A stretch of DNA of 64,000 bases from Lepidodermella squamata (Eukaryota; Animalia; Gastrotricha). The notes under the pieces were generated by a model. That model was not told the DNA's origin and searched no databases. It saw only the letters and a program-made list of their open reading frames with translations. The stretch lies in the NCBI GenBank assembly GCA_047495785.1, contig JBLDXI010000054.1, positions 4,237,812 to 4,301,811 on the forward strand, in the 5' to 3' direction. Shown one piece after another: positions 1-64,000 of the stretch (position 1 is the first letter of the stretch; each line of letters begins with the position of its first letter). A program made the position numbers and the translations under genes.

Positions 1-2479
1 CGAACAGGTAAAAGGAAGGCCGTTCTCGACAAAACTGTAAAAATGCCTCACAGATGTGCCGCAGTTTTCAAAAACAAAGCTGATCTTTCATTAAAAATGG
101 CAACAAGTCTATCGAAAGCGTTCCTTCGTATTACAATTTTCGTATTTAATAGGCAGCTTTTATTATAAAACTAACAACATACTAATCGTAAATTGAAAAC
201 CTGTCTGCGACTTGGAATGTTACTCAGCTATCGATTGATAAGTGTAAAAGTCGAAAACAATAATGTGATCAAGATGACTTTCAAGAGTAAGCTTAACTGC
301 CAGGCAACACAAAAATTATGTGTGACATCCATAAAGAGAATGCCTGCCATTAAACTCGAGGAACTTCAGGCTTCAATGAAAGCAAATTAAAACCATATTC
401 ATTAGGAAAGCTGCAGTGTCAAAGTGATGCATAAGCATCACATGAGCTTAAAACTTTAAATGCTGCCTGAAACAGTCCAGCAAAACGTCAAACAAGCATC
501 TCGCGATGTTAACGAGAGATGAGGCCTGACTGCAGCAATCGTCGTCCATTGCGTTGGTTAGCAACGACCTTCCGTATAATTGAAAATAAGTGTGAATTTT
601 CGTGCTAAATTGAAACATTAATTGATGTCATTGCAAGGGAAAAATATTTTATTAATTATTGATAAAAAAATAAGGGACATTAGCTTGTTGAGAGTTTTTC
701 ATCCGGGCTCAATATTTTAAAAGTTCCTCGTTTTCTTAAGAACACACATGCAGTGAGCTGCTCACGGTAAGCGTGGACTCCAGGTCGCTTATCCGCCGGT
801 ATTCCGCCGGTATCTGCGCCCGTGTAATGGAAGACCGCTATCGGTGTGAAATATGCGACATTTGTCGTGTCATTAGTAGTTTTCATGATGCCCCACTAGA
901 AAGTAACCGCTAAAGTCCCGCTAAAAATCGGTGTGAAATATGTGGTTTCTCTTCGGTTACTACCGTCGTGAATATTTTGAATCGATTATCAGTGTCAATT
1001 TAAATTTAGATTGATTGCCAAAGTCAGTCTTACTGATCATCTTGCATGAAGTGAGGAGGATGTTCCATAAGATCCCTCAAAATGTCGGGGCGGCACGAGG
1101 TGGAAGATGGTGAAAGCGGGGCTGCGGAGTTGGACAACCAAAATTACTGTTTTTTATAGATTTAGTTTAACTTTACCTCAAAGTACGCAGATGAGTAATT
1201 CTGAGATACATCCAATCATAAATTTCGAGATTTAGCTGACTGTATATTTAGGGTTTTCCACTAGGATCTGAGATACGCTTTCGTCGTTCGATATTCATGC
1301 TCATATATTTCTACAGCAATCTCGGACGATTCAAATATAGTCCACTGTTCCTGTTCAGAATGAACGCGATTACCGACCTTCGCGCGCTAATTGGGTTGCA
1401 TTTATTATTGCTATCAGAATCTTATCTTATGTCGTTGTCGGCGCGTCAAAACCCTGCAAGTTTTGACGCGCCGACGACGATGTAATCGCGCACCCTATTG
1501 TAAATCGGTGACTGTCCTGACTTTTGTCGAGGATTATTCGACATACAGTACATCTGAATAATGAATAAGAGGCATCATGATTATTATTTTCAACGCCCAA
1601 GGTCCACCCAAGTCAACTGAAGTATCAGGATAGTCATTTACTGAGATTCTAATACGCTTGAGAAGCTAGAGAGATTGATATTTTCAATCAATAATATCCT
1701 CTTTTAAGTGTTTTTCAAGTCAGGAACAACAGAGTATTTTAGCCAACGTCATAATGGCTGAGATCGCCGGTGACTATTTATTACTGATCAGTTGAACCGT
1801 GCTGCAGTTTTTAAAATCGCATATTCCTCAAGTGGCATATTAATGCTAAAATTATGCTTTCTATCTAATAGCAACTGACACATCGTCGCGTTGCGTGTGA
1901 GAGCAGCCATTATTATAAATTATCGTGCTGTAGTTTCGACAAGTTGGGGTATGTTTATAAACTAATCCGTTGTTGCAAAGTACTTGCTTTTTACCCGTTT
2001 TATCAGTGCAGTATTGTCTTTTCATAAACCGATTTAGTACATAATTGGCCTTGATAAAAATTGCTCAGCTCCTTTCAAACGCACCGCGACGCAATAAATA
2101 TTTGTTGGCCGATTCGATGTGTTGATAAGATCATGGAATTCATGAGATACCTATAATTTTGTTGTGTCTGTTGCTTCACTTTCTGGCAACTCTGTGATCT
2201 TTCTATCAATCCCATTTCTACCTTCTCTGTCCCCAACCTGAAATTTATTCCAGGCTTACATTATTTTTGGGCAGTTCGTTGTACGTTGTGTATCATCTTG
2301 CGTGTTTGATCTGTTCTGATAGGTTCTGTTAGGCTCTTAGTCTTAACTCTATTATACTGATTTTGCGCATTCCAGGTGTTATTTTTTCTATTATTTTATT
2401 TATATTGAAACTCCACTTAAATTTTGTGGTATAATCAAATTTGATCTGTTTCTTATTGATAGATTTTTAATTCCTTTCA

Positions 2480-3472
2480 ATGTCGTCCATCAATTGGGAG
2501 CTCACTCCTTACGAGCAGCACAGAAAACCTCACGAGACTCTACCAGGAAACACTGAAATAGGTTTGCTAAGATCTTTTCCTTCAATATTTGTCTTTAAAT
2601 CAGTGATTTGTGATCAATCCAGCTGTTTCTCCGGGGCAGCTTCATTCTGACCTTCAGTGCCCTATTTGCCTTGACATACTACGCGAGTGTTTGACGACAA
2701 AAGAATGCCTGCACAGGTTTTGTTCCGAATGCATCACAACTGCGCTTCGAAACGGTAACAAGGAATGTCCAACTTGCCGAAAGAAACTGGTTTCCCATCG
2801 GTCGCTTCGCAAAGATACAACTTTTGATGCAATTGTGGCTAAAATATTTCCCAATCGGTCACTTTATGAAGAACAAGTCGAAAAGCGCATCGCAAAACTT
2901 ATGCAAATGAACGTCAATGATCGATACAGTTCTCAAACCCATGATAACAAGTTGTGAGTTATTCAAACCTTTCATTTCATTCTTTTCTCACTTATTGTCT
3001 ACCCAGAAATGAGAATAGCTGCGATTCACATTCCGTCGATAGTACCAACGTCCTTCCTTCAGTTGTTGAGCTGCAAATGAAGTTGCACGATCAGTCAACC
3101 GTCGCTGATGGTGATGCGAGTTTTTTCACTACTAAATATTTCAGCACATCGCCCAATGCAAGCATCGATCATTTGGTAGAATTTTTGAAGATTCGCTTCA
3201 GGGCATTCAAACAGCAGCAAACTTCTACCGGTATGCCTTATAGTTATTTTTCGTAATTGAGGTATAACCTTTGCCATTATTCAGGTTGTGAAGACTTGAC
3301 CAGTGCCGATTTATTCTCAGTTGAATGTGGCTATGAAATTTCAGTTACCTCAACCGATTCTCCTGACTCCACGCTGGATGGTCAAGTGACGCTGTCGCAC
3401 TTGCTAAGTCAGCATTCTTCAGGCCTTCGAGAGCCTTTCGAGCTTCTATACCTTGCAAAAATTTGTCAATAA
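2480..3472 (+). CDS. RNF2: Polycomb PRC1 E3 ligase RING1/RNF2 (Sce) homolog, spliced
   Basis: Exon 1 (2480-2561) [17 protein letters not shown] splices to a RING exon (from 2623) [19 protein letters not shown]...[39 protein letters not shown]-terminal RAWUL-like [17 protein letters not shown]. Short GT-AG introns. Confidence 0.92.
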
Positions 3473-5416
3473 TGTTAAAGATTTGTACATTTGCCTGTTT
3501 CTCATTGTCGAAAGAGCGTATTGAGCGACGTCAAACGTGAATAAAAGATTTTTATTGTCTTTGGTACAATCATCATGCTGGATTTTTTTCCTTACGAGTA
3601 GGCACTTCTTACTAAAAGTTGTTAATGCAGGGAGTTTTCTTAGTTTCATAGATGATCGGTTGCTCGGATTTAGCCCCTCAATTTCAATTTCAATGGAGTA
3701 AAGAACAATAAGGATGCAATAGCTTTTTAACGACCTAGTGGCAGTTGTGTTTTTTTATGAATTGAAAGTGCTGGGATACACTGTGGTTGGTGTTTTAATA
3801 CATGGCAATGCACTACATGCTTGTATTGGCGTTTTTCTGAATGGCTGCATAGTACACACCGCACGTAATCAGGAATACAGCGCGAACTTGGCTGCGGTTG
3901 TGTCTTTTTCTTTGGCAACAGAGCGGCCGAGCTGAGTATTGGGCGAAATTATTGCTCTCTCATCATTATTACTATTATTACATTGTTGGGCAGTAATTAT
4001 GTAAAAGCTATATATGCACTGTCGATTTTGATGATCGAAATGCTTTACTTGTATATTGCTTATATTATTCAAGTGTTCTCTCATGGCCGGCCTCATCGGC
4101 AATTTCGGCATTACGCTTCTTATTACAGCGTTATATACGCGGCAATGCTCGTTCATATGCTGCTAAAAATAATAAAACGAAACGCACAGCGCATATGTTA
4201 GTCTCGTCTGCTGCGTACCGTGCCTCCATCTCGTGAAAATAAAATTATTATTATTAGTGGAGCGGTACATTTGCTTATATTATATTAGTATCGCCGTCGT
4301 CGTTTTATTATTAGATGGCGAATGTAAGCCATTACAATTTATATTTGTGTGTGTGTGCATGCATACGAGCGGCGCGCTATCTATCAGCTGTACTGGCGAG
4401 GAAATTCTCTATTTACGAAACGACGGCGAGGCTGCGTGTATTTATGTGTGAGCGAGCGAACGCGCGTATTGATCCGTTCGTCGTAGCTCTCACACTAGGG
4501 GTCTGCTGCTGCTGCTGCGTGTATGTGCGCTTGCTATTCTATTATGCCATGCATTTTGAAAATATGCCACATCTGTATTGTATGTGTGTGTGTGTGTATA
4601 ATATAAGAGCGCAAACGAACGCCGTGTAGGGCGGTGCAGAGAGAGCGAGATTATGCTGCCTGCGAGAGAGTGCCCGCGCACACGAATGCCAAGTATTACG
4701 ACATCCACACACATAATATATCTAAAGCTTTTCTGCCATATACAAACATACACTACACACAAACATGCGAGTGAGGCATTTTCCGTTCTTTCTTCATTGC
4801 TGCTGCTGCTGGCCTCTCTCTAATACATACGTATAGCCAGCTAGCTATAGCATCGGAGCGTTGTTCTTCGCTTCATACTATATGCACGTCCTGTGCTCAC
4901 GCTCAAATACTACTACTATATGCTTACGATTTCGTTATGCACGAATACTGCCCACAGTATTTTCCTTTATTTTACTGCTGAATGTGCTGTATTCATCGTA
5001 GCGGTATATAAGGGTGAATAGTGGATACGCAGTCATCGCAGTGCCAATGTATATATCACTAGTAGAGTATATGGGTGACGTTATAATGTACATTGTAGGT
5101 AATTTTCATTGTGCTATGCCTCGTTGTAATACTAGTAATAGTGTAAAAGTAAAAAGAAGAACTTTACAACACAGGCCTGTATGGATAGTACTGCGCCTCG
5201 TTATTTTCATATATCTCTGTAAGCAGTACATTGCTATTTCTCTATTGCTAACTACTGCTAGTATTTTACTAGTAGAACTTGTTGTAGTAGTAGTCGTAGT
5301 AGCAGTAATGGGGATATACCACGTGTCTTATTATCTGTGTCCCTTTGATACGTTCGCGTATTAACACCGATGCCCACGATATCGTGTTTTTTTATGACTG
5401 TTGTTTGTATTACTAG

Positions 5417-7273
5417 GACGGTTTCTTAATAAAGTCTCCAAACTGTTTCAACAACAGCCAGCTCAATCGGCGCCAGCGCGCGCTGCGCCAAAGGCGGGCA
5501 AGCAGAAGCGCAAGCGCGACCCGAACAAGCCGAAGCGTGCCATGTCGGCCTACTTTCACTTTCTTCAGTATTGCCGCGAACAGGCCCAAAAGGAGGGCAA
5601 GTCGTTTGCCAAGGTATGTCTCCAACCACAACCTCGAAAAAACAACAACGTTCAATTTACTACTAACTGCTATGCTTCAATATTTCAAACTGCGCGCTCT
5701 CGCGTTTTTTTCTCGTGCGCGCTACTTATCATCGCTCGTACTATCATAGCCTGTCTTAATCGCAGCTAATGCCGCCTGTGGTATTTATGGTCAAAGCTGT
5801 TGTAATAGTGTAGTAGTGGGAAGGGTTTCTCTCGACGTGTGCCAGCTATAGGGCCGGTCTGGCCACTGCGCATAATTATTGTTTTTGCGCGCGCGCAGGC
5901 GATGAACGCGCAGGTCGGTGTTTTTCTACGCACCAGTGTATTGTCGTTCATTATCGCTTTCATATTACTAGCGCGATGTATATATATCCTCCTCATCATC
6001 ATCATTGCTATACTTCATTCACTCATTCATTCATTTTTTCCTCCGTCTGTTTCTAGATCGCTGAATTCAGTAAGCTATGTGCGGAACGGTGGCGGAACAT
6101 GAATGGCGAGGAAAAGTTGCCGTTCGAGGAACGGGCGAAAGAAGACAAAGGCAGATACGATCGAGAGGTTTGTTTCAGCTGTTCAGCCGTAATTGAGTAT
6201 GACCTAATTTTTTTCCATCACATTAATAGATGAAACTTCACAAACCAGTAAGAGATCCCAACAAGCCGAAAAAGCCTCAAAGCGCATATTTCCTGTTCCT
6301 CGCGCGGTTTCGCGAAGAAATGAAAGAAAGTGGTATGACTCATCGTGACATTCTGAAACACGCCGGCGAGCGGTGGAATCAAATGAACGAGGAAGAGAAG
6401 CATCCGTTCCAAGTGGACGCGGAACGGGGCAAGCGGGCGTACGACCAGCAAATGATCGAGTTCAACCAGAAGCGCATGCAACAGCAGCAACAGGAGCGTC
6501 GCGAGGCGGCGCAGTCGACAAGTGCCCAACAGCCGCAGCAAGCGCATAGCGGCGCCGCGCACGGCCACGTCGCACGGCCGAACCAGTCACAACCGGCGCA
6601 CCAACAGCAGCAGCAACACCAGCAGCAGCAGCAACAACAACAGCAGCAGCAGCAACAGCAGCAGCAACAAGCGCAGCAACAGGCCCAGCAAGCACAGCAG
6701 CAGGCCCAACAGGCGCAACAACAAGCCTTCTACAACCAGAACGCCCAGGGGCAGAACGGAGTGCCGCAAGGCGCCGCCGCGATGTTCCCGTTCGGCGGTC
6801 TGCCCATGTCGCAATTCTCTCCGGCGCACCTGCAACAGATGGCGACCGGGTACCTCGGCTACGGCTCGCCACCCGCGACCGGCTACGGCGCGACAGGCCT
6901 GCCCTCGTTACACAACATGATGACCATGACCCAACCCCAACAGCAACATCACCAACAACGATCGCCCCCCGGCGCAGTGCCGGGCCAGCAACAACAAATG
7001 GGTGCTGTTCAAGTCGATATGCGTAAGCTCAGCTTTCCTTTTTCTTAGAAATTTACGAAGGGAATTTTTGGAGAGCTCCCATGAATCGTTAGTGGATTAC
7101 GCGAAATCGTCTTGAAAATAATTATATGATAGGTTCGAACCTATTTTGAGACAACTTTACCTGTGTCTCTTTAGACTGATTTTATTGCAAGCAAACCAAT
7201 TAAGGAAATAGATACCTTGAAGTTACCTTGAATAATATTTTTTTTATTTATGCTTTCAGATGGAGCCAGCTAA
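5417..7273 (+). CDS. HMGB/DSP1-like protein with two HMG boxes and a Gln-rich C-terminus (5' start exon not identified)
   Basis: Box A: [16 protein letters not shown]...|[37 protein letters not shown]. Box B: [16 protein letters not shown]...AGERWNQM. PolyQ at ~6600-6725. Probable last exon 7260-7273. Confidence 0.85.
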
Positions 7274-9702
7274 TCTAGATCCGGTGCGGTAAAAGCAGGG
7301 AGGACCAGCGTCACACTCACCCGGCCTTTTTGTGTTTTTTTTTATATGAAAAAGTGTGAGCTTCTGGCGCTGGGCTTCGCTGACTATCGGGAGGACTTGA
7401 CATCATCATCTCTTGACGCGTGTATTAGTTGCTTTACGTCGATTCTGGTGATCGCGCGTCTCCGCTGCCTATTCAATACACACGTCGTTTTTTATGCTGT
7501 CACATCTTCTCTCAGCTGCTTCTCGGAACTTCTTCATCATCTTCGATAACTCGTTTCTCGATACCTTTTTGATGTCTGTCTACACTACAATTTACACTCG
7601 CTCGCTCGCTCGCTCTCTTCGTCTCTTCTGTACAGTGCGTACCGTATAGAGGCAAACATCGTTTGCAAATCCTGCATCAAGTCGCCGATTATTACAATAC
7701 TTGCTGGTGCTGTGCCAATCATGCGATCGACCGATCGACTGACCGAAACGCTGGCACTACACTTTCGGTCGTTCGCGTAGCTATTACATTTCTTCTGGCT
7801 TATAAAATAGATCCGCTAAATCTTGCTAGACGACAGTGAGCCGTAGCAACTCGATGCTTCTCAAGACTTCCGTTTTGTATAATTTTTTAATACGAAAATG
7901 ATTTCAACTTGGGGCTGTCGGCCCAACGTGGCGCCCTCGGCAGTGTTGTGTCGGTTCTTTTGGTCTTCTGTCCTTCTCTCTTACTATCTCGGATCGGTTC
8001 GGTTCGCGGGGCGACCCGTTGCGACAGCCATAAAACTAATCCAATGATATTGATAATATGTAAATTAAATACCTACATTTGAAAATCGGAAACGGCAGGC
8101 AACTGACTCCTCGGCATCTATTCAGGAAAATGATGCTATTCTGAAGTCGGTGAATTTTTCTATTAAAAATAAGTCGTTTTCTTAATAACCGTCCGTGGTG
8201 TTACTGTCAAGCTGTCAGTCAGTAGGAGTAGACGTCGTCAGTATCTGTTGGCCGCTGTCTTCGAGCTCTAATTCTCCGCCGCAGGCCTCGAACTCGAAGG
8301 CATCCATCCTTTTTCTTATGCATGCAAGAGATCTTGTGAAACGGCGGCAAATAAACGATTGCCACTCTCGTTCATTTCGTCTCGCTCTCTCTCAAAGCCT
8401 GTATTACCGATGTATTTTCTATCCATAATTTGAGTGAGACCTTGCAATTTTAACAGCCCGGCTAGCATAGCCCGCGCGGGTGCATTACCTCATGAATAAC
8501 AATGCGCTTCTGTTACACTTGTTTGTACCATTTTTTCTTCTTCTCTTAGAAACAAAACTAGAAGATTGGAATGAGCGTAACTTTTCGTGTATCTGTTTGT
8601 TTGCAACCGATTGAGATCTGACTCGTTTCATTCATCGCATCGGGTGAGCTTGTTTTACATAACAACAAAAAACTGTCCGAGAACTTCCGTCGATTACTAC
8701 AAACATTTCTGTCTTTTTTACGTTTAATATCACAGACGTTTAATAATTTCAAAACCTACTTCCTCATCATAATACATATTTGATTAATAATTTTGTTACA
8801 CATCTTTTTGTTACCCCTTTTACCAAAACATCTTCCGCCATGCCTTCGTAATTGTGTTCCTTTAAAGCATACCTGATTGAATGACGCAACTTTCTATGCA
8901 TTATCCACCATAACAAAAAACAACCGAATTCATTTGTTGATGCGCGGGCATTTGAACAGCGTGGCCAACAGCTGAGACGACAATTTTTATTTGGACGTAA
9001 GAGATCATCATTTGTAGGTTGACCGTTTTATCCGACCGAGTTGATATCATGCCGACGTTTAAATCTATTGATTAATATAATAACTTCTACCGAATGCCTC
9101 TGAGGTTGTCATACACGCACACCCACAAGTGCCTCGACTTTGTCAATGAAGGAGGAAACACAAAACAGTATGGCTTTGAGTGAAATTTGGCGGCAAGGTG
9201 GTCTCAATCTCCGCTGGTTGCAATCGATAATGCCAATACCATCAATTCTTATTGCATAAATTCATTCTTATCATCATTTTTGATGCGCAAATTTTTATTG
9301 TAAATTGCGGAAAGATTGATGATGGCAATTTTAGTAATGATGATAATGATGTAACACCTGCGTACATTATTGTTGCTATTATATTTATTGTCAGCAAAAT
9401 GAAAGGAACATCCGCATTCGAAGTAATAATATAGACACCTCTGACGATGATGATGATGATGATATAAATAGTGTAAATAGTGACATGAACTTTTCGTTCG
9501 TGTTGTTCGTGCTTTTTTCGCAAAGTTTTGTACTTTAAATTTCGTTGTTTGTTTTGTGTTTTCATGTCTTAATATCATCGTCGTCGTCATCAATTGTTGC
9601 TACGCTGATCATCTTTGTTTTGTTTAGTTTAACCGGAAAATCATCTATCGGCCGAAAAATCGGTCAAATCTGTGTGTTATGTGCTTCTTCCTTTAACGAC
9701 GG

Positions 9703-9735
9703 CGACGACGACGACGACGATGATGATGATGATGA
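9703..9735. repeat. (GAC)n(GAT)n microsatellite
   Basis: Visible trinucleotide run. Confidence 0.8.
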
Positions 9736-11565
9736 TCACGAAGAGAGAGTGAGAGAGACTCCATTAGAATGAGAGAGGACGCGATTCTTAGAGAATTGCG
9801 AGCCGAAAATGTACTTACTTGGACAAATCTTTGATAACAAAACAAATAATTGTAAAAAAATGAAATCTTGCGAAGATGAGAAAAAAGCGGGCCTGATCCG
9901 TCACTAACTTTTGGTTATTTCAATAATATTAATAAATTCATTGATATAATAGTAACATTACTTATTACGTGCATCGTGTTAGAATAAATAAAACGAAATA
10001 CTTTGAATCGCGACATCACCTTTTTGTAGTTTTTGTGAATGACGTTTGGGACGTTAGTTGATATATGGCTGCGAGCGCCTTGAATAACGGCTGAATGACG
10101 TAACTAACCTCGAAACTATAACCTCGAAGAGTGTAATTAGTGACGGCTGGCAGAAAAATGTGATCAACAATGAGCTCTTCCTGTCTTTGCCCACTGTCCA
10201 TCATCAATAATTTTGCCTTGAATCTTCGAAGTCTAATGATGGACTTTTTAAGTGACGGAAAGCATCTCTCTCTTTGTGTCTCGTTCTCTCGCTCTCAACT
10301 GTTTGTAATGCCCTGTTACAGGTTTATGGTTGGTGCGCGTATTAACATTTATTATTCTGTACATAGTGTCATAAATTTGTCATATATCACATAATATACA
10401 CTTCTTATTTCAATATCGATTTACATTTTATGACTAGCGTTGGAACTAGTCAGACGAATAAAAACTTGACTGGTTACTATTACATGGATTTATCAGTCCA
10501 CAACTCTTGTGACACGGTTTGAATGCACACGCAGCTGATGAGGTTATCGATACAGTTCGTGCAATTCACTGCGACCATTGTACAATTCAATTACAATTCG
10601 AAAACGCCATGTTTTTGTAGCCCGAGGAAATAATGTCTCCAGCCAGGTTTCTTTTTCAACGCTGCGAGCTGCGATTCGTCTGATCCTGGCAGCGAATATG
10701 CGATTTTTGAGAAAAACACGTTTTAATCTTCAGTGAAAGTATCATTTACAATATCACATATTGTCGGATAGGAATGCCGATGGCGATTGTGCCATCAGCA
10801 GGTCAACTAAAAGTAGTCATTTAGATGTAATACACAACTAAAACAAAACAAATAAGTCCGCCTTAAAAAATATGGCGACGCTCTAATAAAGAGGCAAAGA
10901 ATGAGAGAAATTAAATAATTAAAGATGTAAAGATGTTGCAGATTTAAACTTAAATACCGCAGATTTCATTCCAATATAGACCTGTTCCATTAATATCCGT
11001 TCTATCACCATAGATTTACATGCTTTGGTAACAGGTTCCATTTTGCGGGGCAACTCTGCAAAGGGGTTGGTTATTCTGCCCCGAATCTGAATAGCTGGTT
11101 TCAAAGTAATTATACCGTGAGAGAATACAGCAACCTCAGCTGAATTAAAAAATGCGCGAAAACCACCGCTATTGCTGTGATTTTTATTTTTATTTTCAGG
11201 TTGCTCACTCCTGACGCTCGCCATGAAATGAGAAATTTAGAGCTATATGGAAGACTTCACTGCCCGATAACCTATGGTCTTTTTATAAGGGAAATTTTTC
11301 CATTCGCTCCTGAGCTTTCCGAAATTCCGGGAAGAAGAATGAATTAATACTATTATATTAACCGAACAATCATTATAATTATATTTGCGATTTGCCAATC
11401 CTTATAATTAGCATATCTAAACATTGAAAAATGAGCAGCGACCGCGTTTTGAGTCAAGCTTTCCGAATCTGCAAAGAATGTATAGCCAGTGTACGAAGTG
11501 TAGGAACTAGGAGATAATCCTAATTCCGACCCGAATCATACCCGAATCGGACTAAAGGACCCCCT

Positions 11566-12047
11566 CGTTGGTATCGCGAGTAAAGGTGCCAAGTGACATT
11601 TTTTCGGAAAACGTTTTTATGATGGATTCTTACTAATGTCGAATGGTGACCTCAGTTTCTCAAAATACCCTTCGGAAGTCAAAGGTGTAAAGTGCAAATT
11701 TCATTCGAATTACAAAACTTTTACACCAAAATGATTAGCCTTCTGAATCGAACTATGTAAAAAAATTCATCGCGAAATCATAAAATAATGGTCGAATACA
11801 TGCTGGAAACTAACTAAAAATGAGCAAATTTATTGCATTCGAAATTTTTTTTAGTGTGTGTTGCATTGTTGCGTCATCGTTTTTTGCATGCGTATTTTGG
11901 TTAAAGGTGCCAAGTACACCTTATCTCACGCGGAAGCAATCCAAGCCATGAGAAAAAATACCGGATCAATTTGGAATAAACACGTTTTTTTCGTCTCCTG
12001 GAAAATTATGAAAAATGCACTTGGCACCTTTACTCGCGATACCAACG
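11566..12047. mobile_element. Non-autonomous DNA transposon (MITE) with ~30 bp TIRs and 4-bp TSD CCCT
   Basis: Left end CGTTGGTATCGCGAGTAAAGGTGCCAAGTG; right end CACTTGGCACCTTTACTCGCGATACCAACG. CCCT on both flanks. Internal copies of the AAAGGTGCCAAGT motif. Confidence 0.85.
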
Positions 12048-12589
12048 CCCTGCTCTCCCCCATGGTTTTTTCGGGTTTTCTTGCCCGGACCTCTCTAATT
12101 GGGGGCAAGGGTTTGATATCGCCCATTCTACCGTTTTTCGTTCGAAGCAATCACGCTCAGTTGTGATTCTTCAGTTTTTTGTATTTTTACCAATACCGAA
12201 AAATCTAGTGAAAACTGGTATTACCCGTTACTATCGGCCTGTTTGGGTTGGGTTATCCAAGTAAATCCAGCTCTGGCCATGGGCCATGGGTGAAGTTGGG
12301 TTGGAAAACACTACCTACAAAATTTAGCGGTACCTCATCCACGCCAAAATCCTTGAAAAATACCTGTAAAACGGTAAAAACTAATCGACGTATAAGTGAT
12401 ATCCTATACGGCTGCTTTTTTGTATAGTCGAGCGAGTCGAGGCTATACGGTTTTTAGAGCAACAGCTGGCCGCGACACTTCTTCTTTAAATTCAGCGCTG
12501 AAAATTCAAGTTTATTTATTTTTTGCGATCTCTGATTACTTGGCTGGCTTTTTAAGAAATCGCTTTTGAGTTACGGCGCAACAAAGCTG

Positions 12590-14518
12590 AAAAATCGCCC
12601 CGACCAGTGTTGCGGAACCAAGCGATAAATTCATCGACCAGCGGCTCCGAAGGTTTATCACCCAGTGACTTGCAATACAAGATGACCCATTCAAGAAGGC
12701 ATATCTCGTACGGGTTCCATTGTCTTCCTTCACGTTCAACACATCAAAGAGGCTAAAAGCAAGGCGCGGAAAGGCCTGTTCGCGCTCAAACCAGCAGCCA
12801 AATTCGTCGACCGCAAAACAGCTATTCTGATGGCAGATGGCCTGATCTTCACCCATCTTAATTATGGCGACTTGACTTTGGGACAAGCAGCACCGACAAC
12901 GCGAGGAGAACGTGACCACTAGACTTCAGTCGTCTAGGTTCGGCAACATCTTTTAGCTTTCATGAAATCTCTGCTGACAAAATCATCAAGGCTGCGGAAA
13001 AACTTACCTCAAAAACAACCACAGGTTACGACGGCGTCGCTGAACGGGCCCTGAGAGCTGCAGTGGTGTCGAAAAACTATTGCGAATTTTTGTCCCAATT
13101 CTTCAACTTGATTCTACGTAACAACGAAATTCCTGAAAAATGGCCCACTAGCGTGGTCACTCCAATCCACAAATCTGGAGACCGATCTGACCCTTCAAAC
13201 TACCGACCGATATCAATCCTATCGTCTGCACTAAAGTTATTCGAAAGATGCATAAGCGACCAAATTAAAGAGCACCTGTATGCACACAACATTCTTAGTA
13301 AATCGCAGTTTGGCTTCCGAAAGCACCACTCAACATCAACGTGCCTACTAGCAATTGCCGAAGACTGGCTCGACGCGTTGAAAGACGGCAATTATGTCGC
13401 AGCAGTCTCTCTCGACCTCAGCAAGGCTTTCGACACATTACACCATGATGGCATCGCCGCATCTTTGAAAGCAGCGGGGTTTGACGAAAAGGCGATTGAG
13501 CTGATCAATTTTTACATCACGCGCCGCCAACAAATCGTAAAAATTGGTAACTGTCTGAAAGACTGCCTGTGAACGTAGGCGTACTTCAAGGCAGTGTCCT
13601 CGGACCATTGCTTTTCTCTCTTTATGTTAATGACCTTTTCTCGATCTGTGATAGCGATAATCTAAGAACTGTCCAATTTGCCGATGACACAACAATTTAT
13701 GCATTCGGATCCACAGCTGCGGAGGCCCGAAACCTACTACAAGATAGGCTAGTCAAGTTCTGCTCGTGGTTTAGCAACAACTCGCTCAAATAATTAAACC
13801 CAGACAAATCCCAGTTTATGGTCTTATCCCCTGTCGAAATTCCCTCCATCAGCCTGCAAATCGCCAATGCAACACTAACCGCCGTCTCTTCAATCGAATT
13901 ATTAAGATTCATCTTGGACCATAGGCTCACCATGGATGAACAAGCGGAAAAAGTGAAAACAAAGTTCGATCTGGCACCTACGCCCTCCGCATCGCTAGCC
14001 AGAATCGCCTACCATCCGCACAGAATAAGGCAATTAGGGCTCTGCTTAACAAACCGTACTCGTTCGACGCCACCGCTCTCCTCAAACAGTTAGGTTGGCT
14101 ACCAATCGACGAGAAACGCCTAATCCACGAAATGACTCTAGTTTGGAAATGTTTGCACTCTCAAGCACCTGCTCTCATCAAAAACTTGATCAACAAACCA
14201 TCGTCCGATCACAAAACCAGGCTTAGCAGCTCTGATGGCGTCGAAATTCCTCGACTAGCTAACCATCTCAGCTTTCGATTTCGTGCTGCTAGCAAGTGGA
14301 ATGACTTACCGCCATCGATAAGATCTTCCGAAAACCCGAAGATCCTCAGAGACGAACTCCTGAAAGTACTGCTGAAAGCAGAATACGTGGACGATTTCGT
14401 CTACACAAAGAAGAGGTAACTCGCCACCTTACCTCGACGCGCCCACCTGCGTCCGTTAGATGGAAGACCGCCTTAGTGCGAATCCAACGCTATTATACAT
14501 ACATACATACATACATAC
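12590..14518 (+). mobile_element. Decayed 5'-truncated non-LTR retrotransposon (CR1/L2/Crack group); 5' boundary approximate
   Basis: RT motifs NYRPISIL, QFGFR, LDLSKAFD, GVLQGSVLGPLLF and FADD, broken by a frameshift (~13570) and stops. C-terminal FRFRAASKWNDLP. (ATAC)6 tail at 14495-14518. Confidence 0.9.
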
Positions 14519-16089
14519 GTACCAGGGGTAGGGACAATCATTAAGTAGTTAGTAAACCAGACCAAATTTTCCTTGAGCGTAAGCTCGCGATTTTCTCACT
14601 AGCTCCGCCTTATGGCGAAAGCTTGAGTCCGTCAGGGCGAGGAGAAATCGTAATTCGTGATCCTGATCCTGATCCTGCTGGTGTTTCTCATTCTGACTGA
14701 GCTAATACATGGATTTATTTATTTATTTAAAGAGCCATAACGCCCAGAAGAGGACAGCTCAGACAAGTGAAAAGTAAAGACAACAACGAAATTGAAAATC
14801 GAAATAGCATAAATAGTAGACTGATCGGGATCACTATCGAAATCAATGCAATAGTCAACATAACATGGAAACATTTAAAGCCCCATTGACTCGTTGTTGA
14901 GTTGGGGAATGGGGGCTTGGGCTCAGATGGGCTCAGATGGGCTCAGGACATTTGCGCTCTGACGATTGCGGACCGGGCTAGGTCTGGGTTGCGACTGACC
15001 AGAAAACTGATGCAGCAAAATCATGTCGTATTTTTTGAGTCATAATTCTAAATAAAATATGATTGGTAATTCGTAAACAAAAATTTATATGTAAAATTTA
15101 ACTTGATTGTTCTTCACTCGTAATATATAAATGCAATGCGCGTTTTATATTATGCGTAAATAACTTTTCTCATGTCTCATCTCTCATCAGCATTCCCTCA
15201 GCCCTGTCCTTGGTCGTTCGTTACCTATATTTTTTTATTAAACAACAAAAAACCCGCTGCAATCAATTGAGAGCAGTTGCGCTAACCGCTAACGACACTA
15301 GAAATGTGTAGATGAATCTATGGTTAAGTGAATTAGGTTGATAGGCTGTAAAGCTGTTTAGTAGGCTTGTACAGGAAGGAGTTTAATATTCGGCTATTAC
15401 GGCTGGAGATTTCAGCGAGAATACGAATTATTGTGGGTTTTCCTATTCGTAAATCGTGTAAGGCGTCAGCAGCATGTTTCGAGATAGAAGCGCGTGTTCC
15501 GAAAGAAGAAGTATTTTCTATTACCTAGAACTTATATCTGAACAAAAGCGGCTTGATACCTTTGATGACATTGCGATAACTTGTCGACGTTCGACGTTAA
15601 CGTAGGTATCGTGCGTAGAACCTGGAATATGCATAAATTCTACCCTTCTCCACGTTCCACGTCTAGTTATGTGTCCCCCGTTCTCTTTGATATTGCATGT
15701 TGTAGGACAAGGGGCGGGGCCTACTCTAATCCAAATTGATCTTTGTTTAGAACAAAGTTTCCACAATTTGTTCTGTGTTCTATCAAATTTGTTAGTGTCT
15801 CGTTTACTCTTTAGAACTCACATGCGCTGGGCGTTGGCAGTTATTCCAAAACCATGACCTAAGATTTTTCCACTTTGCTGAACCTTGACCGAAGTACCAT
15901 ACACTAAATTTTATAATCAATTGAAATGTTTGACCAGCTCCTGCGTTCGATTCAGTTCTATCCATGAGGAACAGGTTGTACATAGCGTAGCTGTGGCTCG
16001 CCCTATCACCTTGCGGACTCAAGTCGATAATGTCTCAAATCGTACACTCATCAAGACAGCAGGGCTTGCTTGTTCGAATTAGCTATTAA

Positions 16090-16775
16090 GGAGAGCCACA
16101 ATCGCTTCGCAGTAAATGCTTAAAAGATGATCAGCCTCGAGGCGATGCAGCAGAGTGATTTCTACATCGCCCCAAATCAGTACACCTAAGCGTTGAAAGC
16201 GGGAAAACATTGGATCACATCAAAATTTGGCCTCGCGAAGTGCTCCCTGGACGAAACGATATCGCGTTCGCTGGTAGAAAAGCCATTTTCAATAACCTGA
16301 TTGACTCACATGTCGCTTACTGCGATGTTGTTCTAGGCGCCGGCTCTTAATTGTCCTTGACATGCTGGACAAAGCTCAATTAGCTTAAATCCAAGTCCTG
16401 CTGCTTAAGCCGTATCAATTCCCATTGCCATTACTCGTACCGGTTACGTACCGGTAACGTACCAGCACCGGTCAGCGGTCAGCGAACGTTCTTCAAACGC
16501 GGCATTAAAGCCTGGAACGACACTCGCAGCTTCGTGTGCAAACTCGGGTCCTAAGCCACTCGTCAAGCCGCCTATCTTGTTGAGTTTGTCAAGGAGCAAT
16601 TAAAGCCATGAATTAGGCAGTTGTTTTCTACGTAGTTATTTTTTACTCGATATTCTCTATACAAAGTAACCGTGAAAACCATCACTTGCGATGAACGGGC
16701 TGCTCTAACATTTCAACCTTCAGCCCAAGAGTACCTCCAGAAATGGTGATTGGGCTTTATATTCATCCATCCATC
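16090..16775 (+). mobile_element. Highly decayed 3' fragment of a second CR1/L2-type LINE
   Basis: Residual LIDSHVAYCDVV and FFKRGIKAWND motifs typical of the post-RT region; short (ATCC)n tail near 16765. Confidence 0.5.
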
Positions 16776-16994
16776 AATACAATCACATGAAAGATCGCAA
16801 AGAAAGGAAAGATGAATTAGAGTTAGTATTTTGCGGATACCTTAAATCTCCATTTGCTAGAGTTATTTACGATTTAACTAGTTCTACTTTTTTAATCTCT
16901 GTAGGATTGTCAATATTTGTGAGAGGGTGATTGGCTTGATTTCGTCTACGACAACCACCAGAGAACGATTGGAAAGAGTGGAGAGTAGAAAGAA

Positions 16995-19900
16995 ATGAGC
17001 TCCTACCGGTCTGCCACGCTGGGCAGTCAAGGTATTCAGATGGGTACTTTGCGCACCGACGATTACAGGTTTGTTGCGTGTAAATTCTGCCGCAAAATAT
17101 TGCATGATAATTGGATTTTTAGGCGTGCTCTTACGCCCCGCGTCGACGTTGACGCAGATGCCGAGACGAGAGCTGCTGAGTATCGCAATAACGGGAACGA
17201 AGGAAACTTAGATGGTCTCAGGCAGGAGCTTATCATGGATGAACATAGAGTCCCGGTGGACGAGCTTTATGCCAGATACAGCACCGATCAAGTCAGCGGT
17301 TTATCATCTGAGCAAGCAAGGGTGTATCTCAACCGTGACGGGCTCAACGAGTTGACTCCTCCCCCAGAAATTCCTGAAGTTCTTAAATTTATGAAACAGC
17401 TTTTTGGAGGGTTTCAAATTGTGTTATGGGTGGGATCTATCGTTTGCCTTGCTGCGTATATTCTTCAGGTATTGTCAGGCATGATTGATAAATAGATTAA
17501 TTTATAATGTCTTCAAAATTTAAAGGTGACAAATTACGATCATCCGCCTCCAGACAATTTCTACATGTTCATTGTTCTTGCTGCAGTAGCTACCGTAACT
17601 GGAGTTTTCTCGTATTTTCAGGTTCGCATTCATTTACTTGTGACTAGAGGCTTTCGACAACAATACTATCACGCTTTCATTTTATAGGAATGGAGATCCT
17701 CCAAAATTTTGAACTCCTTCCGTAGCTATATTCCTCAATTCACGGTTATCATTCGTGACGGAAAACGTGAGCAAATCAGAGTTGAAGAGCTTGTCGTGGG
17801 TGACTTGGTAGAGATAAAAGCTGGAGATCGAATTCCCGCGGATATTCGACTTATTACTGCCGACCAGTTGAAAGTAGACAATTCGTCTCTAACTGGAGAA
17901 GCTGATCCGCAGTCGCGATCGCCTGATTACACAAATGAGAACCCGCTTGAAACCAAGAACCTGATTTTCATGTCCACGTACTGCGTCGAGGGAAGTTGCC
18001 GAGGCATTGTCATTCGCACCGGAGATCGAACGGTTTTCGGAAGGATCGCGAATCTTGCTTCGGGAGTAGATACACGTTCTACGAAAATCGCAAAAGAGAT
18101 TCGTTATTTCATTGTCATCGTAACGGGTAAGTGTTGTTAATATCACTTGTTTATTCGTTTAATATCAAGTTCAATCTTCCAGTCTTTTCATTCCTTCTTG
18201 GCTGCACTTGGTTTCTGATTGCATTTTTGTTGCAATATTTCTGGTGGGATGCGTTCATGTACCTCATCGGTTTGATGGTGGCTCATATTCCGCAAGGAAT
18301 TCTGACGACACTGACAGTAAGTTCCTGATCTTTAACTTTTTTTACAGACTTACAACTTTTGTTAATAAGGTATGCCTGTCGCTAACTGCGAAACGTATGG
18401 CACGTCGAAATTGTCTGGTCAAAAACCTTCAGGCTGTTGAGACATTGGGTTCAGTTTCGTGCATTTTGACCGATAAGTCAGGCACACTAACTCAGAACAG
18501 TTTGGCCGTTCAACATTTGTGGTTCGATTTGAAAACTCATGACGTCGAGCTGAATGAACAAGAAACTGCGCCTTATGCAAACACTCCGACTTATCTTGGC
18601 TTGCTGCGTGCGGCATGTCTTTGCAATAACGCCGAATTCAAACCTCATCAAGCCAGTGTGCCGGCTATGGTAAAATTACACTTTTACAAATGAAGCTAAG
18701 TAAATATATTTGTAAATGTTTTTTAGCGTCGAGAAGTTATTGGGAAAGGAGCCGAAGGAGCGATTTTGCGTTATACTGAGCTAATTTTAGGCGACAGCGT
18801 TGCTGAGCGTGAGAGATTCCCGAAAGTTGCAGAGGTAGCATTCACGTCATCTTCAAGATACCAACTGTCGATTCACGAGCTGCGCACTGAGGGATCGCGC
18901 TATTTACTGGTCATGAAAGGCGCCCCGGAGAAAGTTCTAGACAAGTGTCAAACGATGCTCCTATCAGACGAGCGCAATCAACCGATAACAGTTCAAATAA
19001 CTGACCGAGATCGCCGTGCCGTTTATGATGCCTGTGAGGAATTGGGTAGTCAGAGTGAGCAGATATTGGCGTTCGCCGATCTTGACTTGCCTCCGGCGAA
19101 ATTTCCGCCTGGATTCAATTTTAAAGTTCCATCAAGTGATCCGCCATCAGGAGCTAACTTTCCCGAAGCCGGCTATCGCTTTTTAGGACTTGTTTCGATG
19201 ATTGACCCACCGAGAGCAACCGTCCCCGATGCCGTCAGGAAATGTCGTGACGCTGGAATACGCGTGATTATGATCACTGGGGACCATCCTGCCACCGCCA
19301 AGGCCTTGGCTAGGAAAGTCAATATCATCTCGGAGAGCAGCGAAACAGTCGAAGAAATCGCAACGCGGCGTGGCATTCCTGTGGCTAACGTCAATGCCGA
19401 CGAGGCCAAGGCTTGCGTTATTCAGGGGCATGAGTTGCGCGAAATGGGTCAGCTGCTGGACGAATTCCTGTTGCGACACGAAGAAGTGATTTTCGCCCGC
19501 ACTTCGCCGTCGCAGAAAATTCTGATAACCAGTTCTTGCCAGCGTATTGGTCATGTTGTGGCAATCACGGGCGATGGTGTTAACGATGCTGTTGCGCTTG
19601 CGAAAGCGGACATTGGCATTTCAATGGGAATCACTGGCTGCGATATTAGCAAACAAGTTGCAGATGTCGTCCTCTTGGACGACAATTTCGCATCGATCGT
19701 TGCCGGTGTTGAAGAGGGTCGTCTTATCTACGACAACTTGAAAAAGACAGTCGCATATTCTATCACTTCGAACATCCCTGAGATGGTGCCTTTCATAATG
19801 TGGATCGTTGCTGATATGCCTATTTTCATCAGTACCCTGACTATTTTGTGTATTGATTTGGGAACTGACTTGCTCCCAGCTGTTTCCTTCGTTTACGAAA

Positions 19901-20620
19901 AGTCAGAAGCTGATTTAATGAAACGCAAGCCGCGCAATCCAAAGACTGACAAACTGATCAACGAACGAATGTTGGCATTCTCGTATTGTCAAATGGGTTT
20001 CATGCAGACGGTTGCTGCGTTTTTTGCAGCGTTTGTTGTCATGACCGAATTCGGGTTTTGGCCAACACGTCTGATTGGCCTTCGTCGGGAATGGGACTCG
20101 CCTGGCATTAACGACGTCGAAGACTCTTATGGTCAAGAATGGGTTAGTTATTCTGCCTCCACTATTCCCTCTTTTTGATTGGTGTTATTTTTGCTGTAGT
20201 CGATTTCCCAACGAGCAAAACTCAAGTTTTACGCCTTTTCAGCCTATTTCGTAGCGATAGTAGTTTGCCAATGGGGTAACCTGCTTGCCTGTAAAACTCG
20301 CCGCCAATCGTTGTTCCGCCACGGCATCAAATGGTAGGCACTTTTGATTGGCTAAACAGCGTATATTTATTTCAATAACTAGGAACTATGTAATGCTGTT
20401 CGCGCTCTGCTTCGAAACCATCCTAGCCGTTTTCTTGTGCTATGTTCCGGGAATGCAGACTGCTTTCCAGCTGATGCCGATTCGTTTCGAATGGTGGCTG
20501 CCTGCGCTTCCCTACGCCGCTTTTATCCTGATATTTGACGAGGGACGGAAGTTTTTCCTGCGACGGCAAGACCCCGACGCCATCGGACATGGCTTTGTTT
20601 ACAGAGAAACGTACTACTAG
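16995..20620 (+). CDS. P2C-type ATPase (Na+/K+-ATPase alpha-like), divergent, multi-exon
   Basis: Motifs [79 protein letters not shown]; C-terminal RETYY. Confidence 0.95.
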
Positions 20621-21501
20621 GTGGTCAAGAGCCAACCGGCCTACAATCCGTGCCTATTGCCTGTTACAAAATTTCCTTTATAAAACCTTGTTGCTATCTC
20701 TGGTTTTAGTCCATTTATTCGATTTTATTTGATCGCATATCGCTAGTAATATTGCTAAAAACACAATTTTTATCAACTCAGCTGATAATGTTAATTTGAG
20801 TCCTACGAGCGCACGAGCTATCTATACATACTTCGACTTTACTTGCTGGTCGGCTGAAATTAACATATCCTAAGCTTCCTTTATACACGTCAGGTTGTGA
20901 AATTAACCTTTATCTGGTACTTTCATTCCATTGGAGACGCTGACGGGCGACGATTTTGCATTTTATTCTCGAAGAAATCCAGTTCTTGAAGCTCGAAGCT
21001 CGGCGCTATTCATGTTTTTGGTTGTGTCTTTTTTACATTACACTTTTTACGGAGTTTCTACTCGAAAAAGGCTCTTTGAGCGCCTATTTTCAATTTTCGA
21101 ATCGGATGGTTGTGTTTTTGCTTGTGTCATTCTGCTCATCAACATGTTTCCAGGTTTTATGCGTCTGTCACTAGCTTCCTCTTCTTCTAATCCAAAACAG
21201 TCTATGCCCTACAGAAGAGGAAGATTACTTCAAAATATTATATGCCATATGCAGGAAGTAGCTTCTCTCAATGCTAACGCGTGAGAGCGCTGCTCCTCTC
21301 GTTGAGGTTGTGAAATTTGTTATCGTTTTTTTCTTATGAAAAATTACCGTTGTATTTAAAAAATGTCAAAGACTGCTCTACATCAATTGCCTGTAAATGC
21401 ACTTGGGCTTGTTTTATATCAAATGCTATTCGGCATCAATTTATACATTACGTAGGTACATTCAACTAATAAAACTGAATTGCTATATCTATATACGATT
21501 G

Positions 21502-21576
21502 CTACCGTAGTTTTTCCGTAGCACTACGGTAAAACTACGGAAAAACTACGGTCAGTACTACGGTATGACTACGGTA
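21502..21576. repeat. Left terminal ACTACGG array (palindromic head plus 5 direct units)
   Basis: CCGTAGTTTTTCCGTAG-CA-CTACGGTAAAACTACGG; direct units at 21523, 21534, 21545, 21557, 21568. Confidence 0.9.
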
Positions 21577-22466
21577 AAATAATTTTTAGGAAAAAAAGAT
21601 TAAATCGCTTTGTAAAATGAAGGAAAACATTAGTTGTGTTTGATAAAATAGATTTGTTATCATGACCAACCATCAAAATCCATTTAGCAATAATCTGCAT
21701 GGGCTAAAAGCAATCAGAGACATAGATGAGGGCTTGCCCAGAGCCATCGCGGACATCGCGTTATAAAAGTGCCAAAGCTGCTCATATATGCAAAGAAGTC
21801 CTCGAAACACTTCCTGGCTAGGGGAGATACGTTGCTCTATCATATGTTCACAGTGCCAACACGGAGTCTCTATTTCTCGGCCTCGATAATCGCACGCAAA
21901 ACCGCCTGTAAACCTGGGCATTTTAACCGTTTTCGACGAATCACACCTGCTTACATAACGCAAGTGAGGCTTGTAACTTTTCAGTGGGATAAAAGAGGGT
22001 GTATTCTGTCAAGTTTTTGAGGTTCCAGTCAGCGTTCCTAATTCCTCGTCTTCGAATCTCGCTGCGCAACTACGGAACAGCGAGCCAGTAGTTAAGGAGC
22101 GAAACTCGGAAATCTCAATTTAAACTGCCGCGTGGAATAATTTTTAAACATCAAAATATATATTCCGATGAATAAATAAAACAGCTATGTGGTGAATTTT
22201 CAAATTTAAATTTTTTATTAAACAACCTTCAACATCTGCATACCCGCGCAACGCCAAGCTAGTGGTTGCCGGCGGCGAGCTCGGCACCCACTACTTCGTT
22301 TTTTACTTTCAACTTGAAAACTACTGTTAATACTGTTGCTATAACGATCCTTCTTTGAGTCGATTGGTGCTTGTTTGTTTGGCTAGCAATCATTCAAGCA
22401 CCTAGCAAGCATCTTTAGGTGTTGGTCATAGAGAGTATTGTAAATGTCATTTCTAGGTATTATCTA

Positions 22467-23692
22467 ATGATGATTCGATCCTCGAATCTTATTTGTGTTC
22501 TGTCGGCCCCGACCACCTCCCTGCCGGCCAGGTTCTGGCGTGCAGACCCTGCAATCGAATTGAGAGCGCTCGTTGAGAGCTTCCGACTCCAATTCATGCC
22601 TCTCGAAAATAATGTGCAGCTATATTATGAAGTAAGTTAGGCATTTCTTGTACTAAAAGCATGCTAACTCGTGTTAAACCACAGCTCAACGAAGAAACCG
22701 ATATATTGCTGCATTCTAACGACTGTTTGAATATGTTCATCGAATATCACTCGAGTAGTAATCCGAAGAGAATAGCTCATTTGAAGCTACTACCAGCAGC
22801 TTTGCCACCAGCAGCTGCTGCTCTGCAAAGTGCGCTTAATGCGTTAATGCCCAACAACAACAGCTCGGCATCGCCGTCTTCTTTCAACGCCCTGCAATCT
22901 CTACTACAATCTCCAGCTGCTGCTAGCGGGATTTTGCAGAACACTCCAGCTTTGCAAAGCTTGTTTCTGCAAAGTTCTGTGAACCCAAAAACAGCTACAT
23001 CGGCAGCTTCGAGGCCGGCTGTAACCGCTACTCCTAGGGCTACGAAGCGCTCTGCTGCTGGAGCGTCTAAAGGCGAAGGCGTCTCGAATAAAACGAGACG
23101 GGTAGCTTTCGAAGATGATTCGTCTCCGGGCTCTGACTCTGATGATGATGAGGATGGCGAAAGAAGTGGTAGGTAAGCTGCCCTACTTCATTCAATAGTT
23201 AATAGTTAACAATGGGATTTCTATTAAGGAGTGCTCGATCTGCGGTCTATCGAAGCGGGGAGGATGGAAGTAGAGGAGACCGAGAGCGGAGGGATCGAGA
23301 CCGAAGCAGCAGCATCAGCGGGGGAAACGCTCACGACCGCAGGAGCAGAAGATCTGACGACTTCTGGAGCGGTGAAACCTCTTGGAGATCCCCTTGCGCG
23401 TAAGTATATTATTCAGTTTAATCCTGTTAATGTTTCACTTGCTTCTTTCTGTTTGTATAGCCTCCTCATAGCAAATACTGAGCAGGCGCGAGTAGCACCC
23501 CGTCCTTTCGAGCCCCGCGAAATCGATGTCCTTCAGCAAATAGCCCAACAATTATTAGCCGACAAAAAGGAGCTAACTGAAGAGACTGTGCTAGATGCTA
23601 TGTCAAAGTTACGCATCAGCCTCGCTGAATCCTTCAGTGGACGTAAGCTCGGGAGTCTGGTAAGGAAAATGAAGGAAATCGGGAAGAAATGA
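22467..23692 (+). CDS. Uncharacterised spliced ORF inside the YR element (low-complexity Ala/Ser/acidic middle)
   Basis: ORF pieces 22419-22640, 22661-23176 and 23231-23692 can be joined by short GT-AG introns. No recognisable family. Confidence 0.55.
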
Positions 23693-23753
23693 TTTGAAGC
23701 AAGGTTTAGCTCATGCAATTGAGGTGATTTTTTGTTATTTAGATATTGTTGAA

Positions 23754-26169
23754 ATGCAAATCGTGAGGATCAGACATCAGTCAGCTGTCAAGCTTGCTGA
23801 AATAAAAGGGAGCGCTTTTCAGTGTCTCGTTGACGCGACAAAGCGTTTATTTGGCCCGGGCAAATATTCGTTCTTTTGGGGTAATTATTGTGAATTTTTG
23901 TTAAGTATAAGTATATGGAAAATCTCAGATTTAGGCATTGATAAGATCAATCTGGATGAAGAGCAGCTTGATTTAGCTCTCAAGTGTGAATCTTCATTAA
24001 CAATTGATGCCGTCAAGTGTGATGGTGCCCCTAGTGGCGAGAAGACGGCGAAGGCGAAAACTGAGAGTGCTGAATCGTCTCCTCCCAAGTCGAATTCACG
24101 CGAGCCTGATCGCCAGCCGCGCATTCAGAAGCGATTCTATGGTCGATTTCAGAAGGAGCATAGAAGTGGAAAGTCTAGACATCCTGGCATAGGACGGCCG
24201 TGCCCGAAATGCGGGAAGAAGCTGAGTGATCGAACTGCTTTGGTTCGCCACTTACGAGGCAAGCGGGCTTGTCCAGTCGGTTTGGGCAAGGATTCGATTT
24301 CATCTCTTTGTGAAGAATCCCAAAGGTAATGAGACTTTTAGGCTCTATGGTACAGGAATATTGTGCTATGCTTTTCAGACTCGCTCAGCAATTAAAATCA
24401 AACAAAAAGCCCGAGGAATTCTCCAAGATAGAACCCTCCACGTCCACTGAGTGTAAAGCTATTCCTGCTCAAAACGTCGTCACTGTTACTGTTAACAACG
24501 GGACATTGGCTGGAAACGTGTCAGAACCAAAGAAGAACGAAGAATCAAGTGTCGAAGAGATCGATTACTATTTCGCCCAGTTCGAGAAATCATTTGATAA
24601 TCCTATCTTTGGCTCCAGCAACCGAGCCCCGAGTACTATAAAAAAACTCATATCGTCGGCCCGGCAGGTCATTTCGATTTGCGGTTACCGTAATCTGGCT
24701 GAATTGTACAGCAAAGAGGGCTTCAACAAACTGGAGAAGCCTTTCATTCGAGCCGTTTCGTTCAGCTCGAAGAAAGCCATGTGCCAAGGCCTTCTAGAGT
24801 TTGTGGAATTCCTCGAGTTTTTCGATGAATTATCAGTGGATGAAAGGCGTCGGGTGCTTCTAATCGCGTATTTGAAGAAAGCTTACGCCTCGTTTTGCCG
24901 GGGCGTTGCTGAAGATAACAGCGTTCGTCGAATTCGGCTCTCCGAGAGCATTCGGAACGGAGAATTGCCCTCGTATGCCGAGGTTTGTCAAGTTGTTAAT
25001 GCCCTCCAGCAGCAAGTTTCTGGTTTTCTATCGACGCCAAAGTTGAACGCTGAAGACCTTAAGACATTTTTTGCCTGGGTAGCTTTTACTCTAGTAAAGC
25101 GCTGTGCCATCAGACCTGGCGCCCTTACCCAGATGCTTGTTCAAGAATTTCTAAAGCCTATTCGAGTTGGCGAGGACACGGTACTTATTCATGTGAAAGG
25201 TTAGTTTTTGAAGTTCTCTCAACTATTATGAGCTGACTTTGTCTGTTTCCGTTATGCAGGGCAAAAGGTTTCTACGTACAATGATGGGTACGTCAATCTC
25301 CCGAAGGCGACATACGACGCCTGTTCGACCTACTGGAAGAAATGGCGGGTTAACAACCGCGACAATGAAAAGCGATTCTTCACCCTTGTTGTGGCGTCAA
25401 AGGTTCGCTGCCTTGAATCCTCGGATCTTGGCAGACTTTGCAATCTGAAATTTCGTGATGTCATTGGCAAGGACTTCACGTTCACTGGATTCAGACAATA
25501 CATGCAGACGATATTTGCGCAAACGTGCACGGATAAATGGGAAAAAAAATGGTTCAACCGTGTAATGCAGCACAGGTGCGTTGATTTCTGCCCCATTTTT
25601 TGCTTATTTAAATGAGTCATTCTAGCGATTCCGTCGGGGACAAATATTACGAGATGGCGATGGCGCCAAAGTTTCATGCCCAGATGGGCCTTAAAATTGA
25701 AAGTGAAATGCTCCTCAGGGAGGCTAACTGGGTGGCTGCGGGCAGCCGAATTGCCGACACAGAGTCGGAGAACGAGCAACCCATCTCCGACGATGATGAA
25801 TCTCAAGCCGCTCTTAATCCGAGCGCCATGCAATCGCCAAAGCGCAGTGCAGGCAGGTCAGTTGCTGGATCGAGGAAGTTGAGCGGCAGCGCAGTTAGCA
25901 GCGACGCTGAATCAACAGAGCTTTCGTCAACGAAGCGGGGTCGCGGTAGTAGGAAGTTGAGCGGCAGCGCAGTTAGCAGCGACGCTGAATCAACAGAGCT
26001 TTCGTCAACGAAGCCGGGTCGCGGTAGATCCAAGAAGACCATCAAAGCCGAAAAATCGGCACAACAGCCGTTGAAGAAAGACACGAAGAAAGAACTGCCG
26101 TCGAAAGAAGACAAGGCAGTGAAGCGGGGTCGGGGTAGACCCAAAAAATCACTTGCTTTGAAACTCTGA
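23754..26169 (+). CDS. Tyrosine recombinase with C2H2-like zinc finger and AT-hook tail (about 5 exons)
   Basis: Zinc finger CPKCGKKLSDRTALVRH. After removing introns ~24326-24378, ~25200-25259 and ~25576-25625 the protein reads AIRPG (R) ... VKGQKV (K) ... FTFTGFRQYMQT (xxxR) ... VMQHSDSVGDKYY (H, Y). C-terminal KRGRGRPKK. Confidence 0.75.
25873..26028 (+). repeat. 78-bp in-frame tandem duplication (RKLSGSAVSSDAESTELSSTKRGRGS x2)
   Basis: Near-identical direct repeat in the YR C-terminal exon. Confidence 0.9.
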
Positions 26170-26377
26170 AGTCTTTGAAGTGACTTGAAAGCGTATCAAA
26201 CACTTAGTTCAATTCATATTGAATTTAGTTCAATTTATTTTGAAAATAAAATCGAAATATTTCCAATGCTGTCTTTTATTACCTGGAAATCGGATCAATG
26301 TTGTTTACCCTCGCAAGACAGTGCCGCGTGAATAGCACATGCAGAAAAAATTGAAGAGGCAGCGATATCAAATTTTG

Positions 26378-26460
26378 CTACGGTAGAAAAACTACTGCAA
26401 TTACGACTACGGAAAAACTACGGAAAAACTACGGCAATAACTACGGTAGAACTACGGTAG
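26378..26460. repeat. Right terminal ACTACGG array
   Basis: Units at 26406, 26417, 26428, 26440, 26451 plus degenerate copies upstream. Confidence 0.9.
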
Positions 26461-28749
26461 AAATTCCCTAAAGAGATGAATTTTTTCGAAATGTGACTTT
26501 AGGTATTTATGCTCCGGAGTCATACTCGAAGATGATGGGAGAGTAACTTGTAATGGTGTTGAACTCGACATGGATGGGAAAGGGGTCAATTTGGGAGCAC
26601 ATCTTGCCTATAGGAATTGCATTTGGCGTTTGTGATGACGGTGAATGAAGAAGATCATTGGCGGGTGAAATGGTCGTCGATAACGGCAGTTGCGGTGAAT
26701 AGGAATGTTTAAATATGAATATTATAATGTTGTTTTTAGCCATGTGCCCGGTGCATTTTTCTCGCGCGACAGCGTTGAATTATTATTTCATACTGTAGTA
26801 ATAATAATAATATTTAAGGGAATAACGCGCTCTCAGTTTTTCTTAGCCATCGTTATTGTAGATATAGAACGCAGTATATTCAGTGCTGAGCCGCGCACAC
26901 CCTACAATATTTTTGTTTGTTGTCTCGTCCTACGATGCCTATCGATCTGCGAGCGGTCCGCCGCTTGTCGTCAAAAAGAAAACCACCGATAATAAATACA
27001 CGCTACGAACGGCAATAGAAAAATAAAAAACGGGCAGAGGCGCACACGCGCATGCACACATACACATACACACATACAAAACAAAAAACGCACTTTCCAG
27101 CAACGATATCAGTCATAAACATATTGCGTGGGCATAATATTGGGTGACTACGAGATAGCGCCAAGTAATAAAGGAATAGTGTGGCAGTAGCCGGCAGTAC
27201 ATAACGCATAAAAAAAGGTTGTTTACCCTTTCTGTTTGGCCATCGATCGCAGCGCGCGCATAAATACTGGATATATGGATGCAGCATCGGTCTAACAACA
27301 CGGCGCGCTCAGGCTCGCCCTGTACTCCGTGTATTCAGACTATATGCGTGTTTGCACCGAAAAATGTGTGTGCTTTTTGTGTTCTACAGTCGGTTTGTTG
27401 CCCCTACAAACATCGGCGTATAAATCATATTATTATTATTATTCCTAACATTTTATTTCGTCCGCCGTTCGCTCCACCCTGCCTGTATTTTTCTCCGTCC
27501 AATCAAGCTGCATACTTATTACATAAGCATACAACCGAAGCCTTCTCGTCAACAATAAACCAACAACTTTTGGAGCACCAAAATATAAATATACACGCGA
27601 GCGATTTGCATCATCGCCGGCCTCTACCTAGAGAGCATCCTCGTTCAGCTTGCCGTGGCGTTCCAACCCGCGCCCTTGGTTGGCGCTAGAGGCACGTTTG
27701 TGTTTGCGCAACATGCATTTTAGCCTGTTGCTTTGATGATACTTTGCTTGACTACGTATCGTTTCGGCCGTAATTTTTTTCGAGATTTGAAACGACGCCA
27801 AACGTGAGCTGATGTTGTCTAACGGCCTAATCTGATTCAATGTTACTTCCTCGGTGTTTTTCAACCACTGTCTTTATTCAACGACCATAGTGTTGGCATA
27901 TGGATGAATTTATTTTCTGCCTTCGGTCTCATTGAAGCTCGAGGTATTTTCAGCAAGGCTACTTGCCTACATGCTTATGTAGGCTGTTGCTGAAAATGCC
28001 ATGGAATGGTCAGTTACTGGACGAGGTTTTCTGAAGGTTTGATGTGTCCTGAATTATAAATTCTGAATTATTTTTCATATAGGCAAATTCATAGAATTTA
28101 TTGAATAATTCGCATCTTCCACGCGTCGCACATCGTTAAACTCTCAGCACTATTTCTGGCTGACGACTTCGGCTGTTGGCTTGAAGCTCGATGATAATTA
28201 TTAAAACCTAATTTTGCAGTGACATGTAGTCATTTCTGCACCCAACTTTTTGAGTGAATTATTGGATGCAGTTCAAGTGATATTCTTCTAGTTTGTTATC
28301 AGCTGATTTACTAGAAAATATTCCCTCTTCATGTCTTCGAAATTCAACCTGCCGGATCGCTAACCGTGCATTCGTTTAAATTTTTGGGTATATATTTTGC
28401 CTTTCTCTTAAGGTTTTTGTTCTTGAATAGATTCTTAATGCCAATTAATTTCCATTGAACACTCCAAGACTGAATTATCCCGTCGGCTAGAGTGAGCTGG
28501 ACAATCAAAACCAGTTACAGCATCATGTTACTGCGCGTCGCTTTTTTCGACGAGCAATAAAAGCTGACGATTGAAAGTTTCCGCACAAAATTGGCGAAAT
28601 GTAAGTTCTCGATTGATTGCATAGTTTTACGGGAATCCGGGCTTTTTCGCGGTTTCTCGTGTGTTCTATTCGGGGCAGCTATTTGAATTAACTGCGATAT
28701 TGATTCCTTTTTCTTCGAACTTTAGATAGCCGCTGCCTTGGCAAGTTGC

Positions 28750-31700
28750 ATGGAAGTTGATGTCCCTACTGCACCCGTTTGCGAAAAACAAAAACAAAAG
28801 CTTCAACTCGCGCTGATGAACGGTGAATCGCCGCGCAAACGGCAGCGTTGCGGCAACAATGACCAGTCACCGGTGGGCGGGGTCGCCAAGAACAAATCGC
28901 TGCCGGTCAGCAGCTCGGCGAACAGTACTGGCGAGCTGAGCAGTCCCGAGGGCGATAAGACTGCCTCAGCTCAGAACTTGGCGCTTGCCTTCGCCTCTTC
29001 ATCGTCCTCACCCGGTTCAAACGTTGCGTCGACAGGTGGCCTTCTTTTGGCGTCTTCGGCCGGCGTCGTATCGACCAGCACTTCGCTGTCGACGGCTAAT
29101 TCTAATCTTATTCAACACCCGGTTACTAGTTCATCAGCTGCGGCTGCGCATGTCGACGACAAGCAGCAACAGCAAATTGTATCAAGTAGTACAGAAATGA
29201 ATGCCCAGCTTCAGGTTGTTCTGCCTTACCCATTCTTGGGCGTAAAATTCAATTTTTTCGCTTTGTTCACCTTAGGCGCAATTGCAACAGCTAATGCTGC
29301 AGAATCAGCTTTTATCGCTTATTCAGCAACAGCAGCAAAATCAGCAGCAGCAGCAACAACTTCTGCAGCAAAGAGGTTCGATAAATGTGCTTTTTTGTAC
29401 TCGTGAAGCCACATTTGAGCAGTTAGATAAAGAAGATTATTTTCTTTGCAAAGATCAAAGGATTGTTTTAGGACACGTATTCATTTTTTACGCTAATGAT
29501 ATTGCGGGTCGACCTTCGAAGTGGTGGATTAATTTACGTGTTCTGACATTTCAGTGACCCACTTTTTGACGTCCCCAATCTCTGGTACCGAAACAAGCCA
29601 GGCGGATGCAAAGCATTCTTTGTTCCAAAAATCACCAACAGCTGGCCTTCATTTTGGCGTATCGGGAAATGACCGGTTTCTATCACCTTCGGTCTCGGCG
29701 GAAGCCTCGGCAACTGCGAACGGCTCCTTAGCTGCCTTACTACCTCTGTTGACCGGGCAACAACAAGCACAACAATCTCATCTCAACCTGAATAATATCA
29801 CTGGTTGGTTTTCGAGTCAAGAAGATGTCTCTCCCTATGTGCATGATTTACTTGCAGATATTTTGCTGCGATGTGGCACCGCAAATTTAACCGGTTCGCC
29901 ACTCAGCAGCAAGGTTTCAATCGGAGGAAGTACCTCAACCCCGCAGACGCCTGCAGCATCCGCTAATCAAATCGCATCTCACTTGTTTCAGTCAACCGCA
30001 GAACACCAGTCAGCTTCGTCTAGCACCAACTGTAGTAGTTTTCAGTCTTCTTCTTCTGGTCTTTACGCACATGGCGTCTGCCGATGGCCTGGCTGTGAGA
30101 CTATCTGCGAAGGCCCGGACGCTTTTTCTCGGTATTAAAAACTTACTTAAGTTTTTATTTATTTCTTAAACCCTGTCTTTCAAATTACAGGCATTTGTCC
30201 GACATGCATCCTCCTGATGAGAAAGCGGCGGCACAAACATGCGTACAGGTACGGAGTAGCTGATTTTTTGTTGTTTATTCATTTTTGATCAATTGATTTT
30301 AATATAGGCGCAAATAGTGACTCAGCTCGAAGAACAGCTGAACCGCGAAAAGCGGCGCTTTGAAGCTATGATGAGTTACCTTCAGTTGGCGAAGTCGACA
30401 GGAAGCGCGGCAGCGGCTTTCATTTCGCCCAGCGTGACGACGGCTAGTGGAACTAACGCTGGCGTGGCGACGTCTCTTAACGGCGGTGCAAGTACCGTTT
30501 TCTCATCGTTAAGCTCGCAGCCAGCACAATTGGCGGCTTTTTTACCCGGTTCCTCGGCTTCACAAATGAATGTTGCGAATTCCACGTCAGCTATTGCTGC
30601 CGCTGCTAACCTACTGGCGGCTGCGGCGTCAGTCGTTGGAGCTGGTGGCGCGAATCCTTCGCTAGCTCTCGCGGGAAACATGGCTGGTGTGACGCCAGTT
30701 GCACCGAATGCGACGACTTCTAACGCAAGCGCTCAGTCGAACCACCAGTTGCCGCGAGTCGAGTCAGAAATCGCCGGTCAACGGTCTTCTGGCTCAGGTT
30801 AGTTTTGAGCATTCACAAATTATAAATTATGTGCCTACATGCGTTTCTTTGATTTTTAGCTGCTACTCTGTTGCGTTGTGCCGCTGATACGCCTACGACC
30901 GGCCATATGACTTCGCAAGCTGCCTTCCCATCCAGTGGGTCGTTTGAAGCTAACTCAGACGGGAAGTCGATGACGCCTACTGCGGCAGCCAGGACTGATG
31001 ACGTTGATGTCGATGACACCTCGGTGCCGATGAAAAAGTCTCCTACGTCGTCGATCAACAACCAGTCGGAGACGTCAGCCTCGGTTACACAGTCGCAGAG
31101 CAAGCGCCGACCGTCTGATAAAACCACTGCGGTGCCGTTATGTACAGGTACAGCCGAGCTGGATTTTAAATTTTCTAGTCTGATATGTTGCTGTTGAATA
31201 CTACTAGATATCGAGAGGAATCGCGAGTTCTATCGGACCCGAGATATTCGCCCTCCTTATACGTACGCCTCGCTTATTCGTCAGGCTATAATCGAGTCGC
31301 AAAATAAGCAGCTAACGCTTAACGAGATTTATCAGTGGTTCCAAATGACCTTTGCCTATTTCCGACGAAATGAAGCGACATGGAAGGTACGTATCATATC
31401 GCTTTCCATCATCTAGTAACCCTTGGAAAAACTTGTTTCCATCAAGAAAACATGTTCAATTATTAGCATATTATTAGCTAGAAAATACAATTTTTTGTTT
31501 TCTCAGAACGCTGTTCGGCACAATCTTTCGCTTCACAAATGTTTCATGCGCGTCGAGAACGTGAAAGGTGCCGTTTGGACGGTGGATGATGGCGAATTTT
31601 ACAAGCGCCGTTCCGCCAAAATGTCGCTCAGTCCGTTGCGCTTCAAACGGCCTGGCGCCGAAGAAACCAACGGCATGAACTCAGCGGCGCTCTACGAGGA

Positions 31701-32293
31701 TGAGTGTGAAGACGGTGAGGGTGATGATGGTGCCGATTTCAAGCGGTCAGAGAGTGTCGACAATATGGACGCCGATGAAGATGAAGAATTGGAGATAGTA
31801 CTGTATCCTCGTAACGGTCCCGATGACGGCTCTTCCGATAACAATGCTTCAGCTGGAAACGGTGTCAAAAACGAGCCTTTTTCCGATAGCTATCAGAGGT
31901 AATACCAAAAACTATAAATCCAGAATCGGTGAATTTGGTTGGAAGCACTTGGTCCAAAAAAACTACATGAAGGCTACTAAAATTGTCAGAACTTCAATAT
32001 TTAATATACTCTTCCTTCTCTGTTTCAGTAAAGACGACAAGAACTGTCCCGGAAACACCTGCGATTCGATGGCTAGTCGTTCACAATCTAGCACCGGCGA
32101 CGACCGTGATGGCGATGTATCGGCAGATAATGACGAAGCAGAGAAGCAGAATGAGAAGCGCGACAACTCCCGCCCAGCTCGTCGATGCAAGGAAGACGCG
32201 CCATGTGACATCAGAACCAACAAACGGCACAACGCTGTATCAGTGTATGAGACGAGCGAAGTTTGTATCGTTTCTGGTTCGAAGACAAGCTAA
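28750..32293 (+). CDS. FoxP: Forkhead box P transcription factor (start codon tentative)
   Basis: PolyQ; zinc finger [13 protein letters not shown]...HLSDMH; leucine zipper [22 protein letters not shown]; forkhead [14 protein letters not shown]...[13 protein letters not shown]|[27 protein letters not shown]. Confidence 0.95.
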
Positions 32294-33959
32294 AAACTGT
32301 CAGTGCTTTGCAACCTTGGCCAAGCAGAATGATGAACTAGTTCTATTTTCTGCGAAAAACAATTATAGGATTGCAACGGATAAGTTATTTCTTGTATCTG
32401 CCGTGAGGTTGTTCCAATTGTCTCCGGTCGCTTAGGCCTATCTACTCTGCACCACGTTAAATTTGATGAAAATAGCTCATCGCCGATTCTAGCGAGGATA
32501 AGCAATCATTAAAAAATTGTATCGAAAATCCACTTTGGCCGTATTTTCTCATGTTTACCTCGTCTTCTGTCGCAAATTTTACTTCGGCTATTTGCGGTTT
32601 CACATTTATTCGGTGTTGATGTTGAGTTATTATAACGTGACTGCATTCGATAAATTATGCGAAGTCGATACGAGGCGCTCTTGAGTCGTTACATGTTTAG
32701 TTGTTTTGTTGTAAACTTCTACTAATCTAGATGTTGTTATTAAAGGTGGCGTTTTCTCTGGAGGAGATACACGGTTAAAATATATACAGTAGTCTATCTC
32801 TCGCTCTCGCGCTCTCTCTCATCGGAAACTCGATTTTCGCATTGTATCATTAATCGTTCCGTGCTGGTCATCTGTCATTCTCCCACATTCAAACAATATT
32901 TTGAGAACGATGAGTTCATTGTGTTTGAAAAAATCATTATACCAGTTGCTATACCTCAGGCTTTTCGTTGTACCTTCGTGATTTGTGATTTTCGTAATAC
33001 CGTACTCCTAAAATGATGGATAAATATATTTTGTTCGGTTCTTCTATTTTCTACTTCGGAAATGTGAGTGAGATGTAAAGTGTGTGCGATCAATAGTAGC
33101 AATCGTCACTGCAGATGATGAAAATCCAACTAAGGCGGATGCAGATTCTTTTTTTGGAAGCGCCGTCAGAAATACTACAATAAAGCAGTTGGTAATTTCA
33201 TGTTCGTTTCCTGAATCTTCTTAATCAGAGAAGTTCATTGACAACCTATTTATGTAGTGAACCTGATCATGCGTGTCTTTGCGTAACGGTTTCGCTATCT
33301 CGATTGCTTATAAATCATTACTTATTTGCTTGCGAAGACAAAGTTATTTTTTTATTGTTTTGGAAGACACATAAGAAGTAAAGTCATTTTATAAAAAAAT
33401 TGTGTTGCTTGATTTCAACTTGATTTCCCCTAGAAACCTTAAAACAAAACCGCTGATACGCTTTGAAAATCGAGTGCACATTTATTTTTCGGTAGAACAT
33501 ACTAAATTATACAAATTTAGACAAGAAAATGTCGACGCGAGAAGAAGATACGTGACGCCAACTTCGGCTACAGAAAATTAATCAAGAATCATAATAGGCC
33601 GGATACTTCACACAAATTTGGGAATGCATCACCCATTGCAGTAGCAAGTACATTGCACCGTAATTTTCGATGCTATGCCAAGCAAATACCAACATGTGGC
33701 CGTATAAAGAGGTTGCAATGAATATACCGATTTTGATGATGAAAACAGACCGAAAATAAAGCTAGCCAAAACGATCACAAGTATTACATCAATTGTCTAC
33801 TAGATAGAATGAGAATAGAATCATGCTTTGAACATGGATAATGATTTGCCATATCGATTCTTCTATTGCACATGGGCAATTTTTCATTAGTACAATCAAA
33901 CAGGTTTAAAATAACGGTCATCACGTGGTTAAGAAAGCGTAGCCTGGTGAGTGTAACAA

Positions 33960-35064
33960 CTACAAATCTTTCTTGATTCTGCTCGCTGTCATGCGATAAA
34001 TAATACCGTCTTTACCGGGGTCCATAAACCAGATACAATAAGCTACGCTGGCGATGGTTAGGCCCATGGCGATCATGAACCACAGAATAATATTAAAAAT
34101 AACGGGATAGTCGTCACTGTAGGTAATACCGACGTTTAATTCTTTGGGAGAGGGTTCTCCAAGTGCGCCAGTGGACGCGGGTTTTTCTCCCGCCTGACGT
34201 CTCACACGCTCAAGTCCTTTGCCAGATTCAGATAAAGAGACGATGGCTACCACCACAACGTCTTCACCAAGGCTTGAGACAAGGTTCTGAACGAAGCCAT
34301 CTATTAGCTCCTCTGTGCCTGGAACTAATGCCATCTTTGGAGCTGAAACAAAAATTGGTCCCTGTCGATGATTAGCGCTAATTGACTTCACCTGTAAATC
34401 GTAAGTATATCGTAAGCAAGATAATGCAATAGACAGTGACTTACCAGTTCTTCAACCTCCGACAGAGCCAACGAAACTTGCAATGGCTCAGGCGAGGCAC
34501 TCGCATCGGAAGACATATCAATGGCATGAACGAGGTCGCCGAAGAAGGCCGTCACATCGGAGAACAGTTTTTGCGTGTTCACCGGCGATGAAGTCTGTCC
34601 ACAACACATATACACGTTCATAAAATGGCAAATACAAACGACTAGTACCTGAACTGAAGATGCATAGGATTGCAGTTTCATAGAGTCAGCTGATTCAAAC
34701 GGCAAAATCACAAAGTTCTTCGGAGACTTCAAGCTTGTTTTCACAACTTCGATCCCCAACTTCTGCTGAAAAAATGCACATTCAACTTAGCAATCAATTG
34801 CAACCGCAAAATTACGCTACATTTGAGGCAGGCATGCCAGACATGCCTTTGATCAGAGACAAAAACTCATCACCATCAATTGACGTGACTCCTTCGAGAC
34901 GGTACCTCAGATAAGAAGGCGTATTTATAAATGCCACTTGGTTCGCGGTCGCAACTGCATATAGAAGTCAAAATGTGATAATAAATATTGAAATGAAACT
35001 ATATCACAAACTGACCTGCAACGCAGGCTGCAGCTAAAATCGTTAGCAAATGAACCCTTCGCAT
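33960..35064 (-). CDS. ATP6AP2: V-ATPase accessory protein 2 / (pro)renin receptor
   Basis: Signal-peptide exon MRRVHLLTILAAACVA; furin-like site RVRR; C-terminal DYPVIFNIILWF...MDPGKDGIIYRMT. Confidence 0.9.
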
Positions 35065-37430
35065 CCTAACGATTCCTATATTTTAATTAGGAAATTTGAT
35101 AGACATATATATATTCAAGAGGCTTTTCATAAAATAGCAGGCAACTCTTTCTTCTCTACTTTTTCCGATTTTTCTCTGGTGGTTTGAGTAGTTCGAGTTG
35201 CCGACCCAAACATACATAGCGGTTCTCGCGTCTGGTAAGCTAGGATCTGAGACTGAAGTACCTATCATACGGCAATACGAATACAGGCAGCGGATAGAAT
35301 TTATGAGCGCCGCCGCCTGTCTACTCGTGAATACTGGGGCTTCAGCTTCAGGTTGAGGGCGTTAGAGCCGCCGCACACGGGTATTGCGACACAAATAGTA
35401 ATTAAAATAAATAAGAAAAAATATATTGCGGCTCTACTGTGAACTGCGATATATTGAGTCGTATCCTCGAAAATTTGAGGAGAATCCTAGATGTCCTAGA
35501 GGGCCTTCGGGCTTCCAATGAAATTTCTTTTTTCGAGGTCCAAGCCGAGTAACGTTAACGCAGCTGGAGGAGTGCCGTTGGCATTTTAAGCCGTGGTTTT
35601 CGGGAATACCACCGATAAACAGCAATGCGATCACAAAAACATGATATTCGCACATTGGGATTTACTCTGAGAGGCATATGAATTATCCTGAGAAGGACCA
35701 ACTGATTCATCAACGCACAATAAACATGCAACAGGCCTCCTACAATGGGGTACGAAGTATTCAACACTTGGTCCAGTGTTTCCCGCATTCAATTGGACTG
35801 CCTTCAATTACTGAGTTAAGGCTCGGGTATCTCTCTTCGACTCCGGCCTCATAAAATATGAGAAGTTGCACTGAGTGTCACCTATCCTTTTTCACGCGCC
35901 TCAAACGCTAAATAGAATCACGCACTTTGGTTTCAATTGCTTTTGAAAAGCAACTGAAGCATATCAAATATAAAATATCAAGCAAATCCTCGAGATGATT
36001 TGGTATTTGGCGCATCTATGAATCAAGAGTTTATGTAATTGGGAAGCTTATCTGGGTTAATTCATTCATTTTTATAACCGCCTGCTGTCTCGGAATGAAA
36101 GTCCCATCTAGGCGGGTTTCCGGAAGCTCCGAGCCCGTCAAATCGATTATTGGGGCCAGCAAGGATACAAAATCAGAAGCTAAAATCTAGGAGCTTTGAT
36201 ATGAATCACTGCCTCTAATGCTGCTTAGCAAGTAACATTTCAAATTTCAATGTTTCGTGATCATGCTCTCTGGACGCAATAGGAGAACTTGGATGAAATG
36301 TAGAATGGCTGGGCTCTAAGCGAGCAGAAAACTTCCACGACGAGCAGTATGTTAACTCTTCGTGGTAATCTGCCTAAATTCCGTGCCAGGTTCAGCACAC
36401 ATTATCAGTCGCAACTCAAGAATCAGAAATCAAGCGACCGCCCTGAGGGCCCCAGAAACCTGTCTTCTCGCCTCTCGAAAAAAGCTAACCAAAATCTCCC
36501 GGCACAATTTCAGTCAAAACAAACTTGAAGCATAAATATAATTATTTTTCAACAGGCTGGTGAAAGTTCAAGTAAATTGTTAAACAGAATTTGACTGCGG
36601 AAAAATGATTTATCTCCCAAATCCGCGCGCGAATGCGCGCTTAGTTTCAAGTCTTGAGGTCAGGATCTCTCGGCGATTGATGATAGGCAATGCGTCGTCG
36701 TGATGACCTTGAGATGCCTTTGAATGCAGAGAGAGTTGAAATGGTTGTAGAATCAATGGCGTGATCAAATATCTTCAACTTGACACCCAGTCGTCATTCA
36801 TAGTGGACATTCTCATTGTAAAGGCGCAGGGCGCAGCGTGTACCGACTGGCGAAGAAACTAAGATACATAGATTTTACAACATGCTTTTACTTGTGCATT
36901 GAAGGATATGAACTGAAACACATAATGTGCTAGTTTTTTAAGTTTTATGCTCAAAGTAATCAAATTGTTTTATGATACTTCATGAGCATGGAAAGGAATA
37001 TTTGGGATTCCATCGGAGACATCTTGCCGTTGCGAGGAGAAAATAAAAAGAAAATACGAACACACGTGCCAGTCCGAGTTGGCAGTCTAAAATTGCCAAT
37101 ACTTACCCTGCCATCTGTAAAAAAGTAAGTAAAACTCCACTAATTCCATGTTGACTTCGGTTAGACATAAACTCGTAGGTTAGATAGGGTCAGCTTGACA
37201 ATTCAGGTCTTATTTCTCATTTCATTAGAAGGCAAAGCATAGCCACATTTTTACCTGTATCCGATAAAATCAACTCCACAATGCTGAATAATCTCGATGG
37301 TTAGGTAGAAATATATCAGTACTGTGCGACGAGTGGGCATCGCGGGCGCAGCTCTTTTAACATAGTGTTTCATTCTTAATTTTGCTCGTTGCGCTGTCAA
37401 ATTCATAATAAAAGTTGAAAATTAATTACA

Positions 37431-38200
37431 GGAGAACATTGCCTCTTCCCCGTTCGCATTATGAAGCCGTTTTTGGAACTGAAGCGCGCGGCATGGAATC
37501 TCCCAAGTTTTTATCTCTCTCTGCGACGAATATCCTACAAACAGTAGCTGCATCTTGCTTATCCCTTGGTGTGAATAAAGCTGCTGCACTACTAACGGAA
37601 CGCATTGACTCTGAGCAAGCGGTCGATGATTCTAGTGATAATTCTAATGACATAATGTCGGGTGAAATGTCTGGCGAAAACGATCATCGTAGTGAGTCAG
37701 TTTCGCAAATCCTTACTTTGAAGAGAAAAATGCGCGTTCCTGAAGACTTGATTGCAATTCAGAACAATGACATTGGCATACATGATGCGGAAACTATTTA
37801 TCCGATTGCCACGAATGCTGGCTTCAAGGTTCGAACTGTAGCTGAATTGAAACGTAAAACTTTCATGGAAATGCTAACTAAAAGCGATCATAACGCTTTT
37901 TTCAAATCCCTGGGTTTGCGGCGTAAGCAATCACTCAACCCTTCCAAATGCACTGCTATGCATGAACTTATCGACTGTCAATCACCTGATAAAATTTGGA
38001 TTGGGAACCGTCTATGTGATCGAAAGTTAGGTATGTGTTCATCTAATTCCTTAGACTTGCTCAGTTGATATGCTTATTTTGCAGTTTCGAAGCAAGTTCT
38101 CTGCCTCGCATCGTCCGATGGCTTCATCACGGATCGTTCAATATGTCAAATATCGAGAAATGAACGGAAAACTAAAGCTAGGCTGTTGCCATGAATTACA
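37431..38200 (+). CDS. Uncharacterised spliced gene fragment, possibly with a C-terminal helix-hairpin-helix region
   Basis: 217-aa ORF bounded by splice-like sites, with a plausible short final exon from ~38086. Upstream exons unresolved. Confidence 0.4.
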
Positions 38201-38406
38201 CTCCCTTCATTCAATGGATGTCTTCTCCTGGTCGTCGCTGCCTTTCATTTGATTTATACTCAATTTTACAGAATTTTTACAAGTAATCAGTAAAGATGAA
38301 AGAAATAAAAGTATGATTTGAAGGAAAACGAACCGTTTAGTACTGAACTTTTTAGATTCTAAATATTTAATTCAGCGATTTTAATTTCTCCCAAATAACC
38401 GTTATA

Positions 38407-38825
38407 CCGTAAATTGGGGTGACTTTGCACAGTGGGGTGACATTAGCTTACCAAAATGGGGTGACTTGAGCATATCAAAAATCGAAGGTAGATAGGTAAA
38501 GACCCCATGAGTAGGGTACCGTTGAATAGCCTGAAAGACGGGTTCTCCGAAAATGGCATATGATTTTCATTTATGAGGCGGACTGGGTTGAGCAGCGACG
38601 GAAGTTCTACCGAAAATAACAAAATTCGACAATTTTACCCAAACCTTACCTCTAATTTCTTGTCCCGAAATAGGTTGTATTGATGTGCATTGTACATATC
38701 TAGAGTGGCCTTTTCTTGGGCTATCCAACAGTACCCCACTCATCGGGTCTTAACTTATCCACCTTCGATTTTTGATATGCTCAAGCCAGCCCATTTTGGT
38801 AAGCTAATGTCACCCCAAGTTACGG
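38407..38825. mobile_element. Tc1/mariner-pogo-type MITE with long imperfect TIRs and TA TSD
   Basis: TA|CCGTAAATTGGGGTGAC ... GTCACCCCAAGTTACGG|TA; inverted similarity extends over 100 bp. Confidence 0.85.
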
Positions 38826-39304
38826 TATATATCGCTTGCGAGAAATTTGCCTTTGTACCTGGGTTTTCTCATCTGATGCTTTTGTTTTCAAGTTGACCAT
38901 TTACTATTATATCTGCACTAGAAGATAGTTAACTAAAAAGTCAGTTTTCGTGGTACGAATACACATTTTATTAGGAAACACCTATCAAAGCAAAGTTCAA
39001 ATTGTGCAGACGCACGTTCAAACTTGTCCGCCAAGTCAGCCAAAATTATCAGAGAACAAAAGAGCTACCGCAGAAAGACTAAATAACCTAATAAGATGCG
39101 ATGGTTTTATAATTTTTCTCCGCAGCAACAACATGCAAGACGTGTACAAACATTTTATCGCTAAAACAGATCCATAACCCCCAATCGGTAAAATTATTAA
39201 CAGCGTTTGAATTCAACGCGCGACAAGAAGGTCTGTGGCACGCTGCTGGACGGTTGCAACCTGTGGGTTGATGAACGATAAGTATGAGATATTGAATTCC
39301 AACT

Positions 39305-42300
39305 TTAACTAACCGTTCGGCCATAAGTCCAAACATCACCTCGAACACGCTTACGGCGAATGCCTACGGAGTATCCGTTGGTTGCAGACGCAGAGTCATT
39401 ACCCATCGAAGAGGAAGTCGAGGATGAGTGTGACTGGAGAACCACAACTTCCAACGCGAACATAAGCTGAGCCTTACCCCAGTCGTTATTGATGGTACAT
39501 TGCAATTTCCAATCGTTGATGTTGTCATATCGAACTTGCACGATTTCTTCAAGGGCTCGTCGCAGTGCAGACATGACGCACTCGCATTGAGAAACAATCG
39601 ACCTGTATAATTGGCGCACATTTTTTCGTGAACGACGGAGCATTTTGCTAGTTACTTACTCAGAACCAAGAGAGGGAACGTTGATGCAAGTAATGTCATG
39701 ACCTAAAATGTATCGAGATAACAGAGTCATCATATCCTTCTTCTAAATCAACTCACCAACAGCGCCACGAATGACGCGTGGATGGCCCTGTGAAGCGGAC
39801 GGAGCGCGCCTGTGCATTGATACTGCCCCGTTCTGAAATATATCCCCATCACCAATAGGGCGCTTGATCTTAGAATGTGGAGTGAAAAAGTTTCGAATTG
39901 ACGCAATAAAACGGCGACCAGGTGTAGCCGACGGCGAAGCCACTGCGTTGGCACCTGAAACAGGGTTCCCTGGCACGACTGTGCGCAAATTGCTTGACTG
40001 CTTCAACTTCGCCGTGTTGAAGTTTGCAGTAGGCGTAGCATTGTTAACCGCTGATGAGCCGACGGTTGGTGGGGTTGAACCTGGTTTGCCATAAGAACGG
40101 TGAGCAGTGGGCGAGGCCAAAATCATCGAATCTACGGACCCGCTACGGCCAGGAGACTTGTCCGAGTTCGGTATCACAATTTGGGTTGTTGACGGATTCA
40201 CGATTATCGAATCAATGGATCGCGAAGGCATCAAGGGAGATAGAGATGATCCTTTGGCAGCGGCGTGGCTGATTCGGTCTGTGATAGGTGTCAGGGTCTT
40301 ACCAATGTGACCTGTGGTTGCAGGCAGAAAGACATGCGCAGCTTGGTTGGCGCCTGAAGACTTGCAAGCAGCTCGATTTTTAGCAGCGGGCGCTAGGATA
40401 ATGATAAATTAAGGTGCATAAAGTGAGTACACAAATTAGAGCCTGCATTTTGCGAATTCGAATATGTACTAAAAAACCTGCTCTATTGTGGAAAATGGCC
40501 TCCATATCACGAACATGAAAAGAGAAATACATGCTACCTGAAAACGCCATTTGGCCAGTCGGCGAGTACTGAGGATGGGCTGTAGGCGGTGCAACATTTT
40601 CCTTGCTAGAAATGCTGTTTTCAGACAACCATCCGCTTGTCGAGTCGTCTTCAACACTGTATTCGCTGTTTTGATCGAAAGACGAGCCATGAGGAGCAAG
40701 AGGCTTCCGGAAGTTTTCGGCTTGGCGTGGTGAAATGGCATCATTACTTGCAGCGTGGGATATCCCAGTAGGTCCAGCACTGTTCGGGAATACGGATTCT
40801 TGGAACTCTGGCTCCTGATTAGCGCTATGCTCCAGAGCGCCCATTGACGATGGTACAGTCATCGGTATATGGCGGGTGGTGGATTCACGCAGACGCCAAT
40901 TCATACGCGTCCCGTTAGAGCTCAACTTGCGGCGCCACAGTAATAAATATACAGCTGTCACCTCATTATATGGCCATGTTTTGGGATCCCGGGAAAGAAT
41001 AGCCAAAAGAGAGTCGTAGGATATTCCGAGCTTTACAACGAGCTGAAAAAAGGGAGACAATGATTTGACATGATTTGCATGTTGTTCAATTACTTACCTC
41101 AAACATAACTTCCCTATCAGGCATCTTCAGTTTTTCCATGTACCCGCTTTCCCAACGGACTGGGATCATGGATCCTGTATTGGGCTCGGTCTGGCGAGCA
41201 GATTGTTGTGTCTTCGGATACGTGAAAAATGAATTGGCGTTGGATTGGCAGAGCCAAGGATGCACGAGTAATTGTCGGACAGTGATGCGGCGGCGTGGAT
41301 CGACCTAATCAATTTATAAAATGCGCATGTAACATCTCTGAACAACCATTCTTTGTTCGTTTAGACAGTAAAATTATAATGTTAAGTCTACACTTTTGGA
41401 TCGAGCCACCCGAAAAAGTCCAGTTTAGACAACTTTCACAGTATAACGCTGGGATTTTGGCTACCTGGTACCCTGAGACGAGAAAATTAAAAATTCACAA
41501 TGTTGGCTTTTAAGGCTGCCAATTGTCGAAAGATCACTGATGTTGGTATTGGATTTGCGTTATGGTGTATAACTAGTTACCTGACCGCAAATAGTTTCAA
41601 ATACGTGTAATCGTTAGAGCTTAGATCTATTGGATAGGCGTCGTAATACCAAATTTAGGAAGACTTCAAACGAAAAACCTTGTGGGGAGATTTATCTCGC
41701 ATAATTTTCAAAAAATGTCAGACATTTTCATCCCTCTGAAATTCGGCTCGATTCGCTTGCTCATGGACGTACTGTTGTCTATCAGGTCAGCCTATCAATA
41801 GCTCCTATCAGTTACGATTTTCTATTTTCTATTCTATTTCATTCAGAAGAAAAATTACTATCTCGCGATGCTTGATGGTCTGCTGCCACGGATCCGAATG
41901 GTGATTGTGCCCTTTGCTAACGTATATTAACTGATATTTCTACACACTACACATATCAAGTATGGCCTCATATTTCATAATAGTAGGCCAATTACGATAA
42001 TGAATAAAACAATTGCGATTGAACGAAGTGGAAAAATAGTGTCAAATATCAGATCGATTTAAACGAAGCGAACTTCGGATTTCGATGATATATAGTTCAG
42101 CTAGCGAAACTTACATTAAGCAATTGCCTTAGCAGGGTTATGCTGCCCTCACTCAGAAACGAGGGCACATGGAAGCGACCATGCAGAATTTTTTGATATA
42201 GGACCGCCTGTTTCAACAGTCAAAATCATGATTGCGATAATACGGATCAATATCAAATTACAAGATTTTCATCGTCAAATGGCAGCGTTCCAACCAGTAG

Positions 42301-43258
42301 AGCGTATAATAGAACGCCTAAAATTGAACATAATGATTTCGAATACGAATAAGATAATAGGAGTATCCACCTAAACTCCAAGCATCCGCCATATCTCCAG
42401 CATAAGCATGTCCAGATAACAGCTCGGGAGCCGCGTATGCCGGGCTTCCGCAGCATGTTGATAGCATGTGAACATTGGACAAAGCCTTATCCTGAAATTT
42501 AAAGCCGGTAGAGATTGGGATTTGGAAAAGCTGAAATTTCCGACGAACTTTAACATCGCCTTCGCCATTCAGTTTAGCGCAAAGACCAAAGTCTATCAAC
42601 TTGATTGAGCGTTGTCGATTGAGCAGAAAATTCTCCGGTTTAATATCCCGATGAGCGAAGCCCATGTGATGAACAAAAGCTACCGAAGCAACGATCTGAA
42701 ATCATAAAAGCTTTCATTATATAGCCATGCCATAAGCGTGACACCGACTTCTCTGAAAAATGTTCGCGCTTCGTCCTCGTTAAGCCGCTCTCGGGCTACG
42801 ATGTGCTCGAAAAGCTCACCACCCGCACAATATTCCATTACAATGTAAACCTGCAAAAGCAATGATTAAATTGCAGGTTTAAGATTCTGTGAAAATCAAT
42901 TTACATGTGTGTTTGTTTCTACGACTTCAAACAGTTGAGCAATATGCTCATGCTGCAGCTGCTTCAAAGCTTCTACTTCCCGGAATACACGAGGAAGGTC
43001 ATCCTGTAAAACAGCATTAACATTCTAGTTTTTCACCTGCTTTCAACGAACCCCGAGTTTGACTTTATTCACAATCTTTATCGCCACAAGTTCTCCGGTC
43101 AAAATGTGTTCGGCCAATTTCACTTTACCAAAGCCACCTGAAAATCAAATTTTAACGACTTAACTTATCACACAAAATGAAATAAACATACCGGACCCCA
43201 GGGTCTCTCGGAGCTGGTAATGCATTGCAATAGCTTTTGGAACATTTCCTCCACGCAT
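39305..43258 (-). CDS. MELK: Maternal embryonic leucine zipper kinase (AMPK-related kinase with KA1 domain)
   Basis: ETLGS|[70 protein letters not shown]1 end [13 protein letters not shown]. Confidence 0.93.
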
Positions 43259-43554
43259 TTTATTTCCTAATTGCAGAGTAATCATTTCATAACGAAAAAA
43301 AGAAAGTGAAGTTGAGGAACGTGAACACAGCTGAACAATTAAACCTCGTTTGAGTTATTGTATAGCCGCTGAATTGGCAGCAAAAGGGTATTTTGCGGAC
43401 CGTATACTTACTGCGGACCGGATGCGGAAGCCCAATACGAATATTGGGACCGGGTAAGACTGAAGACTGAACTTATCAAAAGCAAAATTAGCACTCAAGA
43501 AACGATAACAAATGCGAACAGCAAAACAAGTTAAAACAAACAGGCAGAACCAAT

Positions 43555-43960
43555 CTTTTATTAATCGTCATCCTCATCAGATGCACAGGGACGGCGCCAG
43601 GGTAATACAGCCAGGGGGGCAAGCTGGGGCACACTAACAATTAACAATGAACAAAGGGGTTGGGATACTTGAAAAGCTGCGATTGCAAAAATATCATACA
43701 GCAACTACCATACGGGACACGGGACCCTGCGACGCATATAATTCGGAGTTCAGTAAGCGCAGAGGTGGAATGAATAGGCGAAGAGTTAAGCGAAGAGGAG
43801 GAAATGCTACGGGTGGTACAAAAGAATACAAAGATAAATTATAAATTTAGAGTTGTGATCTATCAAGTTGGTCCACTCGGACACGAGCTTGATGAAGAAG
43901 CGCAGAGCCCAGCAGGTAGAAAATCCCGAACAGCCTCTCCCGATTCACAGGTTGACGCTT
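43555..43960 (-). mobile_element. Possible decayed CR1-like 3' remnant
   Basis: Minus strand shows RERLF...FFIKLVSEWTNL-like residues and a GC-rich 3' UTR ending in AATAAA. Weak. Confidence 0.3.
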
Positions 43961-45032
43961 AACTTGATTCGAATTGATAGGTTATTTGGAAATTCCCGCG
44001 AACAATCTTCAGGATGACCTTGGCAGCATACTTTAATCAGTTCATCAACTTGACTTTTTAAAAATTTCGTAGAAATCGGCGAATAATGATAACAGAATTC
44101 AAATTTGAAAAGTTCCCGCGCGACAGTCTTCTCCAATCGGGTCAAAGGTCATCGACCGACATTTAACCTCAATCAAGTTCTTTGAAGCCGTACAGCCCTC
44201 GACTATGCCGTTCTGACAACGGCAGCCTGGATGCCTCGCAATCTGATGGTGCTAAAATCCATAATCTATGTTTCTTATTTTATTCGATATTCGATTGTGC
44301 CACTTGAACCTAGCCCCATGGAAACCATCGCTCTGGTTCTAATGTTCAAAATGATGCCGAAGCGTCGGGTGATAGGCGATTGGGCTTATGAATCAATCCT
44401 TATATCAATGACCGTAATCAGTATGTGAACAGTCTGTATGCGATTTTTCTCGCCAAGGGATACGAACCCAGCGAAAAACCTGAATTTCTGAATGGCGGTA
44501 TAGCCGAAGAGCTGCTTGGGGCTGCGAACCACTCTGCCTGGTCGGCGTTATCAATCATTTAGTATTTAGCCATTATTTAAGATTGAATCTAACTTAGAGG
44601 GGATAAACCGCTAACCGGTACTCCTGCAAAGCTTAGATGGCCGCAAGTTTCACTTGGAACTTGGAAGACCTCTTTTTGGCGTTGAAACATCAGACCTCAG
44701 ATATCAGATAGTGGCAAAATTATCTCGAAAAGGTTTTATTTCAGAATTCACAGCCAATCACGGTAACAACTGTTCCTATTGATTTTAGCTTTGTTTTCGT
44801 CTAGTACTTTTGCCGTTATTCCATCTCTGCGCCTAAATAACTGTGCCGGTGACAGATTTTATTAGCCCTGTTAAATCACCAGAGTTGGTGACAAAGTCAT
44901 TCATTCATCGTTCTTTTTTGGTCTCTAATCTCCCAGTAAACTCATATCGCTTGTCAGTTAAGCTCAGTGCAATAATACTAAATCGTTTTTATTTATTGAA
45001 AATATAGCTTTCCTTGTCATAAATATTTGAAC

Positions 45033-46646
45033 ATGCCGCACGTAAATCCTTTGAAAGATTTCGTGGCCGGTGCGGCCGGCGGAGTGTGTTTAGTTGGAGC
45101 CGGACATCCCTTTGATACTGTCAAAGTAATATATAATTGCAACTTGAATATGGTACCACCTTTGCAACTACTTGTTTCAGGTTCGCTTACAAACCATGTC
45201 AGGGCCCAACGCAGCTTATTCGGGTGCAGTGGATTGCTTGTTAAAAACAGTCAAAACTGATGTAACTTTCCTTTTCTCAGCGTCATTGATTATTCATATT
45301 TTTGAAATCTAAGGGATTTTTCGGACTATACAAAGGGATGGCTGCTCCCTTAATTGGCGTCACCCCGATGTTTGCGGTTTGTTTCGCAGGGTATGGCTTT
45401 GGCAAAAAAATCCAACAAGGTGGCTCAGACAAGGAGCTCAAGTAAGACCGCTTATTACTTCAACAATAGATACGTCGCGTCGCGGAAGAACTCTCACTTC
45501 GGTATTATTTTATTGCCGTACTGTCGAGTACGGCTGGCTGACAGTATTCTTCCATGATTTTACACTTACTGCATTCGGTGTACTGTCGGATTTTTCCGAA
45601 GTGCGACCGAAGTTCTACCGCGACGTGAAAGATTCGAAGTTTTATTTTATCCGAGTTCTCGTATTATTTTTCCTGGTGTAACACGGAAGTTGTAATTATG
45701 TATTTTCTCAGTTTATTTCAAATTTTCAACGCTGGGATGCTATCCGGAGTTTGCACCACAGCTGTAATGGTACCTGGTGAAAGAATTAAATGTTTACTCC
45801 AAATTCAATCGGGGTCAGCCAAAAAATACAACGGCGCACTGGATTGCGCTCGCCAGCTCTACAAAGAAGGTGGAATAAAAAGCATCTACCGTGGAACCAC
45901 AGCAACGCTGTTGAGAGGTAAGTATCTGATATGTTGCATTTTAAAAATGTTGCATTGGACTCCTTGATCAGACGTTCCCGGTTCGGGCATATACTTCGCG
46001 GTTTATGAAGGTGTTAAAAGAGCGCTAGCTACCGATTCAAATCAACTCAGCCCAGCCCGAGTTATGCTCGCTGGCGGACTCTCAGGTATTTTTCATGTAA
46101 TCAAATTTGGATTCGGCATTCCCCCAACTCACACCAACATGCCTGCACCAGTAATTAACGCGAGTGTACCCTACTCTTACCGCGTCCTTAAGGCGTCGAG
46201 AGAAGGGGATGCGAAAGAAATTCAACCACCAACGCAATACATAAACGCTCTTCTCAATGAGTAATTCTTATTAGTACAGTCAAAGAGTCATAATCAAGAT
46301 AACTTGATAATAATTAAAGTATTTATTTTCTTTTTTTTCCCAGGCGTTGCCATGTGGATTTGCGTGATTCCGATTGATACTCTGAAATCTAGACAACAAA
46401 CTGCTGCTGAGGGCAAATTGACAGGCTTGATGGACGTTTACCGTGAACTTGTTAAAGAAAAAGGTCAGCGACAGGAGCGTTGACGTTTACCTACTATTTT
46501 TGTACGCATGGTGATTTTCAGGTATCACCGGCCTATGGCGTGGAACCGTTCCAGTGCTCCTGCGAGCTTTTCCAGCTAATGCAGCTTGTTTTTTTGGTTA
46601 CGAGGTGACGATGAAGTTTTTGGACATGCTTTTCCCCGGAGTGTAA
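45033..46646 (+). CDS. SLC25A20: Mitochondrial carnitine/acylcarnitine carrier (colt/dif-1)
   Basis: [85 protein letters not shown]. Confidence 0.93.
45471..45626. mobile_element. Small degraded TIR element inside an SLC25A20 intron
   Basis: ACGTCGCG..GGAAGAACT..CACTTCGG is inverted relative to CCGAAGTG..GAAGTTCTACCGCGACGT. Confidence 0.45.
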
Positions 46647-47988
46647 GAAGCAACGCTGAACTTCTGCTAAACCAAAAGCAGGCGCCGAATGATAACTCAG
46701 GCCGCTGTATTATTTTATGATATACGTTCAGATGCTTTATGATTAAAATAAAATTGATGCACTGACACGTTTCGATATCACTATTTTAACATCTTTCTTC
46801 TTCCCTTTCTTTCCGTTCTTTCTCTGGTGGTTGTCGTAGAGCAGGTTCATAATCCACGCCAATGGGGACGCTTCTCGCCCGCGATAATTTGGAGAAAGCT
46901 GACAATTCCCAATGTTTTTTTGTGTTGTAATTTTCTGTAATTTACAGAAGTCTTCCAGGGTCAGCGGATGTAGAGACATATGGCCGCCATTCTCCTTTGG
47001 CGCAACTAGGGCAAGACAACACTTAGTTCGAGGAGTTGAACCGAAATGCACAAGTAGTATAGCATGATTACATAGATAATGTAAATTTGATGGAGTTGGC
47101 CTGTTGACAAAAATATAGTATTAAAGTAAAATTAAGGCTTGGCTTCTAGTTTTACCATGATGAGAGAATCCATAGAGCATCGATGAACAGCTGAATTGAA
47201 GCACCAGACTTCGCACTGATAGTAAGAAATGTCGCATTTTTTACTCGCAACTGACTTCTCGGAATATGCATGCTCACAGAATACGAAGGCTTGGCACGTT
47301 ACTGCGTGCAATCTTATTTTTACTCCCAATCGCCCAGAGAAGAACCCTCGCTCTAGAAAATTCATCACTTCTTCTTAGGTGCACGCAGCACTAATAAATG
47401 GAGACTTCGAGATTCGATTATACATAGCTATTAGGTATTATTTCAAGAGTGCTTATCATTTAACAATACTTTTGTCTATACTCTTCATTCTAACACTGCA
47501 ACATGACTGATTCAGCTGAAACGCTGAACATTTGACCCACCTCGACGCAGATCGAGCCTAGATTTTTTCGGTCAATGATCAATCATTTATTCCATAATTT
47601 CTGCCAATTTAAACCAAGGTTGCAGAATTTACATATTTTTTATCTGGTAGCAATAACAATTTGAATGCTCAAATCAATTGTAAATTCTGACTTGGTGTCT
47701 ATTTTCCTCTTGGTGTGTGCTGGCTTCGTGTTGTTTCAAACAGGTTTGAATATAGGAAATAAACATTACGCGTTGCACACGGAAACCAACATGAAACTTC
47801 AAACAATAATTATTGACAGGAGAAGCTATAACATGTTACAATGATGGCTGGTTAACTGGTTCAAACAAAACGCCAAACAAAACGGCTGATAACTGTACAG
47901 GTTGTACGCAGCTTCTCAATCAAAGTAATGATTTCTGCCCTGCGCGAGAGCTCCATTAGGGCTAGCAATTTTATTTTATGAACTATAG

Positions 47989-49373
47989 GTACCAATGGAG
48001 ACGTCATAGCGAGGGGCTACCTGTGTCGATTGAATGTTCGTTATCCGGACAACACACTACGCTACGAAGTCAATTATAGCGGCGGACCTTCAAGAATCGT
48101 TGTAAGTATTATTCACGCAGTTAATTTACACCTGTCACCTGTCTTTTGTCAATCTTTGATTTTTCTGCATTTTGATAGTGAGAAGTGAGAAGCAATTATC
48201 TGAGTTTTTTTGGGATATCAGTAACCATCAAAAAGAGCTGCATACTCTATTTCCCATTCTAATCATGCCTCCCTTCGTGTTTTTTTCCACACACCTTGTT
48301 ATTGTGACTGATTTCAACTCAGAATTTAGCCTTTCATTTCCGTGCTAGAAACAGATCATTTGCTTTCCCCTAACAAGATTTATATACATAGAAGACTGGG
48401 AGCCAAGGCTAATCAGAAGGTGGCTATCGAATTTGAAGTTTTATAAGCCTGTTAGCCCTCCCACACTTGAATAGTAAAATAGGAATAAGCAATTTGGGAA
48501 TAATGAGCATACAATTTTTTTCTACTCTTCTATCGAAGCTTTTTTTGAAAACGACATTTCTGTTGCGCGGCAGATATACATTCGGGTATATTGATCCAAA
48601 TGTCCAAAAGCTTGGTGAGCCTTGGGATTAATCAAAACAAAGATTCTAAATTTATGGAGCTTCGGATGGTAACCCATGCCGATTCGAATTTATTGCCACA
48701 ATAAGATATTTCTGTAGACGGCTATTATTGCCTATGGCTCAATTGCCTATTGGCCTATTGCCCATTATGCGAAAGCGTCATCAGGGTGCGATCTTGTATC
48801 CCGGAGCTGCCAGGGATGGAAAAAAGCAAGCGAGAAAATTTTGAAGACTTTCCCCTGAAACACGCTCCAAAACCTCTTAAAATTAACGAAACAGTGGGAT
48901 ATATTCTCATTTTGTTGTCTGGCCCGGCCTAGCTGGGGATGACCCCCCTCCCCATCCCTCGTGAAAGTCGCACACTGAGCGTCAGCCAAAACTGTTGGAG
49001 GATCGAGAATCTGTGACGTTTTCATATTTCAGAAAGAATGAAAAAAGTATTCTCAACTTCATTAATTATGACGGTTGTTAGTGATAATTATTACTAGTGT
49101 TAGTTTGTATGGCTAATGAGATTTTTAGATATAAATTATAAATATTCGCTCGAAAGAATCCTAATTTTTCATGTTTCTTCCAACTTTCAAACAAGTTGAA
49201 TCTTTCGTAATTTCAAAAATAATTTGTTCTTTTATTAACAGTATTGTAATTGCGCCAATAATACTTGCAATGGAGATGCATCGCAATGCACGCCTGAGCT
49301 TCCCATGCCGACTCCAGCACCGTCGCCTCGAATTTGGGAGCCATGGACTGGAAGAATCGGCATCAATCCCTGA
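47989..49373 (+). CDS. Two phase-compatible exons of a small Cys-containing protein (C-x-C-x4-CN motif, Ly6/three-finger-like); 5' part not found
   Basis: Exon 47989-48101 (ctatag|...|gtaagt) reads TNGDVIARGYLCRL...SRIV; exon 49242-49373 reads YCNCANNTCNGDASQC...INP*. Confidence 0.35.
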
Positions 49374-50119
49374 AGCAGGTATTCAGCTGCGATGTTGACC
49401 CTACACGTGACAGATGACTAATTTACCACCTACCACGCTTCGCTCAATACTGAAAGCAGGTGTTCTGTTTCTTCAACTAGCTATTGTAATGAGTTGTGTA
49501 GAGTTGTAGGTTACAACTTGAACAATGAAGCAAGACTAATCCGATTATATTTTCCACTTATGACGATTCTAGTTTTTTGGTTAAATGAATTAAAGTATGT
49601 CTGAATTTTCCTTCTTTTTTTACCTGGTGCACTCACTTTGACGAAGATCTTGCCATTTATCATTCGAGCTTGGTTGAGCACTTGCAAGAAATCATTCTAT
49701 TCTTCACGAAAAACAACTTGAAATTCGATAAACTTGGAGAAAGCGTGAAACTGCCACGCCAGGTCAGGAAACTGAGAGATTTTTGAGGCCACGCCTGAAT
49801 GGCTTGTATACACTTTCACAAATTACCTAATTAATTCATAATTTCAAATACCAAGATTATCATGAAAACGCATTTAGTATCTGCCTAATTACTCAGCACG
49901 TGGGAAAATTGATAGGGAGCCGAAATTGATAACGCCAGCGGGTCGGGGCATGGTTTGGGTTTGCTACAGAGGCATTTAACGAGGTATTGGTTTTTTGCGC
50001 TCTATGGCGCCACGTGAATTTTACGGGTGTGAAATAGCAGCTGCTAATGACGAAGGTGAGCTTATAACCCCGACTCTTTAATGCCGCCACTTCAATTCAC
50101 TTACCTAAAGCTTTCAAAA

Positions 50120-50803
50120 ATGGTCGCTATAGAGAAGCTGATCTTTTCAATTTTGTTTATTGGCTATGCTTCTAGTGCAACAATCGGAAATGCCAGCAAA
50201 ACTGTCGAATGGGCTGATGCCTACTGGGATTGCGTTGATCTGGAGTGCTCGCAACGAGTGCCAGTCGGAACACCCCAGAAAGAATTTCAGTGCGCTCAAT
50301 TCGTAGCCCGAGCTCTAGCTGCAGGTGGCTTCATACCAAGACTGGGCCCTCTTGACCCTATCAACTCTTATTGGAACTACAAATTCAAAGGAGAAAAGTA
50401 CTGCCTGACGTGCCCAAGTAAACACGGCCCGAACTTCGTGACTCTGAAAAAGGGTCTAGCTGAATTATTGGCTGATATGGGTTGGAAATTATGCCAGACT
50501 TGCGAACCGGGGCAATGTCAAAAAAATGTGGAAAGGACAATGGTTAATACAGGAGAGGTCGTTATAGTGGACGAGTACTGTACGGGTCAGAAATGCGACT
50601 TGAAGACATCGCGGGATTGTGTTGGAGCGGCTAGTGTGATTTTTGCGACTGGAATGCGGCATGCAGCACTAGGCGTTGGACCGGGTGAAATCAGTTCGCA
50701 TAACAATGCGCAGAATCATGCTGACTATTCGATTTACAAAAATTACAGTGCTATCTATATTCCGCCTTCCGCCAAAGTTTTGATCTCGGTCACAATGTTG
50801 TAA
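50120..50803 (+). CDS. Intronless secreted Cys-rich protein with a putative amidase (Amidase_6 / NlpC-P60-like) domain
   Basis: Signal peptide MVAIEKLIFSILFIGYASSA; VEWADAYW; QCAQFVARALAAGG (candidate catalytic Cys); RHAALGVG...SHNN (candidate catalytic His). Confidence 0.7.
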   Translation: MVAIEKLIFSILFIGYASSATIGNASKTVEWADAYWDCVDLECSQRVPVGTPQKEFQCAQFVARALAAGGFIPRLGPLDPINSYWNYKFKGEKYCLTCPSKHGPNFVTLKKGLAELLADMGWKLCQTCEPGQCQKNVERTMVNTGEVVIVDEYCTGQKCDLKTSRDCVGAASVIFATGMRHAALGVGPGEISSHNNAQNHADYSIYKNYSAIYIPPSAKVLISVTML

Positions 50804-50818
50804 CACTACTGTGGACTA

Positions 50819-50886
50819 TTGGGTTGGGTTAGGGTTAGGGTTAGGGTTAGGGTTAGGGTTAGGGTTAGGGTTAGGGTTAGGGTTAG
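50819..50886 (+). repeat. Interstitial telomeric tract 1: (TTGGG)2(TTAGGG)9TTAG
   Basis: Directly visible; G-rich strand on + indicates the chromosome end lies to the right. Confidence 0.97.
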
Positions 50887-51319
50887 TTTCTTATTGAATA
50901 CCAGACGGGTCAATTATGAAATACCCCGGCAGAATTGGTCCTGGCCACAAAGACATGACCTTTGCCGGTTAAAATAATTAGGTTTAACGTGATCATTTTG
51001 TTTGATCGATTAAAACCCGTGGTGATAATTACCCATAGCCAATAGACTTGTTCACTGAGTGACTCAGTTACCCACTGTCATTGGATACGTTCATTATCAA
51101 GGCAGAGGTGAGTCTCCACCAGAAGTAGGACAATTACTCACAATCCTTGACTTGTTCACCACCCGGAGGCAGTTACCCACTATCTTGGATGTTTTCATCG
51201 TCACTAGACCGATACCCATCTTTGAATAAGTTGAGTAAAAGAGACGAAGAACTATAGAGGTTTGCCAATAATCAGACCGGTTTCGCTACTTGGCTAAGGT
51301 AGCTCATCAGTGATTTTGG
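50887..51319 (-). mobile_element. Remnant of a different hammerhead-bearing telomeric retroelement between two telomeric tracts
   Basis: 433-bp segment with a hammerhead at its distal edge and an internal imperfect direct repeat (GACTTGTTCAC...CAGTTACCCACT). Confidence 0.6.
51265..51319 (-). ncRNA. Type I hammerhead ribozyme
   Basis: Minus strand: AATCA-CTGATGA-GCTAC-cttagccaa-GTAGC-GAAA-CCGGTC-TGATT. Stem I, core, 5-bp stem II, short palindromic stem III, GUC cleavage site. Confidence 0.88.
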
Positions 51320-51433
51320 GGGTTAGGGTTAGGGTTAGGGTTAGGGTTAGGGTTAGGGTTAGGGTTAGGGTTAGGGTTAGGGCTAGGGTTAGGGTTAGGG
51401 TTAGGGTTAGGGTTAGGGTTAGGGTTAGGGTTA
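51320..51433 (+). repeat. Interstitial telomeric tract 2: 18 hexamers (one CTAGGG variant at 51383)
   Basis: Directly visible; its last 10 nt are shared with the retroelement terminus. Confidence 0.97.
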
Positions 51434-52398
51434 ATTAGTAAGCTGCGGTCCGCCTGTATTTTGTTTTGCGCAAGGTGATAAGTAAAAGCCTGCCAGCCCT
51501 TCGTAACGTTGGTGAGCAAGTCAGGGCTGAGCATGGCGCGTTTCATTTCGTTGCAGGCGCATTGAAATTGTTCGTAGATCGCCGGCCAGTAGATGTTGCT
51601 CGACTTGCGCAGGACTCGTAGCACGCTGTTGCTGCTCGCGACAGTGTTGAAGACCCGCGACGTTTGGGCCGCTCTGTCCGACGGATGGCAGTAGTTTGCT
51701 GCTTGGCGTGCATCGGTGAACGCACTTTCGAGAGCTTGCTCGTGTCCTTGCATGGATTTATGACGTATCTCGGAAACAACATTGTAAAAAAGCAAATCAA
51801 CGATGCCCTGAGTGCTAGCTTCGAACCGGTGCTCGCGCGGGAAAAACTTCTCAAGCACTGGCCGGAGTGCCTTCTCGTGAGCGGTGGTGGGTCTCTCGTT
51901 TTGAGGTTTGGCGTAGTCTTCACTGAAGTTGGCTGTGGCGAGCTTGGCTAAAATGAAGAAATGATGAATAAAATTGTTGAGTTTCTCGCGGAAGCGATCG
52001 AGGAGATCTTGTCGATGTTCCCTCGCTCGACGTTGCCCTTCTGCTGCTGCCTTAGAAGGTAGCTGCCTGTAGTCCGTTGAGTCTTGCGGTCGCTTCGTAC
52101 CATCCGCGTGCCGACGGTCTGACTGAGCGTTCGAACCGTGCGAGCGACTGGAGCGGCCGTGCGTAGCACCCTCGTGCGAACGGTAAGATCGAGTGTTCGA
52201 ACTGGACGCTGCTGCGGAGACTGTCTGTTTCGAGCGGCTTTGATGACGATCGCGCCGTTCTTGTTGATAGGGCGGATTGTGACGACTCGAATTGTAATAG
52301 ACGTAGCGGAAGCGGCCAAAGATGGCCCGTCCCGGGCGGTCGTTGTTAATTTCTGTAAACCCGTTGTTATTAGAAACAAAACGGTTACGGTTAGACAT
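51431..52398 (-). pseudogene. 3'-truncated ORF1 copy (pseudo-LTR-like) running into telomeric repeats
   Basis: Matches the ORF1 N-terminus up to LLINPN (one visible L/R difference). The NP dipeptide run is translated CCCTAA. Confidence 0.85.
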
Positions 52399-52407
52399 AA
52401 TGAGATT

Positions 52408-52446
52408 TATTGGTAGACCGGTTTCACTATTTCTTCAGTACCAATA
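52408..52446 (-). ncRNA. Minimal type I hammerhead ribozyme (copy 1)
   Basis: Minus strand TATTGGTA-CTGAAGA-AATAGT-GAAA-CCGGTC-TACCAATA; 8-bp stem I. Confidence 0.85.
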
Positions 52447-53176
52447 TCATACTTCTGATAGAATTATAACGAGTGACATTATTGTGACAGCGCTATGATA
52501 ACACCGTACCAGGTGCGTGTGCCTCGGACTATGTTAGGCGCAGCGGATTAGGATTACAAGGTGTTGTTTCGCGCACACGTGTTACTAAGTTCAAGTTAAC
52601 TACGGCAGGTGTGCGTCTAGGTGTGCGCACTATAGCGGATTTAGCGCACAGATGTTGTGGCCACTACTTGTTAATCGGTGATTCTAGCCAGATGGGTAAC
52701 AAGGTGTGCTACTAGGCTGGCGAGGCCTTGATGACGAGCTAACGTGACATCTGTGCTGTTGAGAGACGACAATTACAATGATGAAGATGACCAATAGAAG
52801 ATTGACAGCTGACGCAAGGCGTTATTGCCGGCGACATCAAGGTATTGAAAGCAATAAAAGTCATAAAACAGGATATGCCGATTCTAAGGTCGTTATCGAC
52901 TTTGGATCTCGCTGCGGGTTACTGGTTGATACCAGGATGGCTTGGCCGCCGTGGTCGTGTGCGACTATGACTCGCTGACGTCCAGAACATTAGACCTCGC
53001 TGCGGGTTACTGGCCGATACCGCGTTGAACAGGCTATAAAACATGAATGGAGAAACATATAATACTGCGTAATGGTGGTAATTAATCTAATGAATTAATT
53101 AAGAATAATTAATAAACGGTCGGTAGCTTTGTTGCTACTCTTGACATCGTCGCTGGCTACTGGTCGATTGGTTCGG

Positions 53177-55003
53177 CTAGCAGTCTTTCGTTCGGCAGAG
53201 TTGCTTGACAACGCTTGGACCGAGTCGGGTGACGAGACGAATGCGTCGCCGGCGTGCGATGTCGTACAGTGGCTGTAGTGGCCGAACGAACTTCGTTTCG
53301 ACCGGTGGTCGCCAATCTTGTTGGTAGCGAAAGTTGTCGACTCGATTGCGTAGGAACGGCCAGTCTTGACCTTCGCAACTTGTGATGACGTCGTGGGCGA
53401 GCGCAAAAACATCTGCGTCGACGTAGCCGTACTTGGACGCGGAACTGGCGAGGCTAAAAATGGCAGAACACAAGTCTTCTGTATTATTGCAAATTCTTAA
53501 AAAGTTTAAAATGCGCCCTGTGACTGCGGCCCGGAGAGTCGATTCTGGGTGATTGGAGTCAGCGTGTAAGAGAGGCAACGAGTTCATGGGCTTGAAGTAA
53601 ACGCCGGTTCTGATGGAGCCATCGGGGTACTTGCTCAGGCGGACGTCGAGAACATTCGCACGCTCGGAGCTGATCTCGACTTCGAGCTTTATACGTGGAT
53701 GTAGTGCGCCGTATTCGTTGCCTAGCGTGACTGCGGCCTCTTGAGTGGTGCAGATTGCGAAGACGTCGTCTCGATACCGTTTGAACAACATCACGTCGGT
53801 TTGGCGTTCGACCAGATCGCGCTCGAGCACATAGAGGAACGCGTCCGCTACGACTGGGGCACTGTTGGAGCCCATCGGAATTCCGTGCACCTGACGATAC
53901 TGAATGCCTGAAAAATAGAAAATGTTTGAATTAAGTGTTATTTCGAGCATTGCGACGACGAGGTCGCGTTCGGGTGCGGTTCCGATTGCGTTCTCGTCCA
54001 ACATGGTCTTGATCGCTGCGATTCCTTCTCCAATCGGTACGTTGGTGTACAAGTCGCTCACGTCTGCGGTAAAGAACGTGACGTCGCACCCGCTTGAGTC
54101 GATTGCGCGAACAGCGTGTAGTAGGTCGATGGTAGACGAGGCACAGGTAGTCATGAACCGGTTGAGCGGTTTGCAGTAAGCTGCGGCGACCTTGTCTGCG
54201 GCGGCGAGAGCTGTGCCCAAACAGTCGACAATCGGGCGAATTTTCGGTAGACCATCTACGTCAAATGCCTTGTGCATTTTTGGTAAAAAATAAATATGAC
54301 GATCGCGGGTTGGCTCGAGATCGAGCCCGCGTAACAGCTTGCGTTGTGCGGCTGTACCGGTCGCCATAATGCGATCGACGAGAGTCTTCATTGCTTCGAG
54401 GCCTCGCTTCTCTTCTGATTCTTCGGCGTGCACATAGTTCGCTGTAGTGAGATGTTTGAGCGCCATTTTCGAGTAGTTCGCCTTTGACATGTAGACCATC
54501 GCTGCACCTTTGTCAGATTTCTTGAATACGCCGTCTTTGCGGAGGGCGCGTAATCGTCGTAGCTGTGGGTCGTCGACGATGGGACCGAGCCGTACTGTGC
54601 GAGCTGGCTGTGCGTGGCGGATAACGACTTGTCCGTGGATCCCGATAATCGGACCAACGAAGCGCTTTGAGAACGCTACAGAGGGAACCTTGACGTCGAG
54701 GCCGTGGTCGGGACGAGGGACGACGGTTGCGCCAAGGAGATCTGAAATGACATTAACACAGGCAATTTTATCTTTTTTCGTGAAATTAATGATTTTAAGG
54801 CCACGCTCGAGTGCCTGTTTCTCGGCTGGCTGGAGAGTTCCCGTCAGGTCAACGACGGACGGTAGAGAACAGCGATGCAGCGTCCCGTACGCTCCGTTTT
54901 GGACTAGGGATGGGATGGCCCTGAGCCCGAGCGATCCCGCGAAACCGCGACGCGATGTCTGCGTGTCTGTCTCCTTTTTCGTGCTTCTCGCGGATGTGTG
55001 TGA
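53177..55003 (-). CDS. Penelope-like reverse transcriptase (no endonuclease). Frame open from 55003; first ATG only at 54499
   Basis: VVDLTGTLQPAEKQALERGLK, KSDKGAAMV, YFLPKMHK, RPIV, TADVSDLYTNVP, QVHGIPMGS, RYRDD, LDVRL, YFKP..LHADSNHP. Ends after the thumb region. Confidence 0.93.
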   Translation of the reverse strand, partial: SHTSARSTKKETDTQTSRRGFAGSLGLRAIPSLVQNGAYGTLHRCSLPSVVDLTGTLQPAEKQALERGLKIINFTKKDKIACVNVISDLLGATVVPRPDHGLDVKVPSVAFSKRFVGPIIGIHGQVVIRHAQPARTVRLGPIVDDPQLRRLRALRKDGVFKKSDKGAAMVYMSKANYSKMALKHLTTANYVHAEESEEKRGLEAMKTLVDRIMATGTAAQRKLLRGLDLEPTRDRHIYFLPKMHKAFDVDGLPKIRPIVDCLGTALAAADKVAAAYCKPLNRFMTTCASSTIDLLHAVRAIDSSGCDVTFFTADVSDLYTNVPIGEGIAAIKTMLDENAIGTAPERDLVVAMLEITLNSNIFYFSGIQYRQVHGIPMGSNSAPVVADAFLYVLERDLVERQTDVMLFKRYRDDVFAICTTQEAAVTLGNEYGALHPRIKLEVEISSERANVLDVRLSKYPDGSIRTGVYFKPMNSLPLLHADSNHPESTLRAAVTGRILNFLRICNNTEDLCSAIFSLASSASKYGYVDADVFALAHDVITSCEGQDWPFLRNRVDNFRYQQDWRPPVETKFVRPLQPLYDIARRRRIRLVTRLGPSVVKQLCRTKDC

Positions 55004-57266
55004 TCAGACCATTGATTGAGCAGCTCTTGCCGACGTGGCCGCATCGTTTGCCGCTCGGTAGCTTGAAAGCGCACGACCACTTGCCGTTGTGAAACTCGAC
55101 GAGTATCGACGGATCGCGTATCTTTTCTTTCTTCCACCATTCGCGGGTGAACTCTGCTTTGCTCAAGTTCTTCTGTATGGCGTAGTCTTGCTTTGATAGC
55201 GTGGTCGTCGTATCACCCTGCTCTTGACGGACCGACTGAGCGTTCGAACCGTGCATCGGTGGGTTGTGCGCAGGCGGTCGCGATGCCGGTGCCAGGCGTT
55301 TGAGACACGTTCCGGGTTGCCCGTACATTTGTTGCGCCGAGATCGCTTTGACGACGGCGGGCTTCTTGGACGGCGCCGGAAGTTCTGTTGGTGACTTGTC
55401 TTTCGGGCTGGTGGCACGAGCTCGCTTGGTGGGCACCGAGGCGTTTGGCGCACCTGGTCGCGGAGCGTTCTGCGAGACCGCGTTGATCGCTTCACCGAAG
55501 AACGAGGCGACCGAGCTGACATCTGAAATAGAATTGCAATTATTAAAACGAGATTCGACATTGGCTGCAGCTGCTGCTAGCGCGGTGTCGCTGGCACTGT
55601 CGATCGGTGAAGCGTCCTTGCTCGGAGTCTGAGGCAGAGGCGCGGACGTGGGCGTTAACTGGGCTGCTGTCGATTTGTCGGCAGTGACCGTTTGTGGAGT
55701 AGCCGGGCGGGCTACATTGATAGTCGTTGAGAGGTCGGCGGTCGCCGCTGAATCGCGGCTGCCACCGTTCTTAGTAACCAAGTTGCTAGCTTCAGAAGTT
55801 GACCGAGCGGTAGTCGACGCTGAACCGCGACTGTCAACGCTCTTTGAGACCAAGTTGCTAGCTTCAGAAGTTGACCGAGCGGTAGTCGACGCTGAACCGC
55901 GACTGTCATCGCTCTTTGAGACCAAGTTGCTAGCTTCAGAAGTTGACCGTGCGGGAATCGAGGCCAAATCGCGACCGAGACCTCTCTTCGGTACCAGTGC
56001 GTTGATCTGAGCGGTTGAACGTGCGGAAATCCAGGTCGAATCGCGTTCTTCTGTGGTGAGCAAGCCCCAATCACCCGGGCTCGGATGGCCAGTCTGAGCG
56101 GTTGAACCGGGAGCCGCCTTGGGTGTCGGTGGTAACGCTTGACGAGCTGTTTCTGATTGACCTGTCGGCGTAACCGGATTGACGGCCGGGTCGCTTACGA
56201 CCATCGGCGACGAAGACTGAATGGTGTCGTGCGCTTCAACCGTTACGTTGACAGGTGCTTCCCTTGGGGAGGCATGGACCTGAGAAAGAGAGTTAGGGTT
56301 AATTAGTAAGCTGCGGTCCGCCTGTATTTTGTTTTGCGCAAGGTGATAAGTAAAAGCCTGCCAGCCCTTCGTAACGTTGGTGAGCAAGTCAGGGCTGCGC
56401 ATGGCGCGTTTCATTTCGTTGCAGGCGCATTGAAATTGTTCGTAGATCGCCGGCCAGTAGATGTTGCTCGACTTGCGCAGGACTCGTAGCACGCTGTTGC
56501 TGCTCGCGACAGTGTTGAAGACCCGCGACGTTTGGGCCGCTCTGTCCGACGGATGGCAGTAGTTTGCTGCTTGGCGTGCATCGGTGAACGCACTTTCGAG
56601 AGCTTGCTCGTGTCCTTGCATGGATTTATGACGTATCTCGGAAACAACATTGTAAAAAAGCAAATCAACGATGCCCTGAGTGCTAGCTTCGAACCGGTGC
56701 TCGCGCGGGAAAAACTTCTCAAGCACTGGCCGGAGTGCCTTCTCGTGAGCGGTGGTGGGTCTCTCGTTTTGAGGTTTGGCGTAGTCTTCACTGAAGTTGG
56801 CTGTGGCGAGCTTGGCTAAAATGAAGAAATGATGAATAAAATTGTTGAGTTTCTCGCGGAAGCGATCGAGGAGATCTTGTCGATGTTCCCTCGCTCGACG
56901 TTGCCCTTCTGCTGCTGCCTTAGAAGGTAGCTGCCTGTAGTCCGTTGAGTCTTGCGGTCGCTTCGTACCATCCGCGTGCCGACGGTCTGACTGAGCGTTC
57001 GAACCGTGCGAGCGACTGGAGCGGCCGTGCGTAGCACCCTCGTGCGAACGGTAAGATCGAGTGTTCGAACTGGACGCTGCTGCGGAGACTGTCTGTTTCG
57101 AGCGGCTTTGATGACGATCGCGCCGTTCTTGTTGATAGGGCGGATTGTGACGACTCGAATTGTAATAGACGTAGCGGAAGCGGCCAAAGATGGCCCGTCC
57201 CGGGCGGTCGTTGTTAATTTCTGTAAACCCGTTGTTATTAGAAACAAAACGGTTACGGTTAGACAT
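54849..57266 (-). CDS. PLE ORF1, 805 aa: R/S-rich N-terminus, helical core, S/T/P-rich linker, C-terminal BED-like zinc finger
   Basis: Uninterrupted ORF; WSCAFKLPSGKRCGHVGKSCSINGLITHIREKH. Confidence 0.85.
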   Translation of the reverse strand: MSNRNRFVSNNNGFTEINNDRPGRAIFGRFRYVYYNSSRHNPPYQQERRDRHQSRSKQTVSAAASSSNTRSYRSHEGATHGRSSRSHGSNAQSDRRHADGTKRPQDSTDYRQLPSKAAAEGQRRAREHRQDLLDRFREKLNNFIHHFFILAKLATANFSEDYAKPQNERPTTAHEKALRPVLEKFFPREHRFEASTQGIVDLLFYNVVSEIRHKSMQGHEQALESAFTDARQAANYCHPSDRAAQTSRVFNTVASSNSVLRVLRKSSNIYWPAIYEQFQCACNEMKRAMRSPDLLTNVTKGWQAFTYHLAQNKIQADRSLLINPNSLSQVHASPREAPVNVTVEAHDTIQSSSPMVVSDPAVNPVTPTGQSETARQALPPTPKAAPGSTAQTGHPSPGDWGLLTTEERDSTWISARSTAQINALVPKRGLGRDLASIPARSTSEASNLVSKSDDSRGSASTTARSTSEASNLVSKSVDSRGSASTTARSTSEASNLVTKNGGSRDSAATADLSTTINVARPATPQTVTADKSTAAQLTPTSAPLPQTPSKDASPIDSASDTALAAAAANVESRFNNCNSISDVSSVASFFGEAINAVSQNAPRPGAPNASVPTKRARATSPKDKSPTELPAPSKKPAVVKAISAQQMYGQPGTCLKRLAPASRPPAHNPPMHGSNAQSVRQEQGDTTTTLSKQDYAIQKNLSKAEFTREWWKKEKIRDPSILVEFHNGKWSCAFKLPSGKRCGHVGKSCSINGLITHIREKHEKGDRHADIASRFRGIARAQGHPIPSPKRSVRDAASLFSTVRR
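55735..55950 (-). repeat. 72-bp (24-aa) in-frame tandem repeat, about 3 copies, in ORF1
   Basis: RSTSEASNLVSKS.DSRGSASTTA; anchor ACCAAGTTGCTAGC at 55777, 55849, 55921. Confidence 0.9.
56292..56301 (-). other. Internal telomere-complementary 10-mer TAACCCTAAC (priming / template-like site)
   Basis: Equivalent position minus 4868 is 51424-51433, exactly where the proximal copy fuses to (TTAGGG)n. Confidence 0.85.
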
Positions 57267-57275
57267 AATGAGATT

Positions 57276-57314
57276 TATTGGTAGACCGGTTTCACTATTT
57301 CTTCAGTACCAATA
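57276..57314 (-). ncRNA. Minimal type I hammerhead ribozyme (copy 2)
   Basis: Identical to 52408-52446. Confidence 0.85.
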
Positions 57315-58044
57315 TCATACTTCTGATAGAATTATAACGAGTGACATTATTGTGACAGCGCTATGATAACACCGTACCAGGTGCGTGTGCCTCGGACTAT
57401 GTTAGGCGCAGCGGATTAGGATTACAAGGTGTTGTTTCGCGCACACGTGTTACTAAGTTCAAGTTAACTACGGCAGGTGTGCGTCTAGGTGTGCGCACTA
57501 TAGCGGATTTAGCGCACAGATGTTGTGGCCACTACTTGTTAATCGGTGATTCTAGCCAGATGGGTAACAAGGTGTGCTACTAGGCTGGCGAGGCCTTGAT
57601 GACGAGCTAACGTGACATCTGTGCTGTTGAGAGACGACAATTACAATGATGAAGATGACCAATAGAAGATTGACAGCTGACGCAAGGCGTTATTGCCGGC
57701 GACATCAAGGTATTGAAAGCAATAAAAGTCATAAAACAGGATATGCCGATTCTAAGGTCGTTATCGACTTTGGATCTCGCTGCGGGTTACTGGTTGATAC
57801 CAGGATGGCTTGGCCGCCGTGGTCGTGTGCGACTATGACTCGCTGACGTCCAGAACATTAGACCTCGCTGCGGGTTACTGGCCGATACCGCGTTGAACAG
57901 GCTATAAAACATGAATGGAGAAACATATAATACTGCGTAATGGTGGTAATTAATCTAATGAATTAATTAAGAATAATTAATAAACGGTCGGTAGCTTTGT
58001 TGCTACTCTTGACATCGTCGCTGGCTACTGGTCGATTGGTTCGG

Positions 58045-59289
58045 CTAGCAGTCTTTCGTTCGGCAGAGTTGCTTGACAACGCTTGGACCGAGTCGGGTGA
58101 CGAGACGAATGCGTCGCCGGCGTGCGATGTCGTACAGTGGCTGTAGTGGCCGAACGAACTTCGTTTCGACCGGTGGTCGCCAATCTTGTTGGTAGCGAAA
58201 GTTGTCGACTCGATTGCGTAGGAACGGCCAGTCTTGACCTTCGCAACTTGTGATGACGTCGTGGGCGAGCGCAAAAACATCTGCGTCGACGTAGCCGTAC
58301 TTGGACGCGGAACTGGCGAGGCTAAAAATGGCAGAACACAAGTCTTCTGTATTATTGCAAATTCTTAAAAAGTTTAAAATGCGCCCTGTGACTGCGGCCC
58401 GGAGAGTCGATTCTGGGTGATTGGAGTCAGCGTGTAAGAGAGGCAACGAGTTCATGGGCTTGAAGTAAACGCCGGTTCTGATGGAGCCATCGGGGTACTT
58501 GCTCAGGCGGACGTCGAGAACATTCGCACGCTCGGAGCTGATCTCGACTTCGAGCTTTATACGTGGATGTAGTGCGCCGTATTCGTTGCCTAGCGTGACT
58601 GCGGCCTCTTGAGTGGTGCAGATTGCGAAGACGTCGTCTCGATACCGTTTGAACAACATCACGTCGGTTTGGCGTTCGACCAGATCGCGCTCGAGCACAT
58701 AGAGGAACGCGTCCGCTACGACTGGGGCACTGTTGGAGCCCATCGGAATTCCGTGCACCTGACGATACTGAATGCCTGAAAAATAGAAAATGTTTGAATT
58801 AAGTGTTATTTCGAGCATTGCGACGACGAGGTCGCGTTCGGGTGCGGTTCCGATTGCGTTCTCGTCCAACATGGTCTTGATCGCTGCGATTCCTTCTCCA
58901 ATCGGTACGTTGGTGTACAAGTCGCTCACGTCTGCGGTAAAGAACGTGACGTCGCACCCGCTTGAGTCGATTGCGCGAACAGCGTGTAGTAGGTCGATGG
59001 TAGACGAGGCACAGGTAGTCATGAACCGGTTGAGCGGTTTGCAGTAAGCTGCGGCGACCTTGTCTGCGGCGGCGAGAGCTGTGCCCAAACAGTCGACAAT
59101 CGGGCGAATTTTCGGTAGACCATCTACGTCAAATGCCTTGTGCATTTTTGGTAAAAAATAAATATGACGATCGCGGGTTGGCTCGAGATCGAGCCCGCGT
59201 AACAGCTTGCGTTGTGCGGCTGTACCGGTCGCCATAATGCGATCGACGAGAGTCTTCATTGCTTCGAGGCCTCGCTTCTCTTCTGATTC
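58045..59289 (-). pseudogene. 5'-truncated second RT copy
   Basis: Same RT translation, cut at the inversion junction downstream of the DKG motif. Confidence 0.85.
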
Positions 59290-62200
59290 CTCGACGTCAA
59301 GGTTCCCTCTGTAGCGTTCTCAAAGCGCTTCGTTGGTCCGATTATCGGGATCCACGGACAAGTCGTTATCCGCCACGCACAGCCAGCTCGCACAGTACGG
59401 CTCGGTCCCATCGTCGACGACCCACAGCTACGACGATTACGCGCCCTCCGCAAAGACGGCGTATTCAAGAAATCTGACAAAGGTGCAGCGATGGTCTACA
59501 TGTCAAAGGCGAACTACTCGAAAATGGCGCTCAAACATCTCACTACAGCGAACTATGTGCACGCCGAAGAATCAGAAGAGAAGCGAGGCCTCGAAGCAAT
59601 GAAGACTCTCGTCGATCGCATTATGGCGACCGGTACAGCCGCACAACGCAAGCTGTTACGCGGGCTCGATCTCGAGCCAACCCGCGATCGTCATATTTTA
59701 TTTTTTACCAAAAATGCACAAGGCATTTGACGTAGATGGTCTACCGAAAATTCGCCCGATTGTCGACTGTTTGGGCACAGCTCTCGCCGCCGCAGACAAG
59801 GTCGCCGCAGCTTACTGCAAACCGCTCAACCGGTTCATGACTACCTGTGCCTCGTCTACCATCGACCTACTACACGCTGTTCGCGCAATCGACTCAAGCG
59901 GGTGCGACGTCACGTTCTTTACCGCAGACGTGAGCGACTTGTACACCAACGTACCGATTGGAGAAGGAATCGCAGCGATCAAGACCATGTTGGACGAGAA
60001 CGCAATCGGAACCACACCCGAACGCGACCTCGTCGTCGCAATGCTCGAAATAACACTTAATTCAAACATTTTCTATTTTTCAGGCATTCAGTATCGTCAG
60101 GTGCACGGAATTCCGATGGGCTCCAACAGTGCCCCAGTCGTAGCGGACGCGTTCCTCTATGTGCTCGAGCGCGATCTGGTCGAACGCCAAACCGACGTGA
60201 TGTTGTTCAAACGGTATCGAGACGACGTCTTCGCAATCTGCACCACTCAAGAGGCCGCAGTCACGCTAGGCAACGAATACGGCGCACTACATCCACGTAT
60301 AAAGCTCGAAGTCGAGATCAGCTCCGAGCGTGCGAATGTTCTCGACGTCCGCCTGAGCAAGTACCCCGATGGCTCCATCAGAACCGGCGTTTACTTCAAG
60401 CCCATGAACTCGTTGCCTCTCTTACACGCTGACTCCAATCACCCAGAATCGACTCTCCGGGCCGCAGTCACAGGGCGCATTTTAAACTTTTTAAGAATTT
60501 GCAATAATACAGAAGACTTGTGTTCTGCCATTTTTAGCCTCGCCAGTTCCGCGTCCAAGTACGGCTACGTCGACGCAGATGTTTTTGCGCTCGCCCACGA
60601 CGTCATCACAAGTTGCGAAGGTCAAGACTGGCCGTTCCTACGCAATCGAGTCGACAACTTTCGCTACCAACAAGATTGGCGACCACCGGTCGAAACGAAG
60701 TTCGTTCGGCCACTACAGCCACTGTACGACATCGCACGCCGGCGACGCATTCGTCTCGTCACCCGACTCGGTCCAAGCGTTGTCAAGCAACTCTGCCGAA
60801 CGAAAGACTGCTAGCCGAACCAATCGACCAGTAGCCAGCGACGATGTCAAGAGTAGCAACAAAGCTACCGACCGTTTATTAATTATTCTTAATTAATTCA
60901 TTAGATTAATTACCACCATTACGCAGTATTATATGTTTCTCCATTCATGTTTTATAGCCTGTTCAACGCGGTATCGGCCAGTAACCCGCAGCGAGGTCTA
61001 ATGTTCTGGACGTCAGCGAGTCATAGTCGCACACGACCACGGCGGCCAAGCCATCCTGGTATCAACCAGTAACCCGCAGCGAGATCCAAAGTCGATAACG
61101 ACCTTAGAATCGGCATATCCTGTTTTATGACTTTTATTGCTTTCAATACCTTGATGTCGCCGGCAATAACGCCTTGCGTCAGCTGTCAATCTTCTATTGG
61201 TCATCTTCATCATTGTAATTGTCGTCTCTCAACAGCACAGATGTCACGTTAGCTCGTCATCAAGGCCTCGCCAGCCTAGTAGCACACCTTGTTACCCATC
61301 TGGCTAGAATCACCGATTAACAAGTAGTGGCCACAACATCTGTGCGCTAAATCCGCTATAGTGCGCACACCTAGACGCACACCTGCCGTAGTTAACTTGA
61401 ACTTAGTAACACGTGTGCGCGAAACAACACCTTGTAATCCTAATCCGCTGCGCCTAACATAGTCCGAGGCACACGCACCTGGTACGGTGTTATCATAGCG
61501 CTGTCACAATAATGTCACTCGTTATAATTCTATCAGAAGTATGATATTGGTACTGAAGAAATAGTGAAACCGGTCTACCAATAAATCTCATTATGTCTAA
61601 CCGTAACCGTTTTGTTTCTAATAACAACGGGTTTACAGAAATTAACAACGACCGCCCGGGACGGGCCATCTTTGGCCGCTTCCGCTACGTCTATTACAAT
61701 TCGAGTCGTCACAATCCGCCCTATCAACAAGAACGGCGCGATCGTCATCAAAGCCGCTCGAAACAGACAGTCTCCGCAGCAGCGTCCAGTTCGAACACTC
61801 GATCTTACCGTTCGCACGAGGGTGCTACGCACGGCCGCTCCAGTCGCTCGCACGGTTCGAACGCTCAGTCAGACCGTCGGCACGCGGATGGTACGAAGCG
61901 ACCGCAAGACTCAACGGACTACAGGCAGCTACCTTCTAAGGCAGCAGCAGAAGGGCAACGTCGAGCGAGGGAACATCGACAAGATCTCCTCGATCGCTTC
62001 CGCGAGAAACTCAACAATTTTATTCATCATTTCTTCATTTTAGCCAAGCTCGCCACAGCCAACTTCAGTGAAGACTACGCCAAACCTCAAAACGAGAGAC
62101 CCACCACCGCTCACGAGAAGGCACTCCGGCCAGTGCTTGAGAAGTTTTTCCCGCGCGAGCACCGGTTCGAAGCTAGCACTCAGGGCATCGTTGATTTGCT

Positions 62201-63983
62201 TTTTTACAATGTTGTTTCCGAGATACGTCATAAATCCATGCAAGGACACGAGCAAGCTCTCGAAAGTGCGTTCACCGATGCACGCCAAGCAGCAAACTAC
62301 TGCCATCCGTCGGACAGAGCGGCCCAAACGTCGCGGGTCTTCAACACTGTCGCGAGCAGCAACAGCGTGCTACGAGTCCTGCGCAAGTCGAGCAACATCT
62401 ACTGGCCGGCGATCTACGAACAATTTCAATGCGCCTGCAACGAAATGAAACGCGCCATGCGCAGCCCTGACTTGCTCACCAACGTTACGAAGGGCTGGCA
62501 GGCTTTTACTTATCACCTTGCGCAAAACAAAATACAGGCGGACCGCAGCTTACTAATTAACCCTAACTCTCTTTCTCAGGTCCATGCCTCCCCAAGGGAA
62601 GCACCTGTCAACGTAACGGTTGAAGCGCACGACACCATTCAGTCTTCGTCGCCGATGGTCGTAAGCGACCCGGCCGTCAATCCGGTTACGCCGACAGGTC
62701 AATCAGAAACAGCTCGTCAAGCGTTACCACCGACACCCAAGGCGGCTCCCGGTTCAACCGCTCAGACTGGCCATCCGAGCCCGGGTGATTGGGGCTTGCT
62801 CACCACAGAAGAACGCGATTCGACCTGGATTTCCGCACGTTCAACCGCTCAGATCAACGCACTGGTACCGAAGAGAGGTCTCGGTCGCGATTTGGCCTCG
62901 ATTCCCGCACGGTCAACTTCTGAAGCTAGCAACTTGGTCTCAAAGAGCGATGACAGTCGCGGTTCAGCGTCGACTACCGCTCGGTCAACTTCTGAAGCTA
63001 GCAACTTGGTCTCAAAGAGCGTTGACAGTCGCGGTTCAGCGTCGACTACCGCTTCGGTCAACTTCTGAAGCTAGCAACTTGGTTACTAAGAACGGTGGCA
63101 GCCGCGATTCAGCGGCGACCGCCGACCTCTCAACGACTATCAATGTAGCCCGCCCGGCTACTCCACAAACGGTCACTGCCGACAAATCGACAGCAGCCCA
63201 GTTAACGCCCACGTCCGCGCCTCTGCCTCAGACTCCGAGCAAGGACGCTTCACCGATCGACAGTGCCAGCGACACCGCGCTAGCAGCAGCTGCAGCCAAT
63301 GTCGAATCTCGTTTTAATAATTGCAATTCTATTTCAGATGTCAGCTCGGTCGCCTCGTTCTTCGGTGAAGCGATCAACGCGGTCTCGCAGAACGCTCCGC
63401 GACCAGGTGCGCCAAACGCCTCGGTGCCCCACCAAGCGAGCTCGTGCCACCAGCCCGAAAGACAAGTCACCAACAGAACTTCCGGCGCCGTCCAAGAAGC
63501 CCGCCGTCGTCAAAGCGATCTCGGCGCAACAAATGTACGGGCAACCCGGAACGTGTCTCAAACGCCTGGCACCGGCATCGCGACCGCCTGCGCACAACCC
63601 ACCGATGCACGGTTCGAACGCTCAGTCGGTCCGTCAAGAGCAGGGTGATACGACGACCACGCTATCAAAGCAAGACTACGCCATACAGAAGAACTTGAGC
63701 AAAGCAGAGTTCACCCGCGAATGGTGGAAGAAAGAAAAGATACGCGATCCGTCGATACTCGTCGAGTTTCACAACGGCAAGTGGTCGTGCGCTTTCAAGC
63801 TACCGAGCGGCAAACGATGCGGCCACGTCGGCAAGAGCTGCTCAATCAATGGTCTGATCACACACATCCGCGAGAAGCACGAAAAAGGAGACAGACACGC
63901 AGACATCGCGTCGCGGTTTCGCGGGATCGCTCGGGCTCAGGGCCATCCCATCCCTAGTCCAAAACGGAGCGTACGGGACGCTG
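59290..63983 (+). mobile_element. Inverted copy of the same PLE (RT 59290-60814, hammerhead, ORF1 from 61593) with three 1-bp insertions
   Basis: 59569-63983 is the reverse complement of 54878-59289, with extra bases near 59697, 63053 and 63428. Confidence 0.8.
61545..61583 (+). ncRNA. Minimal type I hammerhead ribozyme (copy 3)
   Basis: TATTGGTACTGAAGAAATAGTGAAACCGGTCTACCAATA; predicted cleavage after C61575. Confidence 0.85.
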
Positions 63984-64000
63984 ACTCTCACGAGATGTGT
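63984..64000 (-). other. Probable untrimmed PacBio barcoded-adapter sequence (technical artefact)
   Basis: ACTCTCACGAGATGTGT is the reverse complement of ACACATCTCGTGAGAGT, recalled from memory as barcode bc1003 plus T overhang. It breaks homology with the element abruptly at the window end. Confidence 0.8.

Follow-up and report, generated by a model that had tools for sequence, protein, structure and literature searches.

A contig-end stack of very young endonuclease-free Penelope-like retroelements, most probably primed on TTAGGG telomeric repeats, in the gastrotrich Lepidodermella squamata

Penelope-like elements (PLEs) that lack an endonuclease (EN-minus) are the closest retroelement relatives of telomerase, whose RNA (TER) carries the template 5'-CUAACCCUAAC-3' in vertebrates. 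In the literature examined, the only animals with described EN-minus PLEs are bdelloid rotifers, whose telomeres are not of the TTAGGG type; these are the Athena/Terminon elements (Gladyshev & Arkhipova 2007 and Arkhipova et al. 2017, as summarised in PMC8557442 and PMC6431247). Athena/Terminon elements are 4-6 kb long with two ORFs and a reverse transcriptase (RT) without a GIY-YIG domain. They are chained head to tail at the termini, where telomere tracts separate 5'-truncated elements, and their 3' end sits on the telomeric G-strand (host repeat TGTGGG/TGAGGG) by way of reverse-complement telomeric repeats, the telomere-complementary stretch standing immediately behind a 3'-terminal hammerhead. 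Fungal Coprina, and comparable elements in protists and plants, are likewise EN-minus, telomere-associated and equipped with hammerheads, in TTAGGG-type but non-animal hosts; the hammerheads of fungal PLEs are of a stable monomeric form in which helix III is long (PMC4209133). PLEs with an endonuclease (EN+; Penelope/Poseidon, Neptune, Nematis) carry a C-terminal GIY-YIG domain and insert genome-wide, as partial-tandem 'pseudo-LTR' insertions with adjoining inverted 5'-truncated copies and with hammerheads in the repeated part. Outside the PLEs, the HeT-A/TART/TAHRE elements of Drosophila, which are non-LTR elements of the jockey clade in a telomerase-less host, are arrayed head to tail at the termini with their 5' ends distal, and retrozymes and hammerhead circRNAs (Cervera & de la Pena) form tandem hammerhead-bounded units.

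The locus described here lies in a 64,000-nt window, the whole stretch of DNA that was analysed; coordinates are those of this stretch, and 64000 is the end of contig C54. Stacked at this contig end are very young Penelope-like retroelements that lack an endonuclease and were most probably primed on TTAGGG repeats, and the family very likely adds itself to chromosome ends. It appears to be a new lineage of the known Athena/Coprina kind, the comparison with named Athena elements being one of description and not of sequence. With Athena/Terminon, as described above, it shares the RT without GIY-YIG, the two ORFs, the size, the animal host, the joint of the 3' end to the telomeric G-strand through reverse-complement repeats, the hammerhead motif and the terminal chains with interposed telomere tracts. 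It differs in its host repeat (TTAGGG), in the position of its telomere-complementary stretch and in the form of its hammerhead. Feature coordinates are collected in Table 1.

Table 1. Features of the array at the end of contig C54, in window coordinates
Feature	Position	Strand	Remarks
Telomeric tract (GGGTTA)11	50821..50886	+	Joined directly to unique DNA; innermost healed end
433-bp non-coding element	50887..51319	-	Between two telomere tracts; 3' end joined to inner tract
Canonical type-I hammerhead	51262-51318	-	At 5' end of 433-bp element
Telomeric tract (GGGTTA)19	51320..51433	+	Last 10 nt double as 3' copy of the element's TAACCCTAAC motif
Unit 1	51434..56301	-	One complete 4,868-bp period, motif to motif
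ORF1, N-terminal 322 codons in unit 1	51434..52398	-	No stop before telomere tract
Hammerhead-like motif without helix II	52404..52447	-	Predicted cut after C52416, 17 nt before ORF1 ATG (52398)
Non-coding spacer	52448..53176	-	RT stop to hammerhead
RT open frame	53177..55003	-	608 codons plus stop; conserved N-terminus from near 54930
Complete ORF1, 805 aa	54849..57266	-	Across unit 2/unit 1 joint; CCHH finger near 54981-55078
Three 72-bp (24-aa) repeats	55741-55975	-	Within ORF1
Internal motif TAACCCTAAC	56292..56301	-	Codons Asn-Pro-Asn; complementary to telomeric G-strand; unit-to-unit joint and attachment point
Unit 2	56302..59297	-	5' truncation inside RT gene
Inverted copy	59289..64000	+	Sense on +; RT gene interior, then second motif joint (62558-67), then contig end

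Between 50821 and the contig end, minus-strand elements take turns with TTAGGG tracts; every element is joined by its 3' end to the G-rich strand and has its 5' end distal. At 51434 the antisense 3' end follows the G-strand tract directly, and the 5' end is therefore distal, the orientation given in a preliminary description of this DNA. That description also took the head-to-tail units to be recent, on the basis of near-identity and one amino-acid difference, and this was borne out: units 1 and 2 differ at 3 of 2,996 positions, two of them at the inversion edge, and a single difference (L/R in ORF1) changes an amino acid. On contig C46 the units of the array are identical over 4,320 nt. That array is only 3 nt away from the one on C21, and C54 is 0.9% from both. 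Independent contigs of run X1 span both the unit-unit joint and the telomere-element joint. When copies were mapped against contig ends, young ones were found only within about 20 kb of four ends (C54, C21, C46 and C20), with the 5' end outward, while interstitial copies were old fragments only (about 70% identity). Proximal contexts and telomere-tract lengths are unlike among the four ends.

The outermost part of the C54 array is less secure. The contig terminates in an inverted copy and not in a TTAGGG tract; this copy, which the preliminary description did not mention, overlaps unit 2 by 9 nt and differs from the others by one substitution and by a single-nucleotide insertion at 59696, which disrupts the RT frame. 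It is quite possible, if somewhat short of probable, that this copy, and perhaps the array length too, arose as an artefact of assembly or library where the contig end is rich in repeats: the arms of the inversion are nearly identical, the contig end falls inside the inverted copy, the junction at 59289-59297 is bridged by no X1 contig, and the insertion is absent from X1. Against this, the arms do not form a perfect palindrome, being set apart by a 263-nt one-sided loop besides the overlap, the substitution and the indel; C21 likewise terminates in a head-to-head junction, of different structure; and PLE insertions characteristically include inverted 5'-truncated copies (PMC8557442). The tandem part of the array is independently supported.

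The RT, about 560-610 aa long, carries motifs of PLE type (DKG, RPIVD, ADVxDLYTNVP, HGIPMGSNSAP and RYRDD), which it shares with the EN+ PLEs. In alignment A1, K161, D164, K165 and G166 are invariant, as are RPIVD, HGIPMGSNSAP and RYRDD, and the combination that marks the PLE RT core (N-terminal DKG with RPIVD and RY(V/R)DD) is thus present; a representative library held 10,820 PLE-like relatives. The protein ends about 200 aa past motif C. Pfam searches found no GIY-YIG domain, C- or N-terminal, in the RT or in ORF1, and a six-frame search of the whole genome with PF01541 gave no match in the 64-kb window or in the C21 and C46 arrays. As a positive control, the same search recovered an RT-adjacent GIY-YIG domain on C24, and EN+ elements are present elsewhere in the genome. 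The earlier reading of a PLE-type RT lacking GIY-YIG therefore withstood both searches.

An AlphaFold model of the RT (pLDDT 87) was compared with the PDB by Foldseek, and ranks 1-8 were all TERTs (best E 2.6e-9); as modelled, the RT fold is closest to TERT among solved folds. When the RT profile was run against PDB sequences, only weak retron and group II RT matches came back. Unlike TERT, the C54 RT has no TEN or RBD domain. To judge from a dN/dS of 0.10 between subfamilies, the RT is under purifying selection. In relatives and in a sister subfamily the RT begins at its own AUG near the ORF1 stop; in the C54 subfamily the codon aligned to that start is not AUG in any copy, and no AUG occurs in the RT frame before 54499. 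If this subfamily makes its own RT at all, a +1 ribosomal frameshift is one conceivable route. On the RT tree the C54 family fell within an EN-minus-like clade, separate from the side where most elements are EN+, together with about 20 unannotated environmental proteins of identical layout. Cluster look-ups and a profile search found no named member of this clade in the databases searched, in keeping with the undescribed lineage proposed earlier. The nearest ESM Atlas clusters consist of RT-only proteins, commonest in Rotifera, which serves as a lead only.

ORF1 comprises a basic tail and a helical domain, then the Asn-Pro-Asn codons, a linker of low complexity and a CCHH zinc finger, which is conserved in relatives and already noted in the preliminary description. 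By prediction, residues 1-110 are disordered and basic and residues 116-320 form a confident helical domain; the AlphaFold model of the N-domain is a confident helical bundle with no fold match in the PDB (best E 0.8), and Pfam gave no match for ORF1 or for the ORF1s of relatives. ORF1 is whole only across the unit-to-unit joint, a feature absent from the preliminary description. The joint is formed by the motif TAACCCTAAC, the complement of 1.7 telomere repeats. All TTAGGG-tract attachments in the genome begin exactly at this motif, so that reverse-complement telomeric repeats mark the element 3' end at each junction; the attachment site is shared by a subfamily at 75% identity (C21, C57) and by environmental contig L039, where the telomere joints of C21 and C20, like the tandem joint of C57, are read from search coordinates only. 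The nucleotide sequence of the motif is kept in 7 lineages whose RTs are 37-75% identical.

The motif sits within coding sequence, about 1 kb into ORF1, and each attachment therefore divides ORF1 and leaves the integrated copy circularly permuted. On a circle or in tandem, the coding unit runs from the hammerhead-like motif through ORF1, the RT and a 0.73-kb spacer to the next hammerhead. The preliminary description had instead drawn a hammerhead-ORF1-RT unit with a telomere cap between units, and that layout has to be replaced. The cap would fit a model in which full-length elements were inserted one by one, the 10-nt joint being a telomerase-added cap and the open frame coincidental. Such a history follows the usual description of Athena/Terminon chains, whose 5' ends are capped by short telomeric stretches (PMC6431247), and true 5'-truncated, telomere-capped copies of the family do occur on C21. 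However, the joint, like that between telomere and 3' end, is identical between C54 and C46, and ORF1 remains open across the unit joint in three arrays (805 aa on C54, 843-aa frames on C21 and C46) and in a second subfamily (701 aa on C57, the 75% subfamily). In relatives L038 and L040 a single ORF1 begins right behind the hammerhead and has the motif inside it, and unit-length contigs of distant relatives hold the same motif within one uninterrupted ORF1. Separate insertion is accordingly highly improbable and close to refuted.

A pattern search located the hammerhead motifs, and covariation confirmed them; Rfam at E<=1 returned neither a hammerhead nor any other family over 50000-64000. The conserved core CUGANGA...GAAA, the A15.1-U16.1 pair and H17 are invariant columns in alignment A3. 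In helix I, each of the 8 pairs shows compensatory changes on its two sides, with pairing in 90% of cells; its covariation across nine lineages was 0.81, as against 0.18 in shuffled alignments (0 of 500 reached the observed value) and 0.11-0.15 in slid controls. Helix II is replaced by a 4-6 nt A/U-rich linker in eight of the nine lineages, L041 alone having a 3-bp stem. Helix III is of the minimal metazoan type (2 bp and a CG loop), unlike the long helix III of fungal PLEs. Of the hammerhead claimed earlier for the unit, the core with its covarying helix I thus stands, while helix II is missing and Rfam gives no support. The helix-II-less form, which sets the family apart from Athena/Terminon, may be inactive on its own. 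Unlike the arrangement described for Athena/Terminon, no telomere-complementary stretch directly adjoins the hammerhead: the predicted cut site (52416) lies about 975 nt upstream of the single 10-nt motif, and the N-terminal domain of ORF1 is encoded between them.

A canonical hammerhead was found in the neighbouring 433-bp non-coding element, which is likewise missing from the preliminary description and looks like a retrozyme-type passenger on the same telomere. The C54 family resembles retrozymes in its tandem hammerhead-bounded units and differs from them in being an autonomous, protein-coding element of 4.9 kb, for which a circular RNA is only putative.

The motif suggests how the family could reach chromosome ends. 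Extended to (C/T)TAACCCTAAC, it matches the vertebrate TER template in both sequence and register and would pair with the same G-overhang; unlike in telomerase, it would serve for alignment only, with synthesis going on along the 4.9-kb RNA. The 3' G-overhang of a chromosome end would pair with the internal RNA motif and prime the element RT, and an endonuclease would therefore be unneeded. Copying would have to pass the hammerhead site and exceed one unit length to carry an intact ORF1, because the motif lies so far downstream of the ORF1 start. The template would then be either a multimer read through several units of a tandem array, or an RNA of unit length that is cut by the hammerhead, closed into a circle and copied by rolling-circle reverse transcription. 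No RNA run was found to contain the element. Synthesis would halt at variable points and telomerase would then add a TTAGGG cap to the new end, leaving stacked elements with telomere tracts between them. Five of eight metagenome contigs of relatives, those with DNA examined, are terminally redundant with a period of 4.2-5.0 kb, which indicates tandem or circular templates.

In its most specific form the proposal is that hammerheads release a unit RNA, a host RNA ligase closes the circle, the G-overhang settles on the telomerase-template-like ORF1 motif, and the TERT-like RT lays head-to-tail multimers that start and end at the motif. We regard this rolling-circle version as tentative and, taken as a whole, unlikely. 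Growth of the arrays mainly at the DNA level after rare retrotransposition, by unequal sister exchange or by break-induced replication between chromosome ends as in ALT, is possible, though doubtful. The identity of units within arrays and the close agreement of the C21 and C46 arrays, with C54 further off, are what such growth would produce. The four ends nevertheless have unlike proximal contexts and tract lengths, and multimers starting exactly at the priming motif are a prediction of over-length reverse transcription. The two processes are mutually compatible.

Whether the elements serve their host bears on the remaining earlier claim, that they co-maintain telomeres in the manner of HeT-A/TART, with which they share head-to-tail terminal arrays and a distal 5' end. 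The host is an animal with TTAGGG repeats, as stated before: (TTAGGG)5 occurs 590 times in the genome, while the control occurs 0 times. Wnt genes place the host among animals; a search with a Na/K-ATPase exon reached 58% identity at most and pointed to no diagnostic taxon. The TERT RBD is retained, as seen from a Telomerase_RBD match on C21 (63.9 bits); Pfam TERT_C gave no match in this genome, nor in the control genomes. Unlike in the Drosophila host, telomerase repeats and a TERT RBD are thus still there. Domestication as a mutualistic telomere-maintenance system, a functional analogue of HeT-A/TART, could draw on the exclusively terminal location, on the stacking of several families at many contig ends and on the purifying selection acting on the RT. 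We consider it improbable, since the host has a telomerase RBD gene and every element is capped by plain TTAGGG tracts, of which more than 500 bp open one contig. There is no sign of host dependence, and a selfish element in a safe niche fits equally well, so the claim of co-maintenance was not upheld.

The C54 lineage extends the EN-minus PLE lifestyle to an animal with TTAGGG telomeres. It does so with a clean anatomy, a single 10-nt motif in vertebrate telomerase-template register placed within a gene, a placement that calls for copying of more than one unit length. Its hammerhead is a natural variant without helix II, conserved by covariation, and bears on what a minimal working or dimerising hammerhead can be. 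The family offers a test system for chromosome-end priming of a TERT-like RT, for why PLEs always insert as partial tandems, and for whether hammerhead-processed circular RNAs act as templates. If the rolling-circle version were true, the element would be a living retroelement-telomerase intermediate, with a protein-coding RNA that holds an internal TER-type alignment site.

The family under study, a 4,868-bp Penelope-like element (PLE), forms the terminal array of contig C54 (C handles denote contigs of this assembly). Over 2,996 positions, units 1 and 2 show three differences, two of them at the edge of the inversion, and the single amino-acid difference seen in the preliminary description is a real L/R change. 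On the element sense strand, (TAACCC)n follows directly after the 3' end, which indicates that cDNA was primed by the G-rich strand with the 5' end distal, as previously described. Contigs of sequencing run X1 span the unit-unit joint and also the telomere-element joint.

Features of the window at the C54 end
Feature	Position	Strand	Remarks
HMG-box ORF, 272 aa	6230-7048	+	
Na/K-ATPase alpha-subunit gene	16995-20178	+	at least 4 exons, gaps ~70-215 nt
240-aa ORF	50081-50803	+	ends 17 nt short of innermost telomere tract
Unique DNA	up to 50820		
(GGGTTA)11	50821-50886	+	
433-bp non-coding element	50887-51319	-	canonical type-I hammerhead at 5' end
(GGGTTA)19	51320-51433	+	
Unit 1 of 4,868-bp family	51434-56301	-	
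Hammerhead-like motif	52404-52447		full catalytic core, minimal metazoan-type helix III
RT open frame	55003->53177	-	
Joint motif TAACCCTAAC, 10 nt	56292-56301		ORF1 codons Asn-Pro-Asn
ORF1, 805 aa	57266->54849	-	
Unit 2	56302-59297	-	
Opposite-orientation copy	59289-64000	+	reaches contig end

ORF1 spans the unit-unit joint: unit 2 closes at its 3' side with the first 322 codons, and unit 1 opens at its 5' side with the remainder. The 10 nt at the joint are codons within ORF1 rather than a cap added by telomerase. ORF1 is likewise continuous on C21 and C46 (843-aa frames) and, on C57, in a sister subfamily with 75% RT identity (701 aa). In the unit-length environmental contigs L036, L037, L038, L040 and L044, whose RTs are 37-60% identical to the C54 RT, a single ORF1 begins a few nt past the hammerhead and includes TAACCCTAAC. 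Telomere attachments all start exactly at this motif: those of C54 and C46 (identical junctions), those of the 75% subfamily (C21 and C57) and that of environmental contig L039, where the motif abuts a TTAGGG-type tract at the contig end. The motif matches the vertebrate telomerase RNA template CUAACCCUAAC in sequence and register. Since ORF1 crosses the joint and the attachments all fall at an internal motif, the functional unit runs from hammerhead to hammerhead. Attachment takes place at a site within this unit, and integrated copies are circularly permuted; each needs more than one unit length to hold an intact ORF1. Of the head-to-tail hammerhead-ORF1-RT unit proposed earlier, the tandem arrangement was retained but the unit boundaries were not. 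The ORF1 product has a disordered, basic N-terminus, a helical domain that is confidently predicted and has no match in PDB, a linker rich in Ser, Thr and Pro that contains three 24-aa repeats, and a C-terminal CCHH zinc finger, already suspected and kept in relatives.

The RT carries the PLE hallmarks DKG, RPIVD, ADVxDLYTNVP, HGIPMGSNSAP and RYRDD, matches RVT_1 alone in Pfam, and extends ~200 aa past motif C. Telomerase RTs are the eight best PDB fold matches of its predicted structure (AlphaFold, pLDDT 87.4, confident). As the preliminary description held, GIY-YIG is absent: Pfam and a six-frame search of the whole genome detected none in the window and none at the sister arrays, and the genome search did recover an RT-adjacent GIY-YIG on C24, which serves as a positive control. 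The C24 locus (G000:C24:4309548-4310960, +) is a canonical endonuclease-bearing PLE of the same genome, with an RT match (27% identity) and a GIY-YIG match immediately after it in one 617-aa open frame. RT dN/dS between the C54 and sister subfamilies is 0.10. No AUG lies upstream of the conserved RT N-terminus in the C54 subfamily frame, and the codon aligned with the RT start of relatives (window ~54928) is non-AUG in every subfamily copy (L001-L005, L010, L033, L034); in the sister subfamily and in all relatives, the RT has its own start close to the ORF1 stop. Frameshifting from ORF1, a non-AUG start or RT supplied in trans are possible expression routes in the C54 subfamily.

The hammerhead claimed for the unit was upheld in its core and helix I, with helix II missing and no Rfam match at E<=1 over 50000-64000. 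Helix II is replaced by an A/U-rich linker of 4-6 nt, and is kept (3 bp) only in L041, the most distant relative. Helix I has compensatory changes at 8 of 8 pairs across nine lineages, with a covariation score of 0.81 vs 0.18 for shuffles (0/500 attain 0.81) and 0.11-0.15 for slid controls. On this comparative evidence the motif is a conserved RNA structure, with a predicted cut 17 nt ahead of the ORF1 AUG. Synthetic minizymes act as dimers, and by analogy the motif, if it cleaves, may do so only as a dimer. In the published PLE 'min-HHRs' (PMC4209133) helix III is dropped and helix II is long, whereas in the C54 family motif helix II is missing and helix III minimal. The protein-less 433-bp element between two telomere tracts carries the hammerhead AATCA CUGAUGAG, 5-bp helix II, CGAAAC CG GUC|UGAUU, and has one copy (79% identity) at C38:907054. 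Its hammerhead head is common to many elements near the ends of C9, C13, C20, C21, C32 and C41, always with the 5' end outward, and it is probably a non-autonomous passenger.

When copies were mapped relative to contig ends, those at least 98% identical were found only within ~20 kb of four ends (C54, C21 and C46 ends, C20 start), all with the 5' end outward, and interstitial matches were short fragments of ~70% identity. Each array is made up of identical units; between the C21 and C46 arrays there are 3 differences over 4,320 nt, and the C54 array diverges from each by 0.9%. Proximal context and telomere tract length vary from end to end. On C46 (1809885-1810031; L034:4886-5032), telomere tracts are broken up by the 16-nt TTGGTAATAGTTTAAT, which corresponds to the very 3' terminus of elements from a different terminal family and looks like aborted priming followed by re-capping by telomerase. 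Other EN-minus-like (endonuclease-lacking) PLE families in the genome are terminal too, with longer single ORFs. For the proposed co-maintenance of telomeres, support is limited to location.

Unit 2 and the terminal inverted copy meet head-to-head, overlapping by 9 nt, with a one-sided loop of 263 nt. The inverted copy has one substitution relative to the other copies, and its RT frame is broken by a 1-nt insertion at 59696. It may be an artefact, as X1 contigs lack the insertion and none bridges the head-to-head junction; however, inverted partners with 5' truncation have been described as a hallmark of PLEs (PMC8557442). C21 also carries, at 2670404-2671570 (L033:405-1571), a sense-strand element full of satellite (~50-bp and ~100-bp repeats) plus a 270-bp CCCTAA tract, set head-to-head against a truncated minus-strand array, so that C21, too, ends in an inverted chain.

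The assembly comprises 121 Mb in 151 contigs, and the window is the final 64 kb of C54. The host is an animal, from its several Wnt genes (top match 275 bits) and the Na/K-ATPase alpha gene of the window, for which the top database identity is just 58%. The telomere repeat is TTAGGG: (TTAGGG)5 occurs 590 times in the genome vs 0 for the reversed control, and C13 starts with >500 bp of CCCTAA. As to whether the host keeps TERT, a Telomerase_RBD match exceeding the Pfam cut-off lies on C21. The 240-aa ORF has no Pfam domain; at least 8 related copies (43-60% identity, some with stops) cluster on C18, 25-37 kb from its start, and on C19, and it may belong to a subtelomeric gene family.

The clade of the C54 RT has ~20 members among 5.8 billion protein clusters, all of RT-only length and from unannotated Logan, JGI or ENA assemblies, with no identifying name; as a lead only, the nearest RT-only clusters in ESM Atlas are commonest in Rotifera. 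In the exhaustive library, an empty E range from 1e-81 to 1e-54 precedes the bulk of PLEs. In a FastTree phylogeny of 152 RTs, built without named references or outgroup and thus not fixing the position relative to Athena, the clade (support 100) lies beside other EN-minus-like lineages, including the genome's other terminal families. This EN-minus-like group (29 rows, support 98) lacks the YIG motif and stands apart from a mostly endonuclease-bearing side. Environmental contigs L038 and L041-L044 are terminally redundant with a period of 4.2-5.0 kb, which indicates assembly from tandem arrays or circles.

Terminons, the EN-minus PLEs of bdelloid rotifers, form head-to-tail copy chains truncated by telomeric repeats, so this kind of element is already known; their telomeric repeats lie directly downstream of a 3'-terminal hammerhead (PMC6431247). 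In the C54 family, by contrast, the pairing motif lies inside ORF1, ~1 kb from the hammerhead, and the integrated unit is therefore permuted. New are this placement of the motif, the TTAGGG host repeat, the hammerhead without helix II and a clade without annotated members.

Follow-up and report, generated by a model that had tools for sequence, protein, structure and literature searches.

Endonuclease-lacking Penelope-like elements (PLEs) are described as attaching to the G-rich overhangs of chromosome ends through reverse-complement telomeric repeats, according to the accounts given in two sources (PMC8557442, PMC6431247). Among them are the Athena elements and Terminons of bdelloid rotifers (Gladyshev & Arkhipova 2007; Arkhipova et al. 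2017), which are considered here as summarized in PMC8557442 and PMC6431247. So far, such attachment by base pairing has been inferred from non-coding 3′ repeats located by a hammerhead motif. In addition, the reverse transcriptase (RT) of a Penelope element uses multi-copy, unprocessed RNA, on which it initiates internally, at 111-118 nt into the ORF and thus past the hammerhead (PMC11167929). The element reported below is best explained by combining the model for endonuclease-lacking PLEs with the internal initiation of the lizard Penelope element.

The window, that is, the whole 64-kb stretch of DNA that was analyzed, carries an endonuclease-lacking PLE whose 4868-bp unit consists of a hammerhead-like motif, ORF1, an RT gene, and a 730-nt spacer without a long ORF. 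The main parts of the full unit are these:

57276-57314, minus strand: hammerhead-like motif, whose end lies 10 nt before the ORF1 ATG
54849-57266, minus strand: full ORF1, 805 aa
56292-56301, minus strand: telomere-pairing 10-mer TAACCCTAAC, 1.67 C-strand telomere repeats, in the codon phase xxT AAC CCT AAC
53177-54898, minus strand: RT ORF, 573 codons open, with no GIY-YIG endonuclease domain

Several lines of evidence place the RT among those of PLEs. A Pfam scan of the window RT (E ≤ 0.1) returned only RVT_1, with values of 2.9e-6 to 5e-6 that lie below the gathering score. The scan gave no match to a GIY-YIG endonuclease in this protein; a distant relative (P0021) does match. The nearest Atlas clusters (score 0.98) combine the domains DUF8422, HTH_animal, and RVT_1, and the family alignment retains KKADKG and YRDD, which together form the PLE-type pattern of DKG/DKN, YxDD, and DUF8422/HTH_animal with RVT_1. 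Seventeen close relatives were found, relatives carry PF28514 and PF26215, and farther matches include a GIY-YIG-bearing Penelope-type protein. An exact look-up showed the window RT itself to be absent from the contig index. The Atlas neighbors are rotifer-rich clusters, which is a lead only toward the Athena clade. The absence of an endonuclease is as in Athena/Coprina-type PLEs, and the tandem organization, in which the 5′ part of the ORF supplies a 3′ “tail,” is that of PLEs in general.

The RT frame overlaps the end of ORF1 with a +1/-2 offset and remains open upstream of 54898, to at least 55000, with its first ATG at 54499. At the position where the relatives start, the window frame has CTC and no ATG, so that the window copies may or may not produce RT. 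The ORF1 protein begins with a disordered N-terminus, which is followed by a helical domain at residues ~116-318 and a linker with an NPN motif. Its C-terminal part comprises a low-complexity region with 72-bp repeats (55741-55975) and then a Cys/His-rich C-terminus. A fold search of the helical domain against the PDB gave no significant match, and a profile search of prokaryotic genome contigs with the N-domain found no relatives.

Like the PLEs described before, this element has a hammerhead upstream of the ORF, although in a variant form that is a predicted ribozyme. The order of its parts is helix I (8 bp), CUGAAGA, a 6-nt linker replacing stem II, GAAA, CCGG, UC, and helix I′. We identified this stem-II-less motif by a manual pattern and a covariation count; an Rfam scan of the window element and of relatives L001-L005 returned no hammerhead match. 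Helix I is 94% paired over 10 aligned elements (L010 left out), with compensatory changes in all eight of its pairs. A linker of 4-6 nt takes the place of stem II in 10 of the 11 family members, and L010 keeps a 4-bp stem II.

The 10-mer itself reads TAACCCTAAC on the minus strand and GTTAGGGTTA on the plus strand. A preliminary description of this DNA had placed it inside ORF1 and had it encode INPN, and this is indeed the case, with I-N-P-N being residues 322-325 of the 805-aa product. In the predicted structure these residues fall in a low-confidence linker directly after the confidently folded helical domain. The exact 10-mer occurs 27 times in the window, compared to 0.06 expected; 24 of these occurrences fall within two telomere tracts, and the remaining three, at 56292, at 62558, and at the 51424 junction, belong to copies of a single element. 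The site is predicted to be unpaired at 0.85 versus 0.69 with shuffled flanks, and for the window element's own copy the accessibility of 0.77 versus 0.69 is weak and not distinctive. A second telomere-like site, the near-match TAACCGTAAC at the start of ORF1, was also considered and was set aside, being not conserved at the nucleotide level in relatives.

Conservation was assessed with 10 related elements from metagenomes, whose RTs are 35-62% identical and whose contigs are circularly permuted units. Nine of them carry the identical 10-mer, with the same codon phase, at the homologous position in ORF1, and the tenth (L006) has one substitution. The 10-mer is duplicated in L003 and L008 and extended in L004. 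Column conservation is 0.99 within the 10-mer versus 0.47 and 0.55 in the flanks. All four of its third-codon positions are invariant, and the flanks are saturated. The amino acid before N-P-N varies (I, V, F, C, N, S, T, P), but the third base of its codon does not. Given the amino acids, the observed codon choice has a probability of 0.012-0.056 per element. Mainly on the basis of this conservation across related elements, the alignments confirm that the 10-mer is beyond what chance would be expected to produce, and they show it to be under nucleotide-level selection throughout the family. A single 10-mer frozen at synonymous sites in a gene, among elements whose RTs are only 35-60% identical, is unusually clean comparative evidence for selection of the pairing site at the level of nucleic acid.

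It might be argued instead that the 10-mer is kept for the protein, as an N-P-N linker, or as a splice signal formed by CTAAC and an acceptor, and that its place at the telomere junction is incidental. N-P-N is invariant in eight aligned ORF1 N-domains, with N-P-T in L006, and a pyrimidine-rich stretch and AG follow the 10-mer in most members. The branch-point-like context pointed out in the preliminary description is present, in that CTAAC is followed on the minus strand by TCTCTTTCTCAG. However, we found no strong splice donor (GTRAGW) between the ribozyme-like motif and the 10-mer in the window element, and none is conserved among the relatives, which speaks against a role in splicing. Neither a protein nor a splice function would account for the invariant synonymous positions, including the third base of the variable preceding codon. 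Moreover, the element meets telomere repeats at the 10-mer in two data sets, and the contigs of two relatives either end there (L006) or continue from it into telomere-like repeats (L004). We therefore consider this explanation very unlikely.

The junction with the telomere lies at the proximal end of a subtelomeric tandem array, with which the window ends and the parts of which are as follows:

50821-50886, plus strand: telomere tract TTGGGTTGGG(TTAGGG)~10, older and chromosome-proximal, which follows directly on unique DNA
50887-51319, minus strand: 433-bp fragment that separates the two telomere tracts and derives from a different hammerhead-bearing element
51320-51433, plus strand: (GGGTTA)19 tract, including a single GGGCTA variant, to which the array is attached
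51434-52398, minus strand: “tail” of the proximal copy, which comprises the initial 965 nt of ORF1 up to the 10-mer, with one substitution relative to the full copy
52408-52446, minus strand: hammerhead-like motif of the proximal unit, identical to that at 57276-57314
58045-59297, minus strand: distal RT copy, 5′-truncated at ~59291-59297
59289-64000, plus strand: inverted (head-to-head) copy that runs to the window end, with its 10-mer at 62558-62567

The proximal (terminal) copy matches the full copy as far as 51421-51433, where, at 975 nt into ORF1, it ends and gives way to telomere repeats. The last 10 nt of the tract (51424-51433) are common to the telomere and to the element's 10-mer. 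Because the homology is 10/10, or 12/13 when extended, the switch point can be placed only to within the 10-mer. Tandem Repeats Finder (TRF) reports 19.0 GGGTTA units at 51320-51433, which correspond to the 10 nt of the 10-mer plus ~17.3 hexamers, so that the earlier reading of a proximal copy that ends at the 10-mer and continues as 18 hexamers is right in substance and approximately right in number. In the tail, the open frame continues into the telomere repeats, where it encodes (NP)n, and reaches a stop at 51307. Relative to the TTAGGG strand the element is antisense, and it is found distal to the repeat tract; its sense strand is the C-strand, with the 3′ side toward the chromosome. This position and polarity are those of Athena/Coprina-type PLEs, and a reverse-complement telomeric stretch, TAACCCTAAC, stands at the attaching end.

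The fragment between the two tracts carries a minimal Penelope-type hammerhead at 51314->51271. Although its Rfam match is weak (HH9, 13 bits), direct reading of the sequence reveals helices I and II as well as the complete core CUGAUGA / GAAA / CCGG / UC. The sense 3′ end of this fragment, ...GAAACTAAC, joins (CCCTAA)n. At the other end of the array, three 1-nt insertions and one or two substitutions distinguish the inverted copy from the direct one, and the inverted copy may be a fold-back assembly artifact.

The junction was also sought in an independent sequencing run (X1), for which 25 differences from the window are listed across ~4.4 kb. In this run, GTTAGGGTTAGGGTTAGG is joined to 56292-56321 in a contig of 48 nt (depth 65.5), a second contig of 402 nt (depth 47.3) passes through the 10-mer, and the main 4388-nt contig breaks exactly at 56292. 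Another contig goes back 4868, the same tandem period as in the window. No other telomere-type loose ends were present in the X1 contigs over 5.9 kb, although rare variants are dropped from Logan contigs and scattered minor junctions may thus have been missed. The window shows only one junction, and that in X1 may have been inherited from the same insertion instead of having arisen independently. No X1 contig bridges the joint of the inverted copy, which proves nothing, given that most of 58425-59400 is without depth in this run.

These data bear on the proposal that the joint was produced by chromosome healing, in which telomerase adds repeats at a telomere-like seed, or by misassembly. Telomere-like seeds favor de novo telomere addition, and the distal inverted copy, as a possible assembly artifact, lends some weight to the second version. 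However, we reject healing of a broken end because of the orientation, since it is on the centromere side of the joint that the repeats are found, with their G-strand running into the element. An artifact is contradicted by the presence of the same joint in contigs of the independent run. Taken together, these two versions have hardly any probability.

We conclude that the 3′ G-overhang probably pairs with the 10-mer, as a site internal to the element's RNA, and thereby primes cDNA synthesis. This had been claimed in the preliminary description, and the orientation, the junction in two data sets, and the conservation all support it. Priming by the overhang is not a new mechanism but the published model for endonuclease-lacking PLEs. 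In the sequence of events that we envisage, a transcript longer than one unit, made from a tandem array as in other PLEs, would expose the C/A-rich UAACCCUAAC. A telomere that is short or uncapped would then pair, through its single-stranded TTAGGG overhang, with the 10-mer over 10 nt (12/13 when extended), and the element's RT would extend the chromosomal 3′ end by copying the RNA from the internal 10-mer toward the RNA 5′ end. Because copying would start at the internal 10-mer, the new DNA would begin with the 965-nt ORF1 tail, and this would be followed by the ribozyme-like motif and spacer, the RT gene, and a full ORF1. A partial tandem would thus be recreated that could again give rise to read-through transcripts. 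This scheme presumes that the template is RNA rather than DNA, that the RT itself carries out the priming, and that initiation is internal on a longer RNA and not at an RNA 3′ end made at the 10-mer, each of which we infer.

The structure of the array is relevant to the nature of the template. It comprises 1.6 units with a 4868-bp period and no telomere repeats between units, and it therefore needs a 7.9-kb read-through RNA, template switching, or copying at the DNA level. One could imagine that the 10-mer is the attachment point in a DNA-templated event, wherein an eroded 3′ end invades the 10-nt microhomology in the array of another chromosome end and break-induced replication proceeds outward. 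Such an event would give an identical-looking junction, and wholesale DNA copying fits both the lack of internal repeats and the finding that the array copies differ by only 1 substitution in 3 kb. However, it leaves unexplained why synonymous positions are invariant down to 35% RT identity, unless the elements are selected for the 10-mer anyway. In addition, relatives of the family RT are documented to prime on telomeric overhangs (PMC8557442). The depth in run X1 is greater at the joint (65.5) than for read-through (47.3), which points to numerous short terminal additions and not to one long array that has spread. Thus, we judge break-induced replication to be unlikely, if still deserving of consideration, and retain priming of cDNA synthesis by the overhang.

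A more elaborate use of the 10-mer was also suggested in the preliminary description, namely that the RT copies UAACCCUAAC reiteratively and so adds TTAGGG repeats in the manner of telomerase before reading through. One or more repeats would be added by slippage or translocation. In vertebrate telomerase RNA templates, alignment and template regions together span ~1.67 repeats, which is the size of the 10-mer. The duplicated 10-mers of L003 and L008 and the extended one of L004 might be viewed in the same light, and the RTs of PLEs are the sister group of TERT (PMC8557442). Nevertheless, the 114-bp tract by the joint contains no variant repeats derived from the flanks of the 10-mer (e.g., TTAATT), and we see no evident template-boundary structure. 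A Pfam scan (E ≤ 0.1) of the RT ORF detected neither a telomerase RNA-binding (TRBD) nor a TEN-like domain. A pre-existing telomere fully and most simply explains the tract. The suggestion thus finds no support here, and we consider it very improbable. If it were true, an mRNA would double as a primitive telomerase RNA, and the element would be a living intermediate between retroelements and telomerase.

Some resemblance to the telomerase RNA template exists regardless, in that a C-strand stretch of ~1.7 repeats would pair with the G-overhang and be copied by a TERT-related RT. The differences are that the element gives no evidence of repeated copying, a template boundary, or TEN/TRBD domains, and that its RT would read on into the rest of the RNA. 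The ten bases involved represent a well-defined substrate for the choice of start point by such an enzyme. An animal with TTAGGG telomeres harbors elements of this kind, as do many environmental samples. A search of metagenome contigs with the RT alignment recovered only distant PLEs (22-31% identity), which serve as an outgroup. C-strand repeats were found at 14 of 80 distant metagenomic PLE loci, and all 14 are in sense orientation.

Another endonuclease-lacking PLE at TTAGGG ends, Coprina-1_Alen of Ascochyta lentis, shares with the window element the telomere repeats between element and chromosome, the two ORFs, and flanking direct repeats (PMC13159263). Its host is a fungus, whereas that of the window element is apparently an animal. 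As judged from the published description, telomere repeats flank whole Coprina elements, and no pairing site internal to ORF1 is described (PMC13159263).

With Athena, as portrayed in PMC8557442 and PMC6431247, the window element has in common the lack of an endonuclease, the location at chromosome ends, and a sense strand that is the C-strand. The same accounts give Athena two ORFs, with ORF1 in a different frame from RT, head-to-tail arrays, and a hammerhead-type motif that precedes a short reverse-complement telomeric stretch for pairing with the G-overhang, all of which have counterparts here. However, the pairing stretch of Athena is reported there as non-coding and immediately downstream of the hammerhead, whereas that of the window element is a single 10-mer in the coding sequence of ORF1, 983 nt downstream of the predicted ribozyme cleavage site (0.8-1.7 kb in relatives). 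The repeat type also differs, being TTAGGG rather than the rotifer repeat, and the lack of stem II in 10 of 11 family members is unlike the Athena hammerhead as presented in these sources. The likeness to Athena is one of layout. Compared to the described elements, the window element differs in having its pairing site within coding sequence, ~1 kb downstream of the ribozyme.

The PAc (Poseidon) element of Anolis carolinensis is the counterpart for internal initiation (PMC11167929). Both elements have a tandem organization, and the multi-copy RNA that templates PAc, which is not cleaved at the hammerhead, is the kind of template that we propose for the window element. In PAc, synthesis starts downstream of the hammerhead, at an A/C-rich site in the 5′ part of the ORF, and leaves a genomic tail (PMC11167929), as it appears to do here. 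The tail is ~110 nt in PAc and 965 nt of ORF1 in the window element. PAc has a GIY-YIG endonuclease and a start site lacking homology to its target, whereas the window element has no endonuclease and a site complementary to the telomere overhang (PMC11167929). Thus, this family would link the telomere-pairing model to the internal start of Penelope RT on unprocessed multi-copy RNA, with the internal start site in this case being defined by its complementarity to the target.

The 10-mer at 56292-56301 reads GTTAGGGTTA on the plus strand and TAACCCTAAC on the minus strand, which is the sense strand of the telomere-attached retroelement arrayed near the end of the window. As the preliminary description had stated, this motif lies within ORF1 (54849-57266, minus; 805 aa) and codes for I-N-P-N. 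Exact matches to the 10-mer number 27 in the whole window, compared to 0.06 expected. All factual parts of the preliminary description hold, and the observation is real and well beyond chance. Two telomere tracts hold 24 of these occurrences, and the other three fall one each in the three element copies.

Telomere tracts in the window
50821-50886, plus: TTGGGTTGGG(TTAGGG)n
51320-51433, plus: (GGGTTA)19

Self-comparison of the window reveals a tandem period of 4868 bp, with the features ordered as follows.

Array features in the order of the sense strand (leftward on the window)
minus: RT copy, 5′-truncated at about 59291-59297
minus: spacer between the truncated RT copy and the hammerhead-like motif
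57314 to 57276, minus: hammerhead-like motif
57266 to 54849, minus: ORF1, 805 aa
54898 to 53177, minus: RT, 573-codon open frame, overlapping the ORF1 end in a different frame
minus: spacer between RT and the second hammerhead-like motif
52446 to 52408, minus: second hammerhead-like motif
52398 to 51434, minus: initial 965 nt of ORF1
minus: telomere motif, then (CCCTAA)n

The proximal copy matches the full copy as far as 51421-51433 and continues as telomere repeats, so self-comparison agrees with the earlier claim that this copy ends at the motif, and the count of 18 hexamers given there is approximately right. Read 5′ to 3′, TTAGGG points toward increasing coordinates, and the unique genes are on its left; this places the chromosome end at the right and the element antisense to the G-strand, distal to the repeats. 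This is the polarity expected for a chromosomal 3′ end extended on element RNA. Healing of a break was considered and rejected, given that its polarity is opposite to that observed at the element-telomere joint. In the terminal copy (51307-52398, minus), the truncated ORF1 frame runs open through the telomere repeats and would encode the helical N-domain plus an (NP)n tail.

A single substitution over 3 kb separates the two direct copies, and ORF1 of the full direct copy is open. The RT open frame spans 573 codons and carries CTC at the position of its relatives’ ATG. Entry into RT from ORF1 requires a +1/-2 frame change in the overlap region (54849-54931, minus), and RT expression may need frameshifting or another unconventional start. 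An inverted head-to-head copy (59289-64000, plus) extends to the window end, meets the 5′-truncated direct copy at 59289-59297, and differs from the direct copies by three single-base insertions (about 59699, 63054, and 63430). No contig bridging this joint was seen in X1, an independent public sequencing run in which most of the stretch had no depth. The inverted copy is possibly a fold-back assembly artefact at the contig end or a real palindrome, and it was not used as a basis for conclusions. The low-complexity middle of ORF1 contains 72-bp (24-aa) tandem repeats (3.3 copies, 89% identity; 55741-55975, minus, and 62884-63119, plus). Elsewhere in the window, in its gene-bearing part, the 11-bp unit ACTACGG(A/T)AAA forms short arrays about 5 kb apart (21523-21579 and 26386-26457).

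The element is present in a single public run, X1 (0.83 of sampled words). Because 25 listed places carry other letters over about 4.4 kb, X1 is not the assembly’s own data. Its contigs were compared over 53500-59400, a span exceeding one complete unit. The 4388-nt unit contig has its start exactly at 56292 and wraps around by 4868 nt. In another contig, of 48 nt and depth 65.5, GTTAGGGTTAGGGTTAGG is joined to 56292-56321; a third, 402 nt long at depth 47.3, continues through the motif. No other telomere-type loose ends were seen across the unit in these contigs, which hide rare variants. Thus, the same joint exists in independent data and is the sole joint seen, representing either many joints or one and the same inherited joint. 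The same joint would also be expected from the main rival to RNA-templated attachment, namely DNA-templated, microhomology-primed break-induced replication from another array, which likewise fits a 1.6-unit, near-identical array. However, this process alone leaves the conservation of the motif across the family unexplained, and we regard it as improbable.

This conservation is evident in ten contigs carrying RT relatives of the element (L001-L010), all of which have the layout ORF1-RT-spacer-ORF1, with several being circularly permuted units. Nine of the ten have exact TAACCCTAAC on the sense strand, located in ORF1 where the alignable N-terminal domain ends, and in every one of these nine the phase is xxT AAC CCT AAC. 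The L006 motif is TAACCCTACC, and that contig ends in ...CCTAACCCTA; in L004, the motif is followed by CCCAACCCTAACCCTAACC and then the contig end. Motif-anchored column conservation is 0.99 in the motif versus 0.47 and 0.55 in the 36-nt flanks, and all four third-codon positions of the motif are invariant (flanks 0.49). The preceding codon specifies I, V, F, C, N, S, T, or P, yet its final base is always T. Given the amino acids and each ORF’s own codon usage, the motif’s codon choice has a probability of 0.012-0.056 per element; the product over nine elements, about 1e-14, exaggerates the significance, since these lineages are related to one another. These patterns mark the motif as a selected nucleic-acid signal.

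In an AlphaFold model, the ORF1 N-part begins with a disordered stretch, and residues 116-318 form an all-helical domain modeled with confidence, whose fold has no significant match in the PDB. NPN sits in a low-confidence linker directly after this domain, which in the model would be a site tolerant of nucleotide constraint. The predicted unpaired fraction of the motif RNA is 0.85 versus 0.69 with shuffled flanks (p=0.02), an effect that is weak for the window’s own copy. In the RT-ORF1 spacer of L004, a distant member of the family, there is a degenerate telomere-like tract about 200 nt upstream of the hammerhead-like motif (L004:2758-2791; CCCTACCTACACTAAACCTAACCATAACCCTAAC). This tract may represent either a second site of pairing or the remnant of a telomere between elements. 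The branch-point-like letters remarked on earlier are present at the motif, but a strong upstream splice donor is absent from the window’s element and none is conserved among relatives.

All 11 family members (the element and L001-L010) carry a hammerhead-like motif shortly upstream of the ORF1 ATG.

Hammerhead-like motif copies in the window
57276-57314, minus
52408-52446, minus
61545-61583, plus

Its layout is helix I, CUGA(A/U)GA, a 4-6 nt A/U-rich linker, GAAA, a palindrome (the stem III loop: CCGG, CUAG, or UCUAGA), U, H, and helix I′. An Rfam search (E<=1) gave no match in the element or L001-L005. Among ten aligned elements (L010 left out, its row being misaligned), helix I is 94% paired compared to 52% in shuffles and 37-46% when slid, with compensatory changes at all eight helix I pairs. 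The linker replaces stem II in 10 of the 11 members. The most distant, L010, keeps a normal 4-bp stem II, indicating that the motif derives from a Penelope-type hammerhead and has since lost stem II. The telomere motif lies 983 nt downstream of the predicted cleavage site (0.8-1.7 kb in relatives). The stem-II-less form may be a natural “minizyme”-type hammerhead, or a ribozyme relic retained as a protein-binding hairpin.

Seventeen close relatives of the RT ORF, at 35-62% identity, were found, each of them in a metagenome or a Logan assembly; one more distant match has a GIY-YIG domain. Precomputed Pfam families of the relatives are DUF8422, HTH_animal, and RVT_1, as in the nearest Atlas clusters, where rotifer proteins are abundant, and KKADKG and YRDD are kept in the family alignment. 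A Pfam scan of the RT ORF found neither an endonuclease nor a telomerase-specific domain. By these sequence criteria, the element is classified as an endonuclease-lacking Penelope-like element (PLE); its family appears in a TTAGGG animal and many environmental samples and was matched to no described element in this analysis. Telomerase-like reiteration of the motif, also raised in the preliminary description, gained no positive evidence: telomerase-specific domains are missing from the Pfam results, and the tract adjoining the joint has no flank-derived variant repeats. We consider it very unlikely.

Between both telomere tracts lies a 433-bp fragment (50887-51319, minus) whose sense 5′ end bears a complete minimal hammerhead of the Penelope type (51314 to 51271) and whose sense 3′ end is joined to (CCCTAA)n at ...GAAACTAAC. 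The fragment resembles the “tail” of another telomere-attaching element, unrelated to the first. Two successive additions, by different hammerhead-bearing elements, are therefore recorded at this chromosome end. A metagenome scan returned 80 PLEs, distant ones only, 14 with C-strand repeats, every time in sense orientation. In the nearest outgroup PLEs (27% identity), the RT open frame includes a (CCTAAC)4 stretch in its C-terminal end, and a normal hammerhead precedes ORF1.

(CCTAAC)4 stretches in the outgroup
L011:4092-4145
L012:3572-3625
L013:3838-3891

Such pairing stretches may therefore be commoner than described, and coding-embedded sites may be widespread.

In the mechanism we favor, and consider probable, the G-overhang would pair with the motif on a read-through transcript and be extended by the element’s RT. 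The priming originally proposed is thus the best interpretation, but the mechanism itself is already known, and the family fits both the published attachment model and internal initiation. In that model, as outlined in PMC8557442 and PMC6431247, endonuclease-lacking PLEs attach to exposed G-rich overhangs via reverse-complement telomeric stretches adjoining the hammerhead; the element’s proposed start site is similarly complementary to its target overhang. A purified Penelope RT was shown to initiate at an internal A/C-rich site, which lies 111-118 nt within the ORF and downstream of the hammerhead; its template is unprocessed multi-copy RNA, which accounts for the genomic “tail” (PMC11167929). 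The element’s start is likewise an A/C-rich 10-mer in ORF1 downstream of a hammerhead-like motif, and its “tail” is the 965-nt ORF1 N-domain region. Penelope hammerheads so far described have large stem II helices (PMC4209133). What is new here is the family itself, a hammerhead-like motif without stem II, and a pairing site formed by a single 10-mer, which lies about 1 kb from the ribozyme-like motif and is embedded and constrained in the coding sequence of ORF1.
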